Of a DNA stretch of 64,000 bases, positions 1-64,000 are shown piece after piece. The position numbers and the translations under genes were made by a program. Positions within the stretch are counted from its first letter, which is position 1. The number at the start of each line of letters is the position of its first letter. The DNA is taken from positions 298,016 to 362,015 of the forward strand of contig CAWKID010000003.1 in NCBI GenBank assembly GCA_963849545.1, written 5' to 3'. Under the pieces are notes generated by a model. That model worked only from the letters and a program-made list of their open reading frames with translations, had not been told where the DNA came from and ran no database searches. Origin of the DNA: an uncultured Acidobacteriaceae bacterium. Lineage in GTDB: Bacteria > Acidobacteriota > Terriglobia > Terriglobales > Acidobacteriaceae.

Positions 1-971
1 TCGCATTGCGCGATAGTGGTCGCCAGCCATGGCGCCATGTAGATGGAGTCAGTCACTTCTACCACGTTGTCATAGGCGGCGTTAAACTCGCTCCAGATCA
101 GCGGCATACTCGGCTGCGCTGATGTCTGGATCTCGTCGTGCACCTTCTTCACTGATCGGCAGACCATCTGATCGCGCGGAATGTTTTCGCTCGTTCCGAA
201 CACGTTGGCGGCCGTGTCATTGCCGTAAACGTGCGCGGAAACGAAATCCAGCGGCACATGCTTCTGCTCAGCATGTTTGATCATGTCCGGAATCCATGCG
301 GCTTGGGCCGTTGCGGGGCCACCAACGCGCAATCGTGAATTTACAGACTTCACGTCGCGTGCGGTGTGATCGTAGAGTTCGAAATAAGCTTTCTGACGCG
401 GCGCCCCGGCCCAGAAGTCGAGGTTGGGCTCGTTCCACACCTCGAAATACCAGCTTGCCACCTCCTCGATACCGTAACGGTCGACCAAATGCCTTACGAA
501 CCGCGTAATCATGTCGTCCCAGATTGCATAATCCTTCGGCGGCGAGACGTTGGGGTGATACCAGAACGATTGCAGGAATGTCGATCCCGCGAGCTTGTAG
601 GGCATGAAGCTGATCTCGACAAACGGCTTCACATGCGCAGCCAGCAGCCCATCGTAAATCTGATCGACATAAGAGAAGTTGTAGACCGGATTGCCGTGCT
701 TGTCCTCACCGTAGATTCCCACATCGTCATTCAGGATTCCGTGAAAGCGAATGTACTGAAAGCCGGTAATCTGGTGAACGGCACTCAGGTCCTGGCGATA
801 GGAATCCCGGAGACTGAGGATTGCTCGCCCCGAGCCGTACATTTTCTCCCAGAAATGGGGAAATGAATGCGCAGGCGCGTTCGCGTCGACGGTGATGCTT
901 TCCGTGGTTTGAGCAGCCGCCGAAATGGCGAACGTCAGCAGAGCGATCAGGGGCAGGATTCTTGTTCGCAT
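1..971 (-). CDS. glycoside hydrolase family 39-like enzyme (beta-xylosidase type), 3' end cut by window edge
   Basis: Reverse frame is open from the window edge to the ATG at 971-969. It is absent from the ORF track because it is truncated. My translation starts MRTRILPLIALLTFAISAAAQ (signal peptide) and contains HSFPHFWEKM and ASWYFEVWNEPN (clan GH-A NEP acid/base motif). The listed + ORF 366..866 is its antisense shadow. Confidence 0.75.
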   Translation of the reverse strand, partial: MRTRILPLIALLTFAISAAAQTTESITVDANAPAHSFPHFWEKMYGSGRAILSLRDSYRQDLSAVHQITGFQYIRFHGILNDDVGIYGEDKHGNPVYNFSYVDQIYDGLLAAHVKPFVEISFMPYKLAGSTFLQSFWYHPNVSPPKDYAIWDDMITRFVRHLVDRYGIEEVASWYFEVWNEPNLDFWAGAPRQKAYFELYDHTARDVKSVNSRLRVGGPATAQAAWIPDMIKHAEQKHVPLDFVSAHVYGNDTAANVFGTSENIPRDQMVCRSVKKVHDEIQTSAQPSMPLIWSEFNAAYDNVVEVTDSIYMAPWLATTIAQC

Positions 972-1144
972 GGTGATTCAACGAGAGTACAACGGTTGCC
1001 TCATAGGATGACGATCGGCATAAGCCAGTTTCCTGCAAACGGCGCCCGAAGTCGCAGTAATGTTCAAAAAATGCGGCCGCGAAAGCGCCGGATCACATCC
1101 GAAACCCTCAACATCCCGGCATAATCCAATCCGAGGGAGGACTC

Positions 1145-2107
1145 ATGGTGAAACATAGAACCATCGGCAGGACTGACCTGCAGGTGTCGGTGATTGGCCT
1201 GGGCTGCAACAACTTCGGTTTCGTCGCCGGCATGAATGTTGAAGCGTCGCGCAACGTCATCGACAAAGCAATCGATTCCGGCATCAACTTCTTTGATACC
1301 TCTGACAGTTATGGCACCTCGGAAGACATTCTCGGCGAAGTGCTTGGGAAGCGGCGCCAGAAGGTCATCCTGGCAACGAAGTTCGGCTCAAAGCAGAACG
1401 CGCTGGGTGAGAAGAGCGGCGCCTCGCGCGGCTACATCCTCGCCGAGGCCGAGGAGAGTCTGCGACGTCTGCGCACCGACTACATCGACCTCTACCAGAT
1501 TCACTATCCCGATCCTAAAACACCCATTGAGGAAACTCTGCGAGCGCTGGACGACCTGGTGAAGAGCGGCAAGGTGCGGCATGTTGGCTGTTCGAATTTC
1601 AATACTGCCCAGTTGCGCGAGGCGGAGAGCGCCGCAGCAAAGCATTCGATCAGGCGATTCGAATCCAGCCAGGACGAATATAGCCTGCTGGTGCGGGATC
1701 TCGAGCGTGAGCAACTACCGCTAATCGAAGAGCTCACAATGAGTGAGCTTCCCTACTTCCCTCTCGCCAGCGGCCTGCTAACGGGTAAATACAAAAAAGG
1801 TCAGGCGCCTCCCAAGGGCACGCGCCTGGGCGGGAAACAGCACTTGGCCGACCGCTATCACACAGAAGCAAATTTGGAAAAGGTTGAACGCCTGCGAACG
1901 CTCGCAGAGGAACGCGGCCACTCGTTGCTTGAGCTGGCATTCAGCTGGCTGCTTTCGCGCAAGGCCGTGGCCAGTGTGATCGCGGGCGCAACCAAGCCGG
2001 AACAGATTGAAGCTAACGTGAAAGCTGGCGACTGGTCGCTAAGTCCCGCGGAATTGGCAAAGATAGACGAGATCACTTCTGCCCCCAAGGTGCCGCTGGA
2101 AGTCTAG
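1145..2107 (+). CDS. aldo/keto reductase family oxidoreductase
   Basis: 320-aa ORF with typical AKR blocks (GLGCNNFG, FFDTSDSYG, ILATKFG, DLYQIHYPD, VRHVGCSNF). GGAGG lies 6 nt upstream of the ATG. Confidence 0.9.
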   Translation: MVKHRTIGRTDLQVSVIGLGCNNFGFVAGMNVEASRNVIDKAIDSGINFFDTSDSYGTSEDILGEVLGKRRQKVILATKFGSKQNALGEKSGASRGYILAEAEESLRRLRTDYIDLYQIHYPDPKTPIEETLRALDDLVKSGKVRHVGCSNFNTAQLREAESAAAKHSIRRFESSQDEYSLLVRDLEREQLPLIEELTMSELPYFPLASGLLTGKYKKGQAPPKGTRLGGKQHLADRYHTEANLEKVERLRTLAEERGHSLLELAFSWLLSRKAVASVIAGATKPEQIEANVKAGDWSLSPAELAKIDEITSAPKVPLEV

Positions 2108-2238
2108 TAGCGGACGCGGAGGTGGGATTTCATTCTTTGCTGTAACTGATCCGCAGAGGATCGCAGTCATGAAGCCCCGACATCACCGCTGGTGAGTGCC
2201 AGAGATAGTGCTGCGGAAAATATTTAGTCGCATAATCT

Positions 2239-2254
2239 TTGCAACATGTTGCAA
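2239..2254. promoter_or_regulatory. perfect 16-bp palindrome TTGCAACATGTTGCAA, candidate operator
   Basis: Seen directly in the 508-bp intergenic region upstream of the propeller/MCO genes. More GCAAC/GTTGC half-sites lie at about 2481-2506 (GCAAC-GA-GTTGC, GCGCAAC, TTGCAAC), 2521-2534 (CAAC-N5-GTTG) and about 2572. Confidence 0.3.
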
Positions 2255-2615
2255 GCTGTTACTTCCAACGTGCAAGCGTCCCCGTGCCGCCGAGGTCGAG
2301 GTTTTTCAGGCATCCGTCGGCTTCGCCGGTCGATGAAGCAAACCAACTCCTTCATTTCCTCGGCAAATTATTGCACTTTAGGCGAGGCCGGGAACAGATG
2401 TTCGTAAGCGCAATCCTCTTGAAAGTAACGAATTACACGCCGCCGATCTACTACGATCGCTAGTACCACTGCCAACACATGCAACGAGTTGCGCAACTTT
2501 GCAACTGATATCCAAATCCCCAACTTACTGTTGTGGTGCAGTGCTTGTCGCGGCATTGTTATACCGCTAGGATGCAACTCGCTTTTGTTTTTTCCCCGTA
2601 GAGGATTCAAACGAG

Positions 2616-3851
2616 ATGAGGTCTCACTTGAGATACGTTCTGGCAGCGCTGCTGTCGGCTTCATTAGTAACGGTCGCGCTGGCGGCAGAAAAGCCGGCCG
2701 GCTCCCCAGCTCCGGCTACCTACCTGCTCACCAACGACGACGGCACCGCACATAGTTACGTCAGCTTTTTCACTCCTGGTGGAACCGGGAACGCACCCAC
2801 ACTGAACTTTGGCTTCCAGATCAATAGTCTCGGCTTGGGGATTGCAGGCGGGTACTTTGGATTGCCGCGGCTTAATCTATCGCCCAGCGGCTCGACTCCG
2901 TGCGCTTACGCCTCGAACGGAGGTACCGGTGACATTGCCGGAATCAACGTCCAGACACACACCATTACCGGCAATTTCCTGGGATCGGATACGGATGCAG
3001 GCGATGCCAGCGGGATCGGTATCGTCGTAAACGATCACTACCTTTACGCCGGCTATAGCACCTCCAACACGATTGGAACGTTCGCTGTGCTTGCCGGCTG
3101 TCAACTTTCGTTTCTTGGCGACACACCGGCTGCCGGCTTGAACGGCGGCTCTGTCGCAGGTATGGCGCTGCACGGCGGCATGCTGGTGGTTGCCTACGCC
3201 GATGGCTCGATCGAGTCCTTTAATGTGTCTAATGGCCTGCCGGTATCGAATGGCGACGCGCAAAACTCGACTGCCTTCACACGCACTCCAATTTACTTCC
3301 CGGAAGGCGTTGACATTACATCCGACGGACACTTCGCCATCTTTGGCGACTCCGCGGTGAATGTCACCCTCGAGGTCTCGGATATCTCATCCGGACACCT
3401 CACGACTACGATTCCTTACACCCTGGGCGGCAGCACCAATGCAGTTGGCCCCTCAGTGCGTGCCAAGCTGTCCGGGATCAATTCCGCTTCGGTACGGCTC
3501 AGCCCCGACGAATCGCTGATCTTCATCAGCAACAATGAAGTGGGTTCAGTGTCGGCCGCGTTCTTCAATAGAACGACAGGCAGGGTTTCCGGAGGCTGCA
3601 GTTCGCCAAGCCTGGCCGGCTTTTACAACCCGTGGGCGTTTAGCGGCAGCATTGCGACCCGCGACAACAGCGGAACTGGCGGCGTACTGTATGTCGCCGA
3701 GTACAACACGGATGGGTCTTCGATTGGAGTACTGAACATTGCCAGCAACGGAACGCTGTGCGGGCTGACGGAGTCCTCCGCCTCGCAGGTGCCCGATCCG
3801 CTCAGTCCCGGGTTGCTGTCGATCGCGACCTACCCTCCGAGATCATTTTGA
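2616..3851 (+). CDS. secreted hypothetical protein, probable beta-propeller (YncE/lactonase-like repeat pattern); paralog of 5734..6975
   Basis: 411-aa ORF with signal peptide MRSHLRYVLAALLSASLVTVALAAE. Recurring strand-like blocks (YLYAGYSTSNTIGTF, VVAYADGSIESFNV, DITSDGHFAIFGD, VRLSPDESLIFISNN, GVLYVAEYN). Collinear similarity to the second copy; both end ..YPPRSF / ..FPPRPF. Confidence 0.7.
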   Translation: MRSHLRYVLAALLSASLVTVALAAEKPAGSPAPATYLLTNDDGTAHSYVSFFTPGGTGNAPTLNFGFQINSLGLGIAGGYFGLPRLNLSPSGSTPCAYASNGGTGDIAGINVQTHTITGNFLGSDTDAGDASGIGIVVNDHYLYAGYSTSNTIGTFAVLAGCQLSFLGDTPAAGLNGGSVAGMALHGGMLVVAYADGSIESFNVSNGLPVSNGDAQNSTAFTRTPIYFPEGVDITSDGHFAIFGDSAVNVTLEVSDISSGHLTTTIPYTLGGSTNAVGPSVRAKLSGINSASVRLSPDESLIFISNNEVGSVSAAFFNRTTGRVSGGCSSPSLAGFYNPWAFSGSIATRDNSGTGGVLYVAEYNTDGSSIGVLNIASNGTLCGLTESSASQVPDPLSPGLLSIATYPPRSF

Positions 3852-3955
3852 TGGCCGGCAGCGATTTGCGCCGGCCTTATTCTTTCGAGCAGCCGCGTCG
3901 AGAAGAGACAGCGGCAGAGAAAACAAGACAAAAGAAATCTGCCAGGGAGTCAGGA

Positions 3956-5557
3956 ATGCGCGCAATGCTTCGAGTTCTTTTGCTGGTGATGTTAAGCGGA
4001 ATTGCCCTAGTGAGTGCCTCGGCCCAGGCGCCGATCTGCCCGAGTCGACCGCAGCCGGGCGCGCCCATCACCAACCCAATCGATCTGTACAGTCAGAACG
4101 GCACTTTGACCGTGGACCTGACGCTGCAGAATGCAGTCGATGGCAACCAGTTCATGCACTACTGCTACGTCTACATGTATCAGGGACAGCAGATCGAGGC
4201 GCCGACGTTGCGGCTTAACCCCGGCGACACTCTGGTGATGAACCTGACGAACAACCTGCAAGCGCCCTTCGGTCCGGCTAAGGCCAAACCGATGCACATG
4301 CACAAAATGTCCGGCGCTCCAGCCGACGATTGCAATGGAAATGAGGTTCTACCCTCGTCGACAAATATGCACTTTCACGGTTTGAACGTGCCCCCGGTCT
4401 GCCATCAGGACGACGTGATCAATACCGTCATTGAATCCGGCGATCCTACCTTCAAGTACACCATCCAGATTCCGGCGAACGAGCCTCCGGGACTTTACTG
4501 GTACCACCCGCACATGCACGGCTTCACCACGCAACAGGTAAACGGAGGCGCGTCCGGCGCGCTGATTGTAGAGGGTAACAATCCACTGACTCAGGGGCTG
4601 AATGAACGGATCTTGATCTTCCGCGAGCAGACGAAGAACGGCGCTCCCGCGAACGATCCGGATGCGAACACCCAGATGACGATGAATTTCCAGCCTGCGG
4701 TTTACCCCGAGGGAGGACTGGCTGGGACGGTGACCATGCAGCCGGGAGCGCGCGAGTACTGGCGCTTCCTCAATGCCTCTTCAAAACAGTTCGCTTCCCT
4801 GCAGCTTACGTATGGTTCGACTGTGCAGCAACTGGAAGTGGTCGCCATTGACGGCGTGCAACTCGCAACCCCGCTCTTCACCGATACCTTGAATATTCCT
4901 CCGGCAGGCCGCATGGAGTTCATCGCTCCAGCTTTGCCCGCCGGTCAAACGGGAACCTTCGTGACTAACGGGTACGACACAGGAGTTGTCGGCGATGTGA
5001 ATGGCGAGCAACTGCTCTTTAAGGTGAATACCGGCACGCTGCAACAACATCAGCTGCAGATCGCCCAGCGGCCGGCGAAGCCGCCGACACAGCCAGTACG
5101 ATTCTCCAATTTGGCATCGTTGGCGCCGACCACCTCACGATCGCTGTACTTCTCGGAACAGAATGTGGGCACGAACGGCGGAACGCAGTTCTACGTTACC
5201 CTCGCCGGACAGACGCCCAAGGTGTTCCACATGGATGATCCTCCCTCGATTGTGACCAACACCGGCGCGGTAGAGGATTGGACCATTTCCAACCACTCCG
5301 GCGAGGTACACGCCTTCCACATTCACCAGATTCATTTCCTGGTGGAGGCCATTAACGGCGTGCCGGTGACCAATCCTGAGATCCAGGACACGGTGATCAT
5401 TCCTAACTGGACGGGTACGGGCCCATATCCCAGCGTGACGGTGCGCATGGATTTCCGGGATCCCAACATTGCGGGAACGTTCGTCTATCACTGCCACATT
5501 CTCGATCATGAGGACGGTGGCATGATGGCGAAGATTCAAGTGAATCCCGCAAACTGA
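3956..5557 (+). CDS. three-domain multicopper oxidase (laccase-like), secreted
   Basis: All four Cu-binding motifs are present: HFHGLNV, WYHPHMHG, HAFHIHQIHF, HCHILDHEDGGMM. I prefer the ATG at 3956 (MRAMLRVLLLVMLSGIALVSASAQA signal peptide, GGGAG upstream) over the ORF-track start 3758, which overlaps the upstream gene. Confidence 0.9.
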   Translation: MRAMLRVLLLVMLSGIALVSASAQAPICPSRPQPGAPITNPIDLYSQNGTLTVDLTLQNAVDGNQFMHYCYVYMYQGQQIEAPTLRLNPGDTLVMNLTNNLQAPFGPAKAKPMHMHKMSGAPADDCNGNEVLPSSTNMHFHGLNVPPVCHQDDVINTVIESGDPTFKYTIQIPANEPPGLYWYHPHMHGFTTQQVNGGASGALIVEGNNPLTQGLNERILIFREQTKNGAPANDPDANTQMTMNFQPAVYPEGGLAGTVTMQPGAREYWRFLNASSKQFASLQLTYGSTVQQLEVVAIDGVQLATPLFTDTLNIPPAGRMEFIAPALPAGQTGTFVTNGYDTGVVGDVNGEQLLFKVNTGTLQQHQLQIAQRPAKPPTQPVRFSNLASLAPTTSRSLYFSEQNVGTNGGTQFYVTLAGQTPKVFHMDDPPSIVTNTGAVEDWTISNHSGEVHAFHIHQIHFLVEAINGVPVTNPEIQDTVIIPNWTGTGPYPSVTVRMDFRDPNIAGTFVYHCHILDHEDGGMMAKIQVNPAN

Positions 5558-5590
5558 CCTTGATCGTGTGACGCAGCATGATCAGGGCCT

Positions 5591-5625
5591 CAGCCGCCGA
5601 GATGGCAGACTCGGCGGCTGTTTTC
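5591..5625 (+). terminator. rho-independent terminator after first MCO
   Basis: Perfect 11-bp stem CAGCCGCCGAG / CTCGGCGGCTG with an 8-nt loop, followed by TTTT. Confidence 0.65.
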
Positions 5626-5733
5626 GCATCCTCGTTTCAACGGCGATAATAGTAGCCCTTGCGACACAATAGTTTTTCCGGCATGATTCGGACTCTGCCC
5701 GGTCCGCACTCGGCCAATATCTGGAGAGGCCCA

Positions 5734-6975
5734 ATGCGTCTGCGATATTTCCTTCTCATCGGCCTGTTGGGGGCTGTCGGCCCCGCATGTCTGGCCGGCG
5801 ATCGAACCCAGGCTTCCACGCCGTCCCCGGCAACGCCGACGTACTTGATAACCAACGACGATCCCGTCGCGATTTATGGCGACAATAGTGTCAGCTTCTT
5901 CCAGGCGGGTGGCTCGCCATCCGCACCAACCTTGACATTTCAGAGCACGGCAACCGTCGGCGCCGCCGGTGCGGGCGGCGGAAACTTCGGAGCGCCGCGG
6001 ATCATTTCCCTGCCGGACGCGAACACCCAATGCCTGTACGCCACCAACGGCGGCACGGGCGAAATCGTGTCGCTGAACGTTTCCTCGCAAATGCTGACGG
6101 GCACGTTCAATGGTTCTGCCGACGACCAGGGAATGTCGAACGGTATCGGCCTGGCCCTCAATTCGAACTACCTGTACGCGAGCTTCACCGACTCCAACAC
6201 CATCGGCACATTCCAGATATTGCCGGGATGCCAGCTCGCTTTCGTGGGTGACACCACGGTTGGAGGCTTGAATGGCGGTGGCCTGTACGCCATCGCCGCG
6301 AACGCCAATATCCTCATTGCGACCTACGGAGATGGATCCATCCAGTCGTTCAATATTGCCGCGGGAATGCCGGTCTCCAACGACGATGAGCAGGACTCGA
6401 CCGGCTTCACGCTGGACAACAACAATCTGCCCACTGGAATCGATATTTCCGCGGACGGGCGGTACGCGATCTTCGGCGATGGCGCAATCCAGACCCTGGT
6501 AGAGGTATCGGACATCTCATCCGGCAAGCTGACGCCTACCCGGGTTTACAACTTGGGTGTCGGTCCAAATCCGATAAAGCCGGCGGCGCAGATGCCGGGA
6601 ACGAGTTCTTCGAATGTCAGGCTAAGTCCCGACGAGAGCCTGCTGTACATTTCCAACAATCAAAGCGGAACGGTGACGGCCGCACTGTTTAATGCTTCTG
6701 CCGGAACCGTTGCCCCCGGATGTACTTCGCCGCGGCTAAATAATTTCTACGCGCCCTGGTTTTATCTTGGCTCACTCGTCACCGAAGGCACCACGGGCAC
6801 TGGCGGCGTGCTTTATGTGGGCGAGTTTGGTGTGCCGTCATCAATCGCGGTTTTGAAAGTCCAGACGAGCGGCCGGACTTGCATTCTGACGGAAGCGGCA
6901 GGTTCTCCAGTAATCGATCCTGTCGTAGGCGTACAGCTGCTCTCCATCTGGGCCTTTCCGCCACGTCCGTTCTGA
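5734..6975 (+). CDS. secreted propeller-like hypothetical protein, paralog of 2616..3851
   Basis: Start chosen at MRLRYFLLIGLLGAVGPACLAG (GGAGAG upstream). Block order matches copy 1 (ITNDD, YLYASFTDSNTIGTF, IATYGDGSIQSFNI, DISADGRYAIFGD, VRLSPDESLLYISNN, GVLYVGEF). Confidence 0.7.
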   Translation: MRLRYFLLIGLLGAVGPACLAGDRTQASTPSPATPTYLITNDDPVAIYGDNSVSFFQAGGSPSAPTLTFQSTATVGAAGAGGGNFGAPRIISLPDANTQCLYATNGGTGEIVSLNVSSQMLTGTFNGSADDQGMSNGIGLALNSNYLYASFTDSNTIGTFQILPGCQLAFVGDTTVGGLNGGGLYAIAANANILIATYGDGSIQSFNIAAGMPVSNDDEQDSTGFTLDNNNLPTGIDISADGRYAIFGDGAIQTLVEVSDISSGKLTPTRVYNLGVGPNPIKPAAQMPGTSSSNVRLSPDESLLYISNNQSGTVTAALFNASAGTVAPGCTSPRLNNFYAPWFYLGSLVTEGTTGTGGVLYVGEFGVPSSIAVLKVQTSGRTCILTEAAGSPVIDPVVGVQLLSIWAFPPRPF

Positions 6976-7055
6976 GTTGAATGCTGACATTGATATGAAC
7001 CATTCGACGGTTCTTGCACGTTACAGTTTTTAGATCGGAGCTTCCGAGGTTGAAA

Positions 7056-8702
7056 ATGCGCAAACTATCATCCTTACTGCGTGTAGCACTATTCCTGGGC
7101 CTGTGTGGTTGTCCCCTGGCGGCGGCGTTCGCCGGAGTTCCGGTATGCCCTCCGCGGCCGCAATCGGGCACCCTGGTTACGAATCCTCCCGATCTCTACA
7201 GCCAGAATGGCGTGCTGAGCCTCGATTTAACACTACAGAATGCGCTCGATAGCGACGGCTTCATGCACTATTGCTACGTCTATTTGAATCAGGGCCAGCA
7301 AGTAGAAGCGCCCACACTTCGCTTGAATCCCGGCGACCAGTTGATCCTGAATCTCACCGACAACATTCAGGCGCCCTATAGCTATCTTCCCAAGACCTTC
7401 AAGCCGAATCTAAAGAATCTGCATAGCAGTGGAATGCACATGGAGGGGCATCATAAGGCCGGCTCTTCTGACGATCCCTGCAACGGCGGCGAGATGCTGC
7501 CGTCCTCCACCAATCTGCATTTTCACGGGTTGAACATAGCGCCGGTTTGCCACCAGGACGAAACCATCAAGACATTGATTCAATCGGGCGATCCGGCCTT
7601 CCAGTACAGCATTCAAATTCCGGCTAACGATCCCCCCGGACTCTACTGGTATCACCCGCATCCGCACGGGTTCACCTTCTTTCAGGTGAACGGCGGGGCC
7701 TCCGGAGCGATCGTCATCGAAGGCAGTAATCCACTGACTGACGGGCTGACGGAACATATGATTGTCATCCGGCAGGAATTTGGGGTAGCCACCAGCGGCG
7801 ACCCGGACGACGGGCCGAATCGTTTAACGGTAAATTTCCAGGCCGTGCTTCCTGGCTTGCAACTGCCCTACCTTTACGCGCAGACGGGAAAGAAGGAATT
7901 CTGGCGCGTCTTGAATGCCGCCAGTGCGGCCATCCTGAATCTTCAGGTGCAATACGCGGGAGTTGTGCAGCCGTTGCAGGTGATCTCGCTCGACGGCATC
8001 CCGCTGACCACGCCGACGAACTACACCACTATTAATCTGCCGCCGGCTGGACGGGCTGAATTCATCGTGCCGCCCCTCCCTGCTGGCCAGCAAGGCGTCC
8101 TGGCGACCACTGGCTATGACAGCGGCCCAATTGGAGATCTGAATCCACCTACCGCCCTGATGACAGTGAAGCCATCAACTACCGGCATGAAAACCACGCC
8201 CATGAAGGGCCGGCCGGAAGTGACGACGCCAATCGGAACCAAGCGCTTCGCCGGCCTGAGACTCCAGAGTCCGACGGCGACTCGGTCCCTGTATTTCTCA
8301 GAGCAGACCATCTCGTCGGCTGGACCGTTAAACCTTTTCATCACCGTATCGGGCCAGAAGCCGCATGCCTTCCAAATGAGCGATCCGCCGGCTATCACAA
8401 CGAATGTAGGGGCCGTCGAGGATTGGACCATCGAAAATCGTACCGGCGAAGCGCACGTGTTTCACATTCACCAGTTGCACTTCCTGGTGATGGCGATCAA
8501 TGGAGTTCCGGTGCCGAATCCGGACCTCATCGACACGATGTCCATTCCTCCGTGGAGCGGCAGCGGTCCTTATCCGAACGTGACGCTTCGTCTGGATTTC
8601 CGCGATCCCAATATTGCGGGCACCTTCGTCTATCACTGCCACATCCTCGATCACGAAGACGGCGGCATGATGGCGAAGATCCAGGTCAACCCCGCCAACT
8701 AA
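7056..8702 (+). CDS. three-domain multicopper oxidase, paralog of 3956..5557
   Basis: Motifs HFHGLNI, WYHPHPHG, HVFHIHQLHF, HCHILDHEDGGMM. The last 35 aa (DFRDPNIAGTFVYHCHILDHEDGGMMAKIQVNPAN) are identical to copy 1. Start at MRKLSSLLRVALFLGLCGCPLAAA. Confidence 0.9.
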   Translation: MRKLSSLLRVALFLGLCGCPLAAAFAGVPVCPPRPQSGTLVTNPPDLYSQNGVLSLDLTLQNALDSDGFMHYCYVYLNQGQQVEAPTLRLNPGDQLILNLTDNIQAPYSYLPKTFKPNLKNLHSSGMHMEGHHKAGSSDDPCNGGEMLPSSTNLHFHGLNIAPVCHQDETIKTLIQSGDPAFQYSIQIPANDPPGLYWYHPHPHGFTFFQVNGGASGAIVIEGSNPLTDGLTEHMIVIRQEFGVATSGDPDDGPNRLTVNFQAVLPGLQLPYLYAQTGKKEFWRVLNAASAAILNLQVQYAGVVQPLQVISLDGIPLTTPTNYTTINLPPAGRAEFIVPPLPAGQQGVLATTGYDSGPIGDLNPPTALMTVKPSTTGMKTTPMKGRPEVTTPIGTKRFAGLRLQSPTATRSLYFSEQTISSAGPLNLFITVSGQKPHAFQMSDPPAITTNVGAVEDWTIENRTGEAHVFHIHQLHFLVMAINGVPVPNPDLIDTMSIPPWSGSGPYPNVTLRLDFRDPNIAGTFVYHCHILDHEDGGMMAKIQVNPAN

Positions 8703-8735
8703 GCTTGGTCGTGCGCAATGCGCGATCACGGTGAG

Positions 8736-8768
8736 GCCGCTGAGTCGAGGGGGGCTCAGCGGCTTTTT
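8736..8768 (+). terminator. rho-independent terminator after second MCO
   Basis: 9-bp stem GCCGCTGAG / CTCAGCGGC followed by TTTTT. Confidence 0.7.
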
Positions 8769-8931
8769 ACACCCAATGCCATCGGTTGTAATGCGCCAGC
8801 CATGCCCGCAATCTCGCGAGTTGGCAGCGGCGGTAGCCGCCGCGACCGCAGTCGACAAGCTCCTCTTAGGACGCGCTCCCTCTTAGATAAGGATCAGGGC
8901 TGATTTGCCTCGCGTGTATAATTTTGTCAGC

Positions 8932-9008
8932 GCGCCCGTAGCTCAGCTGGATAGAGCGAACGCCTCCGGAGCGTTAGGTCGGGAGTTCGAATCTCTCCGG
9001 GCGCGCCA
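8932..9008 (+). tRNA. tRNA-Arg (anticodon CCG), CCA encoded
   Basis: Manual cloverleaf. Acceptor GCGCCCG/CGGGCGC. D arm GCTC-AGCTGGATA-GAGC. Anticodon arm AACGC-CTCCGGA-GCGTT (CCG at positions 34-36). T arm GGGAG-TTCGAAT-CTCTC. Discriminator G + CCA. Confidence 0.95.
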
Positions 9009-9102
9009 GATTCCCTTCTTCGCAGCACGAGGCTTTCTCCCATCCCTACTCCAAACGCTTCCTCGCTTTCCATTATTGCGTGCAAATACCGGAGCCGAAC
9101 TA

Positions 9103-9447
9103 TCAGGCCGTCTTTCGTACAGGCAGCTTTCGCGGAGGTTGGAAATGATAATCATCGATGACGATACCGACATCCTGGCCGTCGTTATTCTCACCCGGTA
9201 AACACCGCACTACACGCCCCTGGCAGTTCACTTTTACAAAGGTCTCAATTCCGAAGGCGTCGCCGGGCAGTTCAATCGTGAAATGTATGGACGAACCGGT
9301 TACGATTGGACAGTCGGTGTGAACCAGTACACCATTGGCCGAAATATCAAGTGTCTCGCCCCGATATTTTTTGCTGCCTAGCCTTAATGTCACTGAACGT
9401 CGTAAAGCGTACCGTGTGGAGTTCCGTAGATCGCGGCTGGGGTTCAT
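9103..9447 (-). CDS. PilZ domain protein (c-di-GMP-binding type)
   Basis: 114 aa with the PilZ signature pair RYALRR ... DISANG (RxxxR ... D/NxSxxG). Confidence 0.8.
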   Translation of the reverse strand: MNPSRDLRNSTRYALRRSVTLRLGSKKYRGETLDISANGVLVHTDCPIVTGSSIHFTIELPGDAFGIETFVKVNCQGRVVRCLPGENNDGQDVGIVIDDYHFQPPRKLPVRKTA

Positions 9448-9785
9448 CTGGTGGGGGCCTTTTATCGCGCCATCCGACGGTCAGTTATCGTCAGAGGTCG
9501 TCCGCCCTCCCTTCCAAGATGCTGGAGTGTAAATCGCGGATGGCTCTCGATCTGATATGACAAAGGTGTGTTAAGAATGGCAGCCTTCCGATGCGAACAA
9601 ATTAGCTCGGCTAATCTCTTACTGTTCCCAACTTGGAAAACCTCCAACTCGAAAATCCCGGGACATGGAGCATCAGAACCCTTCATTAAGACCCTCGAAC
9701 GATAGTCCCAGATTTATTTTCAATTAGTTAGAAATAGCCCGATCTTCTCCAGCGCAAACGTGGTGTCCTACATTGTGTCCCTCCG

Positions 9786-9801
9786 TGGTCTTGTGCTTGC
9801 A
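9786..9801 (+). promoter_or_regulatory. possible sigma-54 (-24/-12) promoter upstream of flp
   Basis: TGGTCT-TGTGC-TTGCA fits TGGCAC-N5-TTGCA with correct GG/GC spacing, about 88 nt upstream of the flp ATG. Single match, no enhancer sites identified. Confidence 0.3.
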
Positions 9802-9888
9802 CTATCGGGCGCTTACCTTATGGACAAGTAAAAATAAGCCGCAAGGGCGCCACATCGTCGGGCGGCAAAACATAAAGAGGAGATCTCA

Positions 9889-10053
9889 ATGATTGCTGTC
9901 TTGAAGACCCTTCACAGGGAAGAATCTGGCCAGGACTTAGTTGAATACGCATTGATAGGTCTGTTAATCGCACTGGGCGCGCTTACCGGGATGGGCCGGC
10001 TCGCCAGCAGCATCAATGCCGAGTTCACCAAGATCGCAGGGAAACTCACCTAA
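9889..10053 (+). CDS. flp: Flp family type IVb pilin (54 aa, below ORF-track size cutoff)
   Basis: My translation is MIAVLKTLHREESGQDLVEYALIGLLIALGALTGMGRLASSINAEFTKIAGKLT. It has the Flp motif G/QDLVEYALI plus a hydrophobic helix. AGGAG lies 7 nt upstream. Confidence 0.8.
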   Translation: MIAVLKTLHREESGQDLVEYALIGLLIALGALTGMGRLASSINAEFTKIAGKLT

Positions 10054-10232
10054 TCCACAATTTTGCCGATTGTAGCGTTAGTAAAACAGCCGAACTTGGC
10101 TGCTTTACGCTGCGATTGGCAGGGAGCTGCCCTGGCAGGCGACTGCTCCCACCATGAGGACCTGAGTGAGATTTCCCGACAACCATGGGAAATCTCACTC
10201 CAGATCCCCTTCTTCCCTTCTCTCCTACTCCT

Positions 10233-12635
10233 CTACGGCGCGAAGTATCCCGAGATGTCCAGGATCAACTGCGTCAGCCGCCGACGCATATGCGTCGATC
10301 GAGCCGTTCGTTCGTCGGCACAATTGCCATGTTGGAAGTAATCGCGCCATCCAGCGCGTTCAAGCGTCGACACCACCGGCTGTGTCCTCGCCGTCGGGCC
10401 ATAGCGTCAGGAAGCCGAGGCGACCGCTCGGCACCACCGTCGCGTTGAACACGTACGCCTGCGCGTTGACCGAAGGTGCGCAGCTACTGCCGACTACGTT
10501 CACGGTGAGTTCGCCGGTGAACGGCTGACCGTTGCCGACGTGGCGCGTATCGATCACGCGGCAAGGTGTCGTGGGATACAGCGACATCCCGCCACTTCCC
10601 GGCGCTGGTCGCGAAGTAGCCGTTGATGTCGACCAGTCAGATCGGTGCTTCGCGACGGATAGACGGCAATGCGCGCCGTCCGTGCCGGCGGGCACAATCG
10701 CGGCGTTCGCGACGATTGGTCGCCGTGGGATTGTTCAGCGTGGAAACCGTCGGCTGCTTCCGCCCGCAGGCCACACCGTCAGGTAATCCAACGGCTGCTG
10801 CCCGACGGATTTGGAACCACGGTGAAGTTGAGCGAGTAGGCCTGCACGGCTGAAGTGGAAGCATTCCGCAGACAAGGACTTTCCAGCAGCGGGAAATCGC
10901 GCTCCGTTGCGCCGACCAGATACGGGCCGCCAAGATGACCACTGGGACCGCGTGTGTCGACCAGCGCGGCACGGCGGCAGCGGATAGAACTCATAGGTCT
11001 GCGCCGGAGGTCGAGGCGAAGTAGCCGTTGATGTCGAGCAACACGTCGGTCGTATTCGGTGACGTAGACGCTCACGGCTCCGCCGGTCCCCGCCGGAACG
11101 ATCGCGGCATTCGGCCTTGATGCGGCCGTCCAGCGAGTTCATGGTGGACGACGTACGGGCTGGCTCTGACCGGTGGGCCAGATCGTCAGGTAGCCCAGCG
11201 AGCCGTGTCGGAACCGACAGTCACGTTCAGCGAATACGCGGCCGCGTTGGCGGGAATGCCGCACAGGATCCCTGCGGAATCGCAAAGCTGCGCGCCGTGC
11301 CTACCCGGGATCGGCGGCCCGCCGAAGGGACCGTCGGCATTGCGCGTGTCCACCACGCGGCACGGCGTCACGCGGCACAAATTGCACCGGCGTCGGCGGA
11401 ATGTCCGGGATTGAACGCATAGATCGTTCCGTCGTCGTGGGCTCCGCCGGATGACGCCGTTCCATAGAGGTTTCCGTCGCTGGCTTGAATCATTCCCGCG
11501 AACGGCATGTCCCCGTCGGTAGTGTGGTTGAAGCTGTGCATTGTGGTGAAACTTCCACCCAGTGTGATCCGGAAGATTGTGCCACAGCCATTCGAACAAA
11601 TTGTGTGGATCCCGCCTAACCAGGTTGTTCCATAGAGGTTGCCATCGCTGGCCTGCACTAGTGAGCCATAAAAGGGATTCTTGCCGTCGGTGCAGTCGGC
11701 TTGCGTGCAAAAGCTGTAGAGACTGGTGAAAGTGCCGGTCGGCGTGATTTTAAACACTGTCCCGCAGCCGCCATTGAGGCCAGGGACACAGTTCGTCCCG
11801 CCCTGCCAGGTTGTCCCGTAAAAGTTTCCGTCGCCGGCTTGCACCAGCCCGGCGTAAGGCCTTGACTCCGTCCGTGCAATTGGTTTGACTGCAAAAATTG
11901 TACAGGGTGGTTAGAACGCCGGCTGGCGTGATCTTGAACACTGTGCCACAGGCGTCAAGGCCGTCACAGTTGGTGTTATGACCGCCGCCATAAGTTGTCC
12001 CGTAAAAGTTCCCGTCGGTACCCAGTATCAGGGCGCCGAACGGAGCTGGCGCCGTCACCGCTGCTGAAGCCGTACAGTGTGGTCAACACTCCGGCGGGAG
12101 TGATCTTGAACACGGTTCCGTAGCCGTTCGGCCCGCCACTGATCGTTGTCCCGTAGAAGTTACCGTCTGTGCCCTGCACCAGCCCGGCGTAGGGTCCAGC
12201 GCCGTCGGTTCCGTCGAAGTTATGCAGTACGCTGAAGCTACCGGCTCCACTGATCACGAAGACTGTGCCGGCACCAGGATGAGTCCCGCCCTGAGGGGTT
12301 GTCCCGTAGAAGTTTCCGTCGCTGCCCTCCACCAGCCCTCCAATGGGGCCTATGCCATCAGTAAGATTGAAGCTATGCAGCGTCGTCAGTGCGCCGTCGG
12401 GCGTCACTCTAAAGACAGTGCCGTAGGCCCTGCTACCTCCGCCGCCGCCCGACGTTGTTCCGTAGAAGTTGCCGTCGCTGGCCTGGATGACGGGTGACTC
12501 GGGAGCAGCGCCGTGGGTTCCGTCGAAGTTCACGAATGTAGTCAAGGTTTGCGCAGACAAGCCGATCGCAGCCGCTGCCAGAAATGCCGATACAACAATT
12601 AAAGTCGACGAAGTGCGCTTCACAAATGCCTCCAC
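10233..12635 (-). pseudogene. secreted GloVer (Gloeo_Verruco-type) repeat protein with three C-terminal 'PCRVVDTR' modules; broken by about 10 +1 frameshifts as assembled
   Basis: Signal peptide MEAFVKRTSSTLIVVSAFLAAAAIGLSAQ. Repeats of the form DG..P...L.Q.SDGNFYGTT..GG....GTVFKITP.G.LTTLY.F are spread over fragments 11976..12635, 11750..12058 and 11368..11844. PCRV(V/I)DTR...AQAYxxNxTVVP...LWP modules follow in 11186..11710, 10779..11075 and 10360..10695. Manual re-framing continues to NGSIDAYASAADA.LILDISGYFAP with the stop at 10235-10233. Confidence 0.8.
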
Positions 12636-12990
12636 GGCGAATGGCTCGTCGCGCCCGAGCCGTGCGAATCAGCATCGGTCTGCGAATCAATGGTGCGGTT
12701 AATGGGGCCGGAAGAACTAACGTGGCTACCGCGGCGAAAATGGCACGTGTCGCAGAGCGGCAGCGGGATACCTGGGTTTGGCCATGACTTATATCCCAAT
12801 TCGGAGGCGAAGGCCAGACTATTCGCTCAACATGAGCACTGCCCCGCTTACAGCCTGCGAACGTCGGGTGGCGGCCTGTAATCGGCCTGTTAATGTCGAT
12901 TTTGTATACTGCTTGCGTCTTGCGGAATTGTTTTCGCGCATTCTCAGTCGCACGCTATTGAATAGCGGACTCTGGACTCGCATCTCTCTC

Positions 12991-13864
12991 ATGACCCTCA
13001 TACGACTGATCGTCACCCTGCTCTTCTCCGCTCTGGCATTGGCTGCCCAGAATCTGCCTCCAGGAACCGCTCTGCCGGTCATGCTGAGCACATCGCTCAA
13101 CGCGAAGAGCGTCAAGCCGGGTCAGAAGATCGAGGGCAAGTTGATGCAGGAGGTCATGCTGGATGCCGGCAAGCTGAAGTCCGGCTCACACGTGACCGGA
13201 CACGTCGTGTCGGTGACGCAGCCGGGCGCTTCCGGAGCGCGCATCGTGCTGCAGTTCGATCAGCTTCAGAACGAGCACCAGATCATCCCGTTGCATGTCG
13301 GCCTGCGTGCCCTCGCAAGTTCAGCAGAATGTCTTCAATGCCGGGCTGCCGGTGGACGCCAGTTCCTCGACTGAGTCATCACAGGAGTGGGTCACCAAAC
13401 AGGTTGGCGGCGATTTCGTGTTTCGCGGCCGCGGCTATGTCAGCTCCGATAAAGGCAGGGTCGGAACGTGGTCGGGATCTGGCGTGTGGGGCCCGCTGCC
13501 CGCTACCGACGACTGTCCCGCCGGTGACAGCACCAATCCGCAACAGGCTCTCTGGATCTTCTCCACCACCGCCTGCGGCGCCTACGGTTTCGAGCACACC
13601 AAGCTGGAGCAATCCGGCCTGACACCTCCCCTCGGCCAGATCGTCCTCAGTTCCCCGAAGGACATCGACGTACGCGGAGGCAGCGGGTGGCTGCTGATGG
13701 TCGGTCAGCCCGGCAACCGCTCCTGCGACGCAGAAATAAGCCTTCCCTGTCGCCGACTGCCCCTCTCACTTACAATGTGTGCTCGCGATTGCCGACCGCC
13801 TGAGACAACAGGAGAGCGCCGGAACTGCTCTAAGTTATTTCGCACGTATTTGAAATCGACTTGA
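12991..13864 (+). pseudogene. secreted hypothetical protein, one frameshift near 13310-13330
   Basis: MTLIRLIVTLLFSALALAAQ signal peptide in ORF 12778..13374, continued in ORF 13295..13864 (..NVFNAGLPVDASSSTESSQEWVTKQVGGDFVFRGRGYV..). The true 3' end is uncertain (an alternative TAA lies near 13737). Confidence 0.45.
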
Positions 13865-13871
13865 GGTGACT

Positions 13872-14162
13872 ATGCAGAGCTGGAAGAAGGCACTTGTATT
13901 CGGATCGATTGGAGCGGGAGCAGTACTGATCATCACCGGGCGCCGGCCCGTGGGCATGGCTTGCGCCGCAGCCGGACTGGCCGTTCTGGCATCCGAATAT
14001 CCCGAGCGCTTCGAGGCGGTGTGGGAGAATGCCCCCGACTATCTGCATAAGGGCATGCAGATCTTTTCCACGTTGCAGAAGCTGGGTGAGAATTTCGCTG
14101 AGCAAGCCGAACGCCGCAGCGTCGACACCTGGCGCACGATTCGTTCGGAATACGGCTCTTAA
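13872..14162 (+). CDS. small membrane protein, hypothetical
   Basis: ORF 13866..14162. The internal ATG at 13872 follows GAGGTG. One hydrophobic segment (ALVFGSIGAGAVLIITG) and a charged C-terminus. Confidence 0.5.
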   Translation: MQSWKKALVFGSIGAGAVLIITGRRPVGMACAAAGLAVLASEYPERFEAVWENAPDYLHKGMQIFSTLQKLGENFAEQAERRSVDTWRTIRSEYGS

Positions 14163-14166
14163 GCTG

Positions 14167-16692
14167 CTAGGAGTCTTGCGGACGCGGACCGGGATGAATG
14201 GTCTCGATGCGACGCTGGTGTTCTGCATTGCTGGGAACTGCCCAACCATTTTCCTGTTCCACTACTCGAACAATCGGCAGGCCGCTGTCTTGAACCGTCG
14301 TCTCTGGTGTCGCCGGTGAGCCATCGGTCGACCAGATCCGTTGCAGCATTCCACCCGCGACCGTCTCCGACATTGTCGGAGTTCCACCAGTTTCCAGAAC
14401 GACGCCGCGATCGGCCTGTTCTGCCGGGGTTAGCACCACGAAGCGCGACGTCAGTACGCGCTGGTTGAAACTTCCAAAGACAAACTGAAATGCCTCCGGA
14501 TGTTCTGGGATGCCACCATCTCCAACGTAATGGACCACGTACTCTTCATCGACGATGTCGCCTGCTGCCAGCGATGACGGCGACAGCGCGATCTCCGCGG
14601 AGGAGCTGAGGTCGCTGGACGATCCGTCGGAATGAAGGACACGCAACACGAGCACCTCGGCTCCTCGCGGCGGATTTAGATAGGCTGCGGGTTGCGCAGC
14701 TTCGTCAGCTGCAAGGCGCCGGGCAGTGTGAATGTAGAGCGACACGCTTCCATCGGATCGCGAAACGGCAACGTGGTCGTTGAGCAGATCGACTGCCGTA
14801 GCCGCCGCTCCTTCGCGCCTGATCTCATGCTCGATTACCGCGACGTCACGGCGATACGGCTCGTAGAATTCAGCGGTGTCCTCGACTGTCTTTCCGGCTT
14901 CTGGCGCACTCGCCGCGAGGCGATGATAGCGCTCGGCGCCGGGAGCGACGTGCAGCCATTCGGCGGCTGCCTGCTGCGCCGCTCGATCGTCGCCCGCAAG
15001 TTGCAGTTCGCGAACCAGCATCAGGCGAGCCGGGCGATTCAGCGGAGCCGCAGCCAACAGTTGCCGGACAGCGTTCGCCGCCGCTACATGACTCCCCTGC
15101 TGTGACAGCGCCTTCGCATAGTCGAGCGAGTCCGGCGCGCAGCCCTCAAGCTTCTGCTGTATCGTGCCGGCGTTAGCTGGCTGTTGATGTGCACGGTAGA
15201 ACGTTATGAAGCTCTGCAAGTTCGCACACGAAGGATGAGCGGCAGCTCGGCGTGCCCACAGGCTCTCCAGCTTCGCCTCGCTCATGGCGGTGAAGGGTCC
15301 CGCGTTTGTCGCAACTTCTAAGGCCTGTTCGTTGGTTGGCTCAACCGTTAAAACCTGGCTCACCAGCCGCAGCGCCCTCTCGCGATCACTAGTCTTCAGT
15401 GCGTTTTGAGCTATGGCTACATTCGCCGAAAAAGCCACGGGAGCAAGCGTGTGAACCTTGTCCCACGCTGTGAGACTTTGTGGAGTTCCCGGTTTCAGGG
15501 ATTGCGCCAGTAGGAACTGCAGGGCAGCTGAATTCGTTGCCGATGCTACAGCGTTAATTTGCGTGACGGCATCCTCGAAATCGCCGCTCGCATAATGGGA
15601 GGCGGCCAACAAGTAAGCCAGTTCCTGGGCGGACGCCTTGGAAGGCAGCGGCGGACGGGCATTGTCTCCATCCGGCGCAATCGCCACTCGCAGCGGCAGG
15701 CCTGCGGATGTGAACTTCAACAACACACGGTGCGGGCCTGAAGGTGCTTCGAAACTATTAGAGCGCATGGCGCGGCCGTCGGCGCTTTTGAGCACGCGCC
15801 GTCCATCGACGTACACCGTGACTCTGCCCGCGCCCTCAACCTCCACGCGCCATCTTGCAGCGTTCAGTGAGCCAAATTGAGTCACGCCGTAATACATGCC
15901 GTGATGCGACAAGTAATCCGGCAAGGTGATGCGTCCGTCTGGAAACTGGAAATTTTCGACTGCTCGGTTTTGATAAAACGCATGCGTAAGATCGTCGACG
16001 CTGGCGATTGAGTCATCCAGTTCCAACGAGCGACGATCCAGCGGGCCGACGACGCGCCAGTCAGTCAGAATGCCGGCCGCCCGCGATAACGCGTAAGGAT
16101 CGAGACCGGGTGTCCCGTCCATCGCGGCCTGCAGCAGCGCAACGCGCAGCTCGATCCACGGTTGATTGGAATTCGCCAGTAATCCTTTTATCTGCGGAAC
16201 GGCTGCGCGGAATTGGGGCGTGTTTCCCGCCGCTTCGCGGATTCGCGCCGACGCCAGTTGCGCGCGTGGATCGCCGGGCTGGGCTTCTGCCGCTTCACAC
16301 AATCGAACTGCGGCGTCGAGCACGGTAGCCCCATCCGCCTGCATCGCTGCCACTTCCATGCGTACGAACAGCGCTTCCACATCCCGCGGATTACGACGCA
16401 GAACCTCCGTCGCCAGCACCCGCGCGCGCTCCAGGTCAGAGCGCACGAACAGCGCGTTCGCAGCCGAGCGCGAAATCAATGTCTCCGGCAGTGCAGCCGT
16501 TTGGCCAGGCCGCGACTTATGGGAAGGGCTCCAGGTGCTGCCGATGCTGGCATGAGGAAGTCCGGAGTTGTCCTCATGCGTGAGGCGCGCGATCGTGGCC
16601 TCCTGCGCCGGTGCGGATACACCGAGTGCAATGGCCAGGCTTAGCAGTGGTGCGACGAAAACTTTCGCTTTGACATGGATCGACGAACCCAT
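14167..16692 (-). CDS. large secreted TPR-like repeat protein, function unknown
   Basis: 848-aa intact ORF. The likely start MGSSIHVKAKVFVAPLLSLAIALGVSAPAQE is a signal peptide. Ala/Leu-rich helical repeat stretches flank a beta-rich middle region. Confidence 0.7.
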   Translation of the reverse strand: MGSSIHVKAKVFVAPLLSLAIALGVSAPAQEATIARLTHEDNSGLPHASIGSTWSPSHKSRPGQTAALPETLISRSAANALFVRSDLERARVLATEVLRRNPRDVEALFVRMEVAAMQADGATVLDAAVRLCEAAEAQPGDPRAQLASARIREAAGNTPQFRAAVPQIKGLLANSNQPWIELRVALLQAAMDGTPGLDPYALSRAAGILTDWRVVGPLDRRSLELDDSIASVDDLTHAFYQNRAVENFQFPDGRITLPDYLSHHGMYYGVTQFGSLNAARWRVEVEGAGRVTVYVDGRRVLKSADGRAMRSNSFEAPSGPHRVLLKFTSAGLPLRVAIAPDGDNARPPLPSKASAQELAYLLAASHYASGDFEDAVTQINAVASATNSAALQFLLAQSLKPGTPQSLTAWDKVHTLAPVAFSANVAIAQNALKTSDRERALRLVSQVLTVEPTNEQALEVATNAGPFTAMSEAKLESLWARRAAAHPSCANLQSFITFYRAHQQPANAGTIQQKLEGCAPDSLDYAKALSQQGSHVAAANAVRQLLAAAPLNRPARLMLVRELQLAGDDRAAQQAAAEWLHVAPGAERYHRLAASAPEAGKTVEDTAEFYEPYRRDVAVIEHEIRREGAAATAVDLLNDHVAVSRSDGSVSLYIHTARRLAADEAAQPAAYLNPPRGAEVLVLRVLHSDGSSSDLSSSAEIALSPSSLAAGDIVDEEYVVHYVGDGGIPEHPEAFQFVFGSFNQRVLTSRFVVLTPAEQADRGVVLETGGTPTMSETVAGGMLQRIWSTDGSPATPETTVQDSGLPIVRVVEQENGWAVPSNAEHQRRIETIHPGPRPQDS

Positions 16693-16968
16693 GCACTCGA
16701 GATGTGGCGCCAAATCCTTACCGCCTGTCTCTGAAGATAGCTGACAGGGTACCCGAGGATTCTCCCAATGGAAATAGTGTTTTTGCCTGATGAGGCTACA
16801 ACTTTTCGGGATGAGAGGCGGCGCCGCGGGCTCAAACAGCCCGCCGTGAAATTCTCCGCCTGTCTCTGGACCGTCAGCTCAAGGGACTTGCACTTCGCGG
16901 ACAGACGGATCCTGGGCTCGCGCGAGGCAGCCTTGGCCGGCCACCAGCAGGTATACTTTCTAAATCGC

Positions 16969-17769
16969 ATGCCCACCAAACTGGAAGAGATCATAGCCTC
17001 AACCCGGCGCAGGATTGCTGCTTCCAAAGCGTCTGCTGACGCTCGCACACTGGCCGAGGCAGCTGGGCGTCACCAGCCGCGCGGTTTTCGCGACTCCCTG
17101 AAGAAGAAGTCCGCGACGGGGCCTGCGGTGATTGCCGAGTTGAAGAAGGCCTCGCCTTCGAAGGGGCTGATTCGGGCGGACTTTCCTGTCGCGGAGCTGG
17201 CATCGGAACTGGAAGCCGCCGGCGCAGCGGCCCTGTCGGTTCTAACCGACGAAACCTACTTCCAGGGGTCGCTGCAGAATCTGGAGATCGCCTCGACAGC
17301 GACCCGGCTTCCCTGCCTGCGCAAAGATTTCATCGTCGACGACTACCAGGTGCTGGAAGCGCGCGCCTATGGTGCCGACGCAATTCTGCTGATCGTCGCC
17401 GCTCTCACGAACGAAGAGCTGTCGGCGCTGTACGCCCGCGCACGCGAACTTCAACTCGATGTGCTGTGCGAAGTGCACGACGGCGAAGAAATGTGGCGGG
17501 CGGTCGATGCGGGTTTCGACCTCATCGGCGTGAACAATCGCAACCTGCATACCTTTCAGGTCGACCTCAATACTTCTCTGGAACTCGCCTCGCGCATGCC
17601 TGCCGGCATCGTAAAGGTAGCGGAGAGCGGAATCGAAACTCGCGACGACATTGCGCGGCTGCGACAGGCCGGCTTCGACGCCTTCCTGATCGGCGAAACG
17701 CTCATGCGCGCCGCTCGCCCCGGCGATGCCCTGCGCGAACTACTAACGCCTGCGGCGGTAACCCTCTAA
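16969..17769 (+). CDS. trpC: indole-3-glycerol phosphate synthase
   Basis: MPTKLEEIIASTRRRIA... with the blocks AVIAELKKASPSKG, LSVLTDETYFQGS, PCLRKDFIVD, IGVNNRNL, ESGI, FLIGE. The ORF-track start 16768 is an upstream in-frame extension. Confidence 0.9.
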   Translation: MPTKLEEIIASTRRRIAASKASADARTLAEAAGRHQPRGFRDSLKKKSATGPAVIAELKKASPSKGLIRADFPVAELASELEAAGAAALSVLTDETYFQGSLQNLEIASTATRLPCLRKDFIVDDYQVLEARAYGADAILLIVAALTNEELSALYARARELQLDVLCEVHDGEEMWRAVDAGFDLIGVNNRNLHTFQVDLNTSLELASRMPAGIVKVAESGIETRDDIARLRQAGFDAFLIGETLMRAARPGDALRELLTPAAVTL

Positions 17770-18443
17770 TGACCCGGCAGCAGTCCATCTGGGTGAAGAT
17801 CTGCGGTACCACCAACCTGCGAGACGCTCGATTGAGCATTGCGGCAGGGGCCAACTCGCTGGGCTTTATCTTCGCCAGCAGTCCCCGGCAAGTGGATGCC
17901 GACGGCGCTGCCTACATCGTCGGCGCGGTGGCGGGCGAAGTGGAAAGCATTGGCGTGTTCGTAGACGAGTCGCCCGCGAGGGTCGGCGAGATCGCGAAAC
18001 GGGTTGGCCTGTCAGGCGTGCAACTGCATGGGGACGAACAGGCGTGGCAGATGGCTGATTTCCGCCGAGAACTTGGCCAGTTGAAAATTATCAAGAGCTT
18101 GGCAGTCAGCAGTTTACAAGATAACAGTCATTCGAAACTTGATGGTTATCTGGAGGCGAATGAGAGCCTGGACGCCATTCTTCTGGACTCCGGCTCGGCA
18201 ACGCAGCGCGGAGGAACAGGCGTTGCATTCGACTGGGAGACTGCCATGCCGATCGCCGCGCGAATTCGCGATCGCATGCCGCTGATCATCGCCGGCGGAC
18301 TGAATGCCGACAACGTCGCCCAGGCGATTGAGCTGTTTCAGCCGTGGGGCGTCGACGTCGTCTCGGGCGTCGAGAGCGTGCCGGGCAGAAAGGACGAAAA
18401 CAAGCTGCGGCAGTTCATGTCCGCCGTTCGCCAACACGCATAG
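17769..18443 (+). CDS. trpF: phosphoribosylanthranilate isomerase
   Basis: ATG overlaps the trpC stop (TAATG). Translation has VKICGTTNLRDA, GFIFASSPRQV, GVQLHGDE, LLDSG...GGTGVAFDW, IIAGGLNADNV, GVDVVSGVE. Confidence 0.9.
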   Translation: MTRQQSIWVKICGTTNLRDARLSIAAGANSLGFIFASSPRQVDADGAAYIVGAVAGEVESIGVFVDESPARVGEIAKRVGLSGVQLHGDEQAWQMADFRRELGQLKIIKSLAVSSLQDNSHSKLDGYLEANESLDAILLDSGSATQRGGTGVAFDWETAMPIAARIRDRMPLIIAGGLNADNVAQAIELFQPWGVDVVSGVESVPGRKDENKLRQFMSAVRQHA

Positions 18444-18458
18444 GCGGTAAAGGGGACC

Positions 18459-19709
18459 ATGGAAGAACCCGGCAACACCGAACCAACCTCATCGGCGAAC
18501 CTCACCCCCGCACAAGCGCCGGAAGCGCACCCGTCCTGCTGGTCGGACGCTTTGGCGCGTACGGCGGCCGCTATGTTCCCGAAACGCTGATGGCCGCATT
18601 GCAGGAGCTGGAAGTCCGCGTACGCCGTTGCGCGTAAAGACAAGTCCTTCCTTGACGAGTACCACCGCCTGCTGGAAGATTTCGCCGGCCGCCCCACTCC
18701 CCTGTTTCTGGCCGAGCGGCTGACGAAACAGCTTGGCGGCGCAAAGATTTACCTGAAGCGCGAAGACCTGCTGCACACCGGCGCGCACAAGATCAACAAC
18801 TGCATTGGACAGGCGCTGCTGGCACGACGCATGGGCAAACATCGCATCATCGCCGAAACCGGCGCGGGCCAGCACGGCGTGGCCACGGCCACCGTCTGCG
18901 CGCTGTTCGGCATGGAGTGCGTCGTCTACATGGGCACGGAAGACATGCGGCGGCAGGAGCTGAACGTCTTCCGCATGCGACTGCTGGGCGCCGAGGTGCG
19001 CGGTGTCGAGTCCGGCTCGCGCACGCTGAAGGACGCCATCAACGAGGCCATGCGCGACTGGGTCACCAACGTCCGCACCACGCATTACCTGCTGGGAAGC
19101 GTGCTCGGCGCGCATCCCTATCCGACGATGGTGCGCGACTTTCATCGCGTCATCAGCCAGGAAGCGCGCAAGCAGATATTGAAGGCCGAGGGACGCTTGC
19201 CATCAGCGGTGATCGCCTGCGTTGGCGGCGGTTCGAATGCGATCGGCGCGTTCTACGAGTTCATCAAGGATCAGGACGTGAAGCTGATCGGCGTTGAGGC
19301 CGGTGGCCGCGGGCACTCGCTCGGTGAGCACGCTGCGCGCTTCGATGGCGGCGGTCCTGGCGTGCTGCAGGGCACCTATTCGTATGTGCTACAGGATCAG
19401 GCGGGACAGATCGCGGCGACTCATTCGGTGTCGGCAGGTCTCGACTATCCGGCGATCGGTCCGGAGCATGCGCTGCTGCACGACCAGGGGCGCGCGGAGT
19501 ATGTCTCAGCGACCGATAAAGAGGCTCTGGACGCCTGCCAGACGCTGGCGCGGCTGGAAGGAATCATCCCGGCGCTGGAGTCGTCGCACGCGATCGCCGA
19601 GTGCATCAAGCGCGCGCCCACGATGCAAGCGTCAGATATTGTGATCGTGAATGTCTCCGGGCGCGGAGATAAAGATATTGGGATACTGCGGGAAAATTTG
19701 CAGTTCTAG
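18459..19709 (+). pseudogene. trpB: tryptophan synthase beta chain, frame-broken (one +1 at about 18613, further break(s) 18459-18540)
   Basis: [23 protein letters not shown] sits in the frame of ORF 18344..18637. [23 protein letters not shown]...HTGAHKINN...AETGAGQHG...GGGSNAIG follow in the frame of ORF 18831..19709. Removing one C from GTCCGCG restores ..[13 protein letters not shown].. Confidence 0.9.
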
Positions 19710-19724
19710 CTGCTTAATTTCTTG

Positions 19725-19861
19725 GCGTCATCCTGAGCGCAGGATCGCGGCTTTTGCGATTCGGAGTCGAAGGACCCCTATGGTCGAACGGTTCAGCCGC
19801 GGTAGCGGTCCTTCGACTTCGTTCGTCCGCTGGCGCGGCTCACTTCGCTCAAGATGACGCC
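19725..19861. repeat. family-A palindromic intergenic element (complete copy)
   Basis: GCGTCATCCTGAGCGCAGGATCGCGGCTTTTGCGATTCGGAGTCGAAGGACC ... GGTCCTTCGACTTC...CGCTCAAGATGACGCC. The termini are inverted repeats. Confidence 0.85.
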
Positions 19862-19894
19862 ATTGCAGACAGGCTTAGATTCAAAAGGAATACA

Positions 19895-20679
19895 GTGGCC
19901 ATAAAGTTCAAACATCGTCCCGGCCTGGTGGCCTACATCACGTGCGGTGATCCCGATCTCGGCACCTCGCGCGAGGTCGCCCTGGCGGCCATTGGCGCCG
20001 GCGCTGATGTCATCGAGCTGGGAGTTCCCTTCAGCGATCCTGTCGCCGATGGCCCGGTGATTCAGCGCGCCAGTCGAGCGCGCATTGCAACACGGAACCA
20101 ACCTGGCAGGCGTGCTCGATGTCGCGAAGCAGATTCGCAGCACAGTCCGACGCCGGCCTCGTCATCTTTTCGTACCTGAATCCCATCCTGCAATTCGGCC
20201 TCGAAAAATTTTGCGCGAGCGCTGCTGAAGCCGGAGTGGACGGCGTGCTGGTCACTGACCTCCCCTTCGAGGAGGCGGCGGACTATCTGAAGGCGATGAA
20301 GGCACACAAACTCGCGCCCATCTTTCTGGCCGCGCCCACCAGCACTGACGAGCGATTGCGGCAGATCGCGAAGCACTCGCGCGGATTCGTTTATGCCATC
20401 TCGCGCACCGGCATCACCGGCACTCGGCAGGAGGTAGCGGGGGACGCGCACTCGCTGGTCGAGCGCTTGCGCACATACACGAAGCTGCCTGTTGCCGTGG
20501 GCTTCGGCGTTTCCACGCCGGAGCAGTTCAACGAAGTAGGCCGCTTCGCCGATGCGGCTGTCGTAGGCAGCGCAATTGTTCAGCGCATTGAACAGAATCG
20601 CGGCAACGAGGCGGCGGCTGTGGCAGAATTCTTGTCATCCCTCACAGCGGCCGTGCGGCGTGCAGGCGCCAGTTCGTAA
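19895..20679 (+). pseudogene. trpA: tryptophan synthase alpha chain, two +1 frameshifts (about 20068 and about 20135)
   Basis: GTG start, then [21 protein letters not shown]...[21 protein letters not shown]. Frame +1 gives [21 protein letters not shown]. Frame +2 (ORF 20119..20679) gives [20 protein letters not shown]...GVDGVLVTDLP...GFVYAISRTGITG...VGFGVS...VVGSAIV. Confidence 0.85.
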
Positions 20680-20782
20680 ACGAAAGACATATTCACCACG
20701 GAGGCATGGAGTACACGGAGAATTCCTATCGTTCTGTTTTTTCTCCGTGCACTGCACGCCTCGGTGGTGAACCAGGGCATTT

Positions 20783-21083
20783 ATGGACATCGCAGATTGG
20801 CGAAAAAAGATTGACGATCTGGACCGCCAACTGGTCGAGTTGATCAACCAGCGCGCGGTGTGTGCGGTCGAGATCGGTAAGCTCAAGCAGGATGTCGGCT
20901 TTGCCGGTGTACGAACCCGATCGCGAGCGCATCATCTTCGACAATATTGCGAAGCTGAATCATGGGCCGCTTTCGCAGATCCAGTTACGCCAGGTGTATG
21001 AGCGGCTGATCGACGTAATGCGGCAGGTGCAGACCGTGGAGATGAAGCCAGGTCCTGAGCACAACGGGACAGGGAAGCCTTGA
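20783..21083 (+). pseudogene. chorismate mutase (AroQ class), one +1 frameshift near 20897
   Basis: MDIADWRKKIDDLDRQLVELINQRAVCAVEIGKLKQDVG, then in frame +1 LPVYEPDRERIIFDNIAKLNHGPLSQIQLRQVYERLIDVMRQVQ. An extra T in GGCTTTGCCG explains the break. Confidence 0.8.
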
Positions 21084-21097
21084 GATTAAGGAAGCGA

Positions 21098-21184
21098 TAG
21101 GGTCCTTCGACTCCGGCGGCGAAAAACGCACCGCCTGCGCTCAGGTTGACGCAACGACGGCGCGCCTCCGCTCAGCATGACGCC
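21098..21184. repeat. family-A element, right half with duplicated terminus
   Basis: TAGGGTCCTTCGACTCCGGCGGCG...CGCTCAGGTTGACGC...CGCTCAGCATGACGCC. Confidence 0.7.
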
Positions 21185-21281
21185 TTCAAGAACGTTGCGA
21201 GTAGGAGATCAGGGGTCAGAGGTCACCAGCTAGTTGCTAAGAGCTAGAAGCTAAGAGCGAAAGGCGAACAAGGGCTAAATC

Positions 21282-22298
21282 ATGATTGTGGCGATGTGGG
21301 AGACGGCAAGCGAAAGTCAGATTCAGGAGGTTACCAACCATCTGATGAAGATGGGATTTGCCGTACACCGCACTACGGGTGCGCGTCAGAGCGTGCTGGC
21401 GGCTGTCGGCAAGCGTATCGACTTCGACATTCGCGAGCTTGAAGTGCTGCCCGGCGTGCAAGGCGTACACCGCATCAGCGCGCCTTACAAACTCGTCGGG
21501 CGGACCTTTCGCGCTGAGAACACAATTGTCAAGCTGGCGAATGGGGTCGAGATCGGCGGCAAAGAGATCGTCGTGATGGCCGGACCGTGTTCGGTGGAAT
21601 CGCGTGACCAGATCTTCCGCTCGGCCGAGATGGTGAGTAAGGCAGGAGCGAAAGTCCTGCGCGGCGGCGCCTTCAAACCGCGCAGTTCGCCGTACACCTT
21701 CCAGGGGCTCGGGGTTGAAGCGCTGAAGCTTTTGCGCGAGGCCGGCGACGCTTACGGACTGATGGTGATCAGCGAGGTGATGGAGATTTCGCAGATCGAG
21801 CTGATGATGCCCTACATCGACATCTTCCAGGTGGGCGCCCGCAACATGCAGAACTTTAACCTGCTGCGCGAGGTGGGCAAGGTACGCAAGCCGGTGCTGA
21901 TGAAGCGCGGCATCGCGGCGACTATTGAGGAGATGCTGCTGTCGGCCGAGTACATCATGTCGGGCGGCAACTACGACGTGATCTTGTGCGAGCGCGGCAT
22001 CCGCACCTTCGAGACGTACACGCGCAACACCATGGATATTTCGGCGATCCCGGTTGTGCAAAAGCTGTCGCACCTGCCCATCACAGCGGATCCCTCGCAC
22101 GGTACCGGGCTGCGCGATAAAGTCGCGCCGATGGCGAGAGCGTCCGTTGCGGCCGGGGCGGATGCTCTGTTGATCGAGGTGCATCCCTCGCCCGACGAGG
22201 CCCTGTCGGATGGCGCACAGTCGCTCTTCCCGGAACAGTTCACGGAATTGATGGAGCAATTGAGGATGATTGCGCCGGCGGTCGGGCGGACGATTTAG
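21282..22298 (+). CDS. aroF: 3-deoxy-7-phosphoheptulonate (DAHP) synthase, class I-beta with N-terminal ferredoxin-like domain
   Basis: 338-aa intact ORF with [60 protein letters not shown] and [15 protein letters not shown]. Confidence 0.9.
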
Positions 22299-22328
22299 GG
22301 GGGCGTCGATTCGTCGCGAAGGTCAAAA

Positions 22329-22372
22329 GCAGATCCCTCGTCGGCCTGAAGGCCTCCTCGGGATGACAACAT
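22329..22372. repeat. family-B element, right half only
   Basis: GCAGATCCCTCGTCGGCCTGAAGGCCTCCTCGGGATGACAAC. Compare the right arms of the complete copies at 49459 and 52058. Confidence 0.7.
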
Positions 22373-22419
22373 AATATTGACAACGATACGGTGCACCTGC
22401 TGATGCGCCCCTTCCACGC

Positions 22420-23283
22420 ATGCCCATCCGCCAAATCACGATTGCTGGCACCGGCCTTATCGGTGGTTCACTTGCTCTCGCCCTGAAGCAGGCCGGATTT
22501 GCCGGGAAGATCGTGGGCTGCGACAAGCGCGCTGTGCTGGAAATAGCGCAAGCTCGCGGCGCCATCGATCGGGCGGAAGCCGATCTGGAGCGCGCCATCG
22601 TGGACAGCGACGTGATCGTGCTCGCCACTCCGGTGGGTTGCATTCTTTCGCAGCTGGAAATCATTGCACCGCTCGTCCCGGCAACCTCGCTCATCACCGA
22701 TGCCGGCAGCACGAAGCAGCGCATCGTTGAACGAGCGCGCGATTTGCTTGGCGAGCGAGCACGCGAGCGGTTCCTACCCGGTCACCCCATGGCCGGCAAG
22801 GAGGTTGGCGGCATCGAGAATGCCGACGCGGAACTCTTCCGCGATGCCGTCTGGCTCATCACTCCAATCGGCGACGATCAACCCTATACCGAACGTCAGC
22901 AGGAGTATCTGGATCTGTTGCTGGCGATCGGCGCGCGCATCATTGCGATGGATGCGGAACGGCATGACCGCCTTTGCGCCTGGATCAGCCACCTGCCCCA
23001 GATGATCGCTACCGCTCTGGCATCTGCGCTGCGTGATGAATTGGGTGACGACGAAGCAGTCAGCGAGATTGGCGGCCGAGCTTTGCGCGAGATGACTCGC
23101 ATTGCCCGTAGCCCTTATTCGATGTGGCGCGATATCGCGCTGACCAACACAGGAAACATCGAGGATGCCATAGCGCGTTTCGAGCAGCAACTGGCGCATC
23201 TGCGGGAGAACCTCCGGGGTCCGGAGCTGCGGGAGATGTTTGAAGAGGCGAACAGGTTTGGAAAAGCAGGGGATAGGGGCTAG
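22420..23283 (+). CDS. tyrA: prephenate (or arogenate) dehydrogenase
   Basis: ITIAGTGLIGGSLALALK Rossmann motif, DVIVLATPV, ITDAGSTK, FLPGHPMAG. 287 aa, intact. Confidence 0.9.
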   Translation: MPIRQITIAGTGLIGGSLALALKQAGFAGKIVGCDKRAVLEIAQARGAIDRAEADLERAIVDSDVIVLATPVGCILSQLEIIAPLVPATSLITDAGSTKQRIVERARDLLGERARERFLPGHPMAGKEVGGIENADAELFRDAVWLITPIGDDQPYTERQQEYLDLLLAIGARIIAMDAERHDRLCAWISHLPQMIATALASALRDELGDDEAVSEIGGRALREMTRIARSPYSMWRDIALTNTGNIEDAIARFEQQLAHLRENLRGPELREMFEEANRFGKAGDRG

Positions 23284-23298
23284 GGGTTTGAAGAAATT

Positions 23299-23317
23299 GG
23301 GCAGCGCTGGGCTGCCC
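23299..23317. terminator. hairpin between convergent tyrA and the MXKDX gene (possible bidirectional terminator)
   Basis: GGGCAGC-GCTGG-GCTGCCC, a 7-bp stem. Flanking T/A-rich runs are weak. Confidence 0.4.
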
Positions 23318-23338
23318 GTCCTGCTGGTTGGCTGCTGA

Positions 23339-23665
23339 TTATTGCTGCTTCATCTGGTCCTGCGACTTCGAATTGTCGTTCTTCATATTGTCGTTCGACA
23401 TGTTGTCATGTTTCATGTTGTCGTTTTTCATCGAGTCACCGGACGAACTCTTCTTGTTCGACTTTTTCTTGCTCGAGGACTTCTTGTTGTTCTGCGACAT
23501 GTTGTCGTTCTTCATGCTGTCGCCCTTCATGTTGTCATTCTTCATCGAGTCGCCGGACTGCATCTGATCCTTGCTGCTGTCCTGCTTCATATTGTCCTGC
23601 GCGAACAACGACATGGAACCGGCCAGCATGCACATGGCCATGATGCTCATGATCTTCTTCTTCAT
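23339..23665 (-). CDS. secreted Met/Lys/Asp-rich pentapeptide-repeat protein (MXKDX-type)
   Basis: MKKKIMSIMAMCMLAGSMSLFAQ signal peptide, then DSMKN/DNMKG/DSMKN/DNMSQ...DSMKN/DNMKH/DNMSN/DNMKN repeats around a KKSSSKKKSNKKSSS spacer. Confidence 0.8.
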   Translation of the reverse strand: MKKKIMSIMAMCMLAGSMSLFAQDNMKQDSSKDQMQSGDSMKNDNMKGDSMKNDNMSQNNKKSSSKKKSNKKSSSGDSMKNDNMKHDNMSNDNMKNDNSKSQDQMKQQ

Positions 23666-23807
23666 AGTTTCCTCTGCGTGTTAAGTTTGGGCGCTCATCG
23701 TCGCCAGAGATGGGAATCGCAAGTCGGTTGGAAGTTACAAGGGATGTGAAATTGGTGCACGCATGTAAGAATTCGTACGCTGGAGAAAATGTTCGTCCCG
23801 GATTACC

Positions 23808-23946
23808 GGTGTCGTCCTGAGCGCGGCAGCGCCTCCTTTGCGCCGCGGAGTCGAAGGACCGCTACCGCCGAACGAACTCTTTTTCGCATAGCGGTCCTCC
23901 TACTGCGTTCGTTCGCTGCGCGGTCTCACTTCGCTCAGGATGGCAC
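23808..23946. repeat. family-A palindromic element (complete, diverged)
   Basis: GGTGTCGTCCTGAGCGCGGC...GGAGTCGAAGGACCGCTACC ... ATAGCGGTCCTCCTAC...CGCTCAGGATGGCACC. Confidence 0.8.
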
Positions 23947-23982
23947 CTCTACTTTGGATTGCTCATGTGATGCTGCGCCTTC

Positions 23983-24723
23983 TCACTGCGCGACCGGAAT
24001 AATTCCCGCGCCCAGGATCTTCTTACTCGCCGAATCCTGCACCAGCACGGCAACTTTCAGTTGAGTGGCGTTCCAGTCGCTCTTGCGAGGAACATCGACG
24101 GTCTTCTGAAAATTGCCGCTTGCCGTCTCGCCGATTTGACTTAGTTGCCGCACGACCGCCGCATGATGCAGCGTTTTGCCGTCGTTCTCGCCCTTCCCTA
24201 CTTGCGTGCTTAGACCGTCCTCGGTGATGGCCAGCAGCACTTCCGCCTTGGTGGCTTGCGGGGAATGCACGCTGACCTGCAGACGTCCATCCCCTTCCCA
24301 GGTCAGCACCACCTGAGTGGGCTTAGGCTGTTTTGCTGCGGCTGCAATGCGCGAGCGGACCTCGCTAAGGTCGTTGCCGACGAACTGTTCATGACCGTCG
24401 ATCACCATCTGCGGCGTATACACGGAGGCATTAAGCGCTTTCGCATACTCGCCCTGGCGTTCGCTGAATTGTTTGGACGAAAAGCGGTCGGTCCATCCAA
24501 TATAGTTCCAGTAATCGACGTGCTCACCCAGCAGGATTACCTCCGCGCCCTTGGTCACAGGCTGCCGGCTCAGCTCAACCAGCACTGCGTCGGCGGGTGG
24601 GCAGCTCGAGCAACCCTCGGAGGTAAATAACTCCACTACAACCGGGTTTTGCGCCGCGCCCGGCATTTGCGAACCCAGGAGCAACAGGACGCCCGCCAAA
24701 ATCATATTAAGCATCTTTTCCAT
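23983..24723 (-). CDS. DUF1223-type thioredoxin-fold secreted protein
   Basis: Start at MEKMLNMILAGVLLLLGSQMPGAAQ. Contains ELFTSEGCSSCPPAD, HVDYWNYIGWTD and YTPQMVIDG, as in DUF1223 proteins. The ORF-track start 24885 would overlap the divergent sigma gene. Confidence 0.8.
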   Translation of the reverse strand: MEKMLNMILAGVLLLLGSQMPGAAQNPVVVELFTSEGCSSCPPADAVLVELSRQPVTKGAEVILLGEHVDYWNYIGWTDRFSSKQFSERQGEYAKALNASVYTPQMVIDGHEQFVGNDLSEVRSRIAAAAKQPKPTQVVLTWEGDGRLQVSVHSPQATKAEVLLAITEDGLSTQVGKGENDGKTLHHAAVVRQLSQIGETASGNFQKTVDVPRKSDWNATQLKVAVLVQDSASKKILGAGIIPVAQ

Positions 24724-24851
24724 GACAAAGGATGAGACCCGCGAAGCGGCAATTGGTTTCAGCCATTTGCCTGTATCTTTTGACCAGTTCGCGTATCGAA
24801 ATCTTGTGGTGTGTAGAATTGCGTACTTCGCGAGCTTCGCTATCTCTTGAC

Positions 24852-25532
24852 GTGACCGCGCAACCGCACAGTCCGGACCCTGCAACCGTTTCGGCGGCCG
24901 CCCGTGATGCCGGCTTGATCGCTCGCGTGCTGGCGGGCGAGCGCGAGCTGTTTCACGAGCTGGTGCGGCCCTACGAGAAGAGCATCTACTTCGCCGCCTT
25001 TTCGATTCTGCAGAACGAGCAGGACGCCGAAGACGCCGCTCAGGAGGCCGTGCTGAAAGCGCTAAAGAACCTGTCCAGCTTTCGCGCCGAGTCCAAGTTC
25101 AGCACCTGGCTGGTCTCCATCACCATTAACGAAGCCCGGGCGCGATTACGTCATGCGCGCGTGCTGAAGTTCGAGTCCGTCGACCAGCCCGCGGAGAACT
25201 CCGATGGCGAGTTCACGCCCGCGCTCATCACCGACTGGCGCGAGGTCCCCCTGCAGGCTCTTGAGCGCAAGGAACTGCGCGAGATGTTACAGAAGGCCAT
25301 CGCCGGGCTGCCGGATATCTATCGCGAGGTACTGCTGTTGCGCGATGTTGAAGATATGAATATTGCCGACTCGGCAAAGGCGCTCGGAGTGAGCGAAGGA
25401 GTGGTGAAGACGCGGCTGTTGCGGGCGCGGCTGATGATGCAGAAGATTCTGGCTCCGCAACTGAAGTCGAAGACGGGCAGCAGGGGCCTGTTTGGATTGT
25501 TTCGTAACAAGGCAGGTGGCGCATGGTTCTGA
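24852..25532 (+). CDS. ECF-type RNA polymerase sigma-70 family factor
   Basis: Region 2 (ELFHELVRPYEKSIYFAAFSIL..DAEDAAQEAVLKA..FRAESKFSTWLVSITINEA) and region 4 (LPDIYREVLLLRDVEDMNIADSAKALGVSEGVVKTRLLRAR). The GTG start at 24852 is my choice; start uncertain. Confidence 0.85.
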   Translation: MTAQPHSPDPATVSAAARDAGLIARVLAGERELFHELVRPYEKSIYFAAFSILQNEQDAEDAAQEAVLKALKNLSSFRAESKFSTWLVSITINEARARLRHARVLKFESVDQPAENSDGEFTPALITDWREVPLQALERKELREMLQKAIAGLPDIYREVLLLRDVEDMNIADSAKALGVSEGVVKTRLLRARLMMQKILAPQLKSKTGSRGLFGLFRNKAGGAWF

Positions 25533-25765
25533 ATTGCCAACACGTGTGGGATCAAATCTCAAACTACATCGATGGCGAGGTCCCGCCGGAGATGCGCGAG
25601 GCCATTGAAGAACACCTGGCCCACTGCCGCCACTGCGCCGCGGTGCTGGATTCGACGCGGAACATCCTGTATTTGATCGCCGACGAGCGCACATTCGAGC
25701 TGCCGGTGGGTTATAGCGACAGGCTGCATGCGCGTTTGAAGGAGGAGATCGGCAGCAGCGAATAG
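25523..25765 (+). CDS. anti-sigma factor, zf-HC2 type, short cytoplasmic form
   Basis: 80 aa, overlaps the sigma gene stop by 10 nt. H-x3-C-x2-C motif EEHLAHCRHCAAVL. Confidence 0.8.
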   Translation: MVLNCQHVWDQISNYIDGEVPPEMREAIEEHLAHCRHCAAVLDSTRNILYLIADERTFELPVGYSDRLHARLKEEIGSSE

Positions 25766-25889
25766 CCGGTTCAGAGCTTCACATTCCACCTGCGAACGCC
25801 ACCGCATCTGCGATATACTGCGCTCAAGCAGAACCTTCCTGGGGCGCAAACGCATCCAGTAACTCTGGGCAGCTCTCCCTCGCTATCGC

Positions 25890-26879
25890 ATGAACGAGAC
25901 GCTCCAATTCGTGGTGCAATACGGCTATGTCTTGCTGTTTGCGTGGGTGTTGGTCGAGCAGGGTGGCCTGCCGATCCCCGCTACACCGCTGCTGCTGGCC
26001 GCGGGCGCGCTCGCCGGCCGCGGACGTATGCACTTTCCGCTGGTGATCCTGGTGGGCACCGCAGCCTGTCTCGGGGCGGATATTTTCTGGTACTCGTTCG
26101 GAAAGCGCCGCGGAGCCGTGGTACTGAATCTGCTCTGCCGCATCGCGCTGGAACCTGACTCATGCGTGCGCCGCACTGAAACCCGCTTTGCCAACTGGGG
26201 TCCGCGCACCCTGCTGTTTTGCAAGTTCGTGCCTGGACTCAACACGGCCGCGCCGGCGCTGGCCGGCATGATCAATCTTCCCTACGCCCGCTTCCTGCTC
26301 TTCGACCTGATTGGAGGATTGCTGTGGACACTGGCGTTTACCACGCTGGGATTTGTGTTCAGCAAGCAACTCGACCGCGTAGCTGCCGACGCACATCTGC
26401 TGAGCGGATGGATCCTGATTGTTTTTCTGGGTGGCGTCATTGCTTACGTGTTGTATCGCTGGCGGGAGCGGCAACGATTCATCGAACAGGTGAAGGGCGA
26501 CCGCATCACGCCTGATGAATTGAAGCATGAGTTGGAAGCCGGCGAACGGCCGACCATCATCGACTTGCGGCATCCGCTGGATGTGCTGACCGATCCGCGC
26601 ACCCTGCCCGGAGCGCTGCAAATTTCACCCGAGGACCTGGAGAAGCGGAACAACGAGATCACGCGCGACGGGGAGATCGTACTCTTCTGCACTTGACCAA
26701 ACGAAGCGACCAGCGCCCGGGTGGCGCTGAAACTCCGCAAGCACGGGATTCGCCATGTGCGTCCGCTGCTGGGCGGCTTTCATGAGTGGAAGAGTTTGGG
26801 ATTTCCGTTGGTGGATATTTCCGAGCCAGGCCCGGAACTTCCCTCCGCCAGCGCGCGTTTCGCAACCGAAGAACAATAA
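25890..26879 (+). CDS. DedA-family membrane protein fused to a C-terminal rhodanese domain; single in-frame TGA at 26694-26696 in the rhodanese active-site loop
   Basis: The N-terminal 190 aa are DedA/SNARE-associated-like (LLFAWVLVEQGGLPIP, FCKFVPGLNTAAP). The rhodanese half reads ITPDELKHELEAGERPTIIDLRHP...GEIVLFCT[TGA]PNEATSARVALKLRKHGIRHVRPLLGGFHEWKSLGFPL. The frame stays open to the TAA at 26877-26879. Confidence 0.8.
26711..26729 (+). promoter_or_regulatory. hairpin 14 nt downstream of the in-frame TGA (SECIS-like candidate)
   Basis: CAGCGCC-CGGGT-GGCGCTG, a perfect 7-bp stem with a G/U-containing 5-nt loop. It lies in codons for SARVAL, so it may be coincidental. Confidence 0.3.
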
Positions 26880-27003
26880 CCGGGTCGATCTTCCCTCTTC
26901 GTTCTTCGCAACCACACCGTAATTTTTGTGGCGATCTTCCACAGTCAGTGCAACAATCGCGGCATCGCTAACCTTCGATCAGACGACGGAGCATTGCGCC
27001 ACA

Positions 27004-27273
27004 ATGCCGAATTTTAAAGAGCGACACTACCTTTGTGAGAGCACGTCCAGCGGCTTCGACAAAGTACTTAACCCTGGCGACCTGGCGCCGTTTCCCGGAA
27101 TTTACCGTTGCGAGTCGTGCGGGTATGAGTGCGTCTCCAAGAAGGGTCACCCTCTGCCTCCAGGCGAAAGCTGTGCGAAACACGAATCGGGCTGGAGGTG
27201 CGAAGATGGTGTGGTGCGCTGGCGGTTAGTAGCTGCCGCAATTCATATGAAAAGGCCTTCTACTCGCAGCTAG
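27004..27273 (+). CDS. small Cys-rich hypothetical protein
   Basis: MPNFKERHYLCESTSSGFDKVLNPGDLAPFPGIYRCESCGYECVSKKGHPLPPGESCAKHESGWRCEDG... has CxxC plus further Cys/His, possibly a zinc ribbon. No family recognised. Confidence 0.45.
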   Translation: MPNFKERHYLCESTSSGFDKVLNPGDLAPFPGIYRCESCGYECVSKKGHPLPPGESCAKHESGWRCEDGVVRWRLVAAAIHMKRPSTRS

Positions 27274-27286
27274 CCCCTCCCGCCAT

Positions 27287-30200
27287 CTATTTCTTCCGCT
27301 TCCGGATCAGCAGATCAAAGCTGACTACTCCGTTTTCATCGCGCATGCCTTCGAGGGTGTATTCGCTGTTGATGTTGTACTCGAATTGAATCACCTCCTG
27401 CGCAGAGCGCGCCAGGTTGGTGATATAGGTGAGAGTGATGTTGTTCGACACTTGCTGCTCGATGGTCAGGCGAGCGTTGGGATCGTTATCCACGCCGCCG
27501 ACTGACGGGTTGATGCGAATGGAACTTGAGCCGAAGATCTTCGAGACGCGATTGGTAAGCGTCTGATTCAAGGCGGCGCTTAGCAGCGCACCCGAAGCCC
27601 CCTGTCCTGGGCTCGGTGACGACGCCCCTCCCATGGCATTCTCCGTTTGCGTCTTGCCAAATGCCAGCAGCGAGATGATATCGTCGCTCGACAGCGGTGG
27701 ATCGGAGCGATAGGTAGTATTCAGTCGCTCCAGCGTGCCGTGCAGGCCGATGGTAATGTCATAGTCGCGCACTCGCGTGGTCGCTTCCACGTCCAGCACC
27801 GGATCGATACGCACCGGGTCGATGAAGGTAATATCACCGCGTTCCAGGTGATACTTCGTTCCAGCCAGCTTTATGTCGCCCTCGGCGATGTTGACGCGTC
27901 CCAACAGTACCGGGTTTGCAGCGGTGCCGCGCAAGCGAAGATCGACATCACCCGACAACTTCGCCAGCGAGGTCTGCACCGTCAGCTCCGGCGTGGAAAG
28001 AATTCGCACCTCGAGGTGCAGGTTGTTCAGTGGCGACTTCGGATTGCGGATGCGCGCCGGCGATTCAGCCTGGGCGAACAGCGACGAGAGGTCGGCCGTG
28101 GGGATCTGCGCGAAACGCGTGACCGTGATGTTGCCGGTCACCATCGCACTCTGCAGCGTTCCGGTCATGCGCAGCGACTGGTCCGACGTGACACTGATTC
28201 CGGAATAACGGAAGCGAATGTCGTTGCCGTTCATGTCCAGGTTGAAGCCAATCGTGCGGCCGTAGCTGATGAAGCCTCCGAGCTTCATGTGACCGCCGCC
28301 TATGCGGCCGGAAACGTTCTCCAGTTCCAGACGGTCCTGATTGAAAACGAGCGAGCCGTTCACGTCGCCGAAGCCAAGCGGCAGGTCGATGGTCGACAGC
28401 CCGGCGTGCTGCACGTCCACCCGTCCCGATATCTGCGGTTCGTGCATGGTGCCGTAGATCTTCACGTTGACATCGGCAATACCGTAGGAGGTGAAACTCG
28501 CATCCAGCGTCTCGGCCAGTTTCAGGTTGAGCGCCCCATTCGCGTGCAAGTCGAGCGGACGATCGCTCTTGAAGCTCGCGGTCCCCGTCAATGTAAAGTG
28601 TGTGTCATCGCTGACCAGGGTGCAACGCTGCACGCTGACAACCTCATTCGCGAGGGTCAACTCAATGGCCCCATCGCTCTTTAAAGCGACATGCTCGACT
28701 TCGACGGAGAATTGCTGGATGTGCAGGCGCCCCGTGAGGAGCTCGGGCTTCTTGAACGGGCCGGACAGTTCGGCCTCGCCATCCAGCGAAGCGTGCTGCG
28801 TAACACCTGTGCGCACGCCGGCGGGCAGAAATGGATTGATGTCGAGGTTCGCAAACTTCAGCGTTGCGCTGCCGGGCATGTCGCCTTCAAGATCAACGTT
28901 GCCGTCAAGCGTAAAGCTCGCCTTGGGAAACTTCGAGCGGGCGGTCAGCGTGAGCTGACGCCCGCGAGTAACTGCATCGGCGATTAGGTTGCCGATGCGA
29001 TCGCCGTTCAGCACAAGACTGGCAATCTCCAGGTGCCCGTTCAACACTGGATGCTCCAGGGTGCCCGAGCCCTTGAGGGTGAAGTCGGCGACGCCGGCAG
29101 TCTGCAGGCGCTGCAACTGGATCTCCGGAATGTCAGACAGATCGATGCTTTGACCGCTGAGATCGAGCTTCCCTTCTTCGGTGTGGAAGTTGTAGGCCGC
29201 AGAGCCCGCGACGTTGCCGTGCGCCGCTTCCAGGTGAATGTCCTTTAGCTCAGCTTCGTGGTTGGCGAAGACGATTTTCGATGTGAAAACCTTGATTGGC
29301 CGGCCATGAGCTTCGCCGCCAGCCAGCGAGATGTGTCCCTGACCATGCGGATCGGCCAGAGTGCCGGCCGCCTGCACCGTGAAGTTCAGCTTGCCGCTGA
29401 GCGGATAGTCGGTACCAGCCGCGCGCTGCAGTTCGGTCACATCAGCGTCATGCACCGAAGCCTGCACGTGGAATTGCGAAGCGTCGCTGAATTCTCCCTT
29501 CTCGAGCGCAGCCGAACCGTCGATGTTCAGCCGGGCTTCGCCCTCACGGATAATCGCTTTGTGCAGCGCTACTTCCGATTGCGAATACTGCACGTCGCCC
29601 GAAAACTCGTCGACGTGAATGCGGCGCGCCGTAACCACCGGCGGCTGCGGCGGAGGAGCGGGGGCGCCCTTGGGATGCAACCACGAGCGATGCTTCTGGG
29701 GAGCAGCGGTGGTGGCAGTTACGGACTTTACCTGCTCCTGCTTCGGCGCCGGGGTGTAGATGTAACTGAAGTTCGTGGCCTCGAGGTGGCCGACGATCTG
29801 CGGAGCGCGCCAGCGACCGTTCAAGGTGCCATCGAAATTCAAGCTGCCGCCCACTTCAATCGGCATCGACGCGGCGCCCATTGAGGCCAGCAGGGGCTGG
29901 ACGTCGCTCAGGCTGGTTGTATTCGCTTTCAACGCGAGCCCGACCGTGGTCGATCCCATCCAGCCGCTGGCGCTGAGCTGCGTGTGCGGAGCTGTGAGAT
30001 TCAGCGTCGTAAGGTCAGTGCGTCCCGAGGCCGCGTTGTAGCGTCCGCGCACATTGCCATTGATGGGTAGCTGATTGCCCGCGACTTGCGTGGGAGCCGC
30101 AATGTCGAGAGCGATATTGGCAACGGCGTTAGCAATCGACTGCTTCCAGGCAAGGTTCACGGAGCCGTTCACTCGGCCTGCCGCGTTCAGTCTGTCGAGC

Positions 30201-31459
30201 GGCATCGAACGAGTGGAGAAGACGCGGGCCAATTCGTTCACTGATAATCCGCGGGCATGCAAATTTGCGGTGCCCTGCTGATCAGTCGTGTTCGGGGCCG
30301 TCGCCAGAGCTGCGCGCTTTCCGGTGCGCTTGTCGGGCTTTGGCGGAGGCGTCGGTTCGGGCTTCCGAGCAATGGACTGCACAACATTGCGAATGTCGGC
30401 GTCACCGGTGACTTCGCCACCCAGCATGCGAGCGGCGATGCGCGTCAATTGCAGGCGGTCGTCAGCAAACGAAAAGTTCGAATTCAGGTTCGCCCGGCGC
30501 AGAACAATTCCGCTGTCGGTGTAGTCGAGATCGCGCAGTCCAAAGGTTCCCGTCGAGGCAGGGCCCGCTGCTTCCGAATAGCTGACCGCGCCGCTCACCT
30601 GCAGCGCGCCTCCACGAAGCTGAGGATCGCGGATCACCGCTGCCACCTGCTTGAGATTGAATGAGCCACTATAGTTGCCATCAATCTGCGGTTTCTGGAA
30701 GTCGTTGAGCTTGCCACTGAACTGAAGCGTCGATTGCTCGGAAGTAAGCTTCAGAGACTTCACCTGAAAACTGTTGGACCACAGGCTGAGCTGCAAGTCG
30801 GCGGAGGCAGGCACGTCGCGGAAATCCGCATACTTCAGGTCTATCTTGCCCACCGCGATGCTGCCGTCATAGCGCTTGGCCAGCGAGTCGTACGTCATCT
30901 GCGCGAACAGATCGTTGGCAGCGAAATCCAGCGGCAGCTTGTGCTCATTGATGAGTAACAGGCCATCGCGCAGATCGGCGCGCGCAATCGCCAAGTCGAA
31001 GAGCTCCTGCACCGGAGTCTTGTTGCTCTCAATCTTTACCTTCGGCTCCGGCGCATTGGTGGAGCCATCGGCGTTGACGATGACGTGAATGACCGGATGC
31101 TCGAGCTCAATCGATTTCAGGCTGACCTGACGCTCCAGGAACGAGATGATGTGAATCCGAATGAGAGCGCGGTCGACGTGCGCGTAGGGCAACTGATCCG
31201 GCGGCTCCAGGCCATGGACGGTAAGATCGTTCGCCTCGAACGACAGGCGGCGCAGATTCCATTTGAACGATGCCATCTCCACTCGGCCACCGGTTGCATC
31301 CTCGATGGTCTCAACGACTTTGAGACGCACGAACTCCGCGAAGTACGGGCTCTTCACAAACCAGCCAAGCCCGATGAAGATTGCGAGCACGCACACTCCG
31401 ACCGTGGCTTCAATCCACAGGCGCTTGCGCGAGCGCGTTTTCTTCGTTTCGTCGGTCAT
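27287..31459 (-). CDS. tamB: translocation and assembly module protein TamB (DUF490 C-terminus)
   Basis: 1390-aa intact ORF. N-terminal anchor helix (WIEATVGVCVLAIFIGLGWF), a long beta-rich body, and a C-terminal block ...LLAFGKTQ...RINPSVGG...LTIEQQVSNNITLTYITNL...EYNINSEYTLEG typical of TamB. Confidence 0.9.
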   Translation of the reverse strand: MTDETKKTRSRKRLWIEATVGVCVLAIFIGLGWFVKSPYFAEFVRLKVVETIEDATGGRVEMASFKWNLRRLSFEANDLTVHGLEPPDQLPYAHVDRALIRIHIISFLERQVSLKSIELEHPVIHVIVNADGSTNAPEPKVKIESNKTPVQELFDLAIARADLRDGLLLINEHKLPLDFAANDLFAQMTYDSLAKRYDGSIAVGKIDLKYADFRDVPASADLQLSLWSNSFQVKSLKLTSEQSTLQFSGKLNDFQKPQIDGNYSGSFNLKQVAAVIRDPQLRGGALQVSGAVSYSEAAGPASTGTFGLRDLDYTDSGIVLRRANLNSNFSFADDRLQLTRIAARMLGGEVTGDADIRNVVQSIARKPEPTPPPKPDKRTGKRAALATAPNTTDQQGTANLHARGLSVNELARVFSTRSMPLDRLNAAGRVNGSVNLAWKQSIANAVANIALDIAAPTQVAGNQLPINGNVRGRYNAASGRTDLTTLNLTAPHTQLSASGWMGSTTVGLALKANTTSLSDVQPLLASMGAASMPIEVGGSLNFDGTLNGRWRAPQIVGHLEATNFSYIYTPAPKQEQVKSVTATTAAPQKHRSWLHPKGAPAPPPQPPVVTARRIHVDEFSGDVQYSQSEVALHKAIIREGEARLNIDGSAALEKGEFSDASQFHVQASVHDADVTELQRAAGTDYPLSGKLNFTVQAAGTLADPHGQGHISLAGGEAHGRPIKVFTSKIVFANHEAELKDIHLEAAHGNVAGSAAYNFHTEEGKLDLSGQSIDLSDIPEIQLQRLQTAGVADFTLKGSGTLEHPVLNGHLEIASLVLNGDRIGNLIADAVTRGRQLTLTARSKFPKASFTLDGNVDLEGDMPGSATLKFANLDINPFLPAGVRTGVTQHASLDGEAELSGPFKKPELLTGRLHIQQFSVEVEHVALKSDGAIELTLANEVVSVQRCTLVSDDTHFTLTGTASFKSDRPLDLHANGALNLKLAETLDASFTSYGIADVNVKIYGTMHEPQISGRVDVQHAGLSTIDLPLGFGDVNGSLVFNQDRLELENVSGRIGGGHMKLGGFISYGRTIGFNLDMNGNDIRFRYSGISVTSDQSLRMTGTLQSAMVTGNITVTRFAQIPTADLSSLFAQAESPARIRNPKSPLNNLHLEVRILSTPELTVQTSLAKLSGDVDLRLRGTAANPVLLGRVNIAEGDIKLAGTKYHLERGDITFIDPVRIDPVLDVEATTRVRDYDITIGLHGTLERLNTTYRSDPPLSSDDIISLLAFGKTQTENAMGGASSPSPGQGASGALLSAALNQTLTNRVSKIFGSSSIRINPSVGGVDNDPNARLTIEQQVSNNITLTYITNLARSAQEVIQFEYNINSEYTLEGMRDENGVVSFDLLIRKRKK

Positions 31460-31462
31460 GAT

Positions 31463-32178
31463 TCAGTTCGAGCCCGAGGCCCTCGGTGTTCCCTCCGGAG
31501 CGTTGACCCCGGGAATGACAACGTTGCTTTCGATCTCAGCCTGCTGCCGCAGATTGTGCAGCCACGCATCGAGCATCTCGTCCATGCGCTGCTGCGTGAG
31601 CAACTCGCGGATGCGTGGAGCCACGTCAGGCAGCGCGACAACCGTCCCGCCGGTCTTCTCCAAGTCGGGAATCAACTGGTTACGGTAGTAGGCTTCAACG
31701 TCTTCCTCCTGCACGTGAACCGCAGGACGCAAGCGCACTTCGATGAAGTTCATCGTTTGAAACTCGATCCGCAGATGCTCCTTCAGCTGCGCCTCGTTCA
31801 ATCCGTACCGGCCCAGCAGGTCCCGCCACGCCAGGTCGTCCTTGCCGTTTGGCACCTGCGCCGCGCACTTTGTCGATGTCCTGCTGCAACGCGTCGTCCT
31901 TGGGCTGCATGTAGGCGGCGTCGCCCATCTGCGCCTTCAATAGCTGGCGATCGATCAGGTGCTGCAGCGCGAGCACGTGGTCGGCTTCGCTTAAGTCGGT
32001 CAGTCGTCTTCTGCTGCATGAAAGCTTCAAAGCGAACCGCCTCGTCCCAATCGCTGCGCAGAATCGGCTGACGATTCACCGTCGCCACGATGCCATCAAT
32101 CACGTCGCCCGCAAACACCGGCAGCGCCACGCTGAACAACAGCGCACAACAAATCGCGAAATGGAAAATTCGTTTCAT
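31463..32178 (-). pseudogene. SurA N-terminal-domain-like periplasmic chaperone, two +1 frameshifts
   Basis: MKRIFHFAICCALLFSVALPVFAGDVIDGIVATVNRQPILRSDWDEAVRFEAFMQQK (ORF 31798..32178). Then LTDLSEADHVLALQHLIDRQLLKAQMGDAAYMQPKDDALQQDIDKV (31695..32030). Then NGKDDLAWRDLLGRYGLNEAQLKEHLRIEFQTMNFIEVRLRP... (31463..31855). Confidence 0.6.
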
Positions 32179-35100
32179 CAGAAAGTTTGTCCAATACTGA
32201 AAAACACGTTGATCCGTCGCAGCGACAGCGTCTGGTCTGTCTCCTGCACCGGATAGCGTGTCGGGTTTAAGGCATAGCCAAGATCGAAGCGCACCGGGCC
32301 GACAGGCGTCTTGTAACGAATACCCATGCCCAGCGCTTGTGAGTCATAGTTGAAGTTGCATGGAATCTTGCTGTTGGGCACCGAGCACTCGGCGATCGAC
32401 GGCTGATGAAAGCGCAGCATTCCGCTGATGATGTGGTTTGCCGTATCGAAGACATTGCCCATGTCGTGGAAGAAGACGAACCCCAGATTGTTGCCTACGT
32501 ACGGCAGCGCAACGGGCGGCGTGCGAATTTCAATGTTGTTAACAAACAGCCCCTGCCCACCGATCGCGTAGCCCGTCTGCGGATCGCGCGGGCCGGCCTG
32601 GTTGATGGAGAAGCTGCGCAGCGAATTGCTGCCGCCGGCGAAGAACAATTCCGGCAGCGGAATCTGGGTCGCTTCCACCGGCAGATTGCTGTCGGGCGGC
32701 AGCACGATGAAGTTGTTCGTGCCATACGGCTTCTCGATGCCGATCTGCGTGCGACGCGCCAGCACCCAGTGCTTGCCGAAGGTGTAATAGGTCGAATTGT
32801 CCAGCAGCACGCGCCCGAAGTTCGTTTCCGAGCCCAGCGCGCTGGTGGCCAGCCCCAGGTTCAGCGCGTTGTAACTCCCCTTCGTCGGATTGATGGGATC
32901 GTCGCGACGGTCGCGCACCCCCGTGAACATCGGCATCGCGATGAATACCGGCTTCGAGTACAGCGCGATCAACGTGGGATCGATCACCAGGCTGTTGGGA
33001 TCGACCTTCACCCGCTGAAACGTCAGGCCATAGAGAAGCGTGGTAAAGCGGTTGTAGCGCTGCTCAGCCTGCACCGCGCCCTCCAGCCGTTCGGAGGCGA
33101 AGGTATTTACGTCGGCAGTGTTGTCGTACAGCGCGGTGAAAATGATCCGCCAGTTCTCGCGATGAAACAGCCGCGGCGCATCGTAGCTGATCAGACCCCG
33201 GCGCGTCAGCAGGCCAAGCCGGCCGCGGAAGGTGAAGGTCTGGTCGCGCCCAAACAGGTTCAGACGCGTGATCTCCAGCACACCGATCGGACTGACGCCG
33301 GTTTTTCCGTTGCGGATTACTGGTCGTCGGGATGTTGCCGGTCGCGAACTCGATGCCACCGCCGTAACGGAAGGTCCAACGCCGCGACTCCTGGATGTTG
33401 AACAGCACGTCCTTGCTTGGCTCGATGCCCTCCGGGTTCTGCACCGCCATGTCGACTTCGTTGAACAGGCCCAGGTTGTACAGGCGACGCTGCGAGTCGA
33501 CCATCCGGCTCTGACTGAGTGGATCGTTAGGTCGAATGCGCATCTGCCGATTCACGATGTACGGCCGCGTGTAATTCAGTCCTGTCACCAGAACGCGGTC
33601 GACGAAGACACGCTGCACCTTCGCGTGATCTTGTAAATCACGTTCATGCGCTGCGGATTGTCCCGGCGCCGGCGTCGACGACGCCTCAAACTCCACATTC
33701 GGAAAGCCCTGGTTGTAGTAGTAATACGTAATCGCATCGCGATCGTTAGCGATGTTGGCCTCGCTGAACGGCTGCCCTTCTTCGTTGCTGAGGCTCGGCT
33801 CCAGGGCCTCCAGGTTGACGCTGGTTGCGCCCTCCACCGTCAGTCTGCCGACCAGCGTCTGCGGACCTTCTTCGATCTTGAGCAGCACCTCCATCTCGTT
33901 TTGCTTGCCCTGGTAGTCGTCGATCAACTCGCCGTTGACCTTCACCTCCAGAAACCCGTTGGCCAGGTACAGATACTTGATCGAGCTGACATCCTCGGCC
34001 AGCAACTGCTGGCTGAAGCGGCCGTTGCGCATCACAAAGCTCGATGGCTCAACCGCCATCCGCTCGCGAATGGCTTCGGTGTTGAAGTACTTGTTGCCTT
34101 CCACCTTCACCGCCACCAGTTTGTGGCGCACGCCGGGATCGATCTTGTAGACGATGTCGAGATGGCTGTTTTGCGGATCGGGCTTACGTTCGACATCCAC
34201 CGTTGCGTCGAAATAGCCCTTCGTCTGCAGGTAGTCGCGCAGGTTGCGCCGGCCCTCGTTCAGCAAATCGTCGTCAACCGAGTTCTCCTGGTAGACCGGC
34301 ACCAGCTTCTTAAGCTGGCCCTTGCTGACGCCGTCACCTTCGGTCGCGATGTTGACCGTCGGCCCCTGCTCGACCTGGAAGACGTAGTCGAGCCGGTCGG
34401 TGTCCACGTGGTAGCGGCGATCGATCAGCGTGACCTGCGCCTCCAGGTGCTGCGTTCTTCTGGTAGTGCTTGCGCAAACGCTCCAGCGCCTTGGTCACGC
34501 GGTCGGTATTGACGCGCGCACCCTCCTTCAACTTGGTCAGGCTGCGCACCTGCTCGGCAGGAATGCCAGCATCGCCCTGGATGGTGACCGCTCCCACGCG
34601 CGCCAGGTCGCCTGGCACCACGTGGAAGTAGATTGCCATCTGATTGTCGCTGGGATTCGGCTTCAACGAGTACGTGATCACCGCTTCGTAGTAGCCGTTG
34701 TCGGCCATGATTTTCTTCATGCGATCGACGGAGCTGACTACCTTGTCTTCGGTGAAGACGTCTCCCAGGTCGAGCTGGCTGGCCGCAACCAGCTGGTGTG
34801 GCTTTGGATTTCCTTTTTGCGGCGTTCCGTCGACGGTGACCACTCCGTTGAAGTAGTTCTCCGTGACCACGAAGATCAGCCGGACGCGATCCTGCGAAAC
34901 CGGCTCGGCTTCCACACTCAGCGTGGCGAAGCGCCCGGTGGCGTACAGCGTCTTGATACTGGAGCGCAGCTTCTCGCGATCCAGCGGCTGGTCCACCTGC
35001 TGCGCCAGCAGCGGCCGCAGTCGCGCGGGATCGTTGCCGCTGATTCCACGGAAATCGATGCCTGTAACGGTCCAGCCGTCATATTTGTTGAGAGATCCGG

Positions 35101-35225
35101 TGGAGTAGGTGGCGTCCGATTGCGTCTGTGCCGGCGGCACCCGATGACTGCGCATGCGCCAATCCGCCCATGAGGCTGCAGGCAATCGCGAGCGTGCACA
35201 GCAATGGCGTCTTCGGCGTCTTCAA
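32178..35225 (-). pseudogene. bamA: Omp85-family outer membrane protein assembly factor BamA (multi-POTRA + beta-barrel), at least 6 +1 frameshifts
   Basis: TTG start MKTPKTPLLCTLAIACSLMGGLAHAQ (frame of ORF 35079..35324). POTRA-type blocks lie in ORFs 34334..35185 and 33064..34407 (VTGIDFRGI, VVTVDGTP, VGAVTIQGDAG, VAVKVEGNKYF, RLTVEGATS, VLVTGLNYTRPYIV). The barrel lies in 32178..33359, ending ..NVFFSIGQTF (terminal aromatic). The stop overlaps the next gene's ATG. Confidence 0.85.
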
Positions 35226-35421
35226 ACCCTGACCTTCAGCGCACCCGTTACCCGGTCGAAACTTCGCGCGCCCGGGCCTGCCAAGTCTCGTTGCCCACGC
35301 ACATGCGTGCTGAGCGCCGTGCAACTGCGGAGACTATCCTTCTCAGCCTGGGAAGGCTCACTTGAAGTGGAGTACCTATAATAAACAAGTACGCTCCCAG
35401 TGAGGAACTCAATCGGGGCCG

Positions 35422-36460
35422 GTGCCACCGGAGGTATCGCCGTTGTCGTTGTCCGAACGCTATTCCCGTCAGGTCTTGTTCCCGCCGATCGGCCAGGCTG
35501 GCCAGGCGCAACTGGCTAAAACCCGCATCGCCCTCGTCGGTTGCGGCGCCACCGGCTCGGCCCTGGCATCGCTGTTGTCTCGCGCTGGCGTCGGATATCT
35601 GCGCATTATCGATCGCGATTACGTAGAGCCCAGCAACCTTCAGCGGCAGGTGCTGTTCGACGAAGCTGACGCCGCCGAATCGCTGCCAAAGGCGATTGCC
35701 GCGGCCAGGAAGATCGCATCGTTCAATTCGGAGATCGACGGTCGAGCCGCACCCCGTCGACCTTACTCCTGACAATGTTGAAGATTTGTTCGGAGAAGTC
35801 GACATCATCCTCGACGGCACCGACAACTTCGAGACGCGATACCTGATCAACGACTTCGCCGTGCGGGAAGCTTTGCCCTGGATCTACGCCGCCGGAGTAG
35901 CAAGCTATGCGGTGACCATGACGATTCTGCCGGGTGACACCGCATGCCTGGCCTGCATCTTTCCGGAATCGCCTCGCGGCATCGTCGAGACCTGCGATAC
36001 GTCCGGCATTCTGAATTCGGCCGTGAACTTCGTCGCGTCCGTCGCCGCGACGGAGGCGATAAAGCTGGCCGTCGGCGCCCGCGATAAGCTTCGTCGTACG
36101 CTGCTGTCGTACGACGTTTGGACCAACGACTACGCATCGGTGAAGACCGAGAAGCCGCGAGCCGATTGCCGCTGCTGCCGGCAGCGCGACTTCATGCACC
36201 TGGCCGGAGAAGGCCGCCCTCACATTTCGATGTGCGGAAGAAACTCAGTGCAGATCCACGAGCGCCAGCGGCCAATCAACTTTGAAGAGATGACGACACG
36301 ATTGTCGCCGCACGGCACGGTGAAGCATACGGAGTTTCTGCTGAAGTTCTGGCATGACCCCTACGAGATGACGCTGTTCCCCGACGGAAGAGCGATCATC
36401 AAGGGCACCACGGACACGGCCATCGCAAGAAGCTTGTATGCGCGCTATGTGGGCTCGTAA
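35422..36460 (+). pseudogene. ThiF/MoeB/HesA-family E1-like adenylyltransferase (long, B. subtilis ThiF-like form), one +1 frameshift near 35735
   Basis: RYSRQVLFPPIGQAGQAQLAKTRIALVGCGATGSALASLLSRAGVGYLRIIDRDYVEPSNLQRQ, then after the shift VEPHPVDLTPDNVEDLFGEVDIILDGTDNFETRYLINDF...CLACIFPE...CDTSGIL. An extra G in ATCGACG explains the break. Confidence 0.8.
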
Positions 36461-36487
36461 GAAAGCAGTTGTCGTGCGTCCGCTTAG

Positions 36488-36706
36488 CCTTGGGTGGAGC
36501 ACCGCTTCAGCGGTGCAGCTTCACACACACAACAACCTTGGCTTTAGCCGCTGCGGTAACGTCTTACGTCAGGCGCTAAAGCCGGGTGCCCCATCCTCCT
36601 CGCCCGCATTTGGCGAGAGGGCGGGTCCGCTGACCTTGAGTGGAGCACCGCTTCAGCGGTGCAGCTTCACACAACAGCAACCCCGGCTTTAGCCGCTGCG
36701 GTAACG
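36488..36706. repeat. family-C repeat, two direct copies (36488..36561 and 36634..36705)
   Basis: CCTTG(G/A)GTGGAGCACCGCTTCAGCGGTGCAGCTTCACAC...GGCTTTAGCCGCTGCGGTAACG occurs twice. Internal hairpin CACCGC-TTCA-GCGGTG. A third, diverged fragment is at 52018..52050. Confidence 0.8.
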
Positions 36707-37013
36707 CCGGGCGGGCCCCAAAAGTAAAAAGCCAGGAAGGAGAAGTCTCCTTGCCTGACTTGATGAATTCATTGTAGCACATTCAGGTAGTAATTTGGCG
36801 CAAAAACGGCGAATTATATCAGCCTTGCACGCAGTCGGTTACAAGGATTTCGTCACCATCGTGGGGATTGACACGACTTTCCCGAATCGAGAATTCGCGC
36901 CCCCAACCGCAAGTTTTCCCGTAGGCCCTTCGCGCCCGAGAACCGCTGTCCGTTTCAACCACAGGAACGCGATATACTCATCCGCCAAACACCCAACATT
37001 GGAGACGAAACTT

Positions 37014-38039
37014 ATGCACGCGGAAGGACAAGCCAGCGCCCCCGTTACCCCGGTTGTTATTTTCGAGAACCTAATGGCCTACCAGCGCACATTCGCTTTG
37101 AAGGCCGCCATCGATCTCGACATCTTCCGAGCCATCGGACAAGGGCCGGGCGACCTCGCTTCCATCGCGCGCCACGCTAAGGCCTCGGAGCGCGGCACTC
37201 GCATTCTCTGCGATTTCCTGGTCGTTGCCGGTCTGCTGCAAAAAGAGAACGGTCTCTATCGGCACACGCCCGCAAGCGCAGCCTTTCTCGATCCGGCTTC
37301 GCCGACCTGCCTTGCCCCAATCTCGCGCTTTCTGGCGAACTCTTCGATGCATGAGCCATACCAACATCTGGCCGAGATCGTTCGTACGGGACGAACCGTG
37401 TTGCCCGGAGCCGGCTCGGTCGAACCGGAAAATCCTGTCTGGGTCGAGTTCGCGCAAAGCATGGCTCCCATGATGGCGGGACTCGCCGGGCCCTTGGCGT
37501 CGACGGCACTCGAGGGACGCACCGGGCCCATGCGCGTATTGGACATCGCCGCCGGCCACGGACTGTTCGGCATTGAGGTCGCAAAGCACAATCCGCAGGC
37601 GCACGTAACCGGCGTGGACTGGGCGCCGGTTCTGGAGGTCGCACTGGAGAACGCGAAGAAGGCAGGCGTGCAGGATCGCTACGACATGCTGCCGGGCAGC
37701 GCTTTCGAGGTTGACTTCGGCGGCCCGTATGACCTGGTGCTGCTCACCAACTTCATGCACCACTTCGATCCCGATACCAACGTCGTGCTGCTGAAGAAAA
37801 TCCGCAGTGCGCTAAAGCCCGCCGGCTCGGTAGCCACGCTGGAATTTGTTCCCAACGAGGACCGTGTCTCACCGCCCCAGCCCGCAATGTTCAGCATGAC
37901 CATGCTGGCAGCCACGGTTGGCGGTGATGCCTACACCTTCCGCGAACTCTCCGACATGCACCGCCGCGCCGGCTTCAACACTATAAGCCAGCATCCGGTG
38001 CCGATGAGCCCGCATACCGTGGTCATGGCAAGCGTGTAG
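37014..38039 (+). CDS. class I SAM-dependent O-methyltransferase (dimerisation domain + MT domain)
   Basis: ATG at 37014 after GGAGA. An N-terminal winged-helix-like dimerisation part, then the SAM motif VLDIAAGHGLFG and later DLVLLTNFMHHF, as in small-molecule O-methyltransferases. Confidence 0.85.
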   Translation: MHAEGQASAPVTPVVIFENLMAYQRTFALKAAIDLDIFRAIGQGPGDLASIARHAKASERGTRILCDFLVVAGLLQKENGLYRHTPASAAFLDPASPTCLAPISRFLANSSMHEPYQHLAEIVRTGRTVLPGAGSVEPENPVWVEFAQSMAPMMAGLAGPLASTALEGRTGPMRVLDIAAGHGLFGIEVAKHNPQAHVTGVDWAPVLEVALENAKKAGVQDRYDMLPGSAFEVDFGGPYDLVLLTNFMHHFDPDTNVVLLKKIRSALKPAGSVATLEFVPNEDRVSPPQPAMFSMTMLAATVGGDAYTFRELSDMHRRAGFNTISQHPVPMSPHTVVMASV

Positions 38040-38180
38040 GCGGCAATTAGTGCATAGGAGATAGTGAATCCGAGCGGCTGCCCCGCTCATTCGCGATTTT
38101 CGAATGAGTGCGAGCTGCGCTAGTCGCTAGTTGCAGCTTCTGATATCGTTGCAGCTTCATCCGAAACGAGGCTGCCCTGA

Positions 38181-39479
38181 ATGTCCGTTGCCCAAAGCGC
38201 GCGCGAAAGCCGTCCTGAACCCACCAAGTTTTATCGCTGGCTGGTGCTGATCTTTCTCAGCCTGGCGATGTTCGGCAATTATTACTTCTACGACGCGCTC
38301 GAGCCGCTGGCCAAGCTGCTGCAGGACCAGCTTCACTTCTCCGCCCAGAACATCGGGATGCTGCAAGCCGCCTACAGCTTCCCCAACATTTTCACCGTGG
38401 TGCTCGGCGGCATCTTGATCGACCGCATCGGCACGCGTAAGGCGCTGCTGATTTTCAGCGTGCTCTGCCTGATCGGCTCCGTCATGACCGCCTACGGCGC
38501 AGCGTTCCCCATGATGGTCGCCGGCCGCTTCGTCTTCGGCATGGGCGCCGAGTCGCTGATCGTCGCCATCACCACCGGCGTGGCGAAATGGTTCAAGGGT
38601 AAGGAGCTCAGCTTCGCTCTCGGCATCAACCTGATGATCGCGCGCGGCGGCACCTTCCTGGCGCAGAATTCCCCCAGTTGGGCCAAGGGCGCTTACAACT
38701 ACTGGCAAAACCCGTGGCTCATCGGCGTCGGCTTCGTGACGCTGTGCGTGGTTGGCGCGGTTGGCTATTACATTCTGGAAGTCCGCGCCGAGAAGAGATC
38801 GTCGCTGGCGCCTGAGGGCGAGCAGGACAAGATCGTCTTCGGCGACGTGAAGGCCTTCAATCTGTCTTACTGGTACCTGGTCGGACTGTGTGTAGTCTTC
38901 TACTCGGCGATCTTCCCCTTCGAGACCTTTGCCGTCACCTACTTCGTCGACGCCAAGCACACCTCGCTGCAGCTCGGCGGATGGATGCTGAGCACGCTCA
39001 CCATGTTCACCATGATCGGCACGCCTATCGTCGGACTCTTCTCTGACAAAGTGGGACGCCGCGCCACCATTATGTTGCTGGGCACGCTGCTGCTGATTCC
39101 GGTATTCCTGCTGATGGCCTACACCAACGTTTCGCTCTACGTTCCCATGGCCATGCTGGGATTCGCCTTCACCCTGGTGCCGGCCATCATCTGGCCTTCG
39201 GTTGCATACCTGGTGCCGCAACGCACCCTCGGCACCGCGCTCGGCGTGATGACCATGATCCAGAATCTGGGCATGACGGGCATGAACACAATTCTGGGCA
39301 AGGCCAATGACGCGGCAGGAGCCAGCGCGAGCAATCCGGCCGGCTACCTTGCCATGATGAAGATCCTGACCGTGATGGGCTTCATCGGATTCGCTCTGGC
39401 CTTCCTGCTTCGCCAGCGCGAGACCGGTCCGAATGGGCATGGGTTGGAAACCATCACCGCGGCGTCGAGCGCGGCGTAA
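38181..39479 (+). CDS. MFS transporter
   Basis: 432 aa with about 12 hydrophobic segments and the MFS loop motif GGILIDRIGTRKAL. The antisense 451-aa ORF 38157..39512 is rejected. Confidence 0.9.
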   Translation: MSVAQSARESRPEPTKFYRWLVLIFLSLAMFGNYYFYDALEPLAKLLQDQLHFSAQNIGMLQAAYSFPNIFTVVLGGILIDRIGTRKALLIFSVLCLIGSVMTAYGAAFPMMVAGRFVFGMGAESLIVAITTGVAKWFKGKELSFALGINLMIARGGTFLAQNSPSWAKGAYNYWQNPWLIGVGFVTLCVVGAVGYYILEVRAEKRSSLAPEGEQDKIVFGDVKAFNLSYWYLVGLCVVFYSAIFPFETFAVTYFVDAKHTSLQLGGWMLSTLTMFTMIGTPIVGLFSDKVGRRATIMLLGTLLLIPVFLLMAYTNVSLYVPMAMLGFAFTLVPAIIWPSVAYLVPQRTLGTALGVMTMIQNLGMTGMNTILGKANDAAGASASNPAGYLAMMKILTVMGFIGFALAFLLRQRETGPNGHGLETITAASSAA

Positions 39480-39550
39480 ATCGGGAGTCTGAAGTTGCTT
39501 GGTGTCAGGCAACTAGTTTACATTGTGCCGCAGCGGTTTCTTTCCTCTGA

Positions 39551-39737
39551 TTGTCATCCTGAGCGGAGCGTTCGCCTGCCTTTCCGACGGCGCTTCGCCG
39601 CTCGGGCGACGCGTAGTCGAAGGACCGCTATCGCGGAAGACTCCACTCCATCGGTCGACCTTCAGGCTGTCGACATCGCTTCGTATAGGGCCTTCGACTC
39701 CGGCGCAAAGCCAGGCGCCTCCGCTCAGGATGACGCC
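39551..39737. repeat. family-A palindromic element (long complete copy)
   Basis: TTGTCATCCTGAGCGGAGCG...GTAGTCGAAGGACCGCTATC ... TATAGGGCCTTCGACTCCGGCG...CCGCTCAGGATGACGCC. Confidence 0.85.
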
Positions 39738-39898
39738 TAGAAAATGCTTCGGCACAAACAGTCGCGCGATGCTCAGCATCGAGCTGATGCGCAACTGCAG
39801 CATCGGTCCACTCACGCACATCCGCATCGCAACTTCTCTCCCCTCGGCGTAAAATCGAAGTTGACTGCGGAGGTCTGTCACGTCAGGAGAAGTTTGCA

Positions 39899-41145
39899 GT
39901 GAGTGCCAACCCAGAAACGAATCTGAAGCTGCCCATCTACATGGACAACCACGCCACCACGCGCTGCGATCCGCGCGTTGTGGAGGCGATGCTTCCCTTC
40001 TTCAGCGAGACCTACGGCAACGCCGCCAGCCGCAATCACGAGTTCGGCTGGATGGCCGAGCAGGCGGTCGAAGAAGCGCGCGTGCGCATCGCCAAGTTGA
40101 TCGGCGCAACGTCGAAAGAAATCATCTTCACCTCCGGCGCCACCGAGAGCGACAACCTCGCCATCAAGGGCGTCGCCGAGATGTATCGCGAGAAGGGCAA
40201 CCACATCATCACCCAGCAGACCGAGCACAAGGCGGTGCTCGACTGCTGCAAGCGCCTGGAGAAGCATGGCTTCCGCGTCACCTACCTGCCGGTCGGAAAA
40301 GACGGGCGCATCTCGCTCGACGAACTGAAAGCCGCGATGGACGACAAGACGATCCTCGTTACCATCATGGCGGCCAATAACGAGATCGGCGTGCTGCAGC
40401 CTATTCGCGAAATCGGCGCGCTCTGTCATGAGCGCGGCGTTCTCTTCCACACCGACGCGGCGCAGTCGGTCGGCAAGGTGCCGTTCAACGTGATCGACGA
40501 CAACGTCGATCTCGCCTCGATTTCCGCGCACAAGCTTTACGGGCCAAAGGGTGTGGGCGTCCTGTATGTGCGGCGCAGGAATCCTCGCGTGCAACTCGTT
40601 GCTCAGATCGACGGCGGCGGACACGAGCGTGGGATGCGCTCCGGCACGCTGAATGTTCCCGGCATCGTTGGATTGGGCAAAGCCTGCGAAATTGCCGCCA
40701 CGGAAATGGCAGAAGAGGCGATCCGCCTTGGCGCGCTGCGCGATCGGCTGGAAGACGCGATCATGAGCCTGCTCGACCGAGTGCTACATCAACGGTTCGC
40801 AGGAGCATCGACTGCCCGGCAACATCAACATCAGCTTCGCGTATGTCGAAGGCGAGTCGCTGCTGATGGGCCTCAGCGATGTCGCGGTCTCGAGCGGTTC
40901 GGCATGCACCTCGGCGACGCTGGAGCCGTCATACGTGTTGAAGGCGCTGGGTGCGGGCGACGACCTGGCGCACAGCTCGATCCGCTTCGGCATAGGTCGC
41001 TTCAACACCGAAGCCGAAGTCGACTACGTTGGCAAGCGCGTTGTTCGAGACGGTGCATCGACTGCGCGAGTTGTCGCCACTCTACGAAATGTCGAAAGCA
41101 GGCGTCGATGCGGTCAAGATGAAGTCGGCCGGGCCGTCGCTCTAA
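39899..41145 (+). pseudogene. iscS: cysteine desulfurase IscS/NifS family, two +1 frameshifts (about 40778, about 41047)
   Basis: [75 protein letters not shown]. Then in frame +1 [62 protein letters not shown]. Then in frame +2 [15 protein letters not shown]. Confidence 0.9.
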
Positions 41146-41159
41146 TTACATTCGTTGAA

Positions 41160-41200
41160 TTGTCATCCTGAACGAAGCGCACGGATCTGCGGTTGCATGT
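41160..41200. repeat. family-A element, solitary left terminus
   Basis: TTGTCATCCTGAACGAAGCGCACGGATCTGCGGTTGC. Confidence 0.6.
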
Positions 41201-41253
41201 GCCTGATCGAGCTGTCATCCTTGTCAGAGACACCAGCCGCATAGAAAGGCATT

Positions 41254-41637
41254 ATGGATTCCCTCAAGACTGAAGCTGTAGAAACCATCCCCACGGCCGA
41301 ACCCGCCAGCGGCATCCAGGTAACAGACCAGGCCGTCGCTCAAATCCGCGCGGTTCTGGCCAAGGAAAAGATCTCTCCCGACCAGGGTGGCCTGCGCCTG
41401 GGCGTACAGGGCGGTGGCTGCTCGGGCATGAGCTACGTCCTACGCTATGAAACCGAGTCCGACGAAGACGACCACGTCTTCCAATTTGGCGATGTTCGCG
41501 TCTTCATCGATCCCAAGTCGTTTGTGTATCTGCGCGGCATGGTGCTCGATTGGGAAAACACGCTGATGCGCCAAGGCTTCCTGTTCAATAATCCGAACGC
41601 AACCAAGTCGTGCGGCTGCGGTACGTCGTTCTCATAA
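41254..41637 (+). CDS. HesB/IscA-family iron-sulfur cluster insertion protein
   Basis: LRLGVQGGGCSGMSY...FIDPKS...NPNATKSCGCGTSFS (C-x(n)-C-G-C signature). Confidence 0.9.
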   Translation: MDSLKTEAVETIPTAEPASGIQVTDQAVAQIRAVLAKEKISPDQGGLRLGVQGGGCSGMSYVLRYETESDEDDHVFQFGDVRVFIDPKSFVYLRGMVLDWENTLMRQGFLFNNPNATKSCGCGTSFS

Positions 41638-41783
41638 CCACGTCGACAACGGGACGACTTGAGCGGCCGATTAACCGGTGGAGCTGTCAAACGGTGATTG
41701 AGAAACCAGGTGGGGTCGTGATAGAACTTCCCTCCTGGAACCGCAACTGCGTTTCCCAGGGCGGACACCAGCGGAGGAACGAC

Positions 41784-42002
41784 ATGGCTGCTGAATTGAG
41801 ATGGGACGACGTGGAAGACATCGCAATTGCACTTGCCGATAAGCATCGCGGAGTCGCTCCTATGGAAGTACGCTTCACCGACCTGCGGCGCTACGTCATC
41901 GAGCTGCCAACCTTCGTCGATGACCCCAGCGCCTCGAACGAAGACAACCTGGAAGCCATCCAGGCGGCCTGGCATGAAGAGTGGGAAGACCGCACGCGAT
42001 AG
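41784..42002 (+). CDS. iscX: IscX (YfhJ)-like Fe-S assembly accessory protein
   Basis: 72 aa after GGAGGAAC: MAAELRWDDVEDIAIALADKHRGVAPMEVRFTDLRRYVIELPTFVDDPSASNEDNLEAIQAAWHEEWEDR. An acidic small protein with the IscX-like W.D...IA..L / LE.IQ..W pattern. Confidence 0.65.
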   Translation: MAAELRWDDVEDIAIALADKHRGVAPMEVRFTDLRRYVIELPTFVDDPSASNEDNLEAIQAAWHEEWEDRTR

Positions 42003-42029
42003 GTTCGCCCTCGCGACTTCAAAAAATTG

Positions 42030-42377
42030 ATTGTCATCGTGAGTGCGGACGTCGGGTCCAAAATTCTTGGTGTCATTCTGAGCGCAGGTGTCGACGGTCA
42101 AGATTTTTGGGTGTCATCCTGAGCGAAGCGAGGCTAGCGGCCGAACGGAGTCGAAGGACCTGCTGTCCTGTGAGGAGGAAGAGCGCTGGTTTCGCAATGG
42201 TGAACCGCGGATCCTTCGACTCCGGATCGCAAACGACGCGATCCTCCGCTCAGGATGACAATTCTTAAGGGGCGCGCGACGCTGCTCTCAGGATGACACT
42301 TCGTAAGGGAATCGTGGCTCTCCAATCAGGATGACGATTCTAGGGGACCGTGCGCATCCCGCTCAGTGTGACGATTT
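42030..42377. repeat. nested array of family-A termini (3 left + 4 right around one core)
   Basis: Left termini: GTCATCGTGAG (42033), GTCATTCTGAGCG (42072), GTCATCCTGAGCG (42113). Core: GGAGTCGAAGGACC...GGATCCTTCGACTCC. Right termini: CGCTCAGGATGAC (42247), CTCTCAGGATGAC (42285), CAATCAGGATGAC (42324), CGCTCAGTGTGAC (42360). Confidence 0.85.
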
Positions 42378-42449
42378 TGAGCGCTACGTCTCTAACTGCG
42401 CGGCCGCGCCAACAGCTCTCCTCCAACCCTGCGATAGAATTGGGCACGT

Positions 42450-44560
42450 ATGCCCAACCTCGACGCGGTGGCGAGTTCCGAGAGCTCGTCCGCCCCGATG
42501 ACCCCGCAACCAGAGCGCTCCACCCGATTCGCACGGCATTGGGATTTTCTGGCCGTGCTGATTTTGTTTGCCGCATCGTTGCCGCTGGCCTGGGTCTCGC
42601 CGCACTCGGTCATCGCCGTGCAGCGTCCCGGCAGCTTCGACGATCACTGGGTGCTCGACGCCGCGTACAAGGTCACACACCACATTTACTTCGGACGCGA
42701 TGTCGCTTTCCTCTATGGACCGCTGGCGCATTGGCTGATGGCCGCGCCCCCTCGCCTCGCCGGATTCTCGCTCGGCTCAATTTATTCCAGCTATCGCACG
42801 CTGCTGCTGTGGTGTTCGATTCTGTTCAGCTACTTCGCTCTGCGGCTGCTGCTGCCGGAACAACCGGCGTGGAAACGCTTTCTGCTGCTGCTCCTGGTCG
42901 GAGTTTTCTGGACATCGTGGGATGGGCGCACCGCGCTTGGCATTCTGTGCTTCGCGGCGTTTCTGCGCGGCTGGTACGCAATACGCGAGGATCGCTGGAC
43001 AGCCCGTTGCCTTCGCCGTTGGCGCCGCGCTGCTGACGGCCTTTGCCTTCTGGTATTCGGCCGACACGGGCGTTTACAGCGTCGCGGCATTTCTACTTTC
43101 CTTCGGTGGCGTTGCCTGGGAGAGCCTGCGCCAGCCGCAAAAGCTTGCGCCAGTACGCCGTCGCACTCGCGACCTTCGCTGCCTGTTTCGTCGTGCTCGT
43201 CTTCGTCGTCAACACTGTCATCGCCGGGCCGTTGGACTTCCGCTTCTGGCAGACCTCGCTGGCGTTGGTCTCGGTGCATCGCTGGAACGAGCCCGCCGCC
43301 ATGACCGCCACCGGCGCAATGCATCTGTTGCTGCCGCTGGTCATCGGCACCGTCGTTGTTTCTGCTGCGCCTGTTCGGCGCGCGCCGAACGTCCTACGGT
43401 CTTCGTCGCGCGCGTGGGCTTTCTATCTGGGCGCCTACATCTTCGCCCTGCTCTCGATGCAGAGCGGCCTGGTGCGCTCCGACCCCAATCACATCATCTT
43501 CGGCGTTTTTCCGATGGTGTTCTTCTCCGGCGTCATCCTGTTTTCGTTCTCGTCGCGGCTGGCGTCGACGGCGGCGGCACTGGCTGCCGTGGTGGCTTCG
43601 CTCTACCTGTCGGAACCAGCGCCCATCTTTCATCCCGACAACATTCGCTATCGTCTGGCGCAGCATGCGTCATCCCATCACCACCTGTCCGGCGGGATAC
43701 TTGGAGTTCGACCGCGTCTGCTTCCCCAGCGATTTCGGCTCGACGCTGCTGTCGCACCGTGCAGTTACCTCGATCAGCACAGCGCGAGCGAATGAGCGCG
43801 TACTGATTTTTCCCTACCAGTACATGTTCGGCGTCGCCGCCAAGCGCGATGTCGCCGGCAGCGTCGAGCAGTCGTTCCTGGCCAACGGATCGTATCTTTC
43901 AAAGTTCGACATCGATGGCATGGAGACGCCAGCGCGCCCCGGTCGGCCTTTACTTTCGCGATGCTGACCCGCGCGAGATGACGAGCGCAACGCTGAGCTT
44001 GCCGATCGACGATGTCAGCAACTTCACGCGCACGCCGGCGGTGTGGCTCTGGATCTTCCGCCACTACCGCGCCGACCAGACGCTTTCGCCAGGCGAGATC
44101 GGACTGGTGCGCGATGATGCGCGGGCGTCGAAGATCACCGAGCAGGCGTACCCGCTGGGACTTCCGGCGAAAACGTATGAGGTCGATCAGGAGAACGCGA
44201 CGATCGATCTGGGCGCGCCGCAGTGGCCTGCCGGCGGCGCCGATTTCCTGCGACTGCGGTTGAAGGTGAAGTACAACCCGCTGTGGAAGCTGCGCAAGCC
44301 GGAAGCAGTGCAATTGGAGATCACGCGCGCCGACGGCAGCCGCTCGCTGCGGACGTTCGTCATCGAGCCGGGCGTGGCGACCGATGTGTGGTTTTATCCC
44401 TGGGATGAAGTCGGACCTGACGCGCTACTTCGACGGCGACGAGAGCCGCTGGCGCAACGCTTATCGCCCGGCGATTACCGGGTTGCGGTTGATGATCACG
44501 CCGCTGGATTGGTTCTCGCAGAAGATGTCGTCGGTGAGTGTGGAGTCGGCGACGCGGTGA
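42450..44560 (+). pseudogene. large polytopic membrane protein with soluble C-terminal domain, possibly GT-C-like; 5 +1 frameshifts
   Basis: Fragments 42450.., 42922.., 43043.., 43356.. and 43849.. plus a last shift near 44405. Each successive frame is +1. After the first TM comes a loop GSFDDHWVLDAAYK..GRDVAFLYGP. The C-terminal domain reads ...DFLRLRLKVKYNPLWKLRKPEAVQLEITRADGS..VWFYPWDE. Paralog of 45517..47692. Confidence 0.6.
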
Positions 44561-44588
44561 AGTTTCAGCTTGCACACCCATAACGTGA

Positions 44589-44645
44589 GGGTGTCATCCT
44601 GAGCGGAGGATCGCCGCCTTTGCGATCCGGAGTCGAAGGACCCCT
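44589..44645. repeat. family-A element, left half
   Basis: GGTGTCATCCTGAGCGGAGGATCGCCGCCTTTGCGATCCGGAGTCGAAGGACCCCTAT, nearly identical to the left half of the 19725 copy. Confidence 0.75.
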
Positions 44646-44763
44646 ATATCGTCCAAAACCTGCCGTCCCTCTGGACTCAGCTCCCAATCAAACGCAAACC
44701 CAGCGCTGAAGCGTTGGGCTATGCTCTTTCGTCTCGCGTTCGCGAGACTTGCTCTTCGTACCG

Positions 44764-45468
44764 CTACCCGCCCGCCAGTCTCTTCTTCAGCGCGCGCAGC
44801 GGAAACCGCATGCCCTCGTACAGAATCTTCCGGTTGAATTTCGACTTGCCCGCCTCGCGCTCGTGAAAGATGATGGGAAACTCGCGGAAGCTGGTGCCCT
44901 TGCGGTGCAGGTTGAATTTCATCTCCATCAGAAACGCGTAGCCTTCGGAGCGGATGGAATCGAGATCGATCTTGCGCAGCACCTCGGCGCGGTAGCCGAC
45001 GAAGCCCGCCGTCATGTCGTGCACCGGAACGCCCGTGAACGTGCGCGCGTAGAGGTTGGCGCCAAAGCTCAGCGTGCGCCGGCGAATGTCCCAGTTCTCC
45101 GCGCCGCCGCCCTTCACGTAACGCGATCCGATCACCACATCGTTGGTCTTCAGCAGCTCGATCATCTGCGGCAGCAGCTCCGGAGGATGCGACAGGTCGG
45201 CATCCGACTGGATCACGTAGTCCGCCAGGTTCTCGGACAGGACTTTCTTCATGCCGTCGCGGCAGGCAGAGCCGTAGCCGCCCTTGCCCGGTCGCGCCAG
45301 CAGGTGAATGTTGGGATCCGTCCCCTGGATGCGGCGAATCTCGTCGGCGGTGCCGTCGGGCGAGTTGTCGTCGACGAACAGGATTGGCTCGTCACCCGCG
45401 GCTTTGCGGATGCGTCCGACCAGCGTGGCAATGTTGTCGCATTCGTTGTAGGTGGGAATGATCAGCAT
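44764..45468 (-). CDS. GT2-family polyprenol-phosphate sugar synthase (Ppm1/DPM1-like mannosyltransferase type)
   Basis: 234 aa, intact. Contains IIPTYNECDNI, FVDDNSPDGT, VIQSDADLSHPP, VVIGSRY, HDMTAGFVGYR. No membrane anchor domain seen. Confidence 0.85.
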   Translation of the reverse strand: MLIIPTYNECDNIATLVGRIRKAAGDEPILFVDDNSPDGTADEIRRIQGTDPNIHLLARPGKGGYGSACRDGMKKVLSENLADYVIQSDADLSHPPELLPQMIELLKTNDVVIGSRYVKGGGAENWDIRRRTLSFGANLYARTFTGVPVHDMTAGFVGYRAEVLRKIDLDSIRSEGYAFLMEMKFNLHRKGTSFREFPIIFHEREAGKSKFNRKILYEGMRFPLRALKKRLAGG

Positions 45469-45516
45469 CGGGCCCTAGCTTGCGGTCGTCTCCAAATGGG
45501 TGTTTGCTGCGAAATC

Positions 45517-47692
45517 TTACTTTAGCATTTTGGATTGCGGTTCCAATGTCTGCTGCTTGACATTAGCGTCTGCGGCCATCACCAGCCGCACCGCATCGGC
45601 GCCTTCAATCGTCGATCGCCTCGCGGTTGCGTGCGAGACCCAATCGAGCGGCGTAGCAATGAATCGCAATCCGGTGATTGGCGAACGTGAATTCAGCCGC
45701 CACTGGCTAGCGTCGGCATTGAAGTAGTCGGCCAGATCGGGAGCAGCCCACGGATAGAACCAGATCTCCGTCGAGGTGTTCGGCGGCAGTACCACCCACT
45801 GCAGGTCGCGCGATCCGTCGGCGCGGCTGATCTCCAGCTGCAGGCGCTCGGGCTTGCGCAGCTTCCACAACTGGCTGTAATGCACCTTCAGCCGCAAGCG
45901 CAGGAAGTCGTATCCCGACGGCCAGTTCGGCGTGCCGATATCGGTGGCCGACTCGCGCTCGTTGATCTCGTATGTCTTTCTGCGGCAGTCCGATCGATTG
46001 CGACTGCAAGGCAATCCGCGACGCGCGCGAATCGTCGCGCACCAGCCCGACCACGCCCGGCATCAGCTGCTCGGAGGTGCGATAGTGCCGCACCATCCAG
46101 AACCACACTTCGGGAATGCGCGTGAAGTTCGGAATGCCGTCAACCGGAATGCTGAGGTAGTTGCGCGACCAGGACTGCGTCTCCTGCTTCGACCAGTGAC
46201 TGAGGTCGGCGTCGGGCATATAGAGCGCCGCGGGAATCGGCTTGCCTTCGAGCCCGGACATCTCGATGCGCACCAGATCGGGGCCGCTGGCGGTGTACGC
46301 CTGCATCAGGCCGCCGGCAACGTTGCGCCGCGAGGTCAGGCCGAACATCGTCTGATATGGAAAGACGAAGATGGAATCGTTCGCGCCGCTGTGTTGCTGC
46401 AGGAATTTGCTGCCGACGTCCAGCATCTGCGGCGTCAGCGGCTCCATGTAACAGGCCTGCTGGAATTCGTTGTAACCCGGCGGGACAGCTTGTCATCGGT
46501 TTGCGCAACTCGCCGTACAGGCGCAACACGCTGGACGGCCGGAAGACCGGATGCGAGAACAGCATCGACGCGCCGACGGCGATAAAGACTCCCAGCGCCG
46601 ACGCTGCGCCCTCGAACGAAAACAAGATGACGCCGGTGAAGAAGATCATGGCGAACTCGCCGATGATCACGTGCCCAATATCGGAGCGCACCAGCGCAGC
46701 TCTGCATCACGGCCAGTCCGAACAAAAATGCCGCCCAGCAGAAATCCGGTGCGCTCGGTGAGCGCCGGCTTATGCGTGCGGCGAGTCATCGTGCGATATC
46801 CGAAGACCAGGGCGGCAATCAGCAAGCGCGACACACAGATGCGTTGCACCCTCGTCCGTCATTGCCGCCGGAGTGGCCCAGCGATAGACGGCGACCTGCG
46901 CCAGCGACTCGCGCCAGAACTTGAAGTCGAGGGGCACGGCCATAAAGGCATTGACTACCACGGCGACGACGAAGAACGCGGCGACGAACGACAACAAGCC
47001 GACCATCAGCTTGCGGCGAAAGTCGGGCTGATAACGCGTCTCGAAAGCGACCGCGACCAAAGCAGATGACCCACGCCGCGGTGGCGTACGTGCCGGTATC
47101 ACCCGCGACGAGAAATGCAATCGCTACCAGCATCGCGCCGGCAATTCCGGCGAAGACGCTGCGCATGCGCTCCTCCTGCACGGCATACCATCCGCGCAGA
47201 AAGACCACGAAGAGCAGCACCGGCAGGTGCTGTGCGCAGCGATGTTTCCCAGAACGAAGCCAGCATCAGCAGCAAGCACAAAGCGCTTCCACGGCGGCTG
47301 CTCCGGCAAGACCAGCCGCAGCGCCAAATACGCGAAGACGAAACGCGCACCAGATGGGCAGCGTGTTCCACGTGGCATAGAGGCCGCCGACGGACAACGG
47401 CAGAGTGCGCGCCGGTATCGACGAGAGCCACTGGTAGATGGGTCCGTGGGTGAAGGCGACGTCGCGGCCAATCCAGATGCCGCGCAGCGCTTTGAAGGTG
47501 GCTGTCGAGATGCCAGTTGTCGTCGATCAGGCCGAGGTTGGGGACGAGCGTGACGGTCGCGTGCCGCAGCCACACCGTGGGAAACGATCCCAGCATGAGC
47601 AGGATGACCGCGAGGAAGTCCCAGTATCGACGCCAGAACGGAAGCGGCCGCGCAACGGCGGCGGGCGAAGCTGTGGCGAGACGCGACATCAA
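45517..47692 (-). pseudogene. paralog of 42450..44560 (polytopic membrane protein + C-terminal domain), multiple +1 frameshifts
   Basis: MMSRLATASPAAVARPLPFWRRYWDFLAVILLMLGSFPTVW..GLIDDNWHLD, then re-framed ATFKALRGIWIGRDVAFTHGPIYQWL.., ..YLALRLVLPEQPPWKRF.. The C-terminal ORF 45517..46014 reads DFLRLRLKVHYSQLWKLRKPERLQLEISRADGS..IWFYPW..ITGLRFIATPLDW. Confidence 0.6.
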
Positions 47693-47870
47693 CCTTCTCC
47701 ATAGACGAGAGACATTCTACAGTGCGAGTGCGCTTCCACAGGGTACTAACGCAGAACCCCATCACTTTCGCGAACCACTGAATTCCTGTCATACTCACAA
47801 ACCAGAACTCATCATCCATGCACACGCGCCGGCCGGCGAGCGATCGACGCCATCCGGCTCGAGAGGGGAC

Positions 47871-49394
47871 ATGCAGACTTCGGTCAAGGACACTTTGCCG
47901 CGCGACACCGCTCCCGGCAGCATCCGCGCAGGCACAAGCCCTTTGTGGACCTGGACGGTCGCGGGACTTCTGGCGGTCTTCTACTTCGTCACCAGCATCC
48001 AGATCGCGGCGCATCGCGTCTTCTGGTTCGACGAGCTGTTCACGCTGCACATCGCGCGCCTGCCGCACTCAGCACGATCTGGACTGCTCTGGGCAACGGC
48101 GTCGACGCGTTGCCGCCGGCATATTACATGACAGTGCCATGTCTTCGACTCGCTCTTCGGACCCGGCGACGTCGCCGCACGCATTCCCTCGATGATCGCC
48201 CTAGCCGTCGGACTGCTGCTCATCTTCGACTGCGCCCGCCGTCTTACCGATGGAGTCCACGGACTGATCGCGCTCTCGGTCGCCACCTGCTCGTTTCTTC
48301 CCTACTACGGTTACGAGGCGCGTTCCTACGGCATTTACTTCATGCTGGCCGCGCTCGCGTTGTGGGCGTGGACCAACGAGAGCCTGAGTCCGAAATCGCA
48401 GGCCATCCTCTTCGGACTCGCGTTCTTTGCGGGCGAGTGCTTTCACTACTACTTCGGCATGTGCCTGCTGCCATTCGTATTGTTTGAGTTGCTGCGCTGG
48501 AAGCCCGGTCAGCGGCCGTCGCTGAAGATCGTTGCCGGCATCGTTGGCTGCATCGTTCCGGTGCTCATTCTTTCGCCGCTTATCCTGTCGTTCTCGCGGA
48601 AATTCGCCGGGGGCTACTGGAACCGGCCCACCTTTCTTGAACTGCGCGCTATCTTCTCGCAGATCTTTCCCGATGGCCTGTTCCTGCTGTCGCTGATCAT
48701 GATCTGGATCGTGCTCTCGCGCAGCGACGACGAAACGGAAACGACGCTTGAGCCGATGCCATCCGCCGAAGTCATCGGCTGGCTGAGCCTCGCCATTCCG
48801 CTCGCGGCGTTCGTGGTTTCGATGAAGACCAATGCCTTCTACAGCCGCTACTTCATCGGCGTGCTGCCCGGGCGTCGCGGTAGCATTCTCGATCTTCGTG
48901 TGGCGGCACTTCCGGCGCGTGACGCAGGTCTCGATGGGAATTCTGCTGCTGCTGGCCGGATGGGGCGTCAGCCAGCAGATGACGGTCGTGCGCCATCCCG
49001 ACAAAGTCGAAGCCACTGGCATCCGCCCGTTCCTGGAAGTTGAAGGCTCACTGCATCTGGAGGGCAAGCGCTATTACGTCTTCTCCGGACCGATGCTGTT
49101 CCTGGAGGCGCAGCAGTACTCGGTCACATCCCGACCAGGTCGTGCTGGTGTTGCCCTCCGACTTCAATCGCAAGACGAACGGCGGCCCCGATCCCTATCA
49201 GCACCAGCGCCTTGAAGTGGGCCTCTCGCAGTATTACCCGATGCAGATCTGGACGGTGGACGATCTGGAGCAGCATCGCGCTAACGCGGCGTTGATCGAA
49301 CCGGACGATGGGATCGTACGTGATCTGAAGCGCAGGCGGAATGGCGATAACCACGAGATTCGCCGAGCCGGTGCACGTGGATTATCTGCAGTAG
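47871..49394 (+). pseudogene. GT-C-fold glycosyltransferase (ArnT/PMT, GT39/GT83-like), about 5 frameshifts
   Basis: ATG at 47871 after GAGAGGGG. First TM AGLLAVFYFVTSIQIA, then a loop HRVFWFDELFTLHIARLP (acidic DE motif). Many TM segments lie in ORF 48192..49043. The tail, re-framed, reads ..RYYVFSGPMLFLEAQQY.. / ..QVVLVLPSDF..QIWTVDDLEQH.. and ends ..EPVHVDYLQ* (stop 49392-49394). Confidence 0.6.
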
Positions 49395-49458
49395 CGGCTT
49401 TGAGCGCGATAAGCGGTTTCCTCAGCATGAGCGTTGGCTGCCTTGTGTCAGGCTCGGA

Positions 49459-49577
49459 AATTGTCATCACAAGGAGGGCTTCAGCCCGACGAGGGATCTG
49501 CTTCTTGCCGGCATCATCGATCATGCCCACGAACAGCAGATCCCTCGTCGCCCTGAAGGGCTCCTCGTGATGACAAT
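49459..49577. repeat. family-B palindromic element (complete)
   Basis: AATTGTCATCACAAGGAGGGCTTCAGCCCGACGAGGGATCTGC ... GCAGATCCCTCGTCGCCCTGAAGGGCTCCTCGTGATGACAAT. Confidence 0.85.
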
Positions 49578-49764
49578 GAGTAGTTTGCGTCCCGGACCTA
49601 CTGCCACTGCCTGGCCCCCTACTCACATTTCCCGCTTTCTTCTACAATAATCCAAAGCTGTTATCTTGCGCTCCGTCGCGCTGTTTCCAGAGCATTCCCA
49701 CATACAAATGCGAGCCGACCCAGACAGGGACTTGTGTCGCTCGCATCTCGATAGAGGAGCAGTC

Positions 49765-50865
49765 GTGAAGAAAATTGGAATCATCTTTGGCATGGAGACC
49801 ACCTTCCCGCCCGCGCTGGTGGACAAAATCAACTCCATGGGCGAGCCTGGCATTCAGGCCGAACTGGCCGTCGTCGGCGAAGTCCGCATGGCCGAGCCCT
49901 CGCCCTACGCACGTCATCGTCGACCGCATCTCGCACGACATCCCCTTCTATCGCGGCTATCTGAAGAATGCGGCGCTCAGCGGCACCTACGTCATCAACA
50001 ATCCGTTCTGGTGGAGCGCCGACGACAAGTTCTTCAACTACGCGCTCGGCCAAAAGCTGGGTGTGGCCGTTCCGCGCACGGTGCTCATTCCACACAAGCA
50101 GCATCCGGCCGGCACCACCGACCGCTCCATGCGCAACCTGCAGTTCCCCATGCCGTGGGACAGCATCTTCCAGTACGTCGGCTTCCCGGCCTTCCTCAAG
50201 CCCTTCGACGGCGGCGGCTGGAAAGACGTGTACAAGGTCAATTCGCCGGAAGAGTTCTTCAACGCCTACGACCAGTCGCGAGACCTTTGCATGACACTGC
50301 AGACACGGCGTGAACTTCAAGGAATACTTTAGGTGCTACGTGGTCGGCCAGGAGAAGGTGCACATCATGCACTACGATCCCTCCCTGCCCATGCACGAGC
50401 GCTACGTGAAGAATCCGCCGCCCACCGATCCCAAGCTGATCGAGCGCGTCGAGCGCGATTGCCTCACCCTGTGCCGCGCGCTGGGCTACGATCTCGAACA
50501 CCGTCGAGTTCGCCTGCGAGGACGGCATTCCCTACGCCATCGATTACATGAATCCCGCGCCCGATGCGGACGTGAACTCCGTAGGCCAGGCCAACTTCGA
50601 CTGGATCGTCAACAACGTTGCCGAACTGGCCGTGCGCAAGGCCAAGGAGCACACCGGACAGGTTTCCGAGTATCGCTGGAGCGCGTTTCCTGAACGGCGG
50701 CTTTGCCAACGAAGAGAAACCCGCGAAACCGCCGCCCCAACCAAGAAAAGCCTGGACGGGCCACCCAGCAAAACCGATTCAGACGCTGCCCCGGAATCCT
50801 CGAAGCCGGGAACCATGCTCGAGGCGGCATCTAAGCAATTGCGTAAACGAGCAACCAAGGGGTGA
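49765..50865 (+). pseudogene. ATP-grasp family ligase (unknown substrate), 3 +1 frameshifts
   Basis: GTG at 49765 after GAGGAG. VKKIGIIFGMETTFPPALVDKIN..; then VIVDRISHDIPFYRGYLKNAALSGTYVINNPFWW..FPAFLKPFDGGGWKDVYKV; then GVNFKEYFRCYVVGQEKVHIMHYDP..; then NTVEFACEDGIPYAIDYMNPAPDAD. Low-complexity tail. Confidence 0.7.
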
Positions 50866-50869
50866 TCAG

Positions 50870-52005
50870 ATGAACCGGCCAAGCCTCAGCATCGGAATTG
50901 AAGAGGAGTATCAGACCATCGATCCGGAGACTCGCGATCTGCGTTCGCACATCGCCTCCGAGATCCTCCCCAAGGCGAAGCTGGCGCTGCAAGAGGCCGT
51001 CAAGCCGGAGATGCATCAGTCGGTCATCGAGGTCGGCACGCGCGTGTGCCGCGACATCAAGGAGGCGCGCGAGAATATTCAATCGTTGCGCCGCGAGAGT
51101 GATCACGCTGGCCAGCGAGCACGGCATGCTGCTGGCGGCGGGCAGCACCCATCCGTTTTCCGACTGGAAGCTGCAGGAGATTTATCCCGACGAGCGCTAT
51201 CACCGCGTAGTCGAGGACATGCAGCTCATCGCGCGCGCCAACCTGGTCTTCGGGCTGCACGTGCACATCGGCATCGAGGACCGCAATACCGCGATCCACA
51301 TCATGAACTCGATGCGGTATTTCCTGCCGCACATCCTGGCGCTCGTCGACCAATTCGCCCTTCTGGATGGGCATGAACTCGGGCTTCAAATCGTATCGCT
51401 GCAAGGTGTTCGAGCGCTTCCCGCGCACCGGCATTCCCGACACGTTTCGCCAACTGGTCGGAGTACGAGACCTTTGTCGCTCTGCTGGTCAAGACCAACT
51501 GCATCGACAACGGCAAGAAGATCTGGTGGGACATCCGGCCGCATCCGTTCTTCAACACGCTGGAAGTGCGCGTGTGCGACATTCCCATGCGGCTGGACGA
51601 AACCGTCGCCATCGCCGCATTAATTCAGGCGACCATGGCAATGCTGTACAAGCTGCATGCATCCAATAAGAGCTATCGCATCTATGGACGCGCGCTGATT
51701 TCGGAGAACAAGTTCCGCGCCTCGCGTTATGGTATGCAGGGCAAGCTGATCGACTTCGGCCGCGAGGAAGAGGTTCCGGTGCGCGACCTGATGATGGAGT
51801 ACCTGGACCATGATCGACGAAGTCGTGGACGAGCTTGGCTCGCGCGAGGAAATCAATTACATTCACGAGATGTTAAAGATGGGCACCGGCGCCGACCGCC
51901 AGCTGAAGGTCTTCTGAGGAGACCGGCGACCTGAAGAAAGTTGTGGACTACATGGTCGCCGAGACGCGTGTAGGCGTCTTCGAGGGCGCCGCGGCACGGA
52001 AGTAA
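50870..52005 (+). pseudogene. carboxylate-amine ligase, YbdK / glutamate-cysteine ligase family 2 (GCS2), 5 +1 frameshifts
   Basis: MNRPSLSIGIEEEYQTIDPETRDL..PEMHQSVIEVGT..; GSTHPFSDW..ERYHRVVEDMQLIARANLVFGLHVHIG; [29 protein letters not shown]; [20 protein letters not shown]; final re-framed tail ..VFEETGDLKKVVDYMVAETRV..RK*. Confidence 0.8.
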
Positions 52006-52017
52006 GAGGGCAGAGCT

Positions 52018-52176
52018 CTTGGGTGGAGCAGGCCTTCAGTTGCGCTGAGGTTTTCTGAATTGCCATCACGAGGAGGGCTTCAGCCCGACGAGGGATCTGC
52101 TGTTGGCCGGCACTATCGACACTGCGCACGAACTGCAGATCCCTCGTCGCCCTGAAGGGCTCCTCGTGATGACAAT
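52018..52176. repeat. family-C-like fragment (52018..52050) followed by a complete family-B element (52058..52176)
   Basis: CTTGGGTGGAGCAGGCCTTCAGTTGCGCTGAGG, then AATTGCCATCACGAGGAGGGCTTCAGCCCGACGAGGGATCTGC...GCAGATCCCTCGTCGCCCTGAAGGGCTCCTCGTGATGACAAT. By eye about 90% identical to the 49459 copy. Confidence 0.85.
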
Positions 52177-52231
52177 GACTTTGTTAAGGCAGTGACGCAA
52201 AAGCATCGTCCATGATTCGAAAGGTACTTAC

Positions 52232-53270
52232 TTGATTCAACCAACTCTCACCGATCTCACCAAAACATCTTTCGATCCCGAGCTCTCGCCGGGCGCCCAC
52301 AACGCGGTCAATACCTGCCTCCGCATCCAGCCGTCGGAGAAGGTCACGGTCATCACCGACAACGAATGTCGCGAGATCGCCGCCAGCATCGCCGCCGAGT
52401 TGCAGAAGCTGGGCGCGCCCTTCAAGGCGTTCGTGCTGGAAGACCTGGCGCCGCGCCCGCTGACCGACCTGCCGCGTGAGATCGCCGAGGACATGGAGAC
52501 CAGCGACGTCTCCATCTTCGCCGTCAAGGTGCAGCGCAACGAGCTGAAGTCGCGCATGCAGATGACCGACATCGTCAATCGCCGCAAGATGCGCCATGCG
52601 CACATGGTGAACATCAACAAGCAGATCATGCTGGAAGGCATGCGCGCCGACTACGACAAGGTCGACGCCATCAGCCGCAAGGCGATGGAGATCGTCACCA
52701 ACGCTAAGGAAGTTCGCTGCACCAATCCCGCGGGCAGCGACTTCACCGCCAAGCTCAATCCCAACTATCCACTGGATCAAGACCAGCGGCATCATCAGCC
52801 GCGACAAGTGGGGCAATCTTCCCGGCGGCGAAATCTTCACCACTCCCGGCGAAGTCAACGGCATCTGCGTGGTCGACGGCGTGGTCGGCGATTATCTTTG
52901 CGAGAAGTATCAGGACCTGACGCGCCAGCCGCTGACCATCGAGATGAAGAACAACCGCATCACGAAAGTGTCGAGCGACAACAAGGAGCTGGAGCAGGAG
53001 TTCTGGGCCTACACCCACACCGACGAGAACAGCGACCTGGTGGGCGAGTTCGCTATCGGCACCAACATCGAGCTGACACACGTCATCGGGCAGATCCTGC
53101 AGGACGAGAAGTTTCCCGGCATCCACATCGCCTTCGGCAATCCCTACGGCGAGCACACGGGCGCAAACTGGTATTCGGCGACGCACATCGATGTGGTGGG
53201 CACGCAGTTCAACATCTGGGTTGACGGTCGCCAGATCATGGAGAAGGGCCGCTTCCTGATCGAGGCCTGA
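52232..53270 (+). pseudogene. M29-family (aminopeptidase T/PepS-like) aminopeptidase, one +1 frameshift near 52776
   Basis: ..VTVITDNECREIAASIAAE..SIFAVKVQRNE..HAHMVNINKQIM.. Then after removal of one C (TATCCAC) comes YHWIKTSGIISRDKWGNLPGGEIFTTPGEVNG..VVDG..GEFAIGTN..ILQDEKFPGIHIAFGNPYG. Confidence 0.8.
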
Positions 53271-53272
53271 CC

Positions 53273-54468
53273 ATGATTCCCGCCCTTCGCGAGGAATTCA
53301 ACCGCAACTACACGCCGGAGAAATACCGCGAGTTCCTGCGTGCGCTCGACGCCGCCAGCGGCACGCACATCGGCTTTCGCGTCTCTGAGACGCCGTGCTT
53401 CGTGCCCTACTCGCTGATCTCGCAGATGGCGGAGTACGGCCGCGAACTGGTTTCGCAACTGGTCGACAATCCCGACTACCGCAAGCTCTCCGATGTCGAC
53501 GATCCCGCCGGAATACAACGTCCCCAACGAAGCGCCGCTGCCGATGTTCGTGCAGGTCGACTTCGGAGTGGTGCGCAACGCGTCGGGCGAGCTTGAGCCG
53601 AAGCTGGTCGAGTTGCAGGCCTTCCCTTCTCTCTACGGATATCAACCCACGGCGGCGCATCAGTACGTCCGAGTCGTACGGCCTGTCGCGCGATCTTGGG
53701 ATTTACCTGAGCGGCTGCGATCGCGATGCCTACTGGCGGCTGATGCGGCAGCTCGATCGTCGGCGATCACGATCCCGAGAACGTCATCCTGATGGAGATC
53801 GATCCCGACAACCAGAAGACGCTGCCGGATTTTCTGATCACGCAGCGCGAGCTGGGCATCGCCATCGTCGACATCCTGAAGCTGATCAAGCGCGGTAACA
53901 AGCTGTTCTACAAGAAGGACGGTCGCGAAATCGAAGTCCGCCGCATCTACAACCGCTGCATCGTCGACGAACTGGAGCGCAAGACAGATCAAGCTGCCTT
54001 TCGATTTTCGCGACGAGCTCGATGTGGAATGGGCGGGCCATCCCAACTGGTACTTCCGCATCAGCAAATTTTCAATTCCCTACCTCAAGCACCCCTCGGT
54101 GCCGAGGACGTGGTTTCTCGATCAACTTCCGGCCTTCCCGGAAGATCACGAAAACTTCCTGCTGAAGCCGCTGTATTCGTTCGCCGGCGTGGGCATTAAA
54201 TTCGCTCCCACTCCGTCAGACATCGAGGCGATCCCCGAAGACCAGCGCCACAACTACATCTTGCAGGAACGGCTGCAATTCGAGCCGGTCATCGAGACGC
54301 CGCACGGTCCGACGCAGATGGAGATCCGCATGATGTATCGTCTGGCCCGAGGGCGGCCAGCTGACGCCGGTGTTGCCACTGGTGCGCATGGGCCGCGGCA
54401 TCATGATGGGCGTCGACCACAACAAGAATCTGGAATGGGTTGGCGGGTCGGCCGCGCTGCTGGCGTAG
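53273..54468 (+). pseudogene. hypothetical ATP-grasp-like ligase (glutathionylspermidine-synthase / circularly-permuted ATP-grasp-like), 5 +1 frameshifts
   Basis: Starts 2 nt after the M29 stop. Re-framed sequence: MIPALREEFNRNYTPEKYREFL..ETPCFVP..PKLVELQAFPSLYGYQ..ENVILMEIDPDNQKT..EIEVRRIYNRCIVDEL..WAGHPNWYFRISKFSIPYL..FLLKPLYSFAGVGI..YILQERLQFEP..RMGRGIMMGVDHNK..*. The family call is inference from the KP..S.AG.GI and E.D/IYNR pattern. Confidence 0.5.
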
Positions 54469-54686
54469 AAAGCGCATAACACCACGGCGAACACGAGGCC
54501 GGCAACAACCCTTCGCCGAAGACCTCTCCAGAATTATCGTCTCGAATCGTAGCGGAGGGATCAACGGTTCTCGCGCCGCAAAGGAAGCCACTTCCGTTCT
54601 GGGAACCATTTTTGATTTTTCTTAGATCAACTTGCTAACGTCACTGACAACCGTTTTTCAGTCGGCTATATTTCGCACTAACGTAA

Positions 54687-55040
54687 GTGTAGGCCACGCT
54701 CCATAGGGGCATCGCCAGAAGAGGCGTATCCAGCCCCGCTGAATACCTTTCCTTCCTTTGAGGAAATGATGGACGTGTGAGTCGCGCCCCTTGAGGGCGA
54801 GTGACAAAGATATAACCACCCCCACAGAAAAACCTCCTCCGTCTGAGGAGTTGACGAAAGTGTGACCTACGCCCCCTCAAGGGGACCGTCTAAAACACGC
54901 ATACCAACCCTTACAAATAGCCTCCTCATTCTGAGGAGATAGCAGAGGTGTGAGCCACGCCCTTAACCGGGCATCGTCATGAACGCGTAACTAACCTCAC
55001 GAAAACAATCCTCCTCCTTCCGAGGAGTGCGGAGAATAAC
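54687..55040 (+). repeat. four tandem ~85-88-nt units, each with two conserved hairpins; candidate structured 5' leader / cis-regulatory RNA of the downstream gene
   Basis: Unit starts are GTGTAGG 54687, GTGTGAG 54775, GTGTGAC 54860, GTGTGAG 54948 (next phase GTGCGGA 55027). Hairpin 1 is GC(T/C)CC-loop-GGGGC-like. Hairpin 2 is (C/T)TCCT(C/T)-5 nt-GAGGA(G/A). The last hairpin 2 ends 15 nt before the ATG. Stops occur in all frames. Confidence 0.6.
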
Positions 55041-55041
55041 C

Positions 55042-56820
55042 ATGAACCATAACCGGGTTACATATGTTCTTCTTCCATTGTTATTTCTGGCCTGCGTGAG
55101 TTGGGCCCAGACGCCGTTAACCTTTGTTCCGGCCGGACCGTGCCGAGTAGTCGATACCAGACTAGCTCCCGGTACGTTAGGTGGACCATTTCTCGCAGCC
55201 GGAGCCACCCGCGACTTCCCGTTACCTACTACCCCCAAGTGTGCCATTCCAAGTACCGCCCAGGCCTATGCGCTGAATGTGACGGTAGTGCCGCATGGCT
55301 ACCTGGGCTACATCACGTTGTGGCCGACCGGCCAGAACCGGCCGACCGTCTCCACGCTGAATTCGTTCGATGGACGATTCAAAGCCGTGGCCGCAATCGT
55401 ATCCGCGGGCACGAACAATGCTGTCAGCGCGTACACCTCCAACAATACTGACCTCGTTCTGGATCTCGTCGGCTACTTCGTAGGACCCGGCAATCCGAGC
55501 GCGCTGTATTATCATCCGCTGAAAAACTACTGCGAACTGATTAACACAAACGATCCCCCGAACCAAAGTGGCTTGGGCGGACCGGCATTATCTGCCGGGG
55601 TAGCGCGCAGCTTCCAGGTGAACAACACGATGAACTGCTCTCTTCCCTGGGATGCAATGGCCTATTCGCTGAACGTCACCGCAACACCCGCCAATGGACA
55701 TCCATTGGGATATATCACGGTCTGGCCTTCCGACCAGGCGCAGCCGCTTGTTTCGACGCTTAACGCACCCACGGGGACGACAGTATCGAATGCCGCCATT
55801 ATTAAGGCGGGAACCGGCGCCATCTCCATCTATGCTGACGCCGATACGAACGTCGAGGTATACCTGAACGGATACTTCGGTCCCGACAATCCGCCCTATA
55901 CCGATGCCTTCTACACGTTTAAACCGTGCCGTGGGCTTGACACTCGGCCGTACAACTTTGAACAGCGCTTCGACTATATCCTGCAGCAGATGGGCGGCTG
56001 CCAGTCGACTCTGCCGGTGATCGCACCAGCAGATATACCTCCAGTCACAGCCTTCGCGCTGAATGCGACACTGGTTCCAAATGCCGGTGTGGGCTACTTC
56101 CCGATCTGGCGGCACGACCAGCTCATGCCAACTCCTTCCACCCTGTATGCACTGGATGGCGCGGTCACTTCCAATATGGCGATCGTTCCAGCAACGCCAT
56201 TTACTGGACAGATTTCTGCCTATTCAAGTGCTGCAACCAACCTTCTGTACGATGTGTTCGGGTATTTTGCCAGTCCCGATCTGACGATCCTCACTCAGCC
56301 CTCAATGATTCCTGCCATGACAGCACATGTGCCTTTCGAGGCCATGACGATGCAGGCCCGTGGTGGCGTTCCGCCGTACCAGTGGTTCGGCGTCGGGATG
56401 CCGGCTGGTCTGAGCGTCGACAAGAACACAGGAACAATCAGTGGATGCCCGGTGAACATGGGTGGTAACCCAATGGTGATCTGGGTAAATGACGCAGCGG
56501 GTACGTGGCACAACATGAACCACCTCTACAATCTCCCGGTGCTGCCTGGACTGAACATTAATCAGGCAGGGGCGCTGCCGGACGGCTATCACAACCACTA
56601 TTACTCGGAAACCCTGGACTGCAGCGGCGGCCTAGCTCCATACGGTTGGACCCTGGTCGGCGGAAGCCTGCCGTCTGGCTTGACGTTAAGCGCTGATGGG
56701 GTAATCTCGGGCTTTGCTACGAATCCGGGAACCTGGACCTTCACGGTTCAAGTTGCGGATAACGAGTGCCCGAGTCCTAAGACTCACCAGCACAATTTGT
56801 CAATCCATATACAGAACTAA
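55042..56820 (+). CDS. secreted protein with three 'PCRVVDTR' modules and two C-terminal Ig-like (He_PIG-type) repeats
   Basis: MNHNRVTYVLLPLLFLACVSWAQ signal peptide. Module 1: PCRVVDTRLAPGTLGGPFL..AQAYALNVTVVPHGYLGYITLWPTGQNRPTVSTLN..LVLDLVGYF. Modules 2 and 3 are diverged (..AMAYSLNVTATP..ITVWPSDQAQPLVSTLN.. / ..PCRGLDTR..AFALNATLVP..). Ig-like repeats: GGVPPYQWFGVGMPAGLSVDKNTGTISG and GGLAPYGWTLVGGSLPSGLTLSADGVISG. Confidence 0.85.
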   Translation: MNHNRVTYVLLPLLFLACVSWAQTPLTFVPAGPCRVVDTRLAPGTLGGPFLAAGATRDFPLPTTPKCAIPSTAQAYALNVTVVPHGYLGYITLWPTGQNRPTVSTLNSFDGRFKAVAAIVSAGTNNAVSAYTSNNTDLVLDLVGYFVGPGNPSALYYHPLKNYCELINTNDPPNQSGLGGPALSAGVARSFQVNNTMNCSLPWDAMAYSLNVTATPANGHPLGYITVWPSDQAQPLVSTLNAPTGTTVSNAAIIKAGTGAISIYADADTNVEVYLNGYFGPDNPPYTDAFYTFKPCRGLDTRPYNFEQRFDYILQQMGGCQSTLPVIAPADIPPVTAFALNATLVPNAGVGYFPIWRHDQLMPTPSTLYALDGAVTSNMAIVPATPFTGQISAYSSAATNLLYDVFGYFASPDLTILTQPSMIPAMTAHVPFEAMTMQARGGVPPYQWFGVGMPAGLSVDKNTGTISGCPVNMGGNPMVIWVNDAAGTWHNMNHLYNLPVLPGLNINQAGALPDGYHNHYYSETLDCSGGLAPYGWTLVGGSLPSGLTLSADGVISGFATNPGTWTFTVQVADNECPSPKTHQHNLSIHIQN

Positions 56821-56942
56821 GTGAGAACAACCATAGGGCTCCCAGAATTTCGGGAGCCTGCTCTCCTGTAATCGAGATAGCTGCCGCATTCCAAACGAGA
56901 GCTCAGCCCTCCCCGTGGGTGCGCGCGGCGAAAGACGTCGCG

Positions 56943-57191
56943 TCAAGCGCGTGAGCGCCGACGCGACGTCTTCTTGGCCGGTGGTGGGTGCAGATGCTGT
57001 GACGCACTCTTCCGCGCGGCCGGACGTTTCGCCTGCCAATCGTCCAGCTGTTTGCGACGCTTCTGGCGAAAACGTTTCTCCTCCGCGCTCAACTTGGACT
57101 CGGCTTTGGGGCGGCAGCTTCCCTGCTCGTGCTCTTTCTTTCCTTTGACCGGCTCGTACCCAGGCCAGCAACGGCTCTGTTTGACAGACAT
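56943..57191 (-). CDS. small highly basic hypothetical protein
   Basis: MSVKQSRCWPGYEPVKGKKEHEQGSCRPKAESKLSAEEKRFRQKRRKQLDDWQAKRPAARKS... from the internal ATG of ORF 56943..57260. Coding status is uncertain. Confidence 0.35.
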   Translation of the reverse strand: MSVKQSRCWPGYEPVKGKKEHEQGSCRPKAESKLSAEEKRFRQKRRKQLDDWQAKRPAARKSASQHLHPPPAKKTSRRRSRA

Positions 57192-57278
57192 AGAGCTTTG
57201 GAGCGCTGCGCCGTCGCGAGGGTTGTAACCCGGCGTCCCCCGTGGTGAAACTCTTCCCATAAAATAGATGCATCCGTC

Positions 57279-58337
57279 ATGTTCCAGCCTATAGATGATT
57301 TACGCATCAAGTGGACCAAGGTCGTTCTTCCTCCCGTGTTCCTCGAAGAGGAGATGCCGACGACCGAAAGCGCTGCGGCGACTGTTGTCCAGGCGCGCCG
57401 CGAAATCTCCGAGATCCTTTCCGGCCGCGATCGCCGCCTGATCGTCGTCGCCGGACCCTGCTCGGTGCACGACATCGATGCTGCTCGCGAGTATGCCTCG
57501 CGGCTGAGAGAAGCCGTCGCCGAGCTGTCGTCTGAACTGCGCATCGTGATGCGCGTGTATTTTGAGAAGCCACGTACCACAGTCGGATGGAAAGGGCTGA
57601 TCAACGATCCGCATCTCGACCAGTCGTACAAGATCAACGATGGGCTACGGCTGGCGCGGCGCTTGCTGCTCGATTTGGCCGAGATGGGCGTGCCTGCGGG
57701 TACCGAGTTCCTCGACATGATCACGCCACAGTATCTGGCCGGGCTGGTGAGTTGGGGAGCGATCGGCGCGCGCACCACCGAGAGCCAGGTGCATCGCCAG
57801 CTCGTCTCCGGGCTGTCGTGTCCGGTGGGATTCAAGAACGCGACTTCCGGCGACGTGCAGATTGCGATCGAAGCGGTATTGTCGGCGGCCCATCCGCACA
57901 CGTTTCTGGGGCACACGAAGCATGGACAGTCGGCAATTTTCGTCACTACCGGAAATCCGGACTGCCACGTGATCCTGCGCGGCGGTCGTGGAATGGTGAA
58001 CTACACCTGCGAAGCCGTCGCGGATACCAGCCGGCAGTTGGAAGCGGCCGGACTTCCGCCGCGAGTCATGATCGACTGCAGCCACGCCAACAGCAGCAAG
58101 GATCACAGGCGACAATCGATTGTATGCCGCGACATTGCAGCCCAGATTGCGAGCGGTAATCGCAACATCATTGGCGTGATGCTGGAAAGCAATCTCGTCG
58201 AAGGTGCGCAAAAGCTCGTGCCGGGCAAAGAGTTGGTCTACGGGCAAAGCATTACCGACGCGTGCATTGGATGGGAGGAGACGCTGGAGTTGCTGCGGGA
58301 ACTGGGGGGCGCGGTGCGCGCGGGAAGAAAGAAGTAG
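57279..58337 (+). CDS. aroG: DAHP synthase, class I-alpha (AroG/AroF/AroH type)
   Basis: 352 aa, intact. Contains LIVVAGPCSVHD, RVYFEKPRTTVGWKGLINDP, GVPAGTEFLD, WGAIGARTTESQVHR, PVGFKN, IDCSHANS. Confidence 0.9.
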   Translation: MFQPIDDLRIKWTKVVLPPVFLEEEMPTTESAAATVVQARREISEILSGRDRRLIVVAGPCSVHDIDAAREYASRLREAVAELSSELRIVMRVYFEKPRTTVGWKGLINDPHLDQSYKINDGLRLARRLLLDLAEMGVPAGTEFLDMITPQYLAGLVSWGAIGARTTESQVHRQLVSGLSCPVGFKNATSGDVQIAIEAVLSAAHPHTFLGHTKHGQSAIFVTTGNPDCHVILRGGRGMVNYTCEAVADTSRQLEAAGLPPRVMIDCSHANSSKDHRRQSIVCRDIAAQIASGNRNIIGVMLESNLVEGAQKLVPGKELVYGQSITDACIGWEETLELLRELGGAVRAGRKK

Positions 58338-58397
58338 TGGCTGGAAGAACGGCACTGCCGGATGCGAAGCACAGAGCGTGCGACCTGTTCTGCAGCT

Positions 58398-58455
58398 ATA
58401 GCGGTCCTTCGACTCCGGCGCGCAAAAGCGGCGCGCCTGCGCTCAGGATGACACC
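58398..58455. repeat. family-A element, right half
   Basis: ATAGCGGTCCTTCGACTCCGGCGCGCAAAAGCGGCGCGCCTGCGCTCAGGATGACACCC. Confidence 0.75.
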
Positions 58456-58520
58456 CAAAGAAACGAGGCGGGGGCACAATATCGAGCGCTAATGATATCG
58501 AGCGCTAATAATACTGAATG

Positions 58521-59979
<1,459 letters not shown>

Positions 59980-59983
<4 letters not shown>

Positions 59984-60880
59984 AAGTCACCCCCGTCGCC
60001 ACCAGGGCGCATTCGGTCTTGTGATTGCGGCGGCGCAATCGATCGAGCTCCGCCTGAGGATTCGCCTCGCAGACGCTCGATGCTCTGCCGCTCCTGCTCG
60101 CGATACATGTTGTTGCGCTGCATCAGCACTTCGAAGTTGACGCGCGAGGCATCGAATTCGGGACCGTCGACGCAGGCGAACTCGCTCTTGTTGCCGACCA
60201 GTACGCGGCAGCCGCCGCACATCCCGGTGCCGTCCACCATGATGGAGTTCAGGCTGACCATGGTCTTGATTTTTTCCGGCTCGGTCATGCGGGCGACGGC
60301 ACGCATCATGGGCACCGGGCCGACGGCCAGGACGTAGTCCACTTTCTGCGCCGGCCATGATCTCTTTGAGCTTGTCGGTGACCAAGCCCTTGTCGCCGTA
60401 GCTGCCGTCGTCGGTGACTACGAAGGTTTCGTCACTGACGGCACGGACTTCATCCTCCAGCACCATCAACTCTTTGCTGCGGGCACCCACGATGGAGATC
60501 ACGTTGTTCCCGGCGCGCTTCAACTCCCGCGCGGTGGGATAAGCCATGGCCGTTCCGACGCTGCCGCTGACGACGACGACGGTGCCGAAGTTTTCGATCT
60601 CCGAGGGTTTGCCCAGCGGGCCAACGATGTCGAGAATCTTGTCGCCGGCCTGCAGCATGCTGAGCAGCATGGTGGTCTTGCCGATGGCCTGCACGACGAT
60701 GGTGACCGTGCCGGCCTCGGGATCGGCATCCGCGATGGTCAGCGGGATGCGCTCGCCGCAGTCGTCCAGGCGGACAATCACGAACTGCCCGGGCTTCTGC
60801 TTACGGGCAATGCGCGGAGCTTTGATGACGAACAGCTTGATACCTCGCGCCAAGGGGCGCGCTTCGACGATGTCGAACAC
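59980..60880 (-). pseudogene. sulfide/dihydroorotate-dehydrogenase-like FAD/NAD-binding subunit (NfnA/SudB type), one +1 frameshift near 60340
   Basis: GTG at 60880 after GGAGGG. VFDIVEARPLARGIKLFVIKAPRIARKQKPGQFVIVRL..RIPLTIAD..VGPLGKP..VVVSGSVG, then re-framed ..YVLAVGPVPMMRAV..VSLNSIMVDGTGMCGGCRV (2Fe-2S Cys cluster). Its stop abuts the ATG of the partner gene. Confidence 0.8.
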
Positions 60881-61037
60881 AGTACCCTCCGCGTTCGATT
60901 CTGCGGGGGCATGTACATGCAGTCTGTGGCGTGCGTCACAGGGCAGGCGGACGCGGCGCACATCGGGAGGCGGAGCGCAGCGGACGGCGCCGACCTAGCT
61001 TTAGGCGTGTGGCCCGTCCGCTGCGAGAAATGGCTAG

Positions 61038-61466
61038 TTACTGCGGAGTTGGCTTCGTATCGGTGCTCTTCTTCTTGTCGTCCCCGAAGACCTTCTTAGT
61101 GGCATGTCCAACATCCTTGCCGGCGTCTTCGGTACCTTTACCGACATCCTTAGCGCCAGTTTCCGTGCCCTTACCTACGTCCTTGGCGCCAGTCGCGGTC
61201 GCATGGCCAACGTCCTTGCCGGCGTCCTTGGTTGCATGTCCGGTAGCTTTAGCACCCTTTTCGGTTGCGTGACCAGTGTCTTTGGCCGCGGTCTTGGTAG
61301 CATGTCCTGTGTCCTTAGCGCCGGTAGCGGTCGCATGGCCAACATCTTTGCCGGCGTCCTTGGTGGCATGTCCGGCGTCCTTCATGTCCTGTTTCGCAGT
61401 GTCCTGTGCGACGGCCACACCAACCGCCAGGCCACCCGCAAGCAGAATGAGTCCTAGTTTGTTCAT
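61038..61466 (-). CDS. secreted protein made of eight 11-residue repeats (KDxGHAT-xxGA type), LEA-like periodicity
   Basis: MNKLGLILLAGGLAVGVAVAQ signal peptide, then KDAGKDVGHAT/ATGAKDTGHAT/KTAAKDTGHAT/EKGAKATGHAT/KDAGKDVGHAT/ATGAKDVGKGT/ETGAKDVGKGT/EDAGKDVGHAT and a Lys-rich tail. The underlying 33-nt DNA repeats keep several frames open on both strands. Confidence 0.75.
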   Translation of the reverse strand: MNKLGLILLAGGLAVGVAVAQDTAKQDMKDAGHATKDAGKDVGHATATGAKDTGHATKTAAKDTGHATEKGAKATGHATKDAGKDVGHATATGAKDVGKGTETGAKDVGKGTEDAGKDVGHATKKVFGDDKKKSTDTKPTPQ

Positions 61467-61574
61467 TGATTCTTTTCCCTCCCTTGAAATACCCCAGATT
61501 GCTGATTTTCGCCGCGATGGCGATTTTTTTCAACTGCGGCCTTAGCGGCGCAACCTAAGGGCAGAATTACAAAT

Positions 61575-62570
61575 TTGTCAGACGAACGAACACCTTGCGC
61601 AAAGCACGAATCCAACATCCAGAATGTACTCACGCCAATGCCGGAGAAAAATGTGAACTTCCAGGGAATCGACGTCTTGTGGACATACGCCAGCGAGCGA
61701 TACAAGGCTTACGGCCGCTCGCTGTTACTGGCGGTGGCGCTGCTGGCTTGTCCGCTGTCGCAAGCGCAAGGACCCGAGCCGAGACCCACGCCGGGCCCCG
61801 CCAACGCGATGGCCGCGGAACTTCCCGATGCGCCCTCCTCTTCCTCGGCGCAATCAGGCTCGTTCGCAGGCGCCCTGGGCACCGCCGGGAAAACCATCGC
61901 GCTGGATGAATGGCACATCATCAAGGCTCCGTTCCACAAAAAAGCCTTGGTATGGGACGGGCTTTTCCTTGCGGCCACGGGGGTCCTTATCGCCAACGAC
62001 GAGAGCGTGCTCTACCAGGTACCGGTGGGTTGGCACTCCACCAGCCGCAACATATCCAACGGAGCCCTATACGGGGCATCGGCTGTCGCCGGCGGCATTT
62101 ATCTGACAGGTCTGTTCACCAAGGACGAGCACTCGCAGGAGGTCGGTATCCGCACTGCCGAAGCCACCGTCGACAGTGTCATTCTGTATGGCGCGATGAA
62201 GGCCATTTTCCAGCGGCAGCGTCCCTACAGCGGGCCGGGCGAGGGCAAGTTCTTCGCCGGTAACTGGAGCAACGGATCATTTCCCTCCGGCCACGCGATG
62301 TTCACCTGGACCATCGCCTCCTCAGTCGCACACCAGTATCATTCCATCCCGCTCGATATTGCCATGTACGGGTTGGCCAGCACGGTCAGCGTGACCCGGG
62401 TGACGGCGGGTCAGCACTTCCCTTCCGACGTATTTGTCGGATCCATTCTGGGATACTTGATTGGCGACTACGTTGCGCACAAGACAGAAAACGTTGGACC
62501 CATCCGCGCCGGCAAATTGCGGCGAGTGCGCAATGCGCTCCTGGAACATGTCGATATCGGGATTGAATAG
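61575..62570 (+). CDS. PAP2-superfamily phosphatase (membrane/periplasmic)
   Basis: Tripartite PAP2 motif: KAIFQRQRP ... PSGH ... VTRVTAGQHFPSD. The start could instead be the ATG at 61638 (MPEKNVNF..), followed by signal-like LLLAVALLACPLSQAQG. Confidence 0.8.
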   Translation: MSDERTPCAKHESNIQNVLTPMPEKNVNFQGIDVLWTYASERYKAYGRSLLLAVALLACPLSQAQGPEPRPTPGPANAMAAELPDAPSSSSAQSGSFAGALGTAGKTIALDEWHIIKAPFHKKALVWDGLFLAATGVLIANDESVLYQVPVGWHSTSRNISNGALYGASAVAGGIYLTGLFTKDEHSQEVGIRTAEATVDSVILYGAMKAIFQRQRPYSGPGEGKFFAGNWSNGSFPSGHAMFTWTIASSVAHQYHSIPLDIAMYGLASTVSVTRVTAGQHFPSDVFVGSILGYLIGDYVAHKTENVGPIRAGKLRRVRNALLEHVDIGIE

Positions 62571-62579
62571 ACGGCCGGC

Positions 62580-63473
62580 TTAGCGTACCGTCGGCGATGT
62601 TGCTTTTCCGAACTCGGCCTTGATTCGGGCTTCGGTCTGCTTTCTCCAACTGTCGTCCCATAGATTGCGCTTGCGCATGTAATGCTCGAGATGCGCCAGC
62701 GGATCGCGCTTGGAATCGGTGCGGCAATCAATGAGGGTGGGGCCCGACCCGTTACGGGCGCGGTGGATCGACTCATGCGCCGCCCGCCATACCGCAACCA
62801 CATCCTGCCCATCCACGATGATTCCGGGATAGCCATAATCCCGCGCCATGAAGCTGAACACTTCCAGGTGAGGCGCATGTTCGTTCGAGGAGCGCTGATC
62901 AGCGACACCATTCTTGATGACGTAGATGACCGGCAGCTTGTGTACGCCGGCAAACTTCAGCGCCTCGTTCCAGGTCTCCAGCGCCGGGCTCTCTTCGGGA
63001 CAAAACGCCACCACGACGTGCTGCTTCTTCGCCAGCTTGTGCGCCAGCGCGATGCCAGTCGCCAGGTTGAACGGATCTTCAGGCAGAGTCGGCGAAAGCA
63101 TTGCCTGTTGTGGCATGCCATTCGTCTGGGCCTTTACAAGACTCGCGAGAGGCAATCCGCGGGCGACCAGCGCGGCCAGGTTTCGGGCGGTGGCGGCGAT
63201 GGTGTCTTCCGCATGCAACTCCGCGGTAGGTCCCACGATGAGCGCTTCATCGCCAATCGCGAATTCATAATCGCCAACCTTGGCTTGACGAGCGCGCTCC
63301 TGGGTCAGGCGACAGCGCAGCAACGAGGCGTACAGGTGGCGCATCGTGTCAGCACTGGAGGGGGACGAGCCGTTGGTGTTCACTGCTTGCGCGGGAGTTG
63401 CTGTCGGTTTCGTGCCGGCTGGAACTTGCTTGCGTGATGAAGTCGCTGACTGATTTCTGGTCTTGGTCGCCAT
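62580..63473 (-). CDS. 2-oxoacid dehydrogenase E1 alpha-like protein with degenerate ThDP-binding motif
   Basis: 297 aa. Aligns by eye to the E1-alpha core (..VVVAFCPEESPALETWNEALKFAGVHKLPVIYVIKNGVADQRS.. against the canonical ..GDGA..QG...E..N.A....LP.I....NN..), but GDG and NN are replaced. Low-complexity Ser/Thr/Ala N-terminus. Confidence 0.7.
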   Translation of the reverse strand: MATKTRNQSATSSRKQVPAGTKPTATPAQAVNTNGSSPSSADTMRHLYASLLRCRLTQERARQAKVGDYEFAIGDEALIVGPTAELHAEDTIAATARNLAALVARGLPLASLVKAQTNGMPQQAMLSPTLPEDPFNLATGIALAHKLAKKQHVVVAFCPEESPALETWNEALKFAGVHKLPVIYVIKNGVADQRSSNEHAPHLEVFSFMARDYGYPGIIVDGQDVVAVWRAAHESIHRARNGSGPTLIDCRTDSKRDPLAHLEHYMRKRNLWDDSWRKQTEARIKAEFGKATSPTVR

Positions 63474-63813
63474 TCACTCCGTCCCCAGGGAATCGTCATT
63501 GTATCGCACGTGGCGGGGGCGTTATTTTCGACCGCATCCGGGCTTCGCTTAAGAATGCTGCCCGCCGATTTGGGCGGAGATTTTGCTCGGTTCGCAATCG
63601 CATTCGTCTGAATGGTTGATGAACGTCGGGTGAAAGTTTTCAACACAAATGTGCATAACGTTGTGGAAAAGCCGCCCGCTTACCCCGTAAGTTGCACGGT
63701 TTCAAAATTTCTGACCTGTCTGCACCGAACAAAGTGCGGAATGTTGAGTCCCAGGCTCGACGTCCGGCTGTTGGGCGTTAACCCGACCGCGTTCGCCGTG
63801 CTAGTCTGGCGCG

Positions 63814-64000
63814 GTGAAGGTCCGTCTCGACAAATTACTGGTGGAACGCGGACTAGTTCCCTCGCGTGAGCGCGCGCAATCGCTGATCCTCGCAGGCCGT
63901 GTACTTGTCGACGAGCAGAAGCTGGAGAAAGCCGGAACGAATGTCGACGAAAGTGCCGGCATCCGCTTGCTGGGCGACGACATCCCCTACGTCAGCCGGG
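63814..64000 (+). CDS. tlyA: TlyA-family 16S/23S rRNA (cytidine-2'-O)-methyltransferase, N-terminal S4 domain only (runs off window)
   Basis: GTG start, VKVRLDKLLVERGLVPSRERAQSLILAGRVLVDEQKLEKAGTNVDESAGIRLLGDDIPYVSR, matching the TlyA S4-like N-terminus including PYVSRG. Confidence 0.8.
   Translation, partial: MKVRLDKLLVERGLVPSRERAQSLILAGRVLVDEQKLEKAGTNVDESAGIRLLGDDIPYVSR

Follow-up and report, generated by a model that had tools for sequence, protein, structure and literature searches.

An in-frame TGA in a DedA-rhodanese fusion gene

On the forward strand of the window, the whole 64-kb stretch of DNA analysed here, an ORF at 25890–26696 ends in TGA (26694–26696) and the same frame is then open as far as a TAA. 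That TGA is the sole interruption between 25890 and 26879, and the translation around it reads ..GEIVLFCT*PNEATSARVALKLRKHGIRHVRPLLGGFHEWKSLGFPL.. With the reading of the TGA proposed below, the features are as follows.

25890–26879, + strand: proposed full-length gene of the DedA-rhodanese selenoprotein (329 codons, Sec269 among them, and the TAA stop)
25974–26351, + strand: DedA/VTT membrane domain, residues 29–154 (PF09335, 51.3 bits, cutoff 33.9)
26508–26795, + strand: rhodanese domain, residues 207–302, across the TGA (PF00581, 36.4 bits, cutoff 22.2)
26688–26690, + strand: TGC codon of Cys267, the canonical catalytic cysteine and start of the C-x-U motif (3tp9 alignment)
26694–26696, + strand: UGA, candidate selenocysteine codon, residue 269 (TGA conservation, Cys-form loci and the U of TKB26178.1)
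26697–26710, + strand: 14-nt spacer from the UGA to the hairpin (codons for P-N-E-A and the start of that for T)
26711–26729, + strand: SECIS-like hairpin (stem 26711–26717 with 26723–26729, apical loop 26718–26722)
26877–26879, + strand: TAA, the proposed true stop (translated frame)

The Pfam domain search was run with the TGA read as Cys. Both PF09335, for DedA/VTT, and PF00581, for rhodanese, are matched above their gathering scores, and in the latter the canonical active-site position is occupied by Cys. As the Rhodanese match, which spans model positions 1–101 of 102, runs across the TGA, the TGA is inside the domain, and alignment to PDB 3tp9 puts it two residues past the canonical catalytic Cys267 in an active-site loop 2 residues longer than that of 3tp9. 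Cys267 is unchanged in every Sec and Cys form, i.e., in homologs with TGA and with a Cys codon, respectively, at the position of the TGA. Past that column, an AF2 model of a 68%-identical Cys form has a helix (273–284), a strand (290–293) and a second helix (296–302), with pLDDT of ~90 or more; the top Foldseek matches are single-domain rhodaneses with rmsd 1.8–2.5 Å. At the other end of the protein the N-terminal ~195 residues match the VTT domain of the DedA family, and the NCBIfam equivalogs for DedA and for UptA, the undecaprenyl-phosphate transporters of that family, are below cutoff (63 vs 236 bits and 56 vs 250 bits, respectively). The product of 25890–26879 is very probably a 329-residue inner-membrane protein with DedA/VTT at its N-terminus and rhodanese after the last transmembrane helix, and the cluster RWRERQR, which follows that helix, suggests that the rhodanese domain probably faces the cytoplasm. 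The initial annotation had described a frame continuous except for one TGA, with the C-terminal half of a rhodanese encoded beyond it; the frame is indeed open to 26877–26879, and the Pfam match reaches residue 302.

Conservation of the TGA and its Cys counterparts

Is the TGA a peculiarity of one genome? Among 80 species-level Terriglobales genomes fetched (Korobacteraceae, Acidobacteriaceae and other Terriglobales MAGs, 51–91% identity), TGA is at exactly this codon in 79, as in the window, and the codon table has it in 79 of 79 sequences. Matches by tblastn in the 80 genomes extend past the TGA, to residues ~310–329; its context, [FY]CT-TGA-PNE, is conserved, and in the 79 genomes the downstream frame is both open and conserved. 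The eight residues P-N-E-A-T-S-A-R that follow are nearly invariant, with 8 substitutions among 640 residues in the 80 genomes. Over the ~40 codons past the TGA pS is 0.61, pN 0.12 and dN/dS 0.11, to be set beside a dN/dS of 0.15 for the upstream codons, and conservation fades over the last ~15–20 codons, dN/dS being 0.6 at codons +40 to +49. This pattern of substitution shows that the UGA is conserved and that translation continues through it. When every fetched locus was scanned systematically for further conserved in-frame TGAs, the only other hits were off-frame echoes of this gene. TGA serves as an ordinary stop in this genome, closing 14 of 32 long ORFs, so there is no reassignment of the genetic code.

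The counterpart to the TGA form is found in 81 loci (80 from metagenomes plus L083), which have TGC or TGT at this codon. Their motif is C-x-C-P-[NS]-E with both cysteines of the C-x-C invariant, and most of them are the same DedA-rhodanese fusion, in one contiguous reading frame. The domain architecture and active-site loop are thus common to the two forms, which differ in TGC or TGT replacing TGA and in that the codons equivalent to those of the hairpin are not frozen but drift freely, any hairpin there being weak. The initial annotation had suggested, with some uncertainty, that relatives read C-x-C-P-N-E so that the TGA would occupy a Cys position, and had proposed alignment of orthologues as a check; in the alignment the Cys forms do have Cys in this column, where 79 of the 80 related genomes have TGA. 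The alignments therewith show Cys/Sec alternation at this column. Such Cys-form fusions occur widely in metagenomes from soil and peat, where they go under the names ‘VTT domain-containing protein’ or ‘rhodanese-related sulfurtransferase’.

The main Sec clade is monophyletic apart from one nested Cys form (P0027/L083), and that nested Sec-to-Cys reversion retains 6 of the 7 stem pairs. Two Sec-form loci, L079 and L080, are outside the main clade and placed among Cys forms, for which reason a single origin of the Sec form is not established.

Does the site have a counterpart among accepted selenoproteins? The best NCBIfam match is NF041203, ‘rhodanese-related (seleno)protein’ (rhodanese_LYCAU), at 74.3 bits, which is below its curated cutoff of 115 bits, with E = 6.7e-21 and model positions 18–123 of 126 covered. 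This is the family known as ‘rhodanese form 3’ (COG0607 form 2, CxU motif), of which TKB26178.1 is an example. By BLASTP the domain is 36% identical to that CxU selenoprotein (..LYCAUPNEYTSARLA.., E = 1e-19), and LFCTUPNEATSAR aligns with LYCAUPNEYTSAR such that the U coincides with the TGA. The rhodanese fold is common to both, as is the loop C-x-U-P-N-E-x-T-S-A-R with Sec two residues after the catalytic Cys. However, the known members of form 3 stand alone, with ~126–150 aa, while here the domain is not a single-domain protein but the C-terminal part of a 329-aa DedA/VTT protein, to which it is fused, and the DedA-rhodanese Sec proteins are a Terriglobales clade of their own. The earlier statement that rhodanese-type families are among the bacterial selenoproteins was well founded, since it is form 3 that the site matches, and the alignment shows the site to be homologous to the known CxU selenoprotein site. 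A second comparison is with TsoB, a rhodanese/DsbD fusion-like selenoprotein (‘form 5’, UxxxxU, NF045694; PMC13188914). TsoB likewise joins a Sec-containing rhodanese domain to a membrane-embedded module, but by its description it differs in having a DsbD-like rather than a DedA partner, another Sec motif and two Sec residues. No report was found in the literature of a DedA protein as a selenoprotein, or of DedA, rhodanese and selenocysteine in combination, and no paper was found on Koribacter or Sulfotelmatobacter with selenocysteine.

The hairpin 3′ of the TGA

As the initial annotation had it, a perfect 7-bp hairpin lies 14 nt past the TGA: it is CAGCGCC-CGGGT-GGCGCTG at 26711–26729, and its loop begins 21 nt past the UGA. 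The apical loop is CGGGU, with CGUGU, CGUGC and CGGGC as variants, and in the RNAalifold consensus the hairpin is the sole structure. Like E. coli fdhF and the bSECISearch consensus, it is a stem-loop within the coding sequence after the UGA with, near the start of the loop, G followed by G or U. In E. coli fdhF the loop is ~3 nt nearer the UGA than here and there is a bulged U, which is absent here. The bSECIS model, as quoted in PMC13188914, has a loop of 3–9 nt, a stem of 4–16 bp, a spacing of 16–37 nt, a G in the first two loop positions and an MFE of -7.5 or lower. All of these hold for the hairpin, with its 5-nt loop C-G-[G/U]-G-[U/C], 7-bp stem, 21-nt spacing and dG of about -12.5, and the earlier estimate that its spacing is within the bacterial SECIS range is borne out.

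What sets the hairpin apart is how little it has changed. Synonymous sites of the stem are frozen (H ~0 vs a mean of 1.39 outside, p = 1e-4), with pS 0.08 in the stem vs 0.57–0.61 in the flanks, and the stem codons ACC AGC GCC .. GTG GCG CTG are near-free of synonymous variation despite several being 4- or 6-fold degenerate. Just three stem substitutions were seen, two of which retain pairing via G-U and one of which breaks the terminal pair. Because the stem is invariant there is no true compensatory covariation. The spacer is of invariant length, with the third positions of its CCN and GCN codons free and its AAC and GAA nearly fixed. Predicted hairpin dG is -12.5 ± 0.5 in the Sec forms (79 sequences) and -6.2 ± 3.2 in the Cys forms (p = 2e-25). 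The amino acids S-A-R-V-A-L on their own favour a partial hairpin and some Cys forms fold to -7 to -11 kcal/mol. The suppression of synonymous change shows that constraint at the RNA level acts on the hairpin.

From one sequence the hairpin would not stand out: shuffled versions of the 76-nt region fold just as stably (z = -0.01), and 18 of the 1844 TGA triplets in the window (~1%) precede a hairpin of SECIS geometry with 7 or more perfectly paired bp. Neither gathering-threshold nor permissive searches with the Rfam SECIS and tRNA-Sec models gave a match. The evidence from a single sequence is weak, and thermodynamics alone is therefore not relied on, while the comparative evidence exceeds chance by far.

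Decoding of the UGA, its rivals and what it may mean

In support of the initial annotation, the gene is in all likelihood a genuine selenoprotein gene in which the UGA at 26694–26696 is a selenocysteine codon with its own recoding hairpin. The standard bacterial route would be used for the recoding, with the hairpin at 26711–26729 as a SECIS element bringing SelB with Sec-tRNA(Sec) to the ribosome, and such decoding is to be expected in the TGA-form genomes. Where, then, is the machinery? In tblastn searches with E. coli SelA, SelB and SelD no selA, selB or selD was found in the 64-kb window or the first 80 loci, and tRNA scans found no tRNA-Sec in the window or 60 loci. The fetched loci amount to ~2 Mb in all, as pieces of up to ~21 kb; absence of sel genes from ~20-kb pieces is what would be expected at such a size, and so does not argue that the genomes are without them. 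A search with the SelA of Solibacter, whose sequence is in the supplement of PMC1794560, returned only Bryobacteraceae-like clusters (>71% identity). Acidobacterial SelA clusters obtained from 50%-identity representatives and a cluster look-up are on contigs of 2.3–2.9 Mb, none of which is common to the DedA loci. Indirect support comes from the cultured Occallatibacter riparius, a member of this order, which uses Sec and has three selenoproteins.

That no Sec machinery was seen in the window or the fetched pieces does lend something to the idea that the UGA is read instead by an opal-suppressor tRNA, or by near-cognate readthrough, with insertion of Ser, Cys or Trp and with the hairpin no more than a stimulator of pausing or readthrough. 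So does the existence in Acidobacteria of 8/4 and 9/3 allo-tRNAs able to act as nonsense suppressors, and in other phyla of a SelB*-dependent tRNA-Cys(UCA) of the selC* type (PMC5389517). However, selC* is not reported in Acidobacteria (PMC5389517), and general suppression would be costly because TGA ends many ordinary genes here. Insertion of Cys via UGA would be no better than via TGC, yet TGA has been kept where pS is near saturation at ~0.6. With the UGA exactly on an invariant redox Cys and matching the U of an accepted selenoprotein family, and with a hairpin that fits every bSECIS constraint in strictly fixed geometry, suppression or readthrough is quite improbable. Might the TGA rather be a real stop, so that the product is a DedA protein of 268 aa with no more than a stub of the rhodanese domain, and what follows is either a decaying remnant or the coding sequence of a separate small protein? 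All gene callers and public annotations do end the gene there (~115 of the best 120 protein clusters, at 65–91% identity, are called as exactly 268 aa ending ..LFCT), and an ORF of 52 aa could in formal terms begin with the GTG at 26721. That GTG is GCG in 14 genomes and so is not a conserved start. Moreover, conservation sets in from the first codon after the TGA, with synonymous change free at CCN and GCN codons, the downstream dN/dS is the 0.11 given above, the helix-strand-helix encoded there is integral to the rhodanese fold and the Cys forms are contiguous, all of which makes termination highly unlikely. Error is less likely still. Indel-type disruptions, to which the initial annotation had assigned all others in the window, do seem to be present there, a spot check having shown a BamA-like gene broken up into several ORFs, and a related contig (L065) has TTA together with a 1-nt deletion at the site of the TGA. 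However, the same TGA in 79 independent species-level assemblies from different technologies and in >100 protein clusters, with downstream constraint intact, makes it scarcely credible that the TGA is an artefact of sequencing or assembly or marks a pseudogene newly formed in this genome, and since the TGA is conserved across genomes a simple TGC to TGA error is excluded.

Under selenocysteine decoding the active-site loop would be Cys267-Thr-Sec269-Pro-Asn-Glu, with Sec where an ancestral C-x-C redox pair had its second Cys. Most likely Sec269 would form a selenenylsulfide with the canonical rhodanese Cys, or take over a persulfide or perselenide from it, and the outcome may be a more reactive site for sulfur/selenium transfer or thiol redox, tethered to a DedA transporter. 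As to the neighbourhood, a CusF-SCO1/SenC protein frequently adjoins the DedA-rhodanese gene. An ECF sigma/anti-sigma neighbourhood was considered as a conserved functional link and rejected because it was found in only 3 loci. A DedA protein of C. metallidurans has been linked to selenite uptake, as cited in PMC8679861. A more ambitious proposal, which we regard as unlikely, is that DedA-rhodanese(Sec) serves specifically to traffic selenium or reactive sulfur at the membrane. The DedA-type transporter would then be coupled to the Cys-Sec rhodanese such that the imported species is captured as a perselenide, persulfide or selenenylsulfide and handed on, e.g., to SelD or to partners in metal/thiol homeostasis such as the CusF-SCO1/SenC protein. 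If true, it would address the long-missing specific system for selenium uptake and delivery in prokaryotes.

With the UGA as a selenocysteine codon there are more immediate consequences. All the public records examined give the gene as encoding a ‘VTT domain-containing / DedA’ protein of 268 aa and leave its last 60 codons, half of a catalytic domain, as ‘intergenic’. Recognition of the Sec codon would mend the annotation of this gene in 79 or more species of Acidobacteria that are abundant in soil and peat, widen the CxU rhodanese selenoprotein family to include an architecture with a fused membrane domain, which the current NCBIfam model misses, and predict a Sec-decoding trait in Korobacteraceae and related lineages. 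It would also connect a domain for sulfur/selenium transfer that contains Sec with a DedA transporter, whose family has in the past been linked to the uptake of selenite. Finally, the two forms together may offer a clean natural example of how coding sequence with a partial palindrome already in place can give rise to a SECIS element, and an example of the interconversion of Sec and Cys.

A single TGA within a conserved frame

Read through one TGA codon, a DedA protein is joined to a rhodanese whose active site that codon occupies.

Features of the DedA-rhodanese gene (window coordinates; domains by Pfam with the TGA read as Cys)
25890-26879, + strand: DedA-rhodanese gene, ATG at 25890 to TAA at 26877-26879, an open frame with one interruption
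26694-26696, + strand: in-frame TGA, the sole interruption
residues 29-154, + strand: VTT/DedA domain
residues 207-302, + strand: rhodanese domain, model positions 1-101 of 102
26688-26690, + strand: Cys267, the canonical catalytic cysteine by alignment to PDB 3tp9
26711-26729, + strand: hairpin CAGCGCC-CGGGT-GGCGCTG, starting 14 nt, and with its loop 21 nt, after the TGA

The initial annotation had described a frame open except for one TGA, a rhodanese C-terminal half continuing beyond it, and a 7-bp hairpin 14 nt downstream with its loop at about 21 nt, a spacing thought to suit a bacterial SECIS; frame translation, the near-complete Pfam match and the sequence itself bear this out, and 21 nt lies inside the 16-37 nt UGA-to-loop distance of the bacterial SECIS model (PMC13188914). 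As the Pfam match spans the TGA, a true stop there would sever the fold at its active-site loop, which in the alignment to PDB 3tp9 exceeds the usual length by two residues and has the TGA two residues past Cys267. In a confident AlphaFold model of a 68%-identical homologue with Cys at this codon (mean pLDDT 85.6), a rhodanese helix, strand and helix all lie 3' of the Sec/Cys column.

Gene callers everywhere end the DedA-rhodanese ORF at the same codon: in a protein-cluster search with the joined sequence, about 115 of the best 120 clusters are exactly 268 aa long, end in ..LFCT and are 65-91% identical. A genome scan, taking one genome per species, yielded 80 loci, in MAGs with the label Acidobacteriaceae, Korobacteraceae or Terriglobales, and here the tblastn matches cross the TGA and reach residues 310-329. 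Codon 269 is TGA in 79 of them, in the context [FY]-C-T-TGA-P-N-E-(A/S)-(T/S)-S-A-R. The exception, L065 (site region 10797-10860), has TTA followed directly by a 1-nt deletion; it is a second gene copy in the same MAG (MFD05502.bin.1.220) as locus L016, is otherwise identical to it over the stretch compared, and probably represents either a pseudogene or a duplicated contig with errors. Contig L002 (DATHQX010000221.1) bears the label Verrucomicrobiia, yet encodes a protein with 85% identity to the acidobacterial protein of the window, and is probably mis-binned. Constraint is present from the first codon 3' of the TGA, where Pro is invariant with all four CCN codons in use.

Substitution around the TGA
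20 codons upstream: pS 0.57, pN 0.15, dN/dS 0.15
downstream codons, hairpin excluded: pS 0.61, pN 0.12, dN/dS 0.11
hairpin codons +5 to +12: pS 0.08, pN 0.03, dN/dS 0.35

The hairpin and its codons

Taken on this single sequence the hairpin is weak evidence. A 76-nt region folds no better than its shuffles (z = -0.01), and among the window's 1844 TGA triplets 18 (1%) precede a perfect hairpin that is 7 bp or longer and SECIS-like in geometry. Besides its distance range, the bacterial SECIS model specifies an apical loop of 3-9 nt on a stem of 4-16 bp, a G within the first two loop positions, usually then G or U, and a minimum free energy of -7.5 kcal/mol or lower (PMC13188914); every TGA form fits the model on all four points.

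Is it then the RNA, and not just the peptide, that is being kept? Codons +5 to +12 read ACC AGC GCC CGK GYG GCG CTG CAA (K = G/T, Y = T/C), and among TGA forms the four- and six-fold degenerate stem codons for Thr, Ser, Ala, Val, Ala and Leu have entropies of 0-0.2 bits, whereas comparable codons beyond the stem average 1.39 (Mann-Whitney p = 1.1e-4). The stem pairs are invariant apart from three single changes (C-G to U-G, G-C to G-U and a broken terminal C-A), the loop is CGGGU (52), CGUGU (13), CGUGC (13) or CGGGC (1), and the RNAalifold consensus consists of the hairpin at 26711-26729 alone. With so little change in the stem, compensatory covariation is absent, and the argument for RNA selection is suppressed synonymous change. 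The control was a set of Cys forms (80 metagenome loci, plus locus L083) with TGC or TGT at the column: there the corresponding codons for Ser, Ala, Ala and Leu vary freely (entropy 1.5-2.0), and the 27-nt segment folds at -6.2 +/- 3.2 kcal/mol versus -12.5 +/- 0.5 in TGA forms (p = 2e-25). Judged by these codon patterns, the hairpin is under RNA-level selection.

Cysteine counterparts, known selenoproteins and decoding

Full-length relatives read C-x-C-P-[NS]-E with both Cys invariant, much as the initial annotation had expected, and the alignment it called for gives the TGA column as TGC or TGT in Cys forms. Most of these have about 270-320 ORF codons upstream and align with the window protein over 306-325 residues, and are therefore the same fusion. 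By neighbour joining, 78 TGA forms group into one clade that encloses a single Cys form, P0027 of L083 (10001-10993). This form has TGT and 80% identity to L059, a Sec form, keeps six of seven stem pairs and shares its CusF-SCO1 and phosphorylase neighbours with locus L166; this suggests a recent Sec-to-Cys reversion. Two divergent TGA forms with the same hairpin, L079 and L080, are placed outside the main clade among Cys forms, those closest to L080 being L163 and L154, both with a partial hairpin. Such placement implies repeated Sec/Cys switching, or frequent losses. Cys forms encoding S-A-R-V/A-A-L show partial folding (-3.5 to -10.7 kcal/mol), which suggests that the SECIS arose from a coding sequence that tended towards a palindrome beforehand.

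Rhodaneses do occur among bacterial selenoproteins, as had been supposed: form 3 has the motif CxU, the model NF041203 and the example TKB26178.1 (PMC13188914, PMC9312934). The latter, ..IVLYCAUPNEYTSARLAQKL.. (PMC12013277 supplement), shares 36% identity with the rhodanese domain encoded in the window (E = 1e-19), its U aligned with the TGA. NF041203 is the best NCBIfam match of the window protein, at 74.3 bits, below the cutoff of 115; its members are stand-alone and of about 126-150 aa, whereas this rhodanese is fused to DedA. The protein has the site and chemistry of the CxU family, falls outside it by both score and architecture, and is a DedA-fused relative. TsoB, likened to a rhodanese/DsbD fusion, is also a membrane-fused rhodanese selenoprotein (PMC13188914), but its Sec motif differs from CxU. 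A literature search found no paper joining DedA, rhodanese and selenocysteine; what is new here is a membrane-fused relative of the known CxU rhodanese selenoproteins.

How might the UGA be passed? The tail is not a separate translation product, as 14 genomes have GCG in place of GTG at 26721, the first possible internal start; nor is the code reassigned, since of the 32 long ORFs in the window 14 terminate in TGA. Decoding by unusual acidobacterial allo-tRNAs (PMC5389517), a formal alternative, is unlikely here since site, motif and hairpin geometry match a SelB-type selenoprotein and insertion of another amino acid would have no advantage over a sense codon. As to the Sec machinery, no tRNA-Sec was found in the window or 60 loci, nor any tblastn match to E. 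coli SelA, SelB or SelD in the window and fetched loci, searches of about 20 kb per genome that carry little weight; no SelA match could be placed on the contigs bearing DedA-rhodanese loci. The literature gives indirect support: Acidobacteria have been assigned three selenoprotein families (PMC1794560), and Occallatibacter riparius DSM 25168, like the window organism of the order Terriglobales, is treated as a Sec user with FdhA, AhpD-like and deiodinase-like selenoproteins (PMC12013277). TGA conservation, downstream constraint, the hairpin and Cys/Sec alternation support the selenocysteine first proposed: on this comparative evidence the TGA at 26694-26696 is very probably a selenocysteine codon, and we are highly confident that the gene is a real, widely conserved selenoprotein gene, systematically mis-annotated.

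Neighbourhood and possible role

Other features of the window
3758-5557, + strand: three-domain multicopper oxidase gene
16768-17769 and 17466-18443: trpC and trpF, mutually adjacent
23983-25765: DUF1223 protein with a CSSC motif (- strand), ECF sigma and zf-HC2 anti-sigma, directly upstream of the fusion gene
26926-27273, + strand: small Cys-rich ORF (..CESCGYEC..C..C..), directly downstream of it
32178-35185, - strand: BamA-like gene, apparently split into three ORFs

Pfam gives no match to the small ORF, and none of the 80 related loci contains a relative. The BamA-like ORFs at 34334-35185 and 33064-34407 (- strand) both contain POTRA repeats, and that at 32178-33359 (- strand) comes next; the split looks like a frameshift-type disruption of an essential gene, so that indel errors in the assembly are probable.

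The ECF sigma/anti-sigma/DUF1223 arrangement is found at three loci only. A CusF-SCO1/SenC/AhpC-TSA (redoxin) gene lies about 150 nt upstream on the same strand in 28 Sec-form loci (within L036-L077, and L166), and likewise directly upstream in the nested Cys form L083; at nine other loci that position is taken by an RND efflux operon (OEP, MFP, ACR_tran). These neighbours may be a link to copper or thiol homeostasis. Among solved structures, the modelled Cys form comes nearest in fold to single-domain sulfurtransferases and to the rhodanese domains found in persulfide dioxygenase and CoA-persulfide reductase, and a positive cluster after the last helix, RWRERQR, suggests a cytoplasmic, membrane-tethered rhodanese domain. 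A passage of PMC8679861 cites work tying a C. metallidurans DedA protein to selenite uptake. Tentatively, the fusion would provide a Cys-Sec redox or sulfur/selenium-transfer site serving a DedA-type transporter, perhaps in the context of metal, thiol or envelope stress.

Follow-up and report, generated by a model that had tools for sequence, protein, structure and literature searches.

A putative 5′ leader in four tandem copies upstream of a predicted secreted-protein gene of an uncultured Acidobacteriaceae bacterium

The window analysed here, a 64,000-nt stretch of contig CAWKID010000003.1, encodes on its plus strand a 592-aa protein whose start codon at 55042 is preceded by a long intergenic gap. 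The initial annotation had put this gap at 570 bp, which we correct to 572 nt, running from the stop codon at 54467-54469 to the ATG at 55042. Direct reading of 54300-55300 resolved positions 54687-55034 into four head-to-tail units of 88, 85, 88 and 87 nt, with the start-to-start spacings of 88, 85 and 88 nt that had been reported for the array. Each unit carries two hairpins, and the last one ends on the Shine-Dalgarno (SD) sequence of the gene. The features on which the analysis draws are as follows.

54644-54672, plus strand: promoter-like site CTGACA-17 nt-TATATT, the sole sigma-70-like site in 54300-55200
54687-54774, plus strand: unit 1, 88 nt, directly adjoining the promoter; hairpin 1 at 54698-54710 (GCTCC-ata-GGGGC), hairpin 2 at 54748-54766
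54775-54859, plus strand: unit 2, 85 nt; hairpin 1 at 54785-54799 (CGCCC-cttga-GGGCG), hairpin 2 at 54834-54850
54860-54947, plus strand: unit 3, 88 nt; hairpin 1 at 54873-54884 (CCCC-tcaa-GGGG), hairpin 2 at 54922-54938
54948-55034, plus strand: unit 4, the last, 87 nt; hairpin 1 at 54959-54972 (GCCC-ttaacc-GGGC), hairpin 2 at 55011-55027; its 3′ end is the real SD, GGAG, at 55031-55034
55042-56820, plus strand: secreted-protein gene, 592 aa, with a signal-peptide-like N-terminus, three modules of ~135 aa and two He_PIG Ig-like domains
55062-55075, plus strand: pyrimidine tract AUAUGUUCUUCUUC in the coding region, the predicted main partner of the SD, with contacts at 55069-55071 (3′ end of the folded constructs)

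The three module copies, each of the form PCRVVDTR ... LWP ... STLN ... GYF, make up the first 430 aa of the protein (window 55042-56331). This module returned no sequence match in Pfam, NCBIfam or PDB; it has thousands of homologues in Acidobacteriota metagenomes, fused to many different C-terminal domains. Orthologues of the protein begin MNRNQV or MNRSQV at the matching ATG, and the neighbouring DAHP synthase has no exact match on record. Upstream of the array, two genes at 52232-54469 are broken relative to their intact orthologues on L006, one of the related metagenomic contigs: an M29-family aminopeptidase is split over two frames at ~52765, and a 396-aa protein is split over at least three frames, its first 244 residues matching L006 at only 57%. 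Either the two genes are pseudogenes, or the breaks in them are indel errors of long-read assembly. Single-base indel errors may also be present in the array; the downstream protein is exactly matched by an independent contig. Two further repeat tracts lie elsewhere in the window. On the minus strand, 61038-61466 is an ORF of 142 aa with a signal-like N-terminus and 22-aa repeats rich in KDAGHATK/KDVGKGTE, and a 66-nt tandem repeat (61179-61382, 3.1 copies) falls inside it; judged from its sequence, the ORF may specify a small secreted repeat protein. At 23372-23554, Tandem Repeats Finder reported a cluster of 15-nt and 30-nt tandem repeats resembling ATTGTCGTTCTTCAT.

The same program did not report the leader array, because its units are too diverged. 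A repeat search did recover families at spacings of 85, 88 and 89 nt, with repeats 77-86% identical. Mean column identity in a four-way alignment of the window units was 72%, and pairwise the units are 63-70% alike, against 50 ± 2.5% for shuffled units by the same measure. Allowing up to three mismatches, GTGTGAGCCACGCCC marked the four unit starts and nothing else across the whole 64 kb window, and CTCCTC-N5-GAGGAG occurred at 54834, 54922 and 55011 only. A sequence profile and a covariance model each found all four units, with E values of 1e-13 to 1e-17 that are to be read in the knowledge that these units were in the training set, and neither found a further copy in the window. Built from eight units and searched against 149 kb, comprising the window and 18 related and paralogue loci, the covariance model recovered all units and nothing else.

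Both hairpins that the initial annotation had drawn are present in all four units, hairpin 1 with the very sequences that it gave. Hairpin 2 reads TTCCTT-ccttt-GAGGAA in unit 1, where 7 bp are possible at 54748-54766 (UUUCCUU-ccuuu-GAGGAAA), and CTCCTC-N5-GAGGAG in units 2-4; its loops from unit 1 to unit 4 are ccuuu, cgucu, auucu and cuucc. The reported change of the outer pair from C-G to T-A in unit 1 is real, and the inner pair of that hairpin is also altered, to a U.G wobble. Every copy thus shares a 5′ motif, GUGUGAGCCAC, followed by a G+C hairpin, a C/A-rich linker and a CCUCCUC:GAGGAG hairpin. RNAalifold recovered both hairpins, while the folding energy of whole units was not unusual (z from -0.6 to -2.5). 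A small middle hairpin of 3-4 bp after GGGCAUCG is found in some units only. The minimum free energy (MFE) folds of units 3 and 4 showed GUGUG of the 5′ motif in a long-range helix with the linker, which we rejected because it used non-homologous columns. In the last unit of an 87%-identical orthologue (L005, 1-60), an insertion replaces hairpin 1 with a longer two-tier hairpin, ACGCCUUCC...GGAAUC...GAUUCU...GAAGAGGCGU, which is unusually stable (z = -3.1).

Upstream of the units, the block TCACWGACA-N~17-GCTAYAKT-..AACG, which contains the promoter-like site, is kept in seven related loci, among them L023 and two that are non-syntenic, L019 and L020. From this site, transcription would start at about 54679-54682, and conservation of the promoter suggests that it continues through the array. 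No plus-strand terminator-like site was found in 54300-55200; minus-strand terminator-like matches at hairpin 2 were set aside, there being no convergent gene for them to terminate. Its position between a conserved promoter-like site and the ATG of the secreted-protein gene makes the array very probably the transcribed leader of that gene, in agreement with the initial annotation.

The relatives with which the locus could be compared were few and all of them metagenomic contigs. Three (L006, L007 and L017), syntenic with the window and encoding proteins 59-77% identical to its own, hold one unit each, in the order promoter, single unit, SD, ATG.

L006, 3905-3991: single unit
L007, 178-261: single unit
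L017, 1647-1732: single unit

A promoter-plus-leader profile of these three loci aligned to window 54638-54766, that is, to the promoter and unit 1 (E = 1.9e-12), and the intergenic gap of 572 nt in the window compares with 349 nt in L006 and 317 nt in L017, an excess of about three units. On these grounds the unit is nearly the whole ancestral 5′ untranslated leader of the gene at 55042, extending from a few bases past the putative transcription start to the SD region. The initial annotation had overlooked both this identity of the unit with an entire ancestral 5′ UTR and the differences in copy number among relatives.

More than one unit was found in three places. The window has four; L023, a syntenic contig of 8.8 kb that probably derives from long reads because it contains indel errors, has a complete array of two; and L004 (protein 89% identical) shows at least two, the end of the contig falling inside the repeat. 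An ERR12040025 short-read contig encodes an identical protein behind a gap of 573 nt and, for these two reasons, very likely has the four units of the window too. L003 and L005 end ~90 nt upstream of the ATG. More generally, the short-read contigs L003, L004, L005/L008 and L018, which bear close orthologues, have their ends within the start codon or some 90-165 nt before it, which is consistent with assemblers breaking at a repeated leader and so hiding its copy number.

Comparison of individual units speaks to the age of the array. Unit 4 of the window (W_u4) is 83% identical to the second unit of L023 (L023_u2) and 75% identical to the corresponding unit of L004 (L004_uB), against 66-70% to its own siblings; within L023, the two units are 69% identical. 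By sequence, the last units are orthologous across genomes. Since siblings are only 63-70% alike, compared with 83% for the last units of distant loci, the duplication is old, and the earlier view that it was not a recent event is borne out. Flanking proteins of L023 are 71-80% identical to those of the window, and a 119-aa in-frame fragment of the upstream 396-aa gene is 80% identical between window and L023, versus 90-92% between window and L017 or L006; by flanking proteins, L023 is thus farther from the window than the single-unit loci are. Orthology of the last units, together with this greater distance of L023, indicates that the duplication predates these splits. The one-unit state may then be a secondary contraction, the alternative being independent expansions. 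In either case the array is old and fairly stable and not a fast-changing repeat.

The junctions between units resemble TTGACG|AAAGTGTG, and the leader has a microhomology, ACGGA(A/G), at its 5′ end and again at the SD (TGACGGAG); the junctions are consistent with recombination at this microhomology. None of the five internal junctions retains the real SD, which has decayed there to GGAC, GAAA, AGAG, GGCA and AGAA. At four of the five, the SD-like GAGGAG, which is GAGGAA in unit 1, is followed at a distance of 9 nt by GUG-UGA, a start codon with a stop directly behind it.

Window 54766-54780: GUG-UGA junction
Window 54851-54865: GUG-UGA junction
Window 54939-54953: GUG-UGA junction
L023, 1695-1709: GUG-UGA junction

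These could be by-products of the junctions or sites at which ribosomes are parked; unit 1 itself opens with GUG-UAG. Three-codon mini-ORFs lie in the middle of some units, namely AUG-AAC-GCG-UAA (window 54978-54989), AUG-AGC-GCC-UAA (L023 1734-1745) and AUG-AAG-GCA-UAA (L004 15-26). We rejected upstream mini-ORFs as a conserved feature, as they are absent from window units 1-3, the last unit of L004, and L006. An in-register likeness between CCTTAACCGGG (54961) and the coding-region CCATAACCGGG (55047) is compatible with chance, given the number of comparisons.

Mean pairwise identity among nine units from the window, L023, L004 and L003 differs sharply between parts of the unit. The arms of hairpin 1 score 0.79 and its loop 0.35; the arms of hairpin 2 score 0.82 and its loop 0.55; the 5′ motif stands at 0.79 and the linker at 0.61. 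Internal units show the same pattern of arm and loop conservation as the last unit, the GTGTGAG 5′ motif is conserved in each unit, and units 2-4 share exactly the same CCTCCTC and GAGGAG arms around differing loops. In a structure-guided alignment of 11 sequences, standard pairs filled 86.8% of pair cells and 92.4% of those in hairpin 2. These counts are slightly conservative, since the model placed the 6-nt loop of L004 out of register. As a control, displacing the 3′ partner by 1-3 columns lowered the proportion to 53-65%.

Evidence that pairing as such has been selected is less sharp. Four pairs changed on both sides, a number matched by 28 of 500 shuffles, and the covariation score was 0.233 against 0.179, reached by 14 of 500 shuffles, with the tool's own caveat that related sequences can attain such levels without structural constraint. 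A strand asymmetry between G.U and A.C pairs (9 vs 5) was too slight to serve as evidence and is partly an alignment artefact for L004. Given this weak covariation and the invariant CUCC/GGAG core, selection could have acted on sequence instead of pairing. Hairpin 2 is present in all relatives, with a loop of 3, 4, 5 or 6 nt, a variability more in keeping with an RNA stem than with a protein operator. Hairpin 1 has no counterpart at the matching position in L006, L007 and L017 and is degenerate in L023 unit 1; it is therefore a later addition to the module and cannot have been essential to what the ancestral leader did. The proposal of selection on structure stands in part: nearly every unit has retained both hairpins, their arms conserved and their loops free to vary, but the covariation behind it is weak and hairpin 1 is missing from three relatives.

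Several accounts of the array compete with a role of the leader in cis, and one of them had been put forward for the last hairpin, which lies just before the start codon. As a translational gate, its CCUCCUC would switch between the decoy GAGGAG and the real GGAG under the control of temperature, a ligand or a trans-acting factor. Some MFE folds do pair upstream pyrimidines with the SD below hairpin 2 (3 bp in W_u4, 4 bp in L006 and 7 bp in L007), and in L020, which has no decoy, CUCC pairs with the real SD. The conserved hairpin, however, pairs CCUCCUC with the decoy and leaves the real GGAG outside, 3 nt downstream. In partition-function folds of 11 constructs the real SD is mostly paired, its usual partner being the UUCUU tract in the signal-peptide codons, and a similar coding-region partner is predicted in L004, L005, L018, L019 and L020. 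Shuffling the upstream leader left SD accessibility within the shuffled distribution for all 11 constructs, which makes the predicted pairing independent of the leader. What the conserved hairpin pairs is a decoy, and predicted accessibility of the SD is nearly flat between 15 and 37 °C, unlike the behaviour of an SD-sequestering riboregulator or RNA thermometer. A gate would also concern the last unit only and leave the conservation of internal units unexplained. The folds thus do not bear out the gating claim; the last hairpin is probably not a translational gate, and we regard this reading as improbable. Less probable still is a source of trans-acting RNA or a sponge, in which units would yield anti-SD small RNAs of ~87 nt, like cuckoo/CcsR, or their GGA hairpins would titrate a CsrA-like RNA-binding protein. 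The repeated two-hairpin CCUCCUC modules are superficially cuckoo-like (PMC4615179), and there are six GGA triplets in about 350 nt. Yet CCUCCUC is base-paired in a stem instead of being exposed in a loop, the GGA triplets are all in stems or in the linker and none in loops, the plus strand offers no terminators between units, and no Rfam family matches. Comparably remote, and the least credible of all, is an array of DNA operators, inverted repeats bound by a dimeric transcription factor and serving as four roadblocks or loop anchors downstream of the promoter. Three perfect inverted repeats, CTCCTC-N5-GAGGAG, at spacings of 88-89 bp would suit it, as would the 5′ motif conserved in each unit. 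Against it, half-site spacing varies from 3 to 6 bp among relatives, too much for a dimeric operator; the pairs include G.U wobbles, which exist in the plus-strand RNA only; and the sites would lie at +60 to +350, downstream of the transcription start.

The main rival is a near-neutral old minisatellite: the leader would have been duplicated by unequal recombination or slippage at ACGGA(A/G), with idle extra copies that merely inherited their hairpins. It accommodates the variation in copy number and the three lineages with one unit, the decay of the real SD at every internal junction, the weak covariation and the ACG microhomology at junctions such as TTGACG|AAAGTGTG. Idle copies would, however, be expected to decay evenly, and here decay is non-uniform in internal units too, with arms at 0.79-0.82, loops at 0.35-0.55 and the linker at 0.61. 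The hairpin 2 arms of units 2-4 have stayed identical next to differing loops, and the units, old as they are, still fold. We consider this explanation unlikely, though it deserves more weight than the three preceding ones.

We favour a functional, cis-acting repeated leader, to which we assign a probability of roughly 0.55: copies that are old and have each kept two hairpins probably still act at the RNA level. Given the one promoter-like site and the lack of any plus-strand terminator-like site in 54300-55200, the whole array would be transcribed as one leader of ~360 nt from a single conserved promoter and act in cis as RNA. The parts under constraint are the same in internal copies as in the copy at the start codon, so the job of the module may be independent of its position in the leader. 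Sequestration of the real ribosome-binding site is probably not that job, and a protective or recruiting module appears more likely. The stem-loops and the silenced SD-like sequence might delay attack of the leader by ribonucleases, or the unpaired C/A-rich linkers might be standby sites for 30S subunits. Either way, stability of the mRNA for the exported protein, or its translation, would improve with the number of units. Besides the weak covariation, the unexceptional folding energies and the absence of hairpin 1 from the single-unit relatives, two observations count against such proposals: the SD-like GAGGAG is base-paired in every unit, which disfavours a role like that of a free stabilising SD (STAB-SD), and hairpin 1 starts ~11 nt into each unit and not at the 5′ end. 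We judge any single molecular mechanism to be much less likely than a general cis-acting role. More speculatively, and in our estimation doubtful, the unit might be a new self-contained cis-regulatory RNA module of Terriglobia-like Acidobacteriota, position-independent, whose copy number (1, 2 or 4) would serve as an evolutionary dial for secreted-protein output. The 5′ motif, G+C hairpin, C/A-rich linker and SD:anti-SD clamp of such a module would, for example, recruit an RNA-binding protein, a factor that blocks ribonucleases or a 30S subunit, and ribosomes could be parked at the GUG-UGA junctions of the leader.

If the extra units are functional, the locus would be a natural case of expression tuning by multiplication of the whole 5′ UTR as a module, distinct from a change of promoter or ribosome-binding site. 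The Acidobacteriota, for which, to our knowledge, very few RNA elements have been characterised, would also gain an uncatalogued leader motif. The natural alleles with 1, 2 and 4 units offer a simple series on how leader architecture relates to mRNA stability and translation. If instead the extra units are neutral, the array is an ordinary old minisatellite, and one that still breaks short-read assemblies at this gene (L003, L004, L005).

Among catalogued elements, none was recognised in the leader. At gathering thresholds, the 4227 Rfam models matched only a tRNA at 8932-9005 in the window, and a permissive scan of 54400-55150 gave only sub-threshold chance matches, the best being CRISPR-DR24 with 19.8 bits against a cut-off of 35 (E = 0.52). 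The array accordingly matches no Rfam family at either threshold, as the initial annotation, which had recognised no known riboswitch class in it, would predict; Acido-1 and Acido-Lenti-1 are covered if they are among these models. A CRISPR array was rejected, the sequences between hairpins being homologous across units and the repeats only 77-86% identical. Across 185,579 species genomes, the window's own not included, the unit pattern had two matches, each a single unit in an unrelated genome. A metagenome scan with the N-terminal 300 aa of the protein gave nine loci, eight of which were paralogues or internal domain matches without an upstream unit. With no further copy in the 64 kb window or the 18 related and paralogue loci, the unit is not a dispersed repeat of the REP/BIME, MITE or MIRU-like kind, the mobile origin that the initial annotation had named as a danger to its reading. 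A literature search found no relevant precedent for a tandemly repeated anti-SD leader.

Known systems resemble the array in some respects each. Intergenic minisatellites (VNTRs, including mycobacterial MIRUs) consist of head-to-tail units of 40-100 bp whose copy number differs between lineages, and MIRU-type units occupy many loci per genome. The array shares the head-to-tail intergenic layout, the homology of units and the lineage-dependent copy number that define a minisatellite; unlike MIRU, its unit is found at one locus in the window and the 18 loci searched, and is old, diverged (63-70%) and differentially constrained. Tandem riboswitch aptamers and tandem T-boxes likewise place copies of a structured module in series within one 5′ UTR. 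The likeness is one of layout only, with module copies in series between promoter and start codon: the array has no conserved ligand-binding core, expression platform or Rfam match, its unit is the entire ancestral leader, and its copy number varies among close relatives. In ROSE and fourU thermometers, an intramolecular duplex of anti-SD and SD-like sequence lies next to the start codon. As in these and other SD-sequestering hairpins, an anti-SD-like:SD-like duplex adjoins the start codon here, but it holds a decoy and not the functional SD, and no temperature dependence is predicted.

Two documented systems come closer in sequence or in logic. The cuckoo RNA family (RSs0680/CcsR, C14 and others) comprises free-standing alphaproteobacterial small RNAs, in which CCUCCUCCC is displayed in the loop of each of two to four adjacent hairpins (PMC4615179). 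The array likewise has two to four adjacent hairpin modules with an anti-SD-like CCUCCUC(CC), but here CCUCCUC lies in an mRNA leader and is, in every unit, the 5′ stem arm of hairpin 2, paired to GAGGAG; membership of the family was rejected on that account. By analogy, the nearest documented logic would be that of the STAB-SD of cry3Aa, where, in the statement of PMC12970973 that cites Agaisse and Lereclus (1996), an SD-like sequence in the 5′ UTR far from the start codon stabilises the mRNA. In both cases, as far as that statement describes cry3Aa, an SD-like sequence stands in the 5′ UTR at some distance before the true ribosome-binding site, and the gene encodes an exported or abundant protein; the STAB-SD described there (PMC12970973) is single and free, whereas the SD-like sequence of the array is present four times and is predicted to be base-paired. 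Set beside these systems, the array is an uncatalogued, lineage-restricted, tandemly amplified structured 5′ leader.
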